A stretch of DNA of 64,000 nucleotides. Origin: Octopus sinensis. Lineage: Eukaryota. This document shows, one piece after another, positions 1 to 64,000 of the stretch. The first letter of the stretch is position 1, and each line of letters begins with the position of its first letter. Location of the stretch: NCBI RefSeq assembly GCF_006345805.1, contig NC_043008.1, positions 68,200,001-68,264,000 of the forward strand, in the 5' to 3' direction. Both the position numbers and the translations under genes were made by a program. The notes below the pieces were generated by a model that ran no database searches, had not been told where the DNA came from, and saw only the letters and a list, made by a program, of their open reading frames with translations.

Positions 1-121
1 AGCTGTAGAAACTCTGCCAGATCAGATTGGACCCTTGTGCAGCAATCTGGTTCGCCAGTCCTCAGTAAAATCGTCCAACCCATGCTAGCATGGAAAGCTG
101 ATGTTAAATGATGATGATGAT
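1..121 (+). mobile_element. RTE-type LINE 3' tail (partial)
   Basis: agctgtagaaac...cccatgctagcatggaaa...aaatgatgatgatga is the reverse complement of the 3' end of the RTE copies at 56102 and 61260; ends in (ATG)n. Confidence 0.8.
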
Positions 122-208
122 ATATACTACATACGTAGAAAATTGGTGTGTATTTGTTTGTGGCGTTGTTAAGCTAACTCCTACATCATTTTATTGATTT
201 TGATGAGA

Positions 209-641
209 CTTGACACGTGAGTAGAACTCATGTCTGGAAACTTCATGACATACTTAGATTGTTGAAAAAAATCAATACAGCCCTGGAAGGGACCTTTATA
301 TCTACCTTATATAACTACTTTTCCTTTTTTAAGCACTGAATGGAAATAACCCATAACACCTGTACAATATTTTCTTTAAACACTCAAGGGAAATAAGCCA
401 TTTTATTGATTATGCTCGATTACTTCGAATAATAATTTTCTTTTGGTGTCCTATTTCTAATTTTTGCAGACAATATTACTATCATAGTTTGACATGCAAG
501 TAGAACTCACAACTGGAAACTTTGTGACATACGTCCATTGTTGAAAAAAACTGATAATAGGGCCCTTCCAATGGATCCTTCTATCTACTACATATTACTA
601 ATATTTTATTTAAACAGCCCAAGGGAAACAACCCATACCAC
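209..641. repeat. Diverged ~280-bp tandem duplication, possibly the interior of a non-autonomous Helitron/HINE-like element
   Basis: ttgacacgtgagtagaactca...ctggaaactt..tgacatac...attgttgaaaaaaa at 210 recurs at 489 (ttgacatgcaagtagaactca...); both copies end gaaa.aacccata. The Helitron assignment is weak. Confidence 0.55.
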
Positions 642-654
642 ATGCAGATTTTAC

Positions 655-915
655 CCATACATATATATATACACACACACATATATATGCATACTTATAT
701 ATACATACACACACATATATATATGCATACTTATATATACATACACACACATATATATATGCATACTTATATATATATACACACACACATATATATACAT
801 ACATACACATACATATATGTTGTAGATATTATATATATATACACACATATATATACATGTACACTTATACATATACATATGTATACACACACACACACAT
901 ACATACATACATTTA
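655..915. repeat. Compound (TA/CA) micro/minisatellite with ~36-bp unit
   Basis: Repeated atatatatacacacacacatatatatgcatactt; source of the spurious YI/HT-rich ORFs. Confidence 0.9.
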
Positions 916-1051
916 CATGTGTCTCTAGTCATTTATTATTTGCAACTAGTACATGAAAACTTGAATAAAATATTCCATTCCTGAATCCCGTATAAATACC
1001 GGAAGCTGTGCTGTGCTGGCCTACATTGTATATCATGGTGTCACTACTTAC

Positions 1052-1127
1052 CCATGGTTCAACTGAACCGAAATAAACCTTCAGCGGCAAAAGTCATCAC
1101 TGACTAATGTTAGCAAAATACAGCTGG
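1052..1127 (-). other. Putative alternative start exon (5'UTR plus ATG G) of the minus-strand gene
   Basis: Minus strand: acceptor tttctttctgcag| at 1128, exon ends gaACCATGG|gtaagt (donor GT at 1051-1050). Strong Kozak context; phase-1 end matches exon 2454-2541. Confidence 0.55.
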
Positions 1128-1588
1128 CTGCAGAAAGAAAATATGTGCTTCATAGTATAGGTCAAACATTGTCAATTGGTCAGCATGAAAGCCATGAAAC
1201 TTAACATTGTAAAAACTCTGTCTTTGCAATGAGACATGACATTACAACAGGCACAGGTCTAAGTAGGAGCCTTTGACAACTCAAGTGTTTATTTTAGAAA
1301 GAACTACGTTACAATATTTAAAAAAAAAAGAAAAAACTTTGGAGATTACCAAGGAATTTCAAATTCTTGCTATTCAAAAGCAAACACTTCCCCCCTATCA
1401 CACTTCACTCCATACACACTCCCTCCACTCAGAGTAACAGCAACAATGAAAACCTTGGAACTCAATAAAGTTCCAGTGTATTGTGGAAAAGGACTGACAA
1501 TTCAACTGCTCTTATTATCAAAAGATAAGGACTTCTGATAGTTATCATCATCAGGTAAATAAGATAATGTGTGAGTGGGGGAGATAGA

Positions 1589-2110
1589 TCATCATTTAAC
1601 ATCCGTTTTCCATGATGGCATATATTGGACAATTTGACTTAAAACTAGTAAGCTGGGGAGCTACACCAGGTTCCAATCTGATATGGCATGGTTTCTACAG
1701 CTGGATGCCCTTCCTAACGCCAACCACTCCAAGAGTGTAGAGGGTGCCTTTCATGTGCCAGTTACAAAACACTGCCATGACTGCGACCTCACTTGGCTTG
1801 ACAGGTCTTCTCAAGCACAGTATATGTTGCCAAAGGTCTCGGTCACTTGCCACTGCCTTTGTGAGCCCCAAAGTTTGAAGGGTGCTTTTCATGTGCTGGT
1901 TACATGACAGTGACATTGGCCACAACTACGACTTCACTTAGTTTGACAGATATTCTCAAGTACAGCATATCCCCTAACATTCAAAGGGTGCTTATCACAT
2001 GCCACCAGCATGAATGCAACACTGGCATCAGCCATAACTACGATTTCTGTTGGTTTGACGAGTCTGTTGCCAAAGGTCTCAGTCACTTGCCACTGCCTCC
2101 TTATAAATGT
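1589..2110 (-). mobile_element. Degenerate RTE 3'UTR remnants
   Basis: catcatttaacatccgttttccatg...ctacagctggatgcccttcctaacgccaaccactcc; the minus-strand ORF 1695..1925 resembles the RTE C-terminus (LQTLGLTKAVASDRDLW). Confidence 0.75.
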
Positions 2111-2453
2111 ATTTGCTGTATGCTCTTTTTCCATGCAAGTATAGGTTAGAAGAATTCATTATGATTGCTTTACAGCTGGCTGACCTTGTTGCTTGCTCAT
2201 ACACTTTTACCTACATAAATTTGGTTAGCCTGAGGCTGTAGTAGAAGACACTTGTTCAAGGTGCCACACAATGGAGCCAAATCCAAAACCATGTGATTGT
2301 GAAGTGAACTTCTAAAACTACACAGCCATGCCCAGGCCTTTATAAAGAAGAAAGAAAATAACTCAATGAAGAGTATGGATATAAAGAAAAAAGGAGACAG
2401 GAATGGGGGAGGAAAAAAAAAGACAAAACAAAAGGGAATACAAGTATACTAAC

Positions 2454-2541
2454 CTTCGTCATCACTGATACCAAGACGTTTGTAGCGACAGTTGGTGGCG
2501 CGTTTATTTTTACTTTCTTTTGTCTTGTCAGCTTCATTCTC
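2454..2541 (-). CDS. Coding exon 3 of unidentified host gene (ENEADKTKESKNKRATNCRYKRLGISDDE + 1 nt)
   Basis: Acceptor gtttccag|GAG at 2541, donor GAAG|gttagt at 2454; 88 nt, open in frame 0, phase-compatible with exon 3173-3277. Confidence 0.75.
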
Positions 2542-2584
2542 CTGGAAACAAACACACAGTGTTAACATGAGTGGCAGATAATAA

Positions 2585-4705
2585 AAAGTTTCAAATTTCA
2601 GCACAAGGTCAGCAGTTTTAAGGGATGGAATAAGTTGATTATATTAATCCTAGCAATTGACTTGGAATTTTGTGGGAGGAAATTAGTGAATTCAATTAAG
2701 CCCAGTACTAGACTGATATGTTATTATATTGACCCCGGAAGGATGTAAGGTAAAACACATGACTAATACTGATTTCAGAGCCATAACTCAATCTATTATT
2801 CTTCTGTTGACTTTAGCAGAAACTAACAACTTCAAACTTCAGCAATCTACAGTTTCTGCCATCACCAGCACTGCATCCCATGAGATGACCACATCAGATA
2901 TTCCAGTACATGTAATCAATCAGGCCATGCTAGATGCCCACTAACCCCACGGCCACTACCAATCAATCACTCAGCCACACCAAATACGCCCACATTACAT
3001 TTAATCAGATAGCCAGCCCAGATACCCAGTAGACTCATCACCCTCACATAATCCTACCAGATAGCTTACTGTTACCACATCTAATCAGAGGGCCATCACA
3101 AATAACCACTACTCTTCAATCAGCACCACCACAAGTCCACCATACATGCAATAGTTACAATGCGGTCCATACTTGGTCATTAGCCACCTTCATCTTCTTT
3201 TCAACTGGTTCGTTGTCTGTCTTCATTTTATCTGCCATATCAAGTACTTTGTCATTCACATTGTCGACATTTTCTTCCTGAAAAGACAAAGAAAAAGAAA
3301 ATGAATACATAAACCATTTATAAAAATTCGCTAATTTAGCATTCTTACATTAGCTGAGACAGACAATACCCTTCACTCTGCATTCCAGTAAAAAATCAAA
3401 CAATGTTAACACAGTCCAGAGAAAGGGTGAATAGATGTCAGTGCCAGAAATGTGAGACCAACAACTAGGTCCAGCCTTTGGTGATACTACCACCACTAAT
3501 AATGGTTTCAAATTTTGGTATAAGAGGAAGAGGGTAAGCTGATTATATTTACCACAGTTCTCAACTTGTGTGTTTTATTGACTCCCAAAAGGGTCAAAGG
3601 CAAAATCAACCACAGCAGAATTTGAACTTAGAACACAAAGAACAACGAAATGTCACTTAGCATTTTACCTGACATGTTAACAATTCTGCCAGCTCACTGC
3701 CTTACAACAACAACAACAACAATTATAATAATTCTTTCCAATTTTTGGCACAAGACCAGAAATTTAGAGAGGCAGTTACTTAATTACATCAACCCAAGTA
3801 CTTACTGGTACTTCATTTTATTGACACCACCCTACCTCTAAAGAATACAAAAAGCAAACTGGTCTTGACTAGATTTGAACTCACAACAGAAGGAACAGAT
3901 TCTGCTAAGCACTCTAACAATCCTCTCAATCCATCGTGCTGCTGCTGATAATACTAATAGTAATGGTTTCACATTTTGGCACATGGCCAGCAATTTCAGG
4001 GGAAGGTTAAGTCAATTACATTGACCCCAGTACTCAGCTGATACTTATTTTATTGCCCCAGAAAAGATGAAAGGCAAAATCAACCTCAGTGGAATTTGAA
4101 CTCAGTACGCTGGGCAAAATGCCTAGTAGCATTTCATCAGACTTTACATTCTAACAATTCTGCCAGCTCCATGCCTTAACAGCAACAACAACAATAATGG
4201 CTTCAAATTTTAGGGTAGGGGTCAAGTTAATTACATCAACCCAGGTGCTTAACTGGTACTTTATTTTACTGACTTCAATATGATGAAAAGCAAAGCCGAC
4301 CTCAGCAGAATTAGAACTCAGAACATAACAAGCCAGAAAAAATGCTGCAAAACATTTTGCCTGACACATCAATGCTTCTAACAGCTCACTGTCTTAAAAA
4401 TAATGCTTTTTACAATAGGCACAAGGCCTGAAATTTTGAGGGTAGGGATTAGTTGATGGCATTGTCCCCAGTGCTTGACTGGTACTTAATTTATCCTTGG
4501 CAGAATGTAAAGACATAAAATGCTGAGCAGCATCTTGTCCAGTGTGTTAACGATTCTGCCAGCTTGTTTCAGCAATTTTGAGGGGAGGGGGAAAGTTAGT
4601 TGATACTATTGACCCTGGTACTTAACTAGTACTGTACTTCATAGACTCCAAGATTTGAAAGTCAAGACGATATTCTAAACTCTAATGATTCTGCCAACCC
4701 ACCAT
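2585..4705 (-). mobile_element. Cluster of about seven co-oriented MetaSINE-like tRNA-derived SINE copies (around exon 2)
   Basis: Repeated ttttggcacaagg...gattacattgaccccagt...ctggtacttatttt...aaaggatgaaaggcaaa..gacctc..ggaatttgaactc near 2590, 3505, 3735, 3965, 4200, 4415 and 4570. The reverse complement carries a B-box (gagttcaaattcc) and a Meta-domain-like gcctttcatcctt..gggtc.ataaa..agtacc. Confidence 0.75.
3173..3277 (-). CDS. Coding exon 2 of unidentified host gene (EENVDNVNDKVLDMADKMKTDNEPVEKKMKVANDQ)
   Basis: Acceptor tttgtcttttcag|GAA at 3277, donor CAA|gtatgg at 3173; 105 nt, phase 0/0; the other two frames hit stops. Confidence 0.78.
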
Positions 4706-7700
4706 TACTACTACTACCACCAACAACAACAAGAGTACAAAACCATAAATCTGTAACATATTTGAGTGGATTACATATAGTCAATTCAATTGAAAATTAG
4801 TTTATTATTGCTATTCAAGTCATCAATCTTGAAGAGACAGAATTTGAATATTGGACAAAAAGGAAACACAAGAAAGCATCATAGACTATTTAGTCAAATG
4901 TGCTATTAATTCTGCCATCCAATATGGAAGATCTCTCAATTGCTGACAGGAGACAAAACACAAGGTATAATGTCAATATGCATGACATACAAAACAACTG
5001 AACATATGAATAAAATAATGTGGCCAGCTCTTAGGACTGAGACAAAATGGCCATTTTCAATACTATGGGCTTGTTCTATTCAAGCCAACATGGAATAACA
5101 AAACTTAAAAGACATTAAAAATGATAATTGATCTCAAAAATTAATGGCTGGAAATGGAATAAAGACAAGCTTATTGCAATATTGGCACTTTGAGAGAAAA
5201 TACACTGAGAGTATGATACTAGAATTACTGACAAACATGACTTATGTTTACTACAACAGGCTACAACTACCCCTGACTGATAGCCAACACATTCCACTTT
5301 TTCATGGGTCAGTGATAGGAAGGAGTGATCAGCTGTAATAACAATTGCTCCAATTCAGGCTAGTGTAAACAACTGTCTGTGAAACTGTTTAAAATAAATG
5401 CTATTTTCTGAAGTTTCTACTTCATTTTTTATAGCTTCTCTCCTTTACACAGTTCTGAGCAGTTTACTACTGCCCTTTTCCAACATATCATATTTCCATT
5501 GCCTAGATTTCCACTCACAACAAAATAAACAAATAAAGCTCCTGTTTCTATTGCATTCTTAACCACTCTATCACCATCTCATGGTAATTATTAGCCAAAA
5601 GACAGGGAGTATATAAACCCATTTCTTGGAAATTGTAGCCTATTCAAATTTGTGACAGCTCCAACAAATGGATGAAGCTTTAGCAATTGCTAAAGCCAAA
5701 TTGAGAGATAATTCAAACTACAGTATAACAGAAATGAATTTATTCATAGAAGTTTTAAAAAGAAAATATACATGTAATTCATTAAAATCCTAGCTCAATC
5801 CTAGATAAGTCCTGAAAAATAATTATATGCCTCAAAAATTGACTTTAGGGACCTCCAGTGCTTATCTGTATCATGGAGTCTATAATACTGTTATGACAGC
5901 CCTGCTTGCATGCATGAATAAGAAAACAATCAAAATAGTGCAAGAATGAAAAATAAAAGATGAGGTTAATAAAATGGAAAATTTAAGATTATCTTCAGTT
6001 AAGCAACTCAACACCATACACACGTAGATCAGGAAATTCCTAAAGCTATTTTGATTTTGGAAAATCTTTCTATGGTTGGGAGAAGGAATTGAGAAAAAGA
6101 AGAAAGAATACAAATATGTTATCAAAGAGGTTACAGTGGCCTTTGTCAATCTTCACCTCCAACAAGTAAATAAGGGTTTCTATCATTCAGTTTTGATCCA
6201 ATTTCAAAGTCACTTACAAAATACCTTTTCATTTCTCACATGTCATACCTCATTGACAAAAAAGACAATATTTGGCAAATCACTGTTGTTCCCCACTCCA
6301 ACATATAAACCATCTTTTGCAACATTCCATCTTCTCAGATTTCTTCCTGCTGTTTTAACAAACTCTCTCTCACACTCACACACACAATTATATAAAATTT
6401 TTACATATTAAATAAATATATTCCTGAACTTGTTCTAACAATACCATATCAATTAGAATTTTAGATATTGAAAACTCAATGAATTATTTCTTGTTTACTA
6501 AAAGACTTTAATATAGAAAGTGCTAAAACAGATTTAAATAAAAGTCTATAAAAAGTTTAGCAAATTGTGGTCTTCTTATCAATATTAGTGCTTTTACCAC
6601 AATGAATTGTTGTGTAAGGGCACCACTGAAGAATGCCTATGAAAGAGACAAAATAGTTAAGTGGAGTCCAATCTTTCTTCAGACTACATTATATACAAGA
6701 ATGGTTAATTATATTCAGCACTACAAATAGACATGCCACAGTGCTACTATAGTTGACTAGAGTCAGAGTTGTTCATATAATGTGGTACATATTTATGACC
6801 AGGTAGACTTTGTTGTTAGATAATCCCATGATGTGAACCATTGACCTCTCAGCTATCCACTCAACCACTTGTTTTTTAACTGCATGAAGAACAGTTTTTA
6901 GTAGCTCTTCAACTCCATAGGTTATGGTGGAAATGACAGGTGTTCTAAAACCATGTGGTTCTGTTCAGCAGACAAAAGCACAAATGAGGAAGGAAGTGAG
7001 AGTTAGAACAGCTGAGATGGGAGATGTGGGGAATGATTAGGATGAGATGAGCCATTAGGTCAGAGGGTGCAGGAAATGGTTATAACAAGAGGGGCACATA
7101 AGTTTTCATTTTCTTACAATTTATTTTCATATACAGGTAAATTAAGTAGCTATAAAGCAAATCCATTGAGGTAGCTAATTACACAGGAACTTACTTAAAA
7201 GCGAGTTTCTGTAAAAGTAGGAAGGGATCAATCTGCCCCTGTATATGATGCTGTTCTATCTTTCATTTCCAGACAATGTGATACCTATTGAGTGAGTGTA
7301 TTGCACCAAAGTACACAACAAAATAACAGTCAAGGGAATGAACTCGTATAAAGAGCTGGGTCAAATATTTTCATTCAAACATTCAGTAAATTCACACTAA
7401 CATTACAAACAGCGAGTAAAAGAAACATGTTACAAAATGCAAAAGTTCAATTGTGTTGACGTCTGCTGTCACTCATGTGGCTTTTTAATGCCCAAAATGG
7501 CAGGACAATAGACAGCTTGATCAAGGAAATGTGTACAGTTGGCAACAAATTACTTTAAAAACCAGCTGTCCACATAAACTGAAAAATAAAAAAAATCTTT
7601 GTTTCTTTCATAAAGTGAAGAATAGAAAGAAGTGACTTGCTCCCTGTTTAATAACTGTATTGGATTTCTTAACCACTCACCACACCACTATCCACCTTCT

Positions 7701-8725
7701 AAAGAAATAAAAAGCAAACTAGCTTCTTGTAAGATTTGAACTCAAGAAAGCAAATGAGGGATTAAGAGAACACTTCTACATTTCTGATATTATTGGCACC
7801 AATTCCAGCAAAATAAATTGGATTCTTTCAGAGCAAAGACTGGTTCCTAAGCTAAGTAGATCCAGCCTTTAGTGAACCAAAATATAAATCTGAACATCTG
7901 CTGTATTATAAACCGTAACTGTAGGATAAACATTACCTCATTCAGAAATGCTATGGGCTGACACTGTACTTCTTATTCAGATTAAGTAGGTACAGATTTA
8001 ACCTAAAGCAAATCTAGTTCATAGCTTTGCAATTTAATTCCCAGCTAAATGGAACCAATAATTACACCCAGCTCCAACTAAATCAAATTACCACTGTACC
8101 CAAGTGGATATCTAATACCACAACACCACCCTCATAGATCTATTCTATCTACTACATAGATCTATTCCAGATAACACTTGATACAGTCTTTAGCTGAGCA
8201 AAAAGGAAAGCTGAAGACTGGATCCAATGTCACACAAAACACATTTTGAAATTTATGACTAAGGGGTTGGATAGGGGTAAGTTTAAGAGTAAAGACAACC
8301 CTAGTTTAAAAACAAAAACCATAAAGAAAATAAAAGAAACTAGATACAAAGTTGATGATGATGACCTTTTATTTATTTTTTTATTTCACTGAAACAAAGC
8401 CACAGTCTATTACTGGTAGCCATTTCTTTGACCACAGAACATAAATGCTTAATTAAAATGCCAGGCATTTTAATTTTAGTCTAACATACTATTTAATCCA
8501 CCAAAGAATTATTACCATTAAGGTTGTTGTTGAGTGGCAATAATGGTAGAGAACTAGGCAAAAATGTGACAGAGTTTTATGTTCTGAAGACATGGTGATA
8601 AAATAATAATGGTAATATACATTGTAAATTGAAACTATTGATTTCATTCACCAATAGCACCACAAGCAATTTGTGACCTCATGTATTTCAAGTTAGAAAT
8701 CATTATTAAAGTAAATAAACTTGAT

Positions 8726-8942
8726 TTAACCTTTTAAGCATATTTCTGCTAAAACAGACTGCCCCATTTTTTGTTTTCCAATTAATTTTGAAAATAATGA
8801 AGAATTTAGTGATATAGCCTACTCAATGTGGAACAAACTAACATAAAACTGATGGAAGCTTTTAATTTAAAATCATGTTGAAATAATGTTTATATCATAG
8901 AACCAGGAGCAACCTGAGATAGGCTGGTATCAAGGGGGTTAA
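8726..8942. mobile_element. piggyBac-like MITE
   Basis: TTAA|ccttt...aaggggg|TTAA ends; the internal ttttgaaaataatgaagaatttagt recurs at ~46325. Confidence 0.6.
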
Positions 8943-10149
8943 GTACGCAACAACTAAAGTCAAGTGACTGTTGTGAGAGGCATGTATGTCACACAATCTG
9001 ACTACTACTGAAAATAAACTGATTATGTTGAAGGATACGTCTTTAATACTAATTACACTAATGATCAAGTAAATTTGTTATTATTATGTAGAACCAGGTC
9101 AGCCTTGATTAAACAAGAAGCATGTAATTAAGTGAAGCTAAAAGTATTGGAAGTGAAGAAGCACAAAGGGTGTGTGTCAGATATTCTGATTGGTCCTTAT
9201 AAATGTTTAGACACACACACGTGTAAATAATAAGATATATCTAGTAGTAATCAGAAAAGTTTGTGTCAAAGCGGTAAAGGAAGAATATCCAAGTAAAATC
9301 ACAAAAAAGAGGGAAATTAACACAAGGAACAAAGAACAATGAAAAAGAGTACAAAAGTACATATTTTTGTTGAGGAAGAAATGAAGAGGAACTAGACGTT
9401 TTGAACAGTCACCTTTCATCAAGAATAGAAAAATGAAAAACACCTTTCTACTCCAATTCTTCCATTTCCCAAACTACTTTTACTATAACTGCAGTTTTTT
9501 ATTTTCATCTTTTTTTTCTTTCTCTCTCTTTCTCTGTTCTTGATAAGGAACCACTATGTCCAAAACATTGAACTTTCCACTATCCTTTCCTTGACGTTCT
9601 GTTCTATAGTTCTTCTGATGACTGCTTGTGTAAACATAATACCCATACTGTATAATACTCTCAACATGGCTGTAATAGTCATGTTTCAGCTGTTGTACCC
9701 CCCAGGCACCCAAAGAGAGCTGGAGAGTACAAGCAGTTAAAACACTGTAACTATAACAACTCTGATAAATACAATAGTAAGTAATAATAATTCCTCATCA
9801 CAAATATTCAGTAAAAATTGAATATATATGTAAATAAATATAATCATAAATATACATATGCACGCATCCACCACATAAAAAGTACAGTAGAATGTAGAGG
9901 ACAGTTGGTTCAAAAAATTATGTTGTTATGTAACAGGGTGTTCAACCAGTTCTTTGAGTGAGAACTGGTTTCAACCAAGCACGTTTCTTACAATAAACTC
10001 TTTAACTAGGTTTGTGACATAAATAGTAGAAGTTAGATAAACTACTAGACTGTTAGGTTTGTCTAGCTAGCAGAAAGATAGAAAGCAAGAAGGTGTCAAA
10101 ATGTTTAATGCTTGCAGACCCTCTAAGACCAGTCAAGTCAATATAATTG

Positions 10150-10800
10150 ATGCTTACAAACTCATGAAGATCAATGTAAAAAACAAATAAAAAAGAGTAC
10201 AGGTGTTCCAGAGGGCTGCAATCATGAAGAGGAATTGGGTAAAGTATTTAACACACACCTCTTGAGATGCTTCAAGTGAAATGGTACACAGTGTGCTAGT
10301 TCAGAAGCAGAACCAATTGTAGTAACTATAGAAAGTGAAGAAACAATGAGTGTGAGTCACTTGTGCAATGTGTTGGTAAGTGAAGCATTACAATCAACAA
10401 TATGGTTCTTCTCTTTCTTTTTTATAAATAGATCTAATCTAGAATGCTTGTGTACACCCAGATATGTAAGTGCTATTATAATGTAAGGTGTACCTATGTC
10501 TTGTAAAGAGCTGTCAGCATTTATGGACCAATTTTTTTAGTAGCAATGGTTTGGTGGTTCCAATCCTGACATAAGGGCAGTGTTTTATTCATCTGAGTGT
10601 GGCTAAGGCAAAAGACTATAACACTTAGCCATACAAAAATAGATACTAAGGGAATAGGAAGAGGTTTCTCAATGCTCTACAAGCAGGGTACCTCCTTATC
10701 AAACAAGCAAATGAGAGGTCAGTGGCTCATATCGTGAATGCAAGGTTGCATTGTGCCGATCAAATGGTCCCACTTAATGGCATTTAGTTCTCTGTAAGGG
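10150..10800 (-). mobile_element. Highly degenerate CR1/Jockey-like LINE 3' remnant
   Basis: Minus strand ~10530-10450 reads P*MLTALYKT*V...HIW across a frameshift, similar to the LYKxQVxPxLxY motif at 60950. Confidence 0.4.
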
Positions 10801-11764
10801 CTGAGTAGTCTATCTCTTTTAAAGGATTAGTATTTAACTCAAACTTTATGAGATGAAGCAGATAAGAGATAAATCTCTTCCAAGTTAGGATTTTAGATAT
10901 TTAGATAAACTTCATAAATGACCCTTAAAGTAGGACCTTTCTGTCACAATTACTCAGAGGAAATTTAGAATAGGGTACGTAGCAGTGGATTGAAAATCAT
11001 TATGAAGAAACAGATAATTTGGTTACATAGATGAAATAAAGTAGAACCAAGAAACCTCAGTAGAGGCTGTATTAACTGACGACCACTTCAATCTTTACCA
11101 GCAGCCAAAACAACAGATATTTAACATGATGATGATGGAAGATGCCAATGTGTGTGTGGAGGCAAGGCATTACTTTGAATTACCAGCTGGAGCTAATTTT
11201 ATTTTCTTGTTTTTAATTACATATGTAGATAGATGTTAGTGGAAGGTCATGATGAAGGTCACAAATTTGTGGGTGAACCTCTATGATTTTGTAAGAAACT
11301 GATATTACTAATGATGACGATGATGATGGTGGTGGTGGTGATAGTGATGGGAATGATGCTGGTAGTAGTGGTGAGAATAGCCTGAAGAAATATTTCTTTC
11401 CTTCAGAAAGAAACCAATGTCAAAGTTCTGTTTGTGAGTATGTGTGCATATGCAGATGTGCACATGCAAACAAGTTAGGTGTTATGTGTGTGTGTGTATG
11501 TGTACATGTGAGTATACTTATGTGTCTTTGGGCACTGAAAGGCAAGAGAACCAAACAATGGTGCTCAGAGAAGGCTAAGAGTACTATTAGGAGATATAAT
11601 AAACATGCAATTATAAACACATCCTCAATAGTGCAAGAGATCTAACATGTTGTGTACACATGTGTTGTATATAAATAGAATATACCAATGGTGAATGCAT
11701 ATATATATAAATAATCTAAAAAACTTATGGAAGCAATTTCCTTGATTCAGTTGCAAAAATCGTC

Positions 11765-12150
11765 TGCCTGTGTGGTTAAAAAGTTTGCATTCCAACAGCA
11801 TGGTGCCAGGTTCAGTCTTACAGTAGGACACCTTGGGCAACTGTATTCTATTATAGCACCAGGCCACTCAAAGTTTTGAGTGGATTTGGTAGAGAGAAAC
11901 TGAAAGAAGCCTGTTGTACACATGTGTATGTTGGTCCCCGTCTTGACACCACATGATGATTGTAAGGCACCAACACTATTTACAAACAAAACAGTGTCAT
12001 TTGTTCCCAGTCGTCAACAAAAAGATATCTGGCCAAGAGAAATATTACCTTAGTTGGAAATAAATGAGGGTTGGTGAAGGGCAACTGACTTCAAGAAAAT
12101 CTCCATAAATTCCATCTGACTCAAGCATAGAAAAGTGGACATGAAAACCA
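11765..12150 (+). mobile_element. Diverged CORE-like tRNA SINE
   Basis: ctgtgtggttaaaaagtttgc...ggttcagtc...caccttgggcaa...tggatttggtaga..aaactgaaagaagcc; same head as the 59728 copy. Confidence 0.7.
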
Positions 12151-13857
12151 GACTGACTGTATGAATAGGAAACTAACACATAGGGTACTGTATGTGTATA
12201 CACTCACATACCTGTATACAAGCATACATTCTTTTACTAGCTTCATCCTGGAACTTATTTTATTGATCTCTACTTATTGAATGGCTAAGATACATTTTTT
12301 GATACAACACTTGCAAAATAAACACAAACACATAGGTACAATAGGCTTCTACAGTTTCAAAGGAAATGTAGTTGGAGCCACGTGGTTTCTTAGAGAACCT
12401 CTTAACTATACAGCCATGCTTGTGCCATATAAAAACACACACACATATTACAGAAGTATATGTATACAAGCATATTTACAAAGACATTTATACACAAACA
12501 AGTGAAGATGTTCATATGTGTATGCATATATCATACATACACACATATATATATATATAAGGATTGTATATACACATTCACATACATCAAATGTATAAAA
12601 TATTCAAAGCAGTAATGCATAAAACACACAACAATTGTCCCCTTCTCTCAGTTAGTGATCAAAAGTATCATTCAGTTTATGATCAGACACCCTAGTTGCC
12701 CCAATAAAAAAATAACACACCAAGGGGACTTCTATTAACAGGACTTCTTCAATGTTACAATGAAGCCTCTTTTAACTCCCCATTCCCCACGCAATGGGGA
12801 TTCTAAGATGCAAACCATATGTTCTAACTTATCAGGTTAATGACAGGCTGTTGTCTCATTTAAATATGATACACTCAATCAAGGATCTGAAAGTGAGAAG
12901 TCAACATCAGTATATGACTGGTACTTGAATGTTGAATCCAGTAAGATTTAAAATATGAACTTGGACAGCAATATATATTATATGGCATCTTGTTCACTCT
13001 TTCCTACAAATCTTAGCATATTTGTGAATAGCAAAATTATTAACAATGGAACAAGAGTAATGTACAGTCAGTCATCTCAACCCTAGTACTTGAATTCTTA
13101 TTTGATTTATTCATCCAAGAATGATGAAAGGCAAAGGGAGTAGGCTACTGAACTCAAAAGGGATGGGTACATCATCAAATACTGTCCTAATAACATCAAT
13201 AGAGAATGATCACTGCTAGTAAGTTAATCAAACAAGCACAAACCAAGCCTGATAAGAATCATGGATGTGTTGGTTAATGGAAATGAACCAGACAAGTACA
13301 TCTAGCTCTAAGATGAAACTCAAAGCTCTAATAGATCTTGTTATTTCATGCAGTGAATCTTAAGAAGAGAGAGGCCACCCCAAAACATCAATTGTATAAA
13401 ATAAAACTTTCTGTTAAGCTATAATAAATGGAACATAATCATACGAAAATGAGAAGCAGAATAAACAGAAACTAGAAAGGAGTACTGGACATGCAACTTG
13501 ATCAAAACACTTTGTAGATAGTGATAATGTTGACTCATAACCAAATCTAAGCCCAAAGTGTCTGTTTGGGATACTTCTACATTTATTCAGCTGTATGTGA
13601 GTGCCTCTGTGCTTTATCTTGAAACTCTATTTACTCTACTATCATAATACAAAAATAACCCCCTCTTCAGACATCACTTTTACAAAGCTAAATGCTAATG
13701 AAGAATTATGATGTTGGAAGCACTGTGTTAATTTTCTTTGTATCTAACAGATTCACAATCCCAGAAATGTACACAATATTCTCATGCTGACCACACTTGT
13801 GCCTATGTAGAGATAGGCACACAAGTATAAATATACAGCCTTTGATTGTAAAACCTA

Positions 13858-14040
13858 CCATTTTTAGCATTTAAATAGGTCACATCCGACCAAAATATTT
13901 TATCTGCTATATGTACATGTCAGCCAGATCTGATCTCCCACACCTATCTTACAATGTCATTCTAAAAATATACAATCACATTATTGAAACCTCAAAGCTA
14001 CAAGATGATACATTTAACAGTAATTTATGCTAAAGGGTTA
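13858..14040. mobile_element. piggyBac-like MITE (second family)
   Basis: Right end atgctaaagggTTAA; left end ccatttttagcat is a degenerate inverted copy. Confidence 0.5.
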
Positions 14041-17000
14041 ACTAACAAATTGTTGAAGTTGCAATTATACAACACAAATTTTAAGGTTAATTTGGGTCAA
14101 AACCAAAATTACATCCCTATACAAAATTCACCAATGGTTTCATTTTTTTATATATGCATTCTTTCTAAATGCAATTAAGACATTCAACAAGTCACACATG
14201 CATGACTTGATAAAACAGCCATTTTGTCTTTATAAAATCTTGCATGCCAAATTAATGAGATTCTGAATTCCATGACAAAAAATGCTGATTTCATTGTTTT
14301 TTTATCTTCAATACATTCACCAGTAAGTACTGACCCCACCCGACACTTATTTGAAGAACAAGTTGCAAAGAGCTGACTGAGACTTCAGATAACAGCCTGT
14401 ATGTAATGATTGCTGGTGTGTGCAAACGCACGTTCCACATTTTTAGCCTAACAAACATTGTCTCCCATCACTAGGTGAATATTAGTTTAAAAGGAATTGC
14501 TTTCTTTTGCACTATTTTTACTGTAATACACGTATTTCTGACAGAAACCACATAAATTTATGTTGTACAACTGCAACATTAAACTCTAAAATAGTCAGTG
14601 GCTATGTCGGTCTACCACGATTACAATTATCTTATAAAATCAATTATAGAAAATAATTTTTTGTTAACAAGAGTTTCAATAGCTGAGCAATTAAATTTAT
14701 CAGAAAACAATAGAAATTAATAGCGACTTAAGGAGACTGACATGCTCTGGAAACCATGACCTACTTCTGAGTCTGCAGCCTACTTCTCGATACAGTGACC
14801 CAATTTCTTGTCTATGACCTTGTTTTTATTGTTAGTTGTAGTCATGTACTTCAGTTGCATCGATACTGCCCTTGAGACTGATTGTTGATACGATAAAACA
14901 TGTCTCACATGCAATGTGCATCTTCCACCCAGAGTAGTAAAATAAATTGTTTTACTTCAACTCCATCTCGAGGACGAACAAGACATTACTGCCAAGCTCA
15001 AGCAACTCCTAAGACCCTAGTTTTGGATTACACGAAAATGCTGATAAAAATTATTTCTCGCATTGACTACAAGGCCTAACAGATGTCGAGAGTTGTCAAG
15101 TCGAACGACTGATAATTTTTATAACACGGGCATGGGCAATGTAGAAGGAGAAAACTAAATATTACTAGGCATTATAATCCGGCAGCCTATAATGTCTACT
15201 ACCACGCCACCACCCTAACAACGTGATCAAAAATTAACAATGGCCTTGACAAGCACACAGCTTGACTCCTCTTCACATCAGTGGCCGTGTATACTATCTG
15301 AAGAAATGAAAACTGTTAGTTTTGGCGCCCAAGCTTTCTAGCCTTTTTTTTTTCTTTTTTTTCTTCTTCTTTTTCCAATGCCAGAATAATCCAAATAAAT
15401 GGACGATATTTTAATGTATGACATCCTATTGGAAGAGAAACCTTACAACAAGCATATTATCGAAGATTAGAAATACTAATACAAAAACTGGAACAATCAC
15501 ACCATTTTTCAAAAGTCAATTCCACATTTTCTAACATTAAAACGTAAAACAAGTGTTCACAAAGGTTCCAATACTGGTATTTGTAATGGACACCAAGGAA
15601 CATATAAGGATAGGCTACACTGAAACTGTTTCTATTTAATATTTTCAGCACACTTATAAGAACGATATAATTATAAATATAGACATTGGTTATATTAAAC
15701 CAGACATTTAAACACATACTGCCATTTAAAAATATGGCACTGTTTTATGAAACAAAAGGTCCATGTTTACGCAATTACGACGATCAGTACACCTGCCTAA
15801 GTACTCACTATAATCTGCAACAAACACAGGTACAAGAAAAAAAGAACAATGAAATATTCCCAAGAGGTTATTACAAAACATCACTCTTACGCTTACGAAT
15901 ATTCTATAATTAAATAGACACAGTAAAATAGAAAGATCGCCGAAATATTTATTAAATCAAAATAAATTTTAATTCTATTTTCATTCATATATAAATATGT
16001 ACGTAACGATCGATCCAGATTAATCAACAAGTTCCTCCAAAGTAATAAAACATGCGAAGGAAAGACAATGGAAGTTTGGCACCTGTATAGGTTATAATTA
16101 GAGAAGACATTTAACTCTATTCCTACCTTATAGGTTGTGTCCTACTTAGAGATCACAGTAGCAAGACAGAGAGTACTGCTGCCACCAACGCTGTACAAGC
16201 AGGTTCTCTATTAAAACATTTGCCCAGATTTATTGCTGAAAAAGCAGACTTCGCTAAACATTTCAGAATAAATACGTGTGTGTATATGTACGTATGTATA
16301 CACACACACACATGCAATGCACAAAGAGTTATGAAAATATCTACTGTAGATGTACATATATATATGCAGCGTAAATCCACGTGTTTGTTCAGAGGCCTAC
16401 ACATGTATTAGGAGGGGGGGATCAATTAAAACAATTACAAATCATTAAATACCTACATGCATGCAAGTCTCGTGTGGAATATATATATATATAGAGAGAG
16501 AGGGGGGGAGATAGTTAAGGAGGGAAAGAGAGATTTGTGTATGAATATTCTATTTGGGACTCGCATATGTGTAGATATATATTGTATATTGATCAATAAT
16601 ACACAGAAGCATGCACATACCAAAACATACAGGTATCAAACGACCAGTTGAAAAAAATTAAGCTATATATATAGAGATATATATATATAAAATATAGTGT
16701 TTATACAGAGGAAATGGCAGCAAAGGGAAAGGAAGAAAATAAAGTAAACAATACAATTCAAATAAAAATAAAAAGAGCGACCGACTCTTAAATCGATTTA
16801 CTGATTACAAATGCCTTGTTACAAATGTGAAGCGATCGCGATCTAAGACAAGGAGAGAAGCAACGATAACACCACTCACCTCTATATAGTCTCGGACAGA
16901 GAACCCATAGAAATGAAAGAAACAGACCTTCACCCCTCCAATTTGCAACGTCCACAAAACTCGATCGCCTCGGTTATATACGTTTATGTACAAGCACACA

Positions 17001-17102
17001 CATGAATATATCTTAATGTTTAACTACGACAGTAAATAAATGGCCGTTTGTGGAATTTATCCGTCAAATAGAAATATAAAAAGATAGCCAAATCGTGCTT
17101 AC

Positions 17103-17230
17103 CAAAGAAAAATGTAGTGGAACCAGCAATGACAAGATAGTGTCACGTGCTCCATGTTAGCCAATCGGAGTCAAGCAGAGCCGGCAACTCTTTGCTCTCC
17201 CGTCCACCCCGCGTGGTCTCTCTTTCGACG
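17103..17230 (-). promoter_or_regulatory. Putative alternative first exon and proximal promoter of the minus-strand gene
   Basis: Canonical donor TTTG|gtaagc at 17103. CpG-retaining unique sequence 16.8-17.6 kb with CCAAT (17161), TATCGAT (17347) and GCGCGAAA. The upper boundary is approximate. Confidence 0.5.
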
Positions 17231-17666
17231 ACACGATTTATTCTAATTAGTATTTTTCTTTCTTTTTACAATAATCAATCATCTCACCCTCTCCGGCACT
17301 TTATATATAAATAAATATATATATATAAACACTAGCAGAATAATTGTATCGATTTATTTAGACTAGGCACATGGCAATAGACATTTAAAGACGAAGAAGA
17401 AAGCTGCAGTAGCAACAAAAATGAAGCGAAATGAATCCAACAGCCGCGCGAAAATGGTTCGTTATGAGCCAGAAAAAATTCTCGATATACTAGTTGGCGA
17501 TGGATTTTTTTTTTTTTTATGTGTATGATGAGTTTAGACAAACTGTTCGATATTTTTAATGGGTAAGACAGGTTCGTGCTTTTCCCGACAGAATTAGAGA
17601 CAGTAAATTTGGCTTAAACACAAATTGAAACCGGGATGCAAACATTACTCATGAGAATCTTAGACT

Positions 17667-17707
17667 AATATTTTATACAAACCCTTACAGGGTTTGTATA
17701 AAATATT
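17667..17707. repeat. Perfect 19-bp-arm inverted repeat with 3-nt loop
   Basis: aatattttatacaaaccct-tac-agggtttgtataaaatatt. Confidence 0.95.
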
Positions 17708-19517
17708 TAAGCTTTAAACGAGATACAAAGACTGTTTGGATGGGGAAAGGAAAGTGGAGGAGAAATTGTAGTGTTCATGTTTTTCCTAAAATATATTAAT
17801 GAGTAGCATAAGGGAACTAAAATGGCCTCAACTAGTTAAGTGAAGCATAATATTAAATAATGAGTTAATTATTGGACTTATATAATGCTGCATAAAACCA
17901 CATAGATCTACAAAGAATCGAAAAATAAGATTACATGGCGTCCATGCCTTTCAGGAAATTTTATATTCGATATCAGTCCCCCTCATCCTATTCTTATAAA
18001 CACAAAACACCCACGCACACGAGCTATCTAGCGAAATCCAGATACTCTTCAACGACACAAAACAAAACACCTCCAGACCACGCAGCCGTCAAGTCACATA
18101 CAATCACACAAACACACACTCATCAATACACGAACACAACACGAGACACCACGCCACACACGAACACAAACTCCACATCCATATACAAACAACCCCTCTG
18201 ACACAAATATCCGAGCCACACACAGACAGGCACTCAAACCACACAGCAAGAAAAAAGAGAGAGAGAAAATGTAAAAGATAAAGATTCAGTTTGTTTATAT
18301 ACGATTTTTTTTTAAATTCTATTATTAGGAAACAAAAAGCAGTACATAGCAGAAAATCGGACAAATACTTTGCACTGTTTAGTTACGTCTTGCGTTCGTA
18401 TTCCAACTAGATCGACTTCGCTTCTCTTTCGACTGGGTTTCATAATTTAATTACTGTTATCGATTTAATCGATTAGCCCTCTCTTTATCAAGTTCTATGT
18501 AGTCTTGTAAAAATGTTAGAAAGGCAGCCTAACAATAATATATCAATCCTCTGTGTTATTTTATTTCGCTAACTACCTAGAATCACTAACATTTTGCTGT
18601 CACACTAATGGAAATGTAGCCATGGCATTTAACAAACACACTAGCCATACAGTGGCGATTTAATGATGGTTTTGAAAAAAATTAAGCCCTAGTAACTCAT
18701 AGTCTTTACAAATATAGGTCAACATACATCTAACGGCAGGGCTACATTTATCCCTCCAGACACCAACACGTCAGCAAATGAAGGAACCACAGCACGTTTG
18801 CTTGATCTGGTAGAAATAACAGTCAAATCGTCCTCAACTAACACCCTACTACCTTAGCCCTGTGATCTCGTGGGTACGCTTTAGAGGACGCGATTTTGTT
18901 TAACTATATCCCTCGAAGACGCAAAACCAGGATGGCCACATGGTTTGTGTTTACAGCATGCTAACTAGCAGAAACATCGTTACTTTCAGCTGTAAACACA
19001 AAACCACAAGACCGCCCGCATTTGCATATCCTAGGGATATAACCTAACAAAATCGTGCCCGCTAAAGCGAACTCGTGCGTTCAGATGCATCATTTCTGAA
19101 TAAAAGATAAGATGATGGGGAAACTGATTGGGAGTGAACATCATCTGTGCACTAAATTACAACAACCTAGAAAGTCAGCATGAATCAGATGGGTAATATA
19201 AACAAAAGCTGTTGGTGTACAGTGAAAATAATGCTTAAACAGAGCTTTTTGTTGGAAAAAGTGTCAGGGTCCTCTTGATAGTACTAACTACATGAAGGTG
19301 GCATAGTCACGTTTGGAAATAAGTCACTTGGATTTGAAATAGAAATCAAAACAATGTGAAATGTCAAATAGGGAGAGTCAGTAGGGTTGTAAGAGGAGAA
19401 TCCCAGGCTGGAATGTTTGGTCTAGTTCATCTAGAGGAATACCAACGTACAGCTTATGTAGGCACACATATCTAACGATGGTATACCAACAAATATTTAG
19501 CAGTGATACACTAACGT

Positions 19518-19748
19518 ATTTCTTATTTCTTTACTACCCACAAGGGGCTAAACACAGAGAAGACAAACAAGGACAGACAAACGGATTAAGTCGATTATAT
19601 CGACCCCAGTGCGTAACTGGTACTTATTTAATCGACCCCGAAAGGATGAATGGCAAAGTTGACCTCGGTGGAATTTGAACTCACAACGTAACGGCAGACG
19701 AAATACCGCTAAGTATTTCGCCCGACGTGCAAACGTTTCTGCCAGCCG
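19518..19748 (-). mobile_element. MetaSINE-like SINE, CpG-intact copy
   Basis: cgaccccagtgcgtaactggtacttatttaatcgaccccgaaaggatgaatggcaaagttgacctcggtggaatttgaactc...gtttctgccagc. Confidence 0.8.
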
Positions 19749-20289
19749 TATTCTGGCTATGGCACACTGACGTACCTCCAGTGATGGCATCCCAGCATAC
19801 ATCTAATGATGGCACGCCAACATTCATCCAGCGATTACACTCCATAGTACATTGATGTCTTGTGATGACATTACATTTCACACCACATCAACAAACATCT
19901 GTAGCAATATAAAACTCCCGGTACGTAACCATTTCCTGGTTCCCCAACATCTACCGCATGCTGGTAATCAACGCATATTTTACGGTACCTCCAACATGTG
20001 TTTCATGGCACATACATTTTCTGGAATACAGAGCTGTTACGCGGGAAAACCTCTCTCATCGCTCCAACGCACGGTCTCTTCCAGCACCCTTAAATTGTGC
20101 ACTGTAAAGCACCCACCCTGCTATCTTCGCCAAACTTTTCAGCAAGTTTTCCTACGGTGTCTCACCCTTGAAAGAGATATCCCTGGACTGGCAATCTACA
20201 GACATAAAGCGATCCTTCATTACCTTGAGTTTTCTCCTCGGAGACCACCGAGTATATCCTCCACAGGTCTTGAACTATCGTTAACTTAT

Positions 20290-21250
20290 TTTCTTGTGTC
20301 ACCCATCAGTAGCTTCTAACCCTGACAAAAGTAATATTATCATATGACAACATCAACAAAGAATCTCGTAATTACCTTACTCAGACGGATATCGCTTATA
20401 GCAACACCCGTCTGACACTGGAAACTTCCTCTTGGAGCTTACAGTAGTAGTATGTACTCAAGTGCTTCTCTGCGACCTTCGTTCTACTTTGGTAAACTCC
20501 GAAATTCGGTAATGACTCCCACTTTTTCCCATTTCTACATTAACGACCTACATGCTATCACTTTCAGACTACACTGTCCTGTGTACATGATATCACAGTC
20601 TACTCCTTAACTTTCCATACACTGGAGTTCGGTATGTACGTGGATAGCATCAACTTAAATACATTACACCAAGCAAAGAGAGCGTCCATGAACAAAAATC
20701 TTGGAAACATTTTTCAGTAAAGACATAAACAACCAAATTTCCTGATACACTACAACACAATCACAGAAGCAGTCTTGTTTGTAAACCACCTTTTTTAATT
20801 ACGAACAACGGTCAACAAAATTCTTTAGTGTCACTTCATAGTGTCATATCTTACGTGGTGATTCTACTTAGATAAATATGCCAACAATGTATTACAAAGA
20901 CTAGCATTTTATCTTCTGTGATCGGCTGCTGATTCTAACTTTAAGTAACGTCCGTAGAAAATGTTGCTCCTCATGTTTGGGACAGTACTGCTGATGCACA
21001 AAAATTTTAAAGACATTCTAATCAAGGACGTTCGACTACTGGCGGCATAGATACACTCACCGACACACAACGTCTCGTTTAGAAATAGTTTCTCCTTTTA
21101 TCACTGAACAACATAGCTGAACATCACCTCCATCTAGGTCCACTAAAATCACCTATGTCCTTTTGTCAATTTTACTGTGTCACTTCTCTTATCTTACACT
21201 TATACACTTCACCCCGTCTTTACACCCGCGAACTACATAAATGTTTTGGA
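20290..21250 (+). mobile_element. Degenerate non-LTR RT remnant (CR1/Jockey-like)
   Basis: Fragmentary RT-like peptides (e.g. FSHFYINDLH at ~20525); many stops and frameshifts. Confidence 0.35.
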
Positions 21251-21303
21251 ATTTCTTCCCCAGCTCACGTACCCTTCCCCTTCGGTAACCATATGCTCTA
21301 GTT

Positions 21304-21557
21304 CAGTGATTTTCAACCGGGTTTTATATGGCCCTGAGGTGGAGGGAGGGGAGCATATAAGATTTTGTTAAAATTTATCTGCAATAAATTGGTTATACTT
21401 CTAAAATATTCAAAATACTATAACAATATTTTTTATATACAATTCTGATGATATTTATAAAAATATAATTTTTTAAACATCGAATGACTAGGAGGGTCGA
21501 TCCAAGTAAAATTAAGAATCAAAAGGGCCTATAGGGAGAAATGGTTGATAAACATTG
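21304..21557. mobile_element. hAT-family MITE
   Basis: TIRs cagtgattttcaacc / ggttgataaacattg; 8-bp flanks ctctagtt and ctctggct resemble a decayed TSD. Confidence 0.65.
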
Positions 21558-21724
21558 CTCTGGCTGAAAATCAAATGTATCAATTTTTGTGTTTGGGAGT
21601 AACTTCAAAAGTAATGGTTACTGCTCAGCTACTTTCACTATCTTCAAGAACTTGTTAACTTAAAACTACAAGAGACTAAATACTAGACATTTACTCCAAT
21701 GTTCTTCCATCACTTCTGCCGTAT

Positions 21725-22060
21725 TTTATCCTTTGTTTCAGTCACTGGACAGCGGCCATGCTGGGGCACCTCCTCGAAGGGTTTTAGTCGGAAGAATCAA
21801 ACCCCAGTACTTCTTTAATCGGCCCCTTTTGCCCAATCACTAAGTTACGAAGGTGTAAATAAATCAACACCTGTTGTCAAGCGGTGGTGAGGAACAACCC
21901 CCCATCCACACACACACATCGCTGGCTCCTTTCAGTTTCGTCTACCTTCTACCAAATCAACTAATAAGGTTTTAGTGGCCTTGCCCAAGGTGCCATTCAG
22001 TGGGACAGAACCCGGAACCATGTTGTTGGGAAGCAGACTTACCATATAGTCACGCTTACG
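21725..22060 (-). mobile_element. CORE-like tRNA SINE
   Basis: ttgtttcagtca...gcggccatgctggggcacc...ttgcccaaggtgcca..cagtgggac.gaacccggaaccatg. Confidence 0.8.
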
Positions 22061-22149
22061 TGGTACAAGATCATTCATTTTGGTAGAGGGGAAATAATCA
22101 GTATATCCAAGTATATTTGGAACTCAGATCACAGGACAAGGTAAAAAAA

Positions 22150-22445
22150 AAAAGACCCCTTCGGTCATGAATGACTTTGGGATTGCACCTATAAAGTTAC
22201 CCTCTGAGTCACAAGTCCGGGCATGGTAGTTTATGGATGACCAACAGTCACCCATGCATACCGACCTCCCCTCTCCACGCCACCGATGTTATCCAAGGTA
22301 AAGGCCGATATAGCTTGGCACTAGCGACATCGCAACTCATTCCTGCAGCTGAGTGAACTGGAGCCATGTGAAATAAAGTGCCTTGTTTAAGAACACAGCC
22401 CGGTCGGGGAATCGAACTCACTATCTCATGATTGTAAGCCAGTCT
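22150..22445 (-). mobile_element. tRNA-derived SINE (second family)
   Basis: Reverse B-box ggaatcgaactc at ~22410; central cagctgagtgaactggagc.atgtgaaat shared with the 50709 copy. Confidence 0.7.
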
Positions 22446-22583
22446 TATTTTTGTTTTTGTCTTTTCTTTTTTAAGGAACATTGCTCAAACACTTTCAATC
22501 GATCGATAAAAGAAATTGGGTAATCGATAGGATTTTAGGGCAATATTTCTGAACTTTTGTTTTCAGTTCTTGACTTATTCAAA

Positions 22584-22880
22584 TGTGGAGGCACATGGCC
22601 AAGTGGTTAGAGCAACAGACTCGAGGTCGAGGGATCGCGGGTTCGAATCTCAGACCGGGCGATGTGTGTGTTTATGAGCGAAACACCTAAGCCCCACGTA
22701 GCTCCGGCAGAAGGTTAATGGTGAACTTCTGCTGACTCTTACACAACTTTCTCTCACTCTTTCCTCCTGCATCTTGCAGCTCACCTGCGACGGATCGGCG
22801 CCCTGACCTTGGAACCTATACGCCAAGGAAACCGGCCCTTATGAGCCAGGCATGGCTCCAGAAGGAACAAACAAAAACAA
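22584..22880 (+). mobile_element. tRNA-derived SINE with intact A/B boxes
   Basis: A-box tggccaagtgg, anticodon-like arm gactcgaggtc, B-box ggttcgaatc, then a non-tRNA body and A-rich tail (aacaaacaaaaacaa). Confidence 0.8.
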
Positions 22881-23229
22881 ACTTTATTCAAATAATTCGA
22901 CTGAAATAGATATCTCGATTTAATTTAAAGGTCAAAATCACTAGTGCGTACTATATACGAGGTTAAAAATGAAAAATATTTTCTAAGCAATGTATGAGTC
23001 TCTATTTGCTTTCCGGCAATGTTTACTCAGACATTTTGTGATGTCGGGCGCGAAAATACCTTAAGCTAAGCCTGAAAGCAATGAAGTCATAAAAGAATCA
23101 TCCATAACTTGCAGTAAGCAACATTTATTAAACGTTATTACTGTTATTTCTCTATTTTCTACAAACAAAATGCACAAAAAATGCTACACGTTTGCATTAT
23201 GTTATATATACAATAATAATAAAGGACGT

Positions 23230-23390
23230 TACCGTATATACAAAACAAGGACGTTATATAGACCTCCTTGACTCAAGTTAGAGAAGGGGTGTGTATTATA
23301 CACAAGGTTTAGGTTTTTCAGAGGTACAGCCCCCTAAAAATCCCCTGCGTATTATACCCAAGGGCGGACTATACTCGAGGATTTACGGTA
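23230..23390. mobile_element. Tc1/pogo-like MITE
   Basis: Ends TAccgtatatac ... tatactcgaggatttacggTA. Confidence 0.5.
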
Positions 23391-23617
23391 CTTAAATATC
23401 AAACAGCTATCAAATATTTCCTATTATGAAGTATAATTATCACTGTACACTTGAAAAAAAAAACGTGATAGTCACGGCTAGAATGGTTTTAATTATAGGT
23501 ATACTCGATCAGGAAGCCAAGCAACAAGTATACACATCATCAAACTGGCTAGAAACCAGTTGATAACGAAGTGATAGTAGGGATGAATGTTCAATTCAGA
23601 TTACTTTATATACGTTA

Positions 23618-23832
23618 AATTTCTAATTTAGGGCATAACAATGCCAGCAATTCGAAGATGAGGGGTTAATCGCTACTATCGAGCGTAGTATTTGACTGGT
23701 ACTTTATTTTATCGACCCAGGAAGGATGTAGGGTAAAGTTGACCTCGGCTGGATTTGAATTCAGGGTATAAAGAATCGAAACAAAAACCAGAAAGCGTTT
23801 TTTCCTTGAAGCTCTGGTATTTCTGCTAGCTC
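23618..23832 (-). mobile_element. MetaSINE-like SINE
   Basis: ctggtactttattttatcgacccaggaaggatgtagggtaaagttgacctcggctggatttgaattcag. Confidence 0.75.
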
Positions 23833-23884
23833 ACCATCTTCTGGTTACCTGTGTGTGTATGTGTACATACACACACACACACAC

Positions 23885-24655
23885 ATACACAAGAGTTATA
23901 TATTATCTGCAATTCACTTGAGTTCTTTGGCGGGAAAAATAGTTCCGCACGCATCAGTAGACACTTAAAGTGCAGGTTTGAATTTGAAACATCAGTTAAG
24001 TTATCGTTATTAGATGAACAATGGCTGCAATTCACTGAAAATTCTCTTTGCCGATTGGCGGGAAAATTATTTTTGCATGCATCACTAACTGTAGTCTCAC
24101 TCTAGTTTGAATATTAAATGCCTCTTAAGTTGTTTTTGAGTTAACTATGGCTGCTGCTCAGCATTCTGTTTGCGTCAAGAGCAGAATTCAATGATGCTTT
24201 TTTTATCCCCCATAGTAAATTGAAGGTTTATCAATCAGAGGCCGAAATTCATCGAAGGATTCTAATGGCAGTGGGACAATATCCTGATGCTATAATCGTG
24301 AACGATTGGGCTAAAAACTTTTAATGACCATACAAGATGACGTGCATCAAGAACTAACTTGATGTTTGACCATTTTCTTGTGTGAGTAATAAGACTGAAC
24401 TAGTCCAGACGGGCAATGACTGATGAATTGACAAAGAATATGTAAATTTGTTATGATTCTGGTTATGAAATCATGCAGAACAGTCATGGTCATAGTTAAA
24501 AACAATAACTTCGCTGATATTTCAAGTGTAGGCCTGCACTGTTGTGACTGGGAGAGCACGTTCAAGTGATGCGCGCGAAACTAACTTTCCCGCCAATAGG
24601 AATAAAAATAAAAGTGCATTGAAAATAATGACTTGCTCTAGCACGAGTATATATA
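23885..24655. mobile_element. Non-autonomous element with long imperfect inverted arms containing TTGGCGGGAAA motifs
   Basis: 23926-24010 matches the reverse complement of 24502-24597; (CA)n tracts lie on both sides. Confidence 0.55.
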
Positions 24656-26074
24656 CACACACACACACACAAACATTTACAATAAATCTTTGACAGTAAT
24701 TTCGAAGATTCGCCATGTTTGGCTTATCAGGATGTATACGCGTTAAATCCTTTGTTCAAAGTTCAGTTTTTATTTATATATATATACATAAATAAACACA
24801 TATATACATATACGCTCAATGTCTTGGGTATTTGGCTTCTTGCCTAAAGTAACATGTAAGTGTGCACCCCGTTTCTTGGCTGGATCATCAACAGCTAAAC
24901 GAGTAATTCTATCGAATTTGCTTCTTGGGTGGGTTTGAGGGAGTCCTGCAGCCCTACAAGTAACAACAGTCAGAGTGGTCGTCGCCCTACATGAACTGAG
25001 AGAAGGCATCAAAACGGACCACAACAAACTGTGGTATCAATATCTCTCTGCAATTACGACAGGGCTCCCACTATAGAGCACTATTGGAAGGTTTTGATGA
25101 CGAAGTACCGTTCAGATCGTATTAGGAACTTAATTCAGTTTTAACTTTTTCACATTGTCTTCAAAAACATTTTCCAATTTTTTTTTTGTTTTGAATGTCG
25201 GAAATTTAAAAAAAAACGGCCAAGAAATTTCTTCTAACTTTCAATTTAACAATAAAAAATGTTTTTAATCCATCGCTTCATAAAATGTATTTATATATTT
25301 AATGACAGGATAATAACATAAGTACGAATTATTAGTTTTTAAAATAATAAGAGCAGTTATAGTATAAACAATTCATTTGGTTTACTGGAAATTTAAAAAT
25401 GCTGTTTTAATTTATGAAGGATGAAAATGTAATTATAAATACAAACAAAATATATTTGATACACTTCAACTGAAAACAAATATAATCATAGACATAGAAA
25501 AAATGTACTTTTAATATTCGCTAACCTATATTACACACAAAAAAATCTAAAACAGCTGTATACCATCTAGACTTGATTAGTAATTGATTGAATATAAATT
25601 CTAAAAAGAAACTTTTTTTTATGGGTTTTGAATCCCAATTTTAAAACAGATCGGAAAACCGTTTTTAAAAAGGCTTACGAATAGCTCCAGAGCGAAGAAT
25701 CCTTGGAAATAATCCCGGACAACGATATTTTTTTTCTTTTTTCAAACCTTTCCTCTTGCATTTCTGACGTGTGAAACCCTGAATTATTTTACCAATTCTG
25801 TCCACCCCTTTCGGTCTAAGGCTTTCTTAATGACCCTGGCTCCAACTGGTGCAGTATAGAATTAAATATTGATATAAGGTGCCTTCAAGTGTTTCGCTGG
25901 GCTTGATAATCTTGGTGGTGCCTATTTCTCCCACTTACCCAAAATATGGGTGCCGTTAGCTTTCAAGGAGCTCGTCACCTTTGACAGGCTTTTTAAAACC
26001 CTATTTCCCGCCCACACACAATTCTAAGTTTATTTGTTCTCATTTAAATTTCAACGATGAGAAAAAGTACTTTA

Positions 26075-26280
26075 AATTGGTAGAATCGGAAGAGTGATAA
26101 AGTAAAGGTTTTGCAGTATTCAGATAGGGCTCTTTACGTTCGGAGTTCAAATCCGCCAAGATTTGACTATACTTTTCATCTTTCCAGAATCCTTAAAGTG
26201 AAGAAAGCCCTTGTCAAGTACTGGGGGTTGACTATGGCAGCCCGCGAAAATTCCTGGTCGTGTTCGAAATTATAATATTA
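26075..26280 (+). mobile_element. Diverged MetaSINE-like SINE
   Basis: ttggtagaatcg...ggagttcaaatccgccaag...ttttcatctttcc...aagtactgggggttgac. Confidence 0.6.
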
Positions 26281-29200
26281 TTAACATTATAAATTCAGCA
26301 GTGCTAATTAATGTATTGCGATATTTAGTTACGACTCTGATCGGAGTTAAAAGGCCGCGATATATTTTCATCCTTCCAAAGACGTTAAAAATCAAGTATT
26401 CCCGCAGCAAAGTTTGTTTTGTGTTTATAGTTTACCCTAAGCTACAAATAACCATTATTATGAAAATTTTTTTAGACATTTGGAAAATAAACAAAAACAA
26501 ACCAAATCAATTAAAACATTGATTAAATTTGTGTAAAAGATTATGTCGATGAATTGTACAAGGTACTGGGCCAGTAATTTATTTTGGAGGGAATTGTGAG
26601 GAAATATGGTCAATTAGTATGGTTCCAGATAATTACTGGTGTATACTGTATTGATAGCGGCGAGATGAAAGTGAGGTCGGTCCAGTGGGGATATGAACTG
26701 AGGACGCGGAAGAACGATTAAAAATAATAACGATGATAATGATGATGAGTCTAGCAAATATCAAAGAAAAAAAATGAGAAAACAGCCAAGAATTTTATAA
26801 CTTGTTTCTACTGACGTGGCGAGAAAAAAAACATGCTACGCAGTGCGTGTTTATGTGGTTCTATGTATATGTGTATGTGTGTGATTTTTATGTGGCCGCG
26901 TACTTTTATGTAACTCTATTTGTGGGGGTATGTATGCGTATGTGTATATGTCACTGCATCTGTATGTTTTTAAGCAACTGAGTGTCTGTATTGTATGGCT
27001 TGCGTGTGATTATGTGGCTCTGTACGCTTATTGTAGTTAAATGTGCTTGCTGCAAATTTTTGTAACGGTGTCTGTGTGTATGCGCATTTATGTAGCTGTC
27101 TGTATGTGTATTTATGTAGCTGTGTCTATGTGGTTTTATGTAACTGAATATCTGCGTGTGTTTATGTAGTTGATTTCGCTTGTGTTTTTATGTGGCTGTG
27201 TCTGTGTGTTTTTATGTAATTGCATCTATGCGTGTCGATGTGTCGCTGCATGTGTGTGGTTATATGATTCTATTCTCAGTGCGGTTGCGTAAGTTTGCAC
27301 TTTTAGCAAACTACATGTCATGTTTAAGAGCGGGAACAGGATTGGAGAGAGAGAGAAGGAGGCAGGGAGGCAAAGAGAGAAGAGGGAGATAGGAAAAGAC
27401 AAGAGGGATGAAGAAGGAGAAAAAGAGAAAAAAAGGCAAAGAGAGTATGGAAATAAAAGAGAGGCTAATATTACAGAATATATTGTTAAAATGGGGAAAA
27501 ATATAGCAACTGAAATTTTTCGAAATATACGTGTATTACATTTTATTATAGTATGGATGTAAATAAATGTTTATAATAATTATCATCATATAAATCTATT
27601 TAGAATTTGCAAGCGAGAGAAAAAACGCTACAAAATCAGACTAATGATAGAAACGGAAAGAAACCGTTGCTTCATTTAAATGCATGTATATAATAGATAG
27701 ATAGATAGATAGATAGGGGGGGATATCTATGTATATATGCACAAGAATTAATGTTTGCTAAACGTGCACAAATATATTTACCATTTATCTACAAATAGTC
27801 TATTTCTCTATGTGTGTGTGTGTGTTTTATATAATATATTTTTTTCGTTCTATGTGTATATAAGAAGGACTTAGTAAAAAATGTCCTGTTGTTTTTGAAC
27901 CACAAGAATGGAGGGACAGAGAGAACGGTGGGGACAGAGGGCTGTAAGGGACGGTGAAATACCAAGAATGAACAAGTCATAAATATAAATGCTTTTCTCT
28001 CTCCCACTTCCTTCAACAATGTTAGACATTAAATGGCCCTCCCTTTCTCTCTTTCTAACTAGTCTTCAGCAGATTCAGCCGCCTGGAACCGACTGAGTCC
28101 GGTTGAAACGGTTGTGAAAGAATCAACCCTGCCCCTCTCTCTCTCTCTTTTCTTATTGACTTTATCCTCCATTCTCAATTTGCAGCTTCACACATTCTCC
28201 TTTTCTATATCTCTAAATGGCCATCTCATCTCTTTTAACACAAGCAACAAAATAAATGAACAACGATGGTATATAATGGCATATTTAGTAGGGAGCCTGA
28301 AACAGTATTTTTTGAGAAAAAAGCTGAGATCCAACACTACATTTAAATAACGTCCACTCTATATATATGTTTGCATCTTCACCCCTATCATTGCAGATAC
28401 CTTCTTGTTTTGCTTTAATAAATATATTTCTAATGTAACAGAAAAAAATAATGTAAAAGATTTATCAATGGAAATAAATTCGCTTTGTAATTATGATGGT
28501 AATTAAAAAAAAAGAAAAAGAGCAGATGCTTTATGTGACTTCAGACAATATCTCCATTGTTATTCCTATGGAAATAGATTTTTTGTAATTGAAAATAACG
28601 TCATGGAAAAACATTAGAGAAAGAAATAGGTTTATTATTACAAGAATGTTATGAGAGAAAATTGATTAATTTTTGTATTTGGTAAAAATTGTATTAATAT
28701 TTCTTTTAAGAAAATATCGTCTCTTACAACTGATTAAATATCTTAACTGTCTTAATTAGCATTTAAACAGCCTAGCACATGTGTCTATACATATATATTG
28801 TATGTATGTATATATATATACACTCACGCAAACACTGTATATTAAACAGATACACAATTTGAAGGCTTACATTTATAAAAAAAAATATGTATATTTCACA
28901 TTTCGTTTTCGTAGTATGTAAATAAAATTCGTTACTTCAGTTGAAAAGTCTCAGAGAGACACGCAACAAATAATAAATATTAAAACGCAACATTTCGAAG
29001 GAGCGCCAAGAAATTATAGCAAAACATGAAACATCGTGTTTTAATAATGGGGAAAACAGTGGACAGGATAGACAAGGCAGCATGTAACACAACCGTAGAG
29101 AAAATAGAAAAGAGCAAAAGCTAAACTAATTCGGCAGAAATGAAGTCGAAGCGTCAAGTAAGAATATTAGGTAAAAAGAATTGGTGGGAAATCGAAGTAT

Positions 29201-29690
29201 TATAGAAATAATTTGTAAAACATGGTCAAGGTATCTTTTTTTTTGTCTTTCATTTCGCCATCAACCAGAAGCGCGCTGCTGGAAGGTTCACCCTCTCTCA
29301 CTATCTCTACATTTCCCCTCTCCATTGCTCTCTTTAGTCTGATATATACATGTATATATTATATATATGTATATTATATATATATATATTATATATTATA
29401 TATATATCGATAATTGAGAGTAAGATATGTGAAAGAACTTCGATCTAGTAGGCATTTTTCTGCAGAATATTCGTTTATGTCTGTTTTCAAAAATATATTT
29501 TCAAGCACGCACACAAAGACAAACACAAACGGATAGAAACACGCACATATATATATATATAAATATATATTCACGCACACAAGGACAAGCAAACACACAC
29601 ACACGTGTACACAAAAAGTGAGCGGTCGCGGAATGGTTAAAAAGCTAGCTCCTTATTCCATTTAGTTCTTCTTTAAATAAAATATCTTAC

Positions 29691-29756
29691 CGGCGCTGGA
29701 GAATCTGCTTTAGTTTTTTTCGGTTGAGTTTTTTGCACTCTTGAAGACCGCACCAT
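29691..29756 (-). CDS. First coding exon of unidentified host gene (MVRSSRVQKTQPKKTKADSPAP)
   Basis: aaacATG at 29756, 66 nt open, donor CCG|gtaaga at 29691. Phase 0 matches exon 3173-3277 (intron ~26.4 kb); lies in CpG-retaining unique sequence. Confidence 0.68.
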
Positions 29757-31009
29757 GTTTAGTATTTAAATGCAAAAATACAACAGGGATTTTGGGAGTA
29801 AAAAAAGTTAGTTTAGATGGAGACTTCTTGTAGTTTCAACAAGGCGCTGTTTTGCTTGCTAGATGTTTCGAAGTGAATAGAATATGTTGATTGATGTGCA
29901 AATGTGTGTTATGCCAGCATTACTCCTGCTACTAGGCCCTCTCTCTCCCCCTTACACCCTCCTCTTTCACTCATGCATAGGTTACAAATACATACACATA
30001 CAAACACACACAAACATAAAAATAGCTACAATACATGAAACAAATTCAACCTACATCTGGTTGACCTATACGTGTAGACGTTCAGATTCATCTACAAACG
30101 TTCTAATGTTTCATTGGATACAATAAAACTTGTATTTAAACAAAAAAACACCAAAAACATCTATTTTTACCATTACTGCCACTTTTTCACTTTTTTTCAA
30201 CGTCACATCAACGTATAAGACGCAAAACGCACTTACATAGACACGCAACACGCACTTTATTACAGACAGACACGCACAAATCATTTTCCCCCCACGGTTT
30301 TATTTTACAAAACAAAAGAGAAAAGATATTAGACAAATATTTTTCTTATGTTTCCTTTGTAAAATTAAATGAAAATATTTCCACGTAAAATATTGCCAAT
30401 AACGTTAGCAACAAATTACACAATTTCTGCATCTTTTCTTTGCCTCCTCCATAACCAGATTTCTCGTCTACAGATTTTCAATTCGAAATCAAAAACCATG
30501 AAAAAAAAAAAGATTCCTATAGTAAATAAAAAGAAGAAAAGGACATTTTTATAGCAAAAAACATTTTTTTTCTTTTTTCGTTGGTGTTTGTATACATATA
30601 TATTTCTATGTCAACCTATTTCATTATGATTAAACACGTACCACATGTTGGTCATTTAAAGTACGATTACAGGATAGTTATTTCACGTTTGTGGTTAATA
30701 TTTCAACTTTTGCCTTGACCTATTTTCCTTAAAATGACAATCTATATGAAGATAGCACTTTTTGTTCTTTCTCGTTAAATTTTTTAAAAATCTTTATTCC
30801 ATTTATTTTCGTTAAGACTTCGTTAAAGATTTTCATTTTTATATATCTAGAGGTTATAGACGCGTTTTCATTCTTTCCACTAAACAATCTCTCTTCCATT
30901 CTCTCTTTGTGTGTGTCTACACACATTAATACAGACATAGATTTGAATTATTGGAAAATACGTTTATATCATTGTATACCTTGTTTGATTCCTTCTATGT
31001 GCTCTCTCT

Positions 31010-31044
31010 TTATATATTTATATATACATACATACATACATATA

Positions 31045-31086
<42 letters not shown>

Positions 31087-31157
31087 CATACATACATTAT
31101 ATATATATATATATATATATACATACATACATTATATATATATATATACATACATAC

Positions 31158-31193
<36 letters not shown>

Positions 31194-31270
31194 CATACAT
31201 ACATTATATATATATATATATATATATACATACATACATTATATATAATATATATATATATATATACACG
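31010..31270. repeat. (TA)n/(TACA)n compound microsatellite
   Basis: Direct reading. Confidence 0.95.
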
Positions 31271-31271
31271 T

Positions 31272-31464
31272 TTTATCTTTTACTTGTTTCAGTCATTAGA
31301 CTGCGGCCACGATGGGCACCCCATCAAAGAATTTTTAGTCGAATTTATTGACCCCGATACTTATTTTTTTTTAAGCCTGATACTTATTCTATCGGATCGT
31401 GTCACCGAACCGCCAAGTTACGGGGACGTAAGCACACCACCAGTTGTCAAGCAGTGGTAGTGGA

Positions 31465-31522
<58 letters not shown>

Positions 31523-31678
31523 CACACACAAATATACGACGAGCTTCTTTCAATTTCTGTCTCCCAAATCTACTGACAAGGCCCGAAACTATAGAAGATA
31601 CTTCTCCAAGGTGCCACGCAATAGGCCTGTACCTGAAACCATGCGGCTGGGAAGCAAGCTTCTTACCACATAGCCAAG
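31272..31678 (-). mobile_element. CORE-like tRNA SINE
   Basis: tttacttgtttcagtcatt.gactgcggcc...ccaaggtgccacgca...accatgcggctgggaagcaagcttcttaccacatagcc. Confidence 0.85.
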
Positions 31679-31877
31679 TAAATATTTTTTTAAATTCTAA
31701 AACATTAACTCGAATGTCCTCAGTACATGAAGTTAAGAATTAAGATTTAGAGAAACAACAAACTTAGAAATAGAAAAACAAAATCAGACTCTCCCGTAAA
31801 AGGGAGAGAGCAGAGAGGGAAAGCAGGGCTATAGAGAAAATAAGAACAAAGTTTTCTTCAAATTTACTAGAGAATTT

Positions 31878-32280
31878 AGGTGCAGACGTTGCTGTGTAGT
31901 AAGGGGTTTACTTCAAAAAACACATGGTTCCAGATTCGGTCCCACTGTGTGATACCTTACAGAGCAAGTGTTTCTTGCTATAGCCCTGGCCCAGTCATAG
32001 CTTATTTAGTGGATTTGGTAAACAGAAATTGAAAGAAGCTTGTAGTATATGTCTATGTGTGTCTTTGTGCTTGTGTTTATCCCCCACCACCACCACTTGA
32101 CAAATGGTGCTCGTTTCTTTACGTTCCTCCACATTTTCAGTTCAGGAAAAAGAGACTGCTAGAATAAATACCAGGCTTCAAAAATGTAAATACTGAGATT
32201 CATTTTGGCTAAAATCCTTCTATGTAGTGCCCCTGTATGGTTGCAGTCCAATGATTAAAACAAATTGAAGTTAAGAGATA
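31878..32280 (+). mobile_element. CORE-like tRNA SINE
   Basis: ggtgcagacgttgctgtgtagtaag...gtcccactgtgtgatacctt...tggatttggtaaacagaaattgaaagaagc. Confidence 0.8.
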
Positions 32281-32289
32281 AATCATCTA

Positions 32290-34050
32290 CTATGTATCAG
32301 AATTTAGGGCCATTTTTTTTAAAGAGGCACCTTATTAACAGAAGACACCAAAAAGTTAAGTGAAATACTGAATGAACAGTTCAAAAGTGCTTTTATCTCC
32401 CCAGTGGGACATGGGCAGGTAAATAAGCTTGAGGAATTCTTTGACCCTGTAGCACTATATTAACAGGTGATGAATATCAATTACATTGGCATAAAGTAGA
32501 TTTTATATCAGCTATAGTGGGAATGAGCTTAATTTCTGCAACAGACCCTAATAGATTCTCTAGAATCCCTCTAAAAACATATAAACAAGCTCCAGCTATA
32601 CCCACTTCAAATATTCTTTCAAAATTTCCTAGCAAGTGGGACATTTGAAAAAGTTGAAGGAAGGCATAATATACCCTACTGATAAAAGTGGAACCAGAAT
32701 AGAGGCTTCGCATATCAATAAAGTTATGGAACAAATGAATTGACAGAAAAAAATTTATCGTGATCTTAGAAGAAAAGGGCTTGCTAACTAACACTTAGTG
32801 TGGCTTTCAGGAAGAAGTTGCCTTACACAACTTCTGTAGCACTACAACTGGGTGCAGAAGCAGCTGCTCAATCATTTGATTAGGAATGTTATATATCTCA
32901 ACCTTGTGAAGCCCTTTGAGGAAGCCAACTACTTGATGGTGTGTCGCAAACTATGTGGTAAGGGTAGTATTGGGAAATAAGAAGAATGGTTGCATGACGG
33001 TCACAACCAACCATGTTCTTTCAAACGAAATCCCAATTTTGAGTGCAGTCCCACAGGGGACTGTCTTGAGGTCATTGCTATTTGGGACACCTTTATCAAA
33101 CATGCCCTTAGTTACACAAACAACTACTCTCACCAGCTATGGTAATGATGCAAAAGCATCTTGGGTAATAAAGGCCCCCAGAGATACTGCAAACCTGCAG
33201 CAGGTCCTTAGTGTAATCTGCTAGAGGTCTGAAGAAAATAACATGCAATTAACACTAGGAAATTCTAAGTTCTTTATTATCAACCCACAAATACTCTACA
33301 ACCAGGTTACACAGGATCTGGAGAAATTGCAATCCCAGAGTCACAGTCAATATATGACCTGGGGATAAATATGCATAATCATCATCATCACTCAGCATCT
33401 GTTTTCCATGCTGGCATGGGTTAGACAGTTCAACCTGAATTGGCAAGCCGAAGAGCTGCACAAAGCTCCAGTCTGTTTTAGCTTGGTTCCTATGGCTGGA
33501 TGCCCTTCCTAATCCCACCCACCCGACAGAGTGTACCTGGTGCCTTTTACATGTCACCAGCATGGATGCCTTTTACCTATCACCGGCACAGGTGCTTTTA
33601 ACATGTCACCAGCATGGGGGGCTTTTACGTGTCTCTGGCACTGGCCATAACTATCATTTCACTATGCTTGACGTGTCTTCTCAAGCAAATGATGCATCTT
33701 TTCATGTACACATTACCAAGTTGGCAACAATGGGCGAAAGGATGGGTTGAGACATCCTGAGATTATTCAGTACAAGACAGCAGGGAACCATGCTGCTTTT
33801 GTGAAGAACAGTTATCTTCAGCTGCCCAGTCTACTACTCACAATTATAGTTATCAAACATTATTGAACTAACAACTGAACTAGAGGCAATCTACCAATCC
33901 TTCATGAAGGAGATCACCTCAAATCAACTGCTAGGCTACTGGGAGAGGCTGAAAGAGTTAAAACTCTACTGCCAAGAGAGAAAGCAGTAAAAATATGCAG
34001 TGATCCATTTGTAAAAAGATCATTGAAAGGTTCGCGCCAAAATTCAATAT
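32290..34050 (+). mobile_element. Degenerate CR1/Jockey-like LINE RT region, interrupted by an RTE 3' fragment at ~33377-33690
   Basis: Peptides KKLSEILNEQFKSAF, SCLTQLL, SAVPQGTVLRSLLF, SYGNDAK (FADDxK-like) and YWERLKELKLY. Confidence 0.75.
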
Positions 34051-34414
34051 TGAGAGCAAAGCCTATCCCCATATGACAGGTTGTACTGGGTTACATGTTA
34101 GTAGTAGTACTTTGTAAGAGTATACATATAGAGAGAAAGAGCCAGATAAATTGGATAGATAAATGAATGAATGGATGTACATAGAGGCATATATACATAA
34201 GCATAAAAAAATGTTATGGACTTGTCAGATATGTCACATACATTGTGTGTGTGCATCCATAGTCATATGTAAATACACACACATGTGTCAATATTATATA
34301 TATACATACACACACAATTATATTATCCTTACTTAACAAGGTTGATAGACAGATAGCTGAAATATGGTGCGTGTATCTCTGCATGCAGGCGTCCATATGT
34401 AACTAATACACTCT

Positions 34415-34581
34415 ACTTATATGTATATATGTGTGTGTGTATATATATATATACACACACACACACACATATATATATATGTGTGTATATATATATATAT
34501 ATATTTGTATGTATATATATATATTTGTGTATATATATATATATATATATATATTTGTGCGTGTGCATATATATATATATT

Positions 34582-34625
<44 letters not shown>
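34415..34625. repeat. (TA)n/(TG)n microsatellite
   Basis: Direct reading. Confidence 0.95.
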
Positions 34626-34826
34626 TTATATCTTATACCTTGCTTCAGTCAGTAAACTGTGGCCATACTGGGGTACCACCTTGAAGAATTTTTAGTCGAG
34701 TGAATCAATACCAGTCATTATTTTTTCTTCAAGCCTGGTAGTTCTATTGGTCGTTTTGCTGAACTGCTAAGTTGCAGAGGATGTAAACACACCAACACTA
34801 ACTCTCAAGTGGTGGTGGGAGACAAA

Positions 34827-35249
34827 TCATCATCATCATCATTTAATGTCTGTTCTCCATGCTGGCATGGATGGATTGTTTGACATGGAGCCGGCTAACA
34901 GGGAGCTATCTGGACTCCAGCTGTTTGTTGTGGCATGATTTCTACAGCTGGATGCCCTTCCTAATACCAACCACTTAAAGTGTGCTGGGTGGTTTTTATG
35001 CAGCACCGACACAGGTGCATGAACACAGTACTGGCATGGGTGCTTTTTAAGTGACACCAGCTCCTGAAAGGACAAGCCTGTATATGTGGAAGACAGTGAT
35101 TTTACTTAGTTTGACATGTCTTGTCAGGTACAGCAAATTACCATATCTCCTGGTCCCTTATGAAAATCCTTTGTCCCACATCTTCCCGGGTCTACACCTT
35201 CCACAATTAGAGCTTAGCACTTCTTTATGCAGCTGTCCTCATCCACCTG

Positions 35250-35283
<34 letters not shown>

Positions 35284-35730
35284 AATATATGAATATATCA
35301 GCCACTGACCAGTTGTGTTAATCCACCTCCGACAATATCAGCTAACTCTGATGAGCGTAAGGTTACATAATCAGATTGTTACCTAAGTTCATGTCCAGCT
35401 CCAAAAGCCAGATACAGAGGTTTATTTTTGGCTAAGTATTTCTCCTACAGTTGCCTCACCAAAAAATAGCATCAGTGGTACTTCTTCCAAGCACAAATCC
35501 AAACTGCATCTCATCTATGCTAACTCTCTTCCTAATTAATTGAGCTTTGACCCTTTCTGCAACCTTCATCATTTGGTCCAGCAATTTAGTCCCTCTGTAA
35601 TTATTTCTGTCTAGGGCATTGCCCTTTCCTTTGTAGCAGTTGACTATAATGCTGCTACACCAATCATTGGGTATGACTCCCTTGTGGACAACTCAATTAA
35701 TTATAGAGGTGACCAGGTCATGTCCCACTC
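34827..35730 (-). mobile_element. RTE fragments: 3' tail (34827-35245) and RT fragment (35392-35730)
   Basis: (CAT)n followed by ctggatgcccttcct; 35400-35700 minus reads DEMQFGFV..RSTTDAI, L*EKYLAKNKPLYLAF and NYRGTKLLDQMMKV, homologous to 57683..58645. Confidence 0.8.
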
Positions 35731-35765
<35 letters not shown>

Positions 35766-35813
35766 TGTACTCGCATAGCAAGTGATTTGATCTGAGATCG
35801 TGTGCTGAAACGA

Positions 35814-36099
35814 AAACAATTGCAGCGTGGAAGGTGTTTGTAAGCTATTTAAAAAACACACAAAAGCCGTTCGGTTCACTTCAACATTTAAGTTTAATTT
35901 GTCAAAATATTTTCGTCACTAAAATCCGTGACCTGTTCACTGACAAAAATCCGTGCAGCATGGATTTTTGTCAGTGAACAGGTCGCGGATTTTAGCGACG
36001 AAAATATTTTGACAAATTAAACTTAAATGTTGAAGTGAACCGAACGGCTTTTGTGTGTTTTTTAAATAGCTTACAAACACCTTCCACGCTGCAATTGTT

Positions 36100-36100
<1 letters not shown>
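35814..36100. repeat. 287-bp near-perfect palindrome (143-bp arms, 3 mismatches); Penelope pLTR-like fold-back in a (TA)n/(GA)n tract
   Basis: aaacaattgcagcgtgg...ccgtgc a gcatgg...ccacgctgcaattgttt; centre at 35957; mismatches at 35918/35996, 35929/35985 and 35953/35961. Confidence 0.95.
35967..36016 (+). ncRNA. Minimal type-I hammerhead ribozyme with G3-C8 core variant (mirror copy on the minus strand at 35898-35947)
   Basis: Stem I TTTGTCA/TGACAAA, core GTGAACA plus an extra G, stem II GTCGC-ggatttta-GCGAC, GAAA, palindromic ATAT stem-III region, then UU; predicted cut after 36009. Activity untested. Confidence 0.65.
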
Positions 36101-36136
<36 letters not shown>

Positions 36137-36189
36137 ATATATGTATGTATGTATGTATGTATATAAAGGTAAAATATTCACTAATTAAA

Positions 36190-36790
36190 AATGGATGTTG
36201 TGTTAGAACACACGAATACTGCGATATTTACCAAGAGAGAAAACTCTTATATGGTTATGTGGTTCATAAATGTACATCATAGCTATTGCCAGCAGCAGAC
36301 AATCACTGCTAACTTCACCACTCCAGACTACCAGATCATATGATCTCAGTCTGATTTGACCTTATCAATGATAGATACTAAGTGACTGGAAATAGCAGTT
36401 ACTGCTCCTCTCTAAGGAAAAGTATGGTTGTCACTATTTGGTACCAGCATCATAGGAGTCACCATAACAAGATTGTAGATGTCAAACTGCCTCAGGGGCT
36501 CCAACTCTCAACTTTTCCCTGGAGTTTACTCTCAAAGCACTTCCCATGACTTGGTATTACTGCAAGGCAGCAGGAGTTTCAAATTAGGGTTTTCCTTGCC
36601 GTAGATGAGTTACCTACAACCCCAGCCTAACAAGCTCTATCTGCTCAACTGACTTGCTAATTAACACATAGCTGGGAATCTGACATGCAACTACTCCAAG
36701 TCAGAGTAGACAATAGTGGCTAAGAGGTGGTTCCACACTCTTCAAAACCCTAGAACTCCCAAACCAGGGCCCCACTATTGGATTTGGTTT
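36190..36790 (-). mobile_element. Degenerate RTE/BovB-like 5'UTR and endonuclease remnant
   Basis: gggttttccttgccgtagatgagttacc...cagcctaacaagctc resembles the reverse complement of RTE 5' ends; SD*DH-like endonuclease motif at ~36340. Confidence 0.4.
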
Positions 36791-36822
36791 AAAATCATAC
36801 ACAGAACACACACACACACACA

Positions 36823-37037
36823 TGAGGAGGTACTGAAAAGTTCCTGACTTTGGATAAAAGAAAATACACAAGCATCAGTTAATTGTGATTTTATCCAATA
36901 TATTCCCCTCTCAGATTCACACACTTATTGCAGCAGTCCTTCAGTTTTTCTAAGCTCTGTAAAAAACATAGAAGGCTGGGCCTCCCACCAGGCCTTTTGC
37001 AATACCCTTAAAGCCAAGAACTTTTAACATCCTCTCG
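36823..37037. mobile_element. Mariner-type MITE
   Basis: TIRs tgaggaggtactgaaaagttcctgacttt / aaagccaagaacttttaacatcctctcg followed by TA. Confidence 0.75.
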
Positions 37038-37499
37038 TATATATATATACATGTGTGTGTGTGTATAATATAAATATGTATGTATATATTTATGCATATG
37101 TGTATATATACATATGTGAGTGTGTGTGTATGTATAATATAAATATGTATATATCGGAACTTCTTTTGGTGCTGTTTGATTGCTATTTCTCAGAAGATCT
37201 GGACTGGGTCATCAAAACTGGTTAGTTACATTGCATCCCACCTTCTTTTTATTTTTATTTTTAACTGAATTTAATCATTGGACTATAATGTAGTGTTGGA
37301 GCACTACATTATAGTGTTTTAGTTGATCATATCAACCACAGTACTTATTTCAGTCTGATATTACTTTTATAATGCCAGTTAAGACACACACACATGCACA
37401 CATGATGGACTCTCTTCTCATTGATGACAGATGAGGGTTCAACAACCAACCTGCACAGGTAATTTAGTTTATTTAATGGTAATCAAATCATACTGATTT

Positions 37500-37788
37500 G
37501 TACACATCTGGCTCCTGTACCAGCAGCATATAAAAAGCACTACCCAGTGGCACATAAAAAGCACTATCTGAACATGACTGAGGCCAGTACTCACTGACTG
37601 GCTCCTGTGCTGGTGGCACGTAAAAAACACCCACTACACTCTCAGACTGGTGGGCGTTAGGAAGGGCATCCAGTTGTAGAAACATTGCCAGACTAGATTG
37701 GAGCTTGGTGCAGCTGCTGGCTCTCCAGACCTCAGTCAAACTGTCCAACTCATGCCAGCATGGAAAACGGATGTTAAATGATGATGAT
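37500..37788 (+). mobile_element. RTE 3' tail
   Basis: gtgctggtggcacgtaaaaaacacc...ggcgttaggaagggcatccag...aaatgatgatgatg. Confidence 0.8.
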
Positions 37789-37923
37789 GTATATATTTAT
37801 GTATCTATTTGTGTGAGTGTATGTGTGTATAATATAAATATGTATGTATATATTTATGTGTCAATGTGTATGTGTATAATATAAATATGTATGTATACAT
37901 ATATTTATGTATGTGTGTGTGAG

Positions 37924-37963
<40 letters not shown>

Positions 37964-37972
37964 TTGTGTATA

Positions 37973-38470
37973 TCATCATCATCATCATCATCGTTTAACG
38001 TCCGTTCTCCATGCTAGCATGGGTTGGACGGTTCGACCGGGGTTCTGGGAAGCCAGAAGGCTGCACCAGGCTCCAGTCTAATCTGGCAATGTTTCTACAG
38101 CTGGATGCCCTTCCTAACGCCAACCACTCCGTGAGTGTAGTGGGTGCTTTTTACGTGCCACCTGCACAGGTGCCAGGTGAGGCTGGCAACGGCCACGGTC
38201 AGATTGGTGTATTTTATGTGCCACCGGCACAGAAGCCAGTCGAGGCGGTGCTGGCATCGGCCACGAGTCGGATAGTGCTTTTTACGTACCACCAGACCAG
38301 GGATCCTGGCTGGTTCAATTTGATTTCGCTTGCCCCAACATGTCTTCACAAGCAAAGGGGGTTGGCATGGGTGCCTGTCGTACGGTCGCATTGGAGTATT
38401 TTACGTGCCATAGTGCTTTTTACGTACCACCAGACCAGGGATCCTGGCTGGTTCAATTCGATTTCGATCC
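37973..38470 (-). mobile_element. RTE 3'UTR with an internal 57-bp direct repeat (38272-38328 / 38410-38466)
   Basis: (CAT)n tail then sequence matching 56102-56500; atagtgctttttacgtaccaccagaccagggatcctggctggttcaatt.gatttcg occurs twice. Confidence 0.85.
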
Positions 38471-38472
38471 CC

Positions 38473-39145
38473 GTGTTATAGATAAAATAATTAAGAAAAT
38501 GAAGTCTGAGAAAGCTCCTCGTCCATCAAGAATTTCCTCTGAAATACTTAAAATAGCTGGCAGTATAGAATATGGCCTACTAACTCATATAGTTAATCAG
38601 GTTGTACAGGAAGACATCATACTCAATGATTGGTGTAGCAGTATCATAGTCAACTGTTACAAGGATAAAGGAGGTGCCTTAGAAAAAAATAATTACAGAA
38701 GTATCAAATTACTGACCAGGTTATGAAAGTCACTGAAAAAGTCATACCCCAGTTAATTAGAAAGAGAGTTAACCAAGATAAGATGCGGTTTGGTTTCGTG
38801 CCTAGGAGAATCATTGCTGATGCTCTCTTTATAGTTCAGCACCTACAGGAGAAGTATTTAGCAAAAGGTAAATCACTGTGCTCATGCCTCAATCTCTCAT
38901 CTGTTGACCACTATCTCTCATCTGGTGACCACTACAAAAGCTAGGAGTAAATGAATGGCTAGTGAGAGCTGTTCAAGCCAATGTACAGGAATGCTGTTTG
39001 TAAAGTGAGAGTTAACAATGAGTACAGCCAAGAATTTAATGTGCAGGTAGGAGTTTGTCAGGGTTCAGTTATCAATCCCCTTTTATTTCTTATACTTCTC
39101 CAGGCCATAATGGAAACATTTAAGACTGGTTCTATGCTGATGACC
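38473..39145 (+). mobile_element. RTE RT fragment (frameshifted)
   Basis: IIKKMKSEKAPRPSRISSEILK, DWCSSIIVNCYK, KMRFGFVP and QVGVCQGSVINPLLF. Confidence 0.85.
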
Positions 39146-40739
39146 CACTCTTCCGTCAATCTTTTATATTACCCTATTTTTTTTTCACTTCCTCCTACAC
39201 TGAACTGATATCCTCTGCATCCAACTCATTTCCTATCTCAAATCATCTGTTACACTATTTTCAGTCAGTGCATTTACCTACACATCCACCTTTTCCATTC
39301 TTTCATCCTATTCTGTCTCATATTCATGTTGTACCTGGACCTCACATCTCTCTCTCTCCCTCACTTTCCAGGTGGGTAAGCCATGTATTAACTCTTCAGC
39401 AAGACACCTGCTCTTCTCCCTCTATTGTAGCTTCTTATTCCTCCAGTCTATACCCAGCTTAGTTGAGTGGGGTCTTATCTTGCAGGTACTTGACAAGCTC
39501 ACCAGTGCTGGTGCCATGTAAAATACAACATTCTTCACTTTTATGATCTTTAGGTTGACAACCCTACAACTTTCTGCAGAAGTCTAATAAAAAATTTCAC
39601 CTGGAGGGTGGTTTTTTTGAGTTAGTTTATATATACTTATATACATATGTATGCATATGATATATATTATTCATACTTTTGCATACATATATATACTTAT
39701 ATATCGATGGTACCATCTGTTTTGGATAAATAATAAATGCGCTTAATGAAGGGCTCAGAAGCGATGTCATTCATGGCTGAACAAGCCAATCCTTGAGCAG
39801 CAGTCTCTGGCACAGCTGCTGCACATGAAGGCTAATGCCTTTGATTGGGTGATCGCTGACACAGCTTTCTATTTCATCTGTCTCTCCTGTCATAGAAGGA
39901 TTTGCTTTTTATCAACCATGATGACACCTGTATCGTATGTACATCCCTTTGATATGTACAACAATTTGAAGTTCTCTCTCTTCATGTGTTCACACTGATG
40001 TTAGAAATCCCTTCTTTATGTTTGCAAATGTCCCAGTATCACAGCAGTAGGCAAGAATCCTGTGATTAGTTCTCCTTACAAGATATTCTTAAGGATATAA
40101 GGAAAATGGCAAAAGTAGCACTATTGTCACTACATGAGTAAGGATTACATAACTTAATGTGGTGGCCTGGTTCAGTACATTCTTGTTTGGTAAGGTTCTG
40201 ATTCAGCCTCCAAAGATGGGAGCTACTAAGGCTGTTCTCTGAACACATGTATGTTGTGCAGCTCTTGTGGCTGTAGAAAAGAGTACTAAGTGTGCAGGCT
40301 TTGTGTGTTGTGATTGTAGTGACGCCATTTTGGAAGTCTTCAGTGCGCATGCACAGAGTTGGATATCTTCCGGTAGGCCACCGGAAGTTCCTTCATGCGC
40401 ATGCGCAGAGAACTTCCAACAGCAAGATTTCCCACTGTATCGATCTCTTTTGAAGCTGCAGCCAAATTGAACAGACGTGTCCTCATAGCTCTCCCAAGCA
40501 AGCCAACACGTGGTGAAGCTACTCTACGCTGGAACTAAACAGCATTTGGCTCACACAATTTAACTGCTGTGACTAGTTCCATGGCCCCTGGCTACTGGTT
40601 CGCCATGAAGGAAATATATGTATATATATTATTGCGAATCCAGAAAAATAAATATTATTTATGCTGTTGAAGATATTCAAAGTCTTGGTTTTCCTTTGAC
40701 AAATAATTTAATGTAATGGTATAAGACCGGCACCCCTCA

Positions 40740-42300
40740 AGTGTTCCAGAGATCTTACATCCTGTTACATGATCTTGGTACAGGGGTGCTGAGTTTGTTA
40801 TTTTCCCATACTCTCATCAAAAATTTGGTGATAGCATCAACAGCTTTTTGTATCTGCCTGTTGAGCTCTAGCTCAAGGAACACATTTGGTGGGGATCTTA
40901 AATCCTAGGTAGGTGAATTCATCTATAATTTGTAAGATGTGATTAACAATATTCTAATACAGGTGCTGAAAACTTTACTGATGTCTTGGATCATAATCTC
41001 TGTCTTCTTCAGACAGACAGTGGGGCCAAACTCTTAGAAAGTATATGTAAGAGAACTTACTAACCTCTGGAAGCCTGTGTGTAAGACATCAAAGTAACAT
41101 CATCATTGAAGAGCATATTCCTGATTTTGACCTGACATACTTTGGTCTTTATGCTGAATAATTTGACAGTGGAACTAATATGTTTGTACACTCTGTCATC
41201 AGATGTTCTGGCTTATTTTTCTAAAGGGAGAAAAAGATCCTGAAAGGTATTGGGCAAGAACACAGTTCTACTTCACTCCATTTTGAATAGAGATTGGTTC
41301 ATCAAATTGCATTTCCTACTGTATGCCTGTGTAGAAACAGGTGGTGACATTCAGCAGCATTTGTGGTCATCAGGTTTTCTCTTCTAGTCACTAAAAGGTT
41401 GATGAAAGAAGTATAAAAATGAGCTCTCACTGTTCCTAACCTTTCTGTAACTGCCTGAGCAAGAAGATCATACTAACTCTAGGTCTCTCTGTCTCAAACC
41501 CACACTGAGGACTTGTTAGATACATTCAGTAAGTACCTATAACCTCTTTAGAAACACTTGGTTGAAGGCTTATCATTGAGGTTGAACAGGGTTATTCCTC
41601 TATAACTTGTTAACATCTTCCATACTATTTTTGAGATAAGGAATTATGTACATTATTTACAATGGATGGACAGGTGTCCTCACCTTGTTTGTTGTTTCCA
41701 CAACATTTCAACTGATGTATTCTCCAACATTCATCAGGTGTTCTGGTGGAATTTCAAATCCAACCCTTTATTTGATTAATGAGTTATTCTGTTCTCATCT
41801 TTCAGGTATTTTTTTTTGTTGATATTGTGTCCCAAGTCCCTGTCTGGGATTGAACTCAGAATCTAAGGGTTAGTATCCTGTGCCCTTATTCACTACACTA
41901 TATGCCCATCGGGCATATAGCACTAGTTTCCTGCACTGGATGATGGCTTCTCCGAGTTCATCCTCTAAAGTAGATCTGGTACCTCTTTAACTACTGGGCA
42001 GGAATGCTGATAACTACAGGTTTGTACAAGCTTTGGTAATGTTTGGTCCACTTTTCCATCGGTTTAACACATTCCTTAATAATTATGCTTTTTTTAGACT
42101 TCAGTTGAGTGAGGTTGCTGGATGTGGGCCCAAAGGCTTTTTCACTTCTTCATACAGGACTTGCCTGTTGTCACTGTTGGAACATGACATAAATGTTACC
42201 AGTCATTTGTGCAGCATCTAATTATCCTTTGAGGGTTTCTTCTAGCTGTTCTCAGTGCAGTTAGATTGTTTTCTGATGGGCCTTTGTTTTAGTATAAAAT
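40740..42300 (-). mobile_element. Degenerate BovB-like RTE remnant
   Basis: Minus-strand peptides LYEEVKKAFGP (frameshifted), NMLFNDD, FGPTVCLKKTEIM and DEFTYLG; interrupted by the SINE at 41625. Confidence 0.55.
41625..41920 (-). mobile_element. tRNA-head SINE with hammerhead-like tail and 5' fold-back, copy 1
   Basis: Head gggcatatagtgtagtgaataag...gagttcaatccc; CTGATGA (41737-41731)...GAAA (41709-41706); head palindrome ctatatgccc-atc-gggcatatag. Confidence 0.75.
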
Positions 42301-42559
42301 AGTTTGAGTGAAACATTGTGGGTCACTTGAAGTTCAAATTGAATTTGTCCAAAAACTAATACAATACAAGCTGAAATATAGAAGTGAAAACAGAAGTGCA
42401 CTTTACCTTATATTTCTATATTTTGTGGTTCATACCACTTTGTTAAAAGAAAATGGGGGATGAGGTCAAGTTGGTATATTTTGCTGGTATAGATACTAGC
42501 TTGACATCATCCAGCATTTTCTCCTGACAAAGGAGTATTAATCCTGAAATATAGAAAAT

Positions 42560-42890
42560 ACAGTTCTATATTTAAAAGATGAGGAATTATGTACATTATT
42601 TACATTTGATGGATATTTGTCCTCATCTTGTTTGTTGTTAACACAATGTTTCAGCTAATATACCCTCCAGCCTTCATCAGTTGTCTTGAGAAATTTCAAA
42701 TCTGGGTTCTCATTCCTAAGGTATTTTTTGATGTTGTTGTTGTTGTTGTTGTTGTTATTATTATTATTATTATTATCATTATTATCATTATTCAGGTCAC
42801 TGCCTGGAATTGAACGCAGAATCTTGGGGTTAGTAGCCTATGCTCTTAACCACTATGCCATATGCCCAGGTATATGGCGTAGTGGTTAAG
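42560..42890 (-). mobile_element. tRNA-head SINE with hammerhead-like tail and 5' fold-back, copy 2
   Basis: Head gggcatatggcatagtggttaagagc...gcgttcaattcc; (AAT/AAC)n linker; gacaa-CTGATGA-a-GGCTG-gagggtatat-TAGCT-GAAA-catt-gtgtt; 22-bp inverted head copy at 42869-42890. Confidence 0.8.
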
Positions 42891-43504
42891 CTTACTTGTA
42901 TATAATTGGGTGGCTGTTGACTCATGAGTTCATCCACCCTTTCATGGATATTGTTTTTTAAATGGCATGGTATCCAAAACTCAACCTCCTCACCAAGTAG
43001 CCTTGATGGGGTTGCTTGTCTAATCACTGATGACCTGACCATGCAACAGTATGTACTGGGTTACATTTTACCAGTAGTACTCAAGTGTGATCGTACATAA
43101 ATATACACACACACACACATGAATATGCATGCATATGTACATGCACACATACATACATGACAACCATGTTTGAAGTTGTCTATATACCAATGAAAAGCTT
43201 GTTTCTATGCTAAAAATTGGCTTGTTTTCTAGTGGCAAAAAATTAAAAAACACACTCTCTGAAAATGCAGCATAGAGGGATGATAAAGGAATTTATGAAA
43301 AACATACAAAAGACACACACAAGCTCGACCCTTCATCAGTTGTGAACCAAATAATATCACATATTTCAACACCTTCGGGCAATATTGTCCAATTTTGAGG
43401 AGTCAGCAAAGACTGAAGGAGGAGACGTCCAATAACAAGAAGAGAAGAGGTCTGTAGACTAAAAGGTTATCAAGATGAGTTATGAAGAGAACAGTTAAAA
43501 ATAG

Positions 43505-43756
43505 TCTCTTTTACATGTTTCAGTCATTTGTCTGTAGCCATGCTGGAGCACCACCATAAAGGGTTTTTAGTTGAAGAAATTGACCCCAGGACTTATTCTT
43601 TGTAAGCCTGGTACTTATTCTATCAGCTCTTTTGCTGAACTGCTAAGTTATGGCACTGTAAACACACCAACATCAATTGTCAAGCAATGGTAGGGAGACA
43701 AACACAGACACAAAGACACAAACACATAAATATATATACATTTATATATATACTTT

Positions 43757-43817
<61 letters not shown>

Positions 43818-44452
43818 AGTATATATATTAATGTGTATGTATATACTCTTTTACTCTTTTACTTGTTTCAGTCATTTGACTGCGGCCATGCTGGAGTACC
43901 GCCTTTAGTCGAGCAAATCCACCCCGGGACTTATTCTTTGTAAGCCCAGTACTTATTCTATCGGTCTCTTTTGCCGAACCACTAAGTGACGAGGACGTAA
44001 ACACACCAGCATCGGTTGTCAAGCAATGCTAGAGGGACAAACACAAACACATATACACACATATATATATACATATATACGACAGGCTTCTTTCAGTTTC
44101 CGTCTACCAAATCCACTCATAAGGCATTGGTCGGCCCGGGGCTATAGCAGAAGACACTTGCCCAAGATTCCACGCAGTGGGACTGAACCCGGAACCATGT
44201 GGTTGGTTAGCAAGCTACTTACCACACTGCCACTCCTGCAAAAGTATATATATTTATGTGTATGTATATATTTATATATATATATATATATATGACAGGC
44301 TTCTTTCAGTTTTTGTCTACCAAATCCACTCACCAGGCTTTGGTTGGCCTGAGACTATGGCAGAATACATTTGCCCAAGGTGCTATGCAGTGGGACTGAA
44401 ACCCAAAACCATGTAGTTGGGAAGCAAGCTTCTTACCAAACAGCCATGCCTA
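43505..44452 (-). mobile_element. Three adjacent CORE-like SINE segments (43505-43730 tail, 43850-44240 full, 44293-44452 head)
   Basis: Repeated gtttcagtcatttg.ctg.ggccatgctggag and ttgcccaag...gcagtgggactgaa, separated by (TA)n. Confidence 0.85.
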
Positions 44453-44629
44453 AAAACAAATAAACAGGGACAATAACAGAAAAAGTACAAAACAACAGAG
44501 TGAACTATTCATATACAAAGCCTTTCAACTTAGCATCAAAAATAGGACAAGTTGTGTAAAGTAACACCAATAGGAAAAATGGTGGCCCTTTTGGATATGA
44601 GATAAAATGCATAAAAATTTAAAAAAGAA

Positions 44630-44662
44630 AAAATATATGCATGCATACATCTATATATATAT

Positions 44663-44699
<37 letters not shown>

Positions 44700-44756
44700 T
44701 AGATATATATATGCATACATACATCTATACATATACACACATATAAGTATACATAC

Positions 44757-44828
<72 letters not shown>

Positions 44829-44900
44829 GTGCTTACATACTTATTAAGTTACTTGCATATACAAACATATCTAAGTATATACATACATACACATACATGG
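44630..44900. repeat. (TA)n/(TACA)n microsatellite
   Basis: Direct reading. Confidence 0.95.
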
Positions 44901-45771
44901 ACAGGAACTTTGTTAGACAGAGGCAAATCTTAAGGTCAGTCAAAACAGCCACTGAATGTAACATCAGACAACATCTACTAAACAATAAAGGGAGAAATGA
45001 GTAATCATTCAATAATCATCTTCAGAATAAGTGAAGTATTCTTCAGTAGGTACCCTGAGTGTACAACTATTCCATGTTAGCCAAATTTAGCTATACTAAT
45101 CTAATTAAAGAGAAATATGAGGGGAGAAAGACTTGCATCAACAGAAAGTTATGCATGGGTACATATCTCACAAGCTAGAAGATAACAAAATTAACAGGGA
45201 AATAGCTTCTGGACTTGTTATAGATATATTACTTCCAACCTATAAGTATATGCTTTTGCTATTCAATAACAGGAGACAGCTACTAAATACATTCTCAATA
45301 AGAGAGATAAGCACATCTCTTAACATCCATGTGTTGATAGAGAATGTTGATTATGTAATACCAATGTGGTAGTTATCCCCCCACATCATCAGGTATTACT
45401 TTTCCATGAGATTTGATATTGTTGCCAAAACCATCCACAGTGCTATCATCGTCATCACCACCACCTCCACCACCACCATCATCTTCATATTAATGTTCAC
45501 CTTTCTGCGCTTGCATGGGTCAGATGGGTTTTGTGAGGCAGGTTTGCTATGACAAGATGCTCTTCCTGTCACCAACTCTCACCTGTTTCTAAGCAAGGTG
45601 ATATTTTCCCCGTAACCAGACATGTTTTTATGGAAAATTGCAAACAAATGATGCCGCTTGTATGGTGATACCCATTTACAATTTTAAAGTGATGTCAAAA
45701 CAAGGAGACACACACACACATACTCACACAAACACATTAATGAATGCATGCACCCATACATACATACATAC

Positions 45772-46278
45772 ATGGTGGCTGCCCCCTCGTTATCGAGTAT
45801 GGCCATTGCACGAAGCTTAATCAATGTTGTTATCGTGCAATGCCTGTGCAAGAAGATTTTTTTTTAAAGTGAGGAAAGGCTGTGTACTGAGTCAATCCCA
45901 CTCACTAAGCAACAGCAGCCATAATCCGAAAAGAAGAACAAGTCAACATCATCGGTAATCACTGAGCCACAGGTTTTATGTCGGAGTTATCCCAGTTACC
46001 TGAGTTACCTTCTCCTAAAGGATGCCCTAACAAAGGCTAGGAGTCCTTCACTCCCAATGGTTTAACTGCGCGATTGGGTATTCAGTCCGATTATTTCTAT
46101 GTCCCCGCGCATGATACAGCCCCAAGACACTCATCGGATGGCCGCTGACTCTCAAGAGCTCCTCCACCCTTTGACAGGTTTTGTTTTTCATCCCACAGGG
46201 TGTCCAATAAACACCCTCCTCACCAAGCAAGCTTGGTGGGGTTGCTGGTTTAGTCGCTGATGACCCGACCATGCAACA
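45772..46278 (-). mobile_element. Short non-autonomous RTE-related element; a related 5' part lies at 42905-43092
   Basis: cctcctcaccaag...ggggttgct...ctgatgacc.gaccatgcaaca is shared with 42985-43050; internal hairpin cattgcacga...tcgtgcaatg. Confidence 0.5.
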
Positions 46279-46539
46279 TACATATATACATACATACAGT
46301 CAGTCAGTACTTTTGTTTTAATTGATTTTGAAAATAATGAAGAATTTAGTAAAATAACTCATAGTCAAACTGGTGTTTGGAACATAAATTAACATGAACT
46401 TTTTTTTGTGGAAGGTTTTAATTTAGATTGCCTTAAAACAGGAAGTTTGTACTACAGAACCAAGAGCAGTCTCAAACAAGTGAGTATCAAAAGGGTCATC
46501 CCAGTTGTTGATCCATTGTGTTTCTTAGATATGATTTCA

Positions 46540-47880
46540 TTCGTCTGAAAAGGAGCTCTCAGTAGAACATGATACAGTAGGAATGTTTGCCATGGTGGCA
46601 GGGATTTTGTTGAAGACTAACTGTTCATTATGAAAACCATTCTTGAAAACAGTTTCAACAACAACAGCTGTTATTGTCTGTGAACAAGATAGATGTATAT
46701 GATCCAACTCAAACTTTGTACATAGTGTGTTTTTTTTCTTCCTTTCAGAAATCCAAATGATACAATATGATACAAGTTGATAGTGCTCTCCACATAGTTT
46801 GAGGCACTAGGATTGAAAATAATATAGCTAGCTGAGTGTACAAAATATGTATTGGCTATTACTACTAAATCATGATTCCATTTCCACAATGACCTTATCC
46901 ACACTGAAATAAGAGATAGATATATGATGGCAATCTTTTCAGTTTGACAGTGATACTTCCTTGCTGATTTATCAGATGAAGCTTGCTATTAATCTAACAC
47001 ATATTTTCTTTGTCTTTTCACTGTTCCTTGGAATAAAAATTGTGTGTCTTGGATGATTTCATCAAGAGTTTGACCTAAATTTACAGCACATCTCCAAACA
47101 CTTTTAAAATGTTCTTCATTCCTCAGTTCATATACCTATTCACCTGTTATATCAACAACCTTCCTTTGCAGTATTTATTGAGGTTGTTTATATTTAATTG
47201 TTATTTTCAACACATCCAATTCATATAAGAAGTCAAAATGACATATGGTACTCAATAATGAATGGTTGTCCATAGATATTTTGGAATTTGATCATTAGTC
47301 AAGTCAATCAATGTCCTTATATAAGATAATTGCTCTACCCTGGCTACCTTGTTGCACTCTGTGACTGAAGTTGTCAATGACATTCATTTTCCCTCAAACA
47401 TGATAATTTCAAAAAATACATATCTTCTGTGACTGACCTCTAGAATAGTTCCTAAAAGATTGCAGTATGATTTAGTGTCTGCCATTGTATCATGGATAGC
47501 AAGATTTCGGAAGTGGCCATAACAATGGACGCTGATGGCAAATGGAGAACTCTCCATTATTCTTGTTACTACATCTTAATGAAATATCAATCAAATTTGC
47601 TGCATCAGCAAAACATTCTCCAACGATTCTGTCAAGTTTCTTCTCCTGTTTTCTTAGCACATTCTTGACTCATTTGTAGAGCTCAGTCCCTTCACTAAAA
47701 AACATTGAATAACATCCAATGAAATATTTCTTGATTCCTCCTTCAATGAAGAATCCATGGCGTATTGTGATTTGTACAACCCTGCTAGCATCTGATATTT
47801 CACCATCGATAAAATAACCCTGAATGTTATCCCACATTATTTTGCAGTAGCTACCTAAAATAACATCAGCAATGATATAA
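46540..47880 (-). pseudogene. Decayed hAT-superfamily transposase
   Basis: Minus-strand peptides in canonical order: DGEISDASRVVQ (DE.TD.S..EQ-like), IVGECFADAAN (GQCYDGAAN-like), SPFAISVHCYGH (CxxH motif), and C-terminal IPTVSCSTESSFS (hAT dimerization ERSFS-like). Confidence 0.8.
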
Positions 47881-47911
47881 AGAATTTCTCACTGGACGAT
47901 AGATGAGGTCC

Positions 47912-47944
<33 letters not shown>

Positions 47945-50460
47945 ACATCATTATTCTGTTTTATTTCAAGATTTCTTGCCAATAGAGAAAGAGTTGGTTT
48001 TTAACCTAGATCCAAGGCTCATTCAGTGGAATTTCAACAACATCAGCAGAGTATTTTTATATGTATGAGTTTATATGTGCAGTATTTAGAGTCAGTGCAT
48101 GTGCAGATTGTTATGTTTTGTTTTATGCATGTATCCATATGCATATAGTTGGATGTCTAGTCATGCACATATATACTTAAATGGTAGAGTTCTGGAAAAC
48201 TTTTACTGTTCCAGTGATGGCTTGGATCTGTAGTCTTTGAATCAGCTTTCTCCTTTCTAGTTTTGAGAAGTCTAATTTCTCAAGATTGGTACTTAGCCAG
48301 TATGTTACACACCCCAGTGCCCCAATAATTACAGGTATAAACTTGAACTTGTAAGCTGGGTAGGGTAACTGTAAATTTCTTAATAGTTCAGTGTAAGTAT
48401 TTTGTTTTGCTGATTTTTAGCTTAGCATCTGATTTCCACTACTGTACACAGTTTCTCTTCTCTTTCCCAAATCACTAGGTCAGGTCTATTATGTTTACAT
48501 TTTATTGAGGTTTTCACTGGGACAGTCCACCAGTACTCCTTATTATGTATGGCTATGTCCTTTACCATACTGTGGTTCTTATTTTTGTTCACCTCAGGAT
48601 TATCTTTCTGATGGATCTCATTATACAGTGTTTTGCTACATGTCTCATCGGTAGATAATACTACAATGACATTTGCTTATGATGTTAGTGATACCTTTGG
48701 TGTTAACTCCACAGAGTCTGGGTAGATATAATAACATTTATCTTTAACCAAGCTCCAACCCTATATCTTTTGAGAATGTTGTAACCAGGTCAAGGCTCAT
48801 TTTATCTTCTGCATACAGTTTCAAGTCATCCACAATGAAGCAGTGTGTAATTTTGGTATTTCTGTTTCCTTTTGAATACCCTCCACACTTCTTCAACATG
48901 AATGATAAATGGTTTACTGAAAGTATGAGCACTGTATATTGAGATCCACCAGGAAGATAATCCTGAGGTCAAAAAAATAAGAACCCACAATATGGTAAAG
49001 GACATAGCCATGCATAATAAAGAGTAGTTGGAATATACTGTTGCAATACTGTATTTTATCAGTGATATTACAATCACACCTTGTATTTAACTTCAAGATG
49101 GTGGCCCACAATGAAGTCAGATCAGTGATGGCTTAGACTATGCTCTCTGGAACCCTAGCAAGTCAACGGGCTTCTAGCATCCATGAGTAAGGGACAGAAT
49201 CAGAGGCTTTCTTGTGGTCCAGCCACATTGAATCTAGGTTCTTCCTATGCTCCAACACCTCTGACATTACAGTTTTGTTTAGGGTTAGGGTTCAGCAATA
49301 CATATTCTAAAATTACAGTTTTGTTTATCAACAATTACTTGGCACATCCCCAGAATTCCTTCTTCCAAACTACCTGTTCTGCTGTGATGATGTTATTACT
49401 TTCACAATGATCTTAGAGGAGGAGGTTTAAACATGTTGTATATATTTTATACTTTGAGTTCTGGCATGCAATTGGCCAATAGTTTTATGCCTTGTCAGCA
49501 GTTCTGCTTTTGAGGATCAGTTTTGATTTTGCCAGAGCTAACCAGTGTGGTATGCTTCTATTCCCATGGAGAGCTTGCTAGTACAGGTTGATAAGATATG
49601 GTCAGTAGAAGGTCTGCTTTTTGTACCAGTACCCAACAATCCAGTCTCTCCCAGGTGTTTTTCATCCCAAAGTTGTGTGTGTGTGTGTGACTTTTCAGTT
49701 TTCCCCCTATTGAAGAAATATCCTTGAACCCGATATTACCACTATTAATATCAGAAACTCCAGCTCAGTTAGTGCAGTCTTCTGCAAGACTTCATTGAGC
49801 TATGTTTTATGGGATAATAACAATAGTTAATGATAGTGCTTCAGTAATAATTTTCAGGGTCTGTTGGTTCTGCACTAATTGATATTTGCATGCAGTTTTT
49901 AGTTTTGTGCTTTACACTTACTTGGTAGTGTATCGAATTCATTTTGCCCTGTTAATGGCAAACATGATTTGTATGCTTTGTAAACCAGTTTAACCTTTTC
50001 CTTTTTTGCTGTTTTCAAAAGTTAGTATTACCATACATGAAAACTTAAGAGTAATACAAAGCTTGAGATCTTGTCAATGTTATAAGTAAGTCAAGGATTA
50101 AGTTTAAACCATTCACATTTGAAATCTCTCAAAAACGATTCCTGGACCAAATTTCTTTAGTTTAGATTGTGTCAGAATTAGCAAACTTGGTCCAGTTTCA
50201 GTGAAGTTGTCCTGTTGAAGCAGCCGAGCCAGAGAAGATTCACGGATCACATTCACTTCATTATTATTTTAGTCGCTTGGAATATTTGTAATTCAGAGGA
50301 TCCAGGCACTATGGAGGCAAGTTCTTTTTTTCTTTTCATCTCTGATGTCCTGTTCAGTAGTCAACAAACAGTTGTTGATGGATCTTGGAAATGGTTTGGT
50401 AAGTTGTGTAGCTTATAGATATATCACTTTTATTATTAATAAATCTCTGAGTGAGATGTA
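47945..50460 (-). mobile_element. Degenerate R4/Dong-like non-LTR retrotransposon with restriction-like endonuclease
   Basis: KITHCFIVDDLKLYA (RT), RLCGVN (CCHC knuckle remnant), EYWWTVPVKTSIKCKHNRPDLVIW (RLE PD motif), FIPVIIGALG; 3' AATAAA followed by aataat. The 5' limit is uncertain. Confidence 0.75.
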
Positions 50461-50480
50461 AACAGTAAGCGCTCGACAAC

Positions 50481-50664
50481 GTAAAGTATACTAGCCATCT
50501 CAATATGGTTAACCACTAGGGGTGGGTGTTACTGTAGCTTTTTAGCCCCGGGCACAGAAATTGTGTCTAAAGCCAGCTGGAGACGATGATCTCCTGGGGC
50601 TAAAAAGCTACAGTAGCACCCACCCCTAGTGGTTAGCCATATTGAGATGGCTAGTATACTTTAC
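50481..50664. repeat. Inverted repeat with 72-bp arms, 40-bp spacer and 3 mismatches
   Basis: gtaaagtatactagccatctc...tttagccccggg (50481-50552) versus cctggggctaaa...ctagtatactttac (50593-50664). Confidence 0.95.
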
Positions 50665-50708
50665 TTTTATTATTATTATACCTTTATTTTATTTGAAATA
50701 TTTAGCAA

Positions 50709-50960
50709 TGGTGGAGGCACATGGCTTAGTGGGTAGGGTATTGGACTCATGGTCGTAAAATTGTAGTTTTGATTCCTGGACCGAGCGACGTTTTTGAATG
50801 AAACACTTCATTTCACGTTGCTCCAGTCCACTCAGCTGGTAAAGAGGAGAAATCCTGTGACAGACCAGTGTCCAGTCCAGATAGGGAACATGTATGCCAT
50901 GGAAACCAGGAAACTGGCCCTGTGAGTCTATGTAACTCAGGAAGGAACTTTACTTTACTA
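50709..50960 (+). mobile_element. tRNA-derived SINE
   Basis: gtggaggcacatggcttagtggg...ttttgattcctggacc...cacgttgctccagtccactcagctg; head like 22584, body like 22150. Confidence 0.7.
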
Positions 50961-51312
50961 TTTAGCAATGAATGTTTTCCAAAACAGAAAAATAAAAACA
51001 CTGCATTTATAGCGATTTTTCCAGCATTAATTTAAAAGTCACAGTCCAACTGGTATAAATGGTCCTAACATGTTATTCTTGGTAATCAGTCTCCTTATTT
51101 GCTGCATTCGGCATATTTGATGTGTTGATGATAAAACCATATGTTTTTTTTTTTCCCCAAAGGATGAAGTTTAGTGTACACCATTTAGATTTGGTGCCTG
51201 AGAAGAACAGAACATGTATGCTATGAAGAGGAAAGCAACCTGTAGATCACTCTTTGATGTTACTATAAGTAGATTCCAGTCTGAGCATATTTGGCTTTTC
51301 ATCCCTGGAAGT

Positions 51313-51712
51313 TACTCTTTACTCTTTTACTTGTCTCAGCCATTTGACTGTGGCCATGCTGGAGCACCACCTTTAGTCGAGCAAATCAACCCTAGGACTT
51401 ATTCTTTGTAAGCCTAGTACTTATTCTATCGAGGTCTTTTGCCGAACTGCTACGTTACGGGGACGTAAACACACCACCATAGGTTGTCAAGTGTTGTTGG
51501 GGGCCAAACACAGACAAACATATACACACACATATATATATACATATATACGACGGGCTTCTTTCAGTTTCCGTCTACCAAATCCACTCACAAGGCTTTG
51601 GTCAGCCCGAGACTATAGTAGACAGTTGCCCAAGGTGCCACACAGTGGGAATGAACCTGGAACCATGTGGTTGGTAAGCAAGCTACTTACCATACAACCA
51701 TTCCTGCACCTA
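51313..51712 (-). mobile_element. CORE-like tRNA SINE (full length)
   Basis: Colinear with the 43850-44240 and 55717-56088 copies. Confidence 0.9.
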
Positions 51713-51939
51713 TATTGTGACATCAAAAACTAAACATAGAAATGTTGGTAAGTTCCAGAATATCTGTAATGAATGCAAACAATATTGGAGAGCAACAAAG
51801 GGGTTAACTTGGAGAAAGCATTTGTTTCTTAAATTCCTTTAAGAAAAATTAATGGGGACAAATTTGAGAAGATTGTTTACCAAGTACTTTGATTGACTAA
51901 TGAGTCAGGAATTAATTTATCATCATTACTGATTTGACA

Positions 51940-52135
51940 TCTTGCCGCCTAAAACATACTAAAATAAGAACCATTCAACTTATCGAGAAGAATTTGCACA
52001 ATTGCATCAAAACCTAAGAAAAGCGACTCCAAGAATTTAAAAACACATTACTAGATAGAAAATACCCAACCAGTCTAATCAAAAATGGAATAGAATGTGC
52101 AAAAATGACAGACATCCAAGAGTTACAGAAAACAG
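51940..52135 (+). mobile_element. Penelope-like element RT C-terminal fragment
   Basis: PKHTK..PFNLSRRICTIASKP / KRLQEFKNTLLDRKYPTSLIKNGIECAK matches the PLE post-RT 'HPxHxKxxIPxxxxxRxxxI...L..R.YP...I' pattern. Confidence 0.7.
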
Positions 52136-52734
52136 CCCCTTTCCTAACTGACACTGCTCCTTATTCCTTGGCCTTGGATTTTGATATATGAAGATTTGAT
52201 AAACAAGACTATAAATTAAAACCAACCCCAAAAGACAGTGACAAGCTAGATCTCTAACAAGTCTTCCTTCCTGATACCTTAGTAGCTTCTAAGCTGAAGT
52301 GAAAACAGCATGTTCTTTGTCTATCTCCTTACCTTCTTGGAGGTTTTAGGTAAAATTATACTGTGTCCATCTGTTTTAATTTAATTTAATTCTATGTATT
52401 TATTCAGCTGAGGATTGGTCTGCATTTAAATTGATGTAATGGTTGCATTGTTCAATTAAATGGAGTTGCGTGAAACGATCGCATTGCATTACCTTTGGAT
52501 ATCCTGTTGCTTATTTTGATTTTAATCACCGTATTTTAAAACTGTATGGATAATAACGTACTAAATTCTGGTACCTGAACTTAAGTACCTAATTCATCTG
52601 AATCTAAATTTTTGCTATATATATATATATATATATAAAAGCATACTGGGAGAAAGGAAAGAAACGAAACGAAACAACACGAACACATATAGATATATAT
52701 ATCTATACATATATATATAAATACACACGCACAC

Positions 52735-52765
<31 letters not shown>

Positions 52766-52766
<1 letters not shown>

Positions 52767-55672
52767 CATCATCATCATCATCATCATCATTTAACGTCCG
52801 CTTTCCAGGCTAGCATGGGTTGGACGGTTCAACTGGGGTCTGGGGAGCCCGAAAGCTGCACCAGTCCAGTCAGATCTGGCAGTGTTTCTACAGCTGGATG
52901 CCCTTCCTAACGCCAACCACTCCGAGAGTGTAGTGGGTGATTTTATGTGCCACTGACACAGGTGCCAGACGAGGCTGGCAAACGGCCACACTTGGATGGT
53001 GTTTTTTTATGTGCCACCGACACAGGTGCCAGACAAGGCTGGCAGACGGCCATTATCGGATGGTGTTTTTATGTGCCACCGACACAGGTGCCAGATGAGG
53101 CTGGCAAACGGCCACGATCGGATGGTGTTTGTTACGTGCCCACAGCACGGAGGCCAGTCGATGCAGTACTGGCTACGGCCACGTTCGGATGGTTTTCTTG
53201 TGTGCCACGTGCCACCGGCACTGGTACCACAAAGATACAAATTCCATTGATGTTCATCTATTTTGATTTGTTTTGATTTTCACTTGCCTCAACAGGTCTT
53301 CACAAGTGTCACAAGAAGGAAGGTAAGCACAGGTGGACTGACTACGTCCCAGGTAAGGGCCACGGGTTATGGCCTGACTAGTCTTGCCAGGTCTTCGGAT
53401 GGTGTTTTTATGTGCCACCGACATAGGTGCCAGATGAGGCTGGCGAACGGCCACGATCGGATGGTGTTTGTTACGTGCCCACAGCACGGAGGCCAGTCGA
53501 TGCGGTACTGGCTACGGCCACGTTCGGATGGTTTTCTTGTGTGCCACCGGCACTGGTACCACAAAGATACAAATTCCATTAATGTTCATCTATTTTGATT
53601 TGTTTTGATTTGATTTGATTTGTTTTGATTTGATTTTGATTTTGATTTTCACTTGCCTCAACAGGCCTTCACAAGTATCACAAGGAGGAAGGTATGCACA
53701 GGTGGACTGACTACGTCCCAGGTAGGGGCCATGGGATATGGCCTGACTAGTCTTGCCAGATCTTCGGATGGTGTTTTTATGTGCCACCGACACAGGTGCT
53801 AGATGAGGCTGGCGAACGGCCACGATCGGATGGTGTTTGTTATGTGCCCACAGCACGATGGCAGTCGATGCGGTACTGACTACGGCCACGTTCGGATGGA
53901 TTTCTTGTGTGCCACAGGCACTGGTACCACAAAGATACAAATTCCATTGATGTTCATCTATTTTGATTTGATTTGATTTTCACTTGCCTCAACAGGTCTT
54001 CACAAGTGTCACAAGAGGAAGGTATGCACAGGTGGACTGACTAGTCTTGCCGGGTCTTCGGAATGTGTTTTTATGTGCCACCGACACAGGTGCCAGATGA
54101 GGATGGCGAACGGCCATGATCAGATGGTGTTTGTTACGTGCCCACAGCACGGAGGCCGGTCGATGCGGAACTGGCTACGGCCACGTTCGGATGGTTTTCT
54201 TGTGTGCCACCGGCACTGGTACCACAAAGATACAAATTCCATTGATGTTCATCTATTTTGATTTGTTTTGATTTGATTTTGATTTTCACTTGCCTCAACA
54301 GGCCTTCACAAGTATCACAAGGAGGAAGGTATGCACAGGTGGACTGACTACGTCCCAGGTAGGGGCCATGGGTTATGGCTAACTAGTCTTGCCGGGTCTT
54401 CGGATGGTGTTTTTATGTGCCAGCGACACAGGTGCTAGATGAGGCTGGCGAACGGCCACGATCGGATGGTGTTTGTTATGTGCCCACAGCACGATGGCCA
54501 GTGATGCGGTACTCACTACGGCCACGTTCGGATGGATTCTTGTGTGCCACCGGCACTGGTACCACAAAGATACAAATTCCATTGATGTTCATCTATTTTG
54601 ATTTGTTTTGATTTTCACTTGCCTCAACAGGTCTTCACAAGTGTCACAAGAAGGAAGGTATGTACAGGTGGACTGACTACGTCCCAGGGAAGGGCCACGG
54701 GTTATGACCTGACTAGTCTTGCCGGGTCTTCGGATGGTGATTTTATGTGCCACCGACACAGGTGCCATATGAGGCTGGCGAACGGCCACGATCGGATGGT
54801 GTTTGTCATGTTCCCACAGCACGGAGGCCAGTCGATGCGGTACTGGCTACAGCCACGTTCGGATGGTTTTCTTGTGTGCCACAGGCACTGGTACCACAAG
54901 GATACAAATTCCATTGATGTTCATCAATTTTGATTTGTTTTGATTGATTTTCACTTGCCTCAGCAGGTCTTCACAAGTGTCACAAGAAGGAAGGTATGCA
55001 CAGGTGGATCGACTACGTCCCAGGTAGGGGCCACGGGATATGGCCTGACTAGTCCTGCCGGGTCCTCTCATGCACAGCACACTTCCATAGGACTCGGTCT
55101 TTAGTCATTTCCTTGGTGAGACCTAAAGTTCGAAGGTCGTGCTTCACCACCTCGTCCCAGGTTTTCCTGGGTCTACCTCTTCCACAGGTTCCCTCAACTG
55201 CTAGGGTGTAGCACTTTTGCACACAACTATCTTCAGCCATTCTCGTCACATGACCATACCAGCGCAGCCGTCTCTCTTGCACACTACAACTGACACTTCT
55301 TAGGTTCAACTTTTCTCTCAAAGTACTTACACTCTGACGATTATGAACACTGACATTACACATCCATCGGAGCATACTGGCTTCATTTCTTGTGAGCTTA
55401 CGCATATCCTCAGCAGTCACGGCCCATGTTTCACTACCATGTAGCATGGCTGTACGTACACACGCATCATATAGTCTGCCTTTTACTCTTAGCGAGAGGC
55501 CTTTTGTCACCAGCAGGGGTAAGAGCTCTCTAAACTTTGCCCAGGCTATTCTTACTCTAGCAGTTACACTTTCAGCACACCCACCCCCGCTACTGACTTG
55601 GTCTCCTAGGTAGCGGAAGCTATCAACTACTTCTAGTTTGTCTCCTTGGAACGTGGTAGAAGTTGGTCTCTG

Positions 55673-55676
<4 letters not shown>
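52766..55676 (-). mobile_element. 5'-truncated RTE LINE with 3' region expanded into six tandem ~335-bp units
   Basis: ORF 55049..55675 (FRYLG...RLRWYGHV...GRGRPRKTW); units start at 53057, 53396, 53765, 54059, 54401 and 54731; (ATG)n tail at 52766-52790. Confidence 0.92.
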
Positions 55677-55708
<32 letters not shown>

Positions 55709-55716
55709 TATATATA

Positions 55717-56088
55717 TACTCTTTTACTTGTTTCAGTCATTTGACTGTGGCTATGCTGGAGCACCACCTCTAGTTGAGCAAATCAACCCCAGGACTTATT
55801 CTTTGTAAGCCTAGTACTTATTCTATCGGTCCCTTTTGCCGAATCGCTAAGTTATGGGGACGTAAACACACCAACATCAGTTGTCAAGCAATGTTGGGGG
55901 GACAAACACAGACACACAAACGTATACAGGCTTCTTTCAGGTTCCATCTACCAAATCCACTCACAAGGCTTTGGTTGGCCTGAGGCTATAGTAGAAAACA
56001 CTTGTCCAGGGTGCCACACAGTGGGACTGAACCTGGAACCATGTGGTTCGTAAGCAAGCTACTTACCACACAGCCACTCCTATGCCTA
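55717..56088 (-). mobile_element. CORE-like tRNA SINE
   Basis: Same family as 51313. Confidence 0.9.
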
Positions 56089-56101
56089 TAGTGAATAGGG
56101 T

Positions 56102-59100
56102 ATCATCATCATCATCATCATTTAGCGTCCGCTTTCCATGCTACATGGGTTGGACGGTTCAACTGGGGTCTGGGAAGCCAGAAGGCTGCACCAGGCCCAG
56201 TCTGATCTGGCAGTGTTTCTACGGCTGGATGCCCTTCCTAACGCCAACCACTCCGTGAGTGTAGTGGGTGCTTTTTACGTGCCACCCGCACAGGTGCCAG
56301 ACGGGGCTGGCAAACGGCCACGGACAGATGGTGCTTTTTACGTGCCACCGGCAAGGGGGCCAGGCGAGGCTGGCAACAGCCACTATCGGATGATGCTTTT
56401 TACATGCCACCAGCATGGAGGCCAGTCGGGGCGGCGCTGGCAATGGCCACGATCGGATGGTTCGCTTACATGTCACCGGTACTGGTATCACAGCTGCAAT
56501 TTCCATTGATGTTGATCAACTTCGATTTTGGTTCTGATTTCTGATATCTGATTTGATTTGATTTGATTTCCACTTGCCTCAACAGGTCTTCACAAGTGGA
56601 GTTTTGTGTCCCAAGAAGGAAAGGTATGCATAAGTTGACTGGCTACATCCCAGGTAGAGGCCACGGGTTATGGTCTCACTAGTCCTGCCGGGTCTTCTCA
56701 CGCACAGCATACTTCCATAGGTCTCGGTCTCTAGTCATTTCCTTGGTGAGACCTAAAGTTCAAAGGTCGTGCTTCACCACCTCGTCCCAGGTTTTCCTGG
56801 GTCTACCTCTTCCACAGGTTCCCTCAACCACTAGGGTGTGGCACTTTTGCACACAATTATCTTCAGCCATTCTCGTCACATGACCATACCAGCGCAAACG
56901 TCTCTCTTGCACACCACAACTGATGCTTCTTAGGTCCAACTTTTCTCTCAAGGTACTTACACTCTGTTGAGTATGAACACTGACATTACACATCCATCGG
57001 AGCATACTGGCTTCATTTCTTGCGAGCTTACGCATATCCTCAGCAGTCACAGCCCATGTTTCACTACCATGTAGCATGGCTGTTCGTAGACATGCATCAT
57101 ACAGTCTGCCTATTACTCTGAGCGAGAGGCCTTTTGTCACCAGCAGGGGTAAGAGCTCTCTAAACTTTGCCCAGGCTATTCTTACTCTAGCAGTTACACT
57201 TTCAGCACTCCCACCCCCACTACTGACTTGGTCACCTAGGTAACGGAAGCTATTAACTACTTCTAGTTTTTCTCCCTGGAATGTGGTGGAAGTTGGTCTC
57301 TGCACATTTTCAGTGTTTATTGCTCCTGAGCATTTGCCACAAACAAAAACTATTTTCCTAGTTAGCCTTCCTTTGACATTGCTGCACCTCTTATGTGTCC
57401 ATAGCTTACACTTGGTGCATCTTATAGAGTTTCTACCTACACCTTTTCTACAGATCGAGCAGGGCCATCTACCTGAGGGTGTTTGTGACTTGTCTACCTT
57501 CCTACTTATTCGGACTTTGGTTTTGGCTAGGTTGACTCCAAGGCCCTTCGATTCTAATCCTTGCTTCCAAACCTGAAACTTCTCCAGTTCTGATAGTGAC
57601 TCCGCAATTAGAGCAAGGTCATCAGCATAGAGGAGCTCCCAGGGGCATCCTGTCTTGAATTCCTCCGTTATTGCCTGGAGGACTATGATAAATAGGAGGG
57701 ACTGTGGACTGAACCTTGGTGGACCCCAACCTCTACCCGAAATTCTTCACTGTACTTGTTGCCAACCCTCACCTTACTAGCAGCATCTCTGTACATGGCT
57801 CGCACAGCTCTCACTAACCATTCATCTATCCCTAGTTTCCTCATTGACCACCAGATAAGGGATCGAGGGACCCTGTCGAAGGCTTTCTCCATGTCAACAA
57901 AAGCCAGGTACAGGGGCTTATCTTTGGCTAGGTATTTCTCCTGCAGCTGTCTTACCAGGAATATAGCATCAGTAATACTTTTCCCTGGCACGAACCCAAA
58001 CTGCATCTCATCTAAGCTAACTCTCTCTCTAATTAGTTGGGCTATAACCCTCTCCGTAACCTTCATTACTTTATCCAGCAGCTTGATACCCCTGTAGTTA
58101 TTTGTATCTAGGGAGTCACCTTTACTTTTGTAGCAGTTGACTATTATGCTGCTACACCAGTCATTGGGTATGACTCCTTCGTGTATCACCTGGTTAACTA
58201 TACGGGTGACTAGGCTATAGCCGATACTACCAGATATTTTTAGCATCTCTGCAGTAATTCCTGATGGGCCTGGGGCTTTCCCTGTCTTTATGCTTGTAAT
58301 TGCCTTTACTAAGGAACTGTCAACTCGGATTGCTGGTCCCTCTGTTGGGTCGACATTCGGCAGACTCTCTTTATCCCATTCATTTTCTTTATTCAGCAAC
58401 CTTTCATAGTGGCGTCTCCAAACCTCTCTCTTTGCATCCTCATTTAGCGCAAGTGAACCATTATCCTTGCGAACACATTTCTCTCCTACCACGTCACGAT
58501 TCTCTCTCACACACTGTCTTGAAACATGAAATACCTCAAGTCTTTCATCCTCACGGTGCAGAACATTGGCAAATTTTTTCTTATCTGCTTCCCCTCTGGC
58601 TAAATACACCTGCCTCCTAGCTTCTCTTCTGGCAGTCTGATACACTTCTCTGCTACCACCGTTCTTTCAGTCCTTCCAAGCCTGTTTCTTTTGTCTAATA
58701 GCCCTGTCAACAATATTGTTCCACCACCACGTTATTTTGGGTCTTGAGGGGCCTTTGCACCAACCACAGATCTGGTCAGTGGCTCTCAGCAGGTTGTCCC
58801 TTAGAGACCTCCAGTTGTCTTCTACCCCATGTTAAGCTATACCTCCTTCTATTTCGTCAAAGGCTTCAAGTAATATGTCTCTAAATCTCTGTCCATTCGC
58901 AGGATTTTTAAGCTTCCAGACCCTTCTTCTCCATGTTGGTCGTCTTCTAGTTGTCCTCTTAGTTCTGATCCTAAAGTCACTAACTACCAGTCTATGTTGT
59001 GGGGTACATTCTTCGCCTGGGAAGGTTTTGGCATTTATAAGCAGCCATCTTTCCCTTTTTCTGGCAAGGATGTAGTCGATTTGGCTAGTATGTCGGCCCG

Positions 59101-59252
59101 ATCGGTAGGTGACCAGGTGGCTTGTAGATTTTCTGAAGTTAGTGTTGCAAACCATAAGACTATTTGCATCGCAGAACTCCAGCAGCCTAGTTCCCTCCTC
59201 AATGCGGGAACCATAACCGTAGCCTCCATGTACGCCATGGAAGCCCCCGGCA
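56102..59252 (-). mobile_element. 5'-truncated RTE LINE: partial APE endonuclease plus RT with internal PHD-type finger; inactivated
   Basis: EN motifs CNTNF and SQIDYIL..QHRLV; RT motifs NYRGIKLL, QFGFVPG, AFVDMEKAFDRVPR, GVHQGS, LLYADD (57618-57629) and FRYLG. Stops at 58832, ~58668 and 56760; 1-nt frameshift at ~57700; (ATG)n tail. Confidence 0.95.
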
Positions 59253-59261
59253 GATATGAGA

Positions 59262-60100
59262 GGCACAGGCATGACCATGTGGTAAGAAGCTTGCTTCCCA
59301 ACCACATGGTTCAGGGTTCAGTTCCACTGCATTGCACCTTGGGCAAGTGTCTTCTATTATAGCCTTGGGACAACCAAAGCCTTGTGAGTGAATTTGGTAG
59401 ATAGAAGCTAAAAGAACCCCATCATATATTTGTATATACATGTATCTATGTGTAAAGCCTTGTGAGTGAATTTGGTAGATAGAAGCTAAAAGAACCCCAT
59501 CATATATTTGTATATACATGTATCTATGTGTGTGTATGTCTTTGTGTCGAAGTTTGTCCCCCGACCATCATTACTTGAGAACTGGTGCTGGTGTGTTTAT
59601 ATCCTTGTAACTTAGCAGTTCAGCAAAAGATAACAACAGATCAATACAGTCGACTGAAATTCCTTTAAGGTGGTACTGAATATGACCACAGACTGAAACA
59701 AGTAAACGATAAAAGATAAAGATATAAAGGTGCAGGAGTGGCTGTGTGGTAAGTAGCTTGCCTACCAACCACATGGCTCTGGGTTCAGTCCCACTGCGTG
59801 GAACCTTGGGCAAGTGTCTTCTTCTATAGCCTCAGTCCGACCAAAGCCTTGTAATGGGATTTGCTAGACGGAAACTGAAAGAAGCCCATCATATATATAT
59901 GTGTGTCTGTGTTTGTTCCCCCACCATTGCTTGACAACCGATGTTGGTGTGTTCACATCCCCATAACTTAGCAGTTCAGTAAAAGAGACCGATAGAATAA
60001 GTACTAGGCTTACAGAGAATAAGTCCTGGGGTTGATTTGTTTGACTAAAGGCAGTGCTCCAGCGTGGCCACAGTCAAATGACCGAAACAAGTAAAAGAAT
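59262..60100 (+). mobile_element. Two tandem CORE-like SINEs (59262-59715 with an exact 78-bp internal duplication 59376-59453/59454-59531; 59728-60100)
   Basis: ggagtggctgtgtggtaag...gggttcagtcccactgcgtggaaccttgggcaagtgtcttc...gaaacaagtaaaagaat. Confidence 0.9.
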
Positions 60101-60779
60101 ATCATATATATATCAGTATAGAGAAAGAGATAGCTAAATTGTTAGATAGCTGGATATATAGAGAGAGATGGTAAATGAGAGAGAGAGAGAGAGACTTGAG
60201 GGTGGCTATAGAATGTTAAGATAGGTAAACAAGATATGAGGTATGAGGCATGGTGTTTGTAAAAACTAAAACCTCTGATGCATGAGATAAACTTCTGACA
60301 AAAGTATCACTGGAGTATTTGGTGCATGCAATGTACTTTGAAGCAGTCCAGTCATAGGCTGTCTTTGGTAAGATACTTGTTAATTAGAAGTTAAGACTGA
60401 GAAGGACTAAATAGAAAAAAAAATATATAGGTCATGATGAAAAGCTTGAGTGAACATCATGTGGAGGTAATTTGTGGGAAAATATAATTTTTTTTCTTTT
60501 TTGTTATTGAAGCCAGTAAACGTTAAGAATTCAAACTTTCTTTAATAACTTTTATTTTAGGCATTTTGTTGGTAGGGGATTTTGTTTTGAAGTAGCAAAA
60601 CTGCTGATTTCACTGAAAATTTATTACATCATCCTGTTTTTATTCATTCATTTACTAATTGATTTTTTTTTTTGTTGAGTCTATACAGAAAACTAACTTT
60701 TGTAAAGGGCAGGCTTAAGTAGATTGAATACTTTCCAGTAATATGGCTAGTACTTATCAGGAAGGCATCATGTATGCCT

Positions 60780-61250
60780 CCACCCTCTCTTATGAACAAC
60801 ATGTAATTAAAAACATCTAATTAAAGTCACTACAAATGCTAGGTGTCACAATGTCTACTGATCTTTACTAGTGAACACTAAAACTACATCCTAAAGACAC
60901 AACCCATCTTTTTAGTATTTTGCAGGCCCAGAAAATACTTAGCTCTGACCAGTTGGTGACCCTCTATAAAGTTCAAGTGAAACCCACACTAAAGTACTGT
61001 TTACATATCAGGAAAAGTGCTGCTGCTACTGCTACAACTACTGCTGCTATGCTAAACTTCAGCAGTTATCACTTCAAAGACTACTTGGTAGCACAGTACC
61101 ATACTGTTACTAATTGTTTTTGGTACTCATGTTTTTATCTCTTTCCAGCTCCACCCAACCATTCTTACCCTTTCTTCCAAATCTGAGTAGTCATATAGCT
61201 CCACTATAGCAAGAAACCTGTTTTGCCTCTGTCTCTCCTACTTTAACCCC
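60780..61250 (+). mobile_element. Degenerate CR1/Jockey-like LINE 3' coding remnant
   Basis: LSSDQLVTLYKVQVKPTLKYCLHI (LYKxxVRPxLEY-like). Confidence 0.55.
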
Positions 61251-61259
61251 TCATTGCTT

Positions 61260-62040
61260 ATCATCATCATCATCATTTAGCATCCGCTTTCCATGCTGGC
61301 ATGGGTTGGACGGTTCAACTGGGGTCTGGGAAGCCAGAAGGCTGCACCAGGCCCAGTCTAATCTGGCAATGTTTCTACGGCTGGATGCCCTTCCTAACGC
61401 CAAACACTCAATGAGTGTAGTGGGTGCTTTTACGTACCAGACAAGGCTGGCAAACGGCCACGATCGGATGGTGCTTTTTACGTGCCACCGGCCTCATGTC
61501 CCACTGGCACAGAGGCAGTCGGGGCGGCGCTGGCAATGGCCACGTTCGGATGGTTTTCTTATGTGCCACCGGCACTGGTATCACAGCTACGATTTCCATT
61601 GATGCTGATCGATTTTGATTTTGATTTTGTTTTTCACTTGCCTCAACAGGTTTTCACAAGTAGAGTTTTGTGTCCCAAGAAGGAAAGGTATGCATAAGTG
61701 GACTGAGGCCATGGGTTATGGCCTCACTTGTCCTGCCGGGTCTTCTCACGCACAGCATACTTCCAAAGGTCTCGGTCTCTAGTCATATCCTCAGTGAGAC
61801 CTAAAGTTCGAAGGTCATGCTTCACCACCTTGTCCCAGGTTTTCCTGGGTCTACCTCTTCCACAGGTTCCCCCAACCGCTACGGTGTGGCACTTTTTCAT
61901 ACAACTATCTTCATCCATTCTCGCCACATGACCATACCAGCACAAACGTCTCTCTTGCACACCACAACTGATGCTTCTTAGGTCCAACTTTTCTCTCAAG
62001 GTACTGACACTCTGTTGAGTATGAACACTGACATTACACA
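61260..62040 (-). mobile_element. 5'-truncated RTE LINE 3' end
   Basis: ORF 61724..62059 (CNVSVHTQQS...GRGRPRKTW...KTRQDK) with 3'UTR and (ATG)n tail; a further plus-strand tail lies at 62050-62213. Confidence 0.9.
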
Positions 62041-62389
62041 AAAAAAGCATACAGTACATGCTGCAAAGTGGTTATCATTAAGAGGGGCATCCAACTATAG
62101 AAACTCTACCAAGACAGACATTGGAGCACAATGAAGTCCGTAGACTCATCAAATCCTGTTAAATTGTCCATCTAATGCCAGCATGGAACATAGACATTAA
62201 ATGATGATGATGAGTCAAGAAAAAGGATACTGCATATGATGCTTTTTTAGAGCCTTTGCATTCGGTGAATGATAAGAAGGGAGATATCCTTAAACTGGGG
62301 ACCTGATATGAATGCTTGCAACTGCTTGAACCCTGCTAATGGCATGAAGGACCAGGTGGTGATGTTAAAACTGGTGATGAACTGCATCT

Positions 62390-63720
62390 TCAATGCAACT
62401 GGGCTGCAGTGGGATTTGAACACAGAATACAAAGAGCCAGAAATACTGCAAGGCATCCTGTTTGATGCTCTAATATTTCTACCTCTCATAAGGTAGCAAG
62501 CTGGCAGAATCGTTAGCATGCCAGGCAAAATGCTTAACGGCATTTCATCTATCTTCACATTCTGAGTTCAAATTCCACCGAGGTTGACTTTGCCTTTCAT
62601 CTTTTTGGGAGTCAATAACATAAATACCAGCTGAACACTGAGGTCGATGTAATTGATTTTTCCCCTGCCCCTAAACTGCTGCCCTTGTTCCAAAATTTGA
62701 AATCAGTATTTCTGCTTTACATGGCTGTTTTTATTGATCCTGGCAGGATGAAAAGCAAACCTGAGCTCAGCAAAATTTAAACTCAGAACTTTGAGACAGA
62801 AGGAATACCAAATTCTACCAATCCACTGTCTACATAATAATAATTCTTTCTACTATAGGCACAAGGCCTGAAATTTGGAAGAGGGGAATAGTTGATTACA
62901 TCAACCCCAGTACTCAACTGGTACTTAATTTATTGACCCCAAAAGGATGAGAGGCAAAGTTGACCTTGGTGGAATTTGAACTCAAAACGTAGCTATGGGC
63001 AAAATACTGCTAAGTATTTCACCGGGTGTGCTAACTACCTTTTGATGATGATAATAATGATGATGTTGGTGGTGGTGGTTTCAAATTTTGGCACAAGGCC
63101 AGCAATTTCAAGGGAAAGGGAATGTCAATTACATCAACCACAGTACCCAATAAGTACTTATTTCATCGACCCCCTAAAAGATGAAAGATAAAGTTGACCT
63201 CAGCAGAATTTGAACTCGGAATGTAGTGAGTAGGATGAAATACCATTAAGCATTTTGTCCAATGCTCTAACGATTTTGCCAGCTCGCCCTCTTAAATGGT
63301 TTCTAATTTTGGCACAAGGCCAGTAATTTTGAGGGGAGGGGATTTAGTCAATACCATCAACCCCCCAGAACTTGAGTGGTACTCTATTTTATTGACCTTT
63401 AAAGGATGAAAGGCAAAGCTGACCTCAGTGGGATTTGAACTCAGGGGGTAAACAAATGAAACAAATAGAGCAAGGAATTTTCCCAGTACTCTAAGTTTCC
63501 TGTCAAGGTAGACAGCAGCAACTTTTGGAGAAAGAGAGAGAGAAGGGGGGTTGAGAGAGAGAGAGCGAGAGAGAGGCCAGTTGCAAGAGAGAGAGAAGTG
63601 TTGTTGATTTAATCAACTTCCTAGTACTTGACTGAAACTTATTTTATCAAGCTAGAATGATAAAAGGCAAAGTTGGTTATGGCAGAATTTGAACTTGAAA
63701 CATAAAGGGACACAATGATA
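62390..63720. mobile_element. Cluster of MetaSINE-like SINEs (62493-62705 plus; about six minus copies)
   Basis: Plus copy gctggcagaatcgttagc...gagttcaaattccaccgaggttgactttgcctttcatc; minus copies near 62390, 62725, 62845, 63075, 63295 and 63600. Confidence 0.85.
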
Positions 63721-64000
63721 CATTGTGAGACAATTCAAAGTGACATTCTATAATTCAAAGTGACATTCTATAACTCAGAGTGATATTCTATCATTCTGTC
63801 ATGTTTCACATTCCGGTCACTTCACAGTTTCAGTAACAATATAAACTACTTTTAAAGTGCATGTGTGTGTATGCATGTATTTATGTATGTGTATCCATGT
63901 ATATATATGTCACTGTGTGTGAGTATATTTTCATGTGTATATGTGGGTAGAACCAAACACCAGTATCATTGAATTTACACTAACACAGGCTGATCTGAGG

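What the first reader, a model, noticed from the sequence alone, without database searches (positions are those of the whole stretch)
35766..36100. Palindromic element encoding a hammerhead on both strands, with a natural G3-C8 core swap and arm-to-arm covariation
Seen in sequence: the right arm reads TTTGTCA-GTGAACA-G-GTCGC-ggatttta-GCGAC-GAAA-ATAT-T-T-TGACAAA. That is stem I (7 bp), stem II (5 bp), GAAA and a palindromic short stem III in type-I hammerhead order, but the core is GUGAACA instead of CUGANGA. Established: C3 and G8 form a tertiary Watson-Crick pair in the active hammerhead and compensatory swaps can rescue cleavage; Penelope-like elements carry minimal hammerheads with palindromic stem III that are proposed to work as dimers. 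Both C3->G and G8->C are changed here, so the pair is kept. Also seen: two of the only three mismatches between arms (35929/35985, 35918/35996) convert one stem-II G-C pair into A-U, preserving the helix. Inference: a Penelope-derived fold-back element with a non-canonical ribozyme that CUGANGA-based searches would miss. The covariation could instead be two independent CpG deaminations.
Basis: partly seen in the sequence, partly recalled or inferred. Interest (0 to 1): 0.85.

Follow-up and report, generated by a model that had tools for sequence, protein, structure and literature searches.

The report
Penelope hammerhead with flipped core pair
This palindrome is a head-to-head pair of short fragments of a Penelope-like jumping gene, and the whole family of thousands of copies carries a hammerhead ribozyme motif whose key C-G core pair is flipped to G-C, a likely still self-cleaving natural variant that standard ribozyme searches would miss.

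Summary
Observation confirmed; interpretation mostly right. The 143-bp palindrome is one of thousands of copies (4,982 exact core 21-mers) of a Penelope-like retrotransposon (PLE). In long copies the same sequence lies 0.8-1.25 kb downstream of an RT/GIY-YIG ORF (25 of 30) and runs in frame into the next ORF start. G3-C8 is the family state, not a private mutation. At the homologous site, sister families carry C3-G8 or U3-A8: 8 of 8 rows pair, in three pair types. The 'arm-to-arm covariation' is CpG decay: 66 of 74 copies with the first change lack the second. A transcript through this copy is predicted to fold as one long hairpin, so this locus is likely silent. Cleavage is untested. Against: a minor G3-G8 branch (about 140 copies) also spread, and only 4 of 94 copy ends lie near the cut site. 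Extra finding: 5' ends pile up 56-59 nt before the cut, often with a non-templated G, suggesting cap-to-internal-start cDNAs. No natural G3-C8 hammerhead turned up in my searches, but Lünse 2016 could not be read. New variant of a known kind.

The parts
35766..35956 (-). Left arm: long-form PLE end fragment (pLTR end with hammerhead, first ~31 codons of the ORF, including the tail)
   Evidence: 97-98% identical to the best dispersed copies; continues in frame into the ORF in L186 and L192
35766..35813 (-). PLE 'tail', present on one arm only; ends about 90 nt into the ORF
   Evidence: 3' ends are bimodal, ORF nt 31-35 (33 of 94) and 90-94 (41 of 94); matches the tail defined in PMC11167929
35954..36100 (+). 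Right arm: short-form fragment without tail, starting 56 nt before the predicted cut
35967..36016 (+). Type-I minimal hammerhead motif with family-type stem II and G3-C8 core (35974-35980); predicted cut after 36009
   Evidence: cut site by hammerhead numbering (established knowledge), not measured
35898..35947 (-). Second hammerhead copy; stem II carries two CpG transitions (35929, 35918)
35953..35961 (.). Head-to-head junction with TGC microhomology; 35961 is a CpG transition
   Evidence: a similar junction in L010, L011, L020
35846..35848 (-). Position of the likely ORF start codon (ATA in both arms here, ATG in the family; mirror 36066-36068)
   Evidence: peptide from this ATG aligns from residue 1 with homolog P0023, E = 4e-7
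35730..35765 (.). (TA)n(GA)n left flank; (TA)n also flanks the right end from 36101
   Evidence: microsatellite flanks in many copies

Best explanation
The locus is an inverted twin insertion of the terminal ~150-200 nt of a Penelope-like retrotransposon, and the family's hammerhead has a G3-C8 core that is likely a compensated, slowly cleaving form of the C3-G8 pair, while this particular copy is predicted to be silent. Shown: family membership, position beside an RT/GIY-YIG ORF, family-wide G3-C8, pairing at 3-8 in sister families, two fixed 3' ends, CpG decay between arms. Inferred: (1) the element protein nicks (TA)n DNA and starts cDNA at two internal sites about 33 and 92 nt into the ORF, giving one short arm and one tailed arm; (2) cDNA runs to the capped RNA 5' end about 59 nt before the cut site, and the two cDNAs join head to head by microhomology; (3) in source elements the hammerhead cleaves weakly, as a dimer through the AAUAUU palindrome or with protein help, and most inserted templates were uncleaved; (4) a transcript through this palindrome forms a long hairpin that masks the ribozyme.
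For: Leader downstream of the endonuclease in 25 of 30 best EN copies, 24 with GTGAACA; 1042-aa stop-to-stop frame with YVDD, CX3CxxC linker and YIGET motifs, matching a Pfam-positive PLE at E = 7e-7 (EN) and 8e-6 (RT). G3-C8 core in 54 of 67 unbiased arms (G3 64, C8 61) and in 6 of 7 older copies with 80-92% EN identity. With positions 3 and 8 left free, sister families gave C3-G8 and U3-A8; family F6 has C3+G8 in 94 of 100 listed of 157. Pair 3-8 is standard in 8 of 8 rows, UA 4, CG 2, GC 2; whole-structure covariation 0 of 500 shuffles as high. Families F1, F2, F3 fall in one clade, SH-aLRT 98. C3G/G8C partly restores cleavage in the anole PLE hammerhead, which needs protein and is dispensable for insertion in vitro (PMC11167929). 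61 of 94 arms have an inverted partner. Full palindrome folds at -250 kcal/mol.
Against: No cleavage data. A G3-G8 branch that cannot pair also spread: 45 of 100 listed of 311 non-C8 copies, about 140 versus about 26 for the like transversion at position 3. Only 4 of 94 5' ends lie within 4 nt of the cut. The AAUAUU duplex is marginal (-0.2 kcal/mol) and two monomers cofolded into a different structure. Family F2 has A9C. The eight rows are six related families chosen by a stem II/GAAA descriptor, so the shuffle figure overstates significance. The parent ORF has no Pfam hit by itself.
Confidence: 0.7

Rival explanations
1. Same PLE origin, but the G3-C8 motif is a catalytically dead or near-dead relic kept as a folded protein-binding, promoter or RT signal.
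For: G3-G8 branch propagated; few 5' ends at the cut; A9C in sister F2; hammerhead mutants do not affect PAc insertion in vitro.
Against: A double transversion that restores a Watson-Crick pair, three pair types at 3-8, and intact U4-G5-A6, A9, GAAA and A15.1-U16.1 across subfamilies whose loop II changed are better explained by selection on the catalytic fold.
Confidence: 0.25
2. The palindromes form an independent non-autonomous fold-back element (MITE-like, or a short master RNA) that moves as a unit.
For: Short forms vastly outnumber ORF-bearing ones (depth drops more than 100-fold past the tail end); sharp 5' boundary with an added G.
Against: Arms are asymmetric (tail on one), junctions differ copy to copy, 33 of 94 arms have no inverted partner, and the sequence is contiguous with the PLE ORF and UTR. 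A short capped or Pol III master RNA for the single arm is not excluded.
Confidence: 0.05
3. The stem-II difference between arms reflects selection on RNA structure at this locus.
For: The double change keeps the helix and occurs in 8 of 74 copies.
Against: 66 of 74 break the pair; background rate 5 of 100, p = 0.24; four of the eight are one duplicated pair on C27; all three arm mismatches are CpG transitions.
Confidence: 0.03

Closest known systems
Minimal type-I hammerheads in PLE pLTRs (Cervera & de la Peña 2014, PMC4209133; main text parts 1-2 of 4 and supplement file 2 part 2 read)
   Same: U-rich 5' flank, stem I, extra nucleotide before G10.1-C11.1, palindromic stem III, NUH site (U17 common), AU-rich 3' flank; thousands of solo copies; opposite-strand pairs; natural U3-A8 variant.
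   Different: Core is GUGAACA; every core in the part of their alignment that I read is CUGA or UUGA, and their descriptor requires cuganga. Stem I is longer (7 bp). No octopus entry was found in the searched supplement files (one file not searchable).
PAc (Poseidon of Anolis carolinensis; Frangieh et al. 2024, PMC11167929; parts 1-2 of 4 read)
   Same: Hammerhead at the pLTR/ORF junction, tail equal to the stretch between two RT starts inside the ORF, AT-rich targets, both strands extended, uncleaved RNA as main template. Its engineered C3G/G8C mutant is what this family has naturally.
   Different: PAc has C3-G8 and is Penelope/Poseidon clade; here a CX3CxxC linker is present, the cut site lies upstream of the start codon and the tail is about 58 nt, not 30-40.
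Neptune/Nematis-type EN+ PLEs (Craig et al. 2021, PMC8557442; passages read)
   Same: C-terminal GIY-YIG, CX2-5CxxC linker, (TA)n targets, inverted 5'-truncated partner, tail at one end.
   Different: No named reference protein was available for a tree, so Neptune versus Nematis is not resolved; the ~1 kb microsatellite-rich 3' UTR is not compared with known families.
Natural U3-A8 hammerheads (Perreault et al. 2011, PMC3088659; passages read)
   Same: Natural covariation of the 3-8 pair.
   Different: U3-A8 needs two transitions; G3-C8 needs two transversions and is not mentioned in the passages found.

Membership tests
Hammerhead ribozyme (type I, minimal PLE form) | Stems I and II around the core in type-I order | tested here: met
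   pair probabilities 0.7-1.0 in the intact leader of L192; stem II covaries between families
Hammerhead ribozyme (type I, minimal PLE form) | U4 G5 A6, A9, G12 A13 A14, A15.1-U16.1, H17 | tested here: met
   61-66 of 67 arms keep each position
Hammerhead ribozyme (type I, minimal PLE form) | Literal CUGANGA consensus | tested here: not met
   GUGAACA; no C3-G8 among 100 listed of 170 non-G3 copies
Hammerhead ribozyme (type I, minimal PLE form) | Watson-Crick pair between positions 3 and 8 | tested here: met
   G-C here; C-G and U-A in sister families, 8 of 8 rows; minor G3-G8 branch is an exception
Hammerhead ribozyme (type I, minimal PLE form) | Palindromic stem III able to form a dimer | tested here: inconclusive
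   AAUAUU is self-complementary but the duplex scores -0.2 kcal/mol
Hammerhead ribozyme (type I, minimal PLE form) | Site-specific self-cleavage | not testable with these tools
   needs an assay; only assembled contigs, no raw RNA reads, were on offer
Rfam hammerhead models | Covariance-model match | tested here: inconclusive
   no hammerhead hit at gathering or E <= 10, but canonical-core F6 copies also gave none
EN+ Penelope-like element | Single ORF with RT and C-terminal GIY-YIG linked to the repeat | tested here: met
   RVT_1 in 4 and GIY-YIG in 3 of 20 aligned homologs, none for L176 alone
EN+ Penelope-like element | pLTR overlapping the ORF start, optional tail, inverted 5'-truncated partner | tested here: met
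Neptune/Nematis clades | CX2-5CxxC linker between RT and EN | tested here: met
   present in F1, F2, F3; regex found none in the four other-clade proteins
Neptune/Nematis clades | RT phylogeny with named references | not testable with these tools
   tree held only unnamed homologs; quick tree, careful search unfinished
TIR MITE | Symmetric terminal inverted repeats and constant structure | tested here: not met
   asymmetric arms, variable junctions, solo arms

The most novel reading that the evidence does not exclude
This is a naturally fixed, active G3-C8 hammerhead, completing three Watson-Crick states of the 3-8 pair (C-G, U-A, G-C) within one clade of PLEs in one genome, and not yet in print. 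The thousands of short insertions record in vivo cDNAs running from two internal starts to the mRNA cap.
Probability: 0.4. Interest if true: 0.7.

Novelty: new variant of a known kind. Interest (0 to 1): 0.52.

Why it matters
It supplies a natural example of a core swap otherwise seen, in what I could read, only as an engineered rescue, and shows that C-G, U-A and G-C all persist at hammerhead positions 3-8 in sister retroelements. Searches that fix CUGANGA or YUGANRA miss at least 5,000 motifs in this genome, and PLE families called 'hammerhead-less' deserve a re-scan with 3-8 free. The family, its G3-G8 branch and an 82-nt tandem array make the open question of whether PLE hammerheads need to cleave directly testable. 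The copy-end statistics independently fit the two-start priming model measured in vitro for PAc.

Tried and rejected
Rfam: no hammerhead hit for this motif or for canonical-core controls, uninformative. Pfam GIY-YIG search of the genome returned other PLE families; none of 30 loci held this repeat. My first descriptors (stem I >= 5, then >= 4) missed the sister hammerheads; relaxed. No C3-G8 subfamily of this family among 100 listed of 170. G3-G8 as an evolutionary intermediate: not supported, as 6 of 7 older copies and a 68%-identical copy have G3-C8. Splicing as cause of the 5' boundary: a branch-point/pyrimidine/CAG signal lies exactly there, but no shared exon sequence precedes it (26 different 4-mers in 45 copies); not excluded. 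Expression: no RNA holder listed on record; only contigs. PDB: no hit for the ORF alone; profile hit an RT at 3e-6. About 20 of 40 wanted upstream/downstream regions of further 5'-complete relatives were examined, in shortened form, so more families may exist. Lünse 2016 (PMC5785218) and Przybilski & Hammann 2007 (PMC1986816) were not held. Earlier findings of this scan: none returned.

Full report
Observation. The palindrome is real: arms 35814-35956 and 35958-36100, three mismatches. The right arm reads as a type-I minimal hammerhead with core GTGAACA at 35974-35980 and predicted cut after 36009; the left arm is its mirror on the minus strand. Stems I and II are the predicted fold. The left arm carries a further 48 nt (35766-35813). 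Both ends abut (TA)n.

It is a repeat. The 2.72-Gb genome holds 4,982 exact matches to a core 21-mer and 6,408 to a downstream 22-mer, none for reversed controls. The host is likely an octopus: the nearest named homolog is an Octopus vulgaris protein; this is inference.

Parent element. One of four widely spaced pairs that I fetched (L143) enclosed a GIY-YIG-like frame about 1 kb upstream of the hammerhead. Of the 30 best genomic matches to that endonuclease, 25 have the repeat 0.8-1.25 kb downstream in sense (these include the query copy and three identical duplicates); 24 have GTGAACA and one ATGAATA. L176 has a 1042-aa stop-to-stop frame with DKSG, YVDD, CX3CxxC and YIGET motifs. It has no Pfam hit alone, but 4 and 3 of 20 aligned homologs hit RVT_1 and GIY-YIG, and it matches a Pfam-positive PLE in both domains. 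In L186 and L192 the sequence continues past the tail in frame into the ORF, and that peptide aligns with homolog N-termini. So the window element is the pLTR end plus the first ~31 codons. The linker points to the Neptune/Nematis type as defined in PMC8557442 (passages); the clade is not resolved.

The 3-8 swap. In 67 unbiased arms with a whole hammerhead, 54 have the exact core; G3 is kept in 64 and C8 in 61. None of 100 listed of 170 non-G3 copies is C3-G8. Of 18 more divergent EN copies fetched, 8 showed the core; of the 7 with 80-92% EN identity, 6 are G3-C8. No change at positions 3 or 8 was among the rows shown for four runs labelled as four organisms (20 rows not shown, contigs only). 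A descriptor that left 3, 7, 8 and 9 free found hammerheads at the homologous place in other PLE families: F2 (C3-G8, with A9C), F3 (U3-A8), F4 and F5 (U3-A8). F6 has C3 and G8 in 94 of 100 listed of 157 matches and shares stem I and N7 with this family. F1, F2 and F3 fall in one clade (SH-aLRT 98, quick tree). On eight rows from six families the 3-8 pair is standard in all, with three types; relatedness and descriptor choice inflate the shuffle statistic.

Against activity. A G3-G8 branch spread: 45 of 100 listed of 311 non-C8 copies, about 140, against about 26 for the like transversion at position 3; it includes 5'-complete copies. Only 4 of 94 5' ends lie within 4 nt of the cut. The stem III duplex is marginal. 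In PAc, C3G/G8C partly restores cleavage, cleavage needs protein, and insertion does not need cleavage in vitro (PMC11167929, parts 1-2 read). A passage in PMC3884650 reports an engineered G3-C8 variant less active with C17 than G17, data not shown; this family has U17 in 65 of 67 arms, which fits by inference.

Arm covariation rejected. The family has CG at both sites in 51 of 67 arms. With the G>A change fixed, 8 of 74 copies have the partner C>T; background is 5 of 100 listed of 1,601; p = 0.24. All three arm mismatches are CpG transitions. Both arms share private changes, including ATG to ATA, consistent with one template in one event.

How the palindrome arose. I mapped 94 arms from the first 100 listed matches on contig C1. 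61 have an inverted partner. 3' ends fall at ORF nt 31-35 (33) or 90-94 (41), with 5 unmeasured and 15 elsewhere; loose contig ends agree. This matches the two internal RT starts that define the PAc tail. 5' ends pile up: 37 at 56-59 nt before the cut, 50 within 50-60, 6 beyond 63. Of 16 ending at -59, 11 are preceded by G, versus 10 of 71 other ends (p = 3e-5), and 0 of 17 long EN-linked copies have G there. I read this as a copied mRNA cap at the start site (recalled precedent from LINE elements; about 60% likely); a splice acceptor or a short master RNA are alternatives. Read-through RNA of this locus is predicted to form one long hairpin (-250 kcal/mol), masking the ribozyme.

Literature. 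Natural U3-A8 is reported (PMC3088659 passages; PMC4209133 text). Searches for natural G3-C8 and for octopus PLE hammerheads (PMC13282606 has no 'hammerhead') found none. The library lacks most subscription papers; Lünse 2016, with its large PLE hammerhead set (recalled), and its supplements could not be read and may contain such rows.

Verdict. A new variant of a known kind: confident as a PLE hammerhead motif with a family-wide G3-C8 core (about 0.95), moderately confident that it still cleaves (about 0.7). The window copy itself is an ordinary decaying insertion.

Noticed in passing
L306 (G000:C27:5998150-5999650); similar spacing at C27:6456391-6457164: Head-to-tail array of at least 16 units of 81-84 nt, each a G3-C8 hammerhead with some decay; retrozyme-like, a natural dimer context.
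   Followed up: partly
L033:1127-1687: 64-nt tandem array of a partial hammerhead lacking stem III and the 3' strand of stem I.
   Followed up: no
L183:4559, L207, L209, L213, L214, L309: Sister family F2 has CUGAUGC, an A9C core in all copies seen; A9U/A9C also occur as minor forms in F6.
   Followed up: partly
L194, L196, L198, L202, L203, L342: G3-G8 (non-pairing) branch of the family, about 140 copies by estimate.
   Followed up: partly
L143:1044-1065 (minus); L192:1078-1100: Branch-point, pyrimidine tract and CAG directly before the 5'-end hotspot, resembling the intron end next to helix I in Drosophila virilis Penelope.
   Followed up: partly
L143:1254-1856 and 2064 downstream: The ~1 kb 3' UTR of the parent element is mostly (TACA)n/(CA)n microsatellite, so the element disperses microsatellites.
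   Followed up: no
window 55049-59362 (minus) and 38181-38726 (plus): Frameshifted non-LTR retrotransposon reading frames (RT and endonuclease-like, RTE-type by recalled motifs); unrelated to the finding.
   Followed up: no
L108/L169 and L109: Two listed copies with ATGAATA, i.e. A3-U8, the fourth Watson-Crick state; may be chance double transitions.
   Followed up: no
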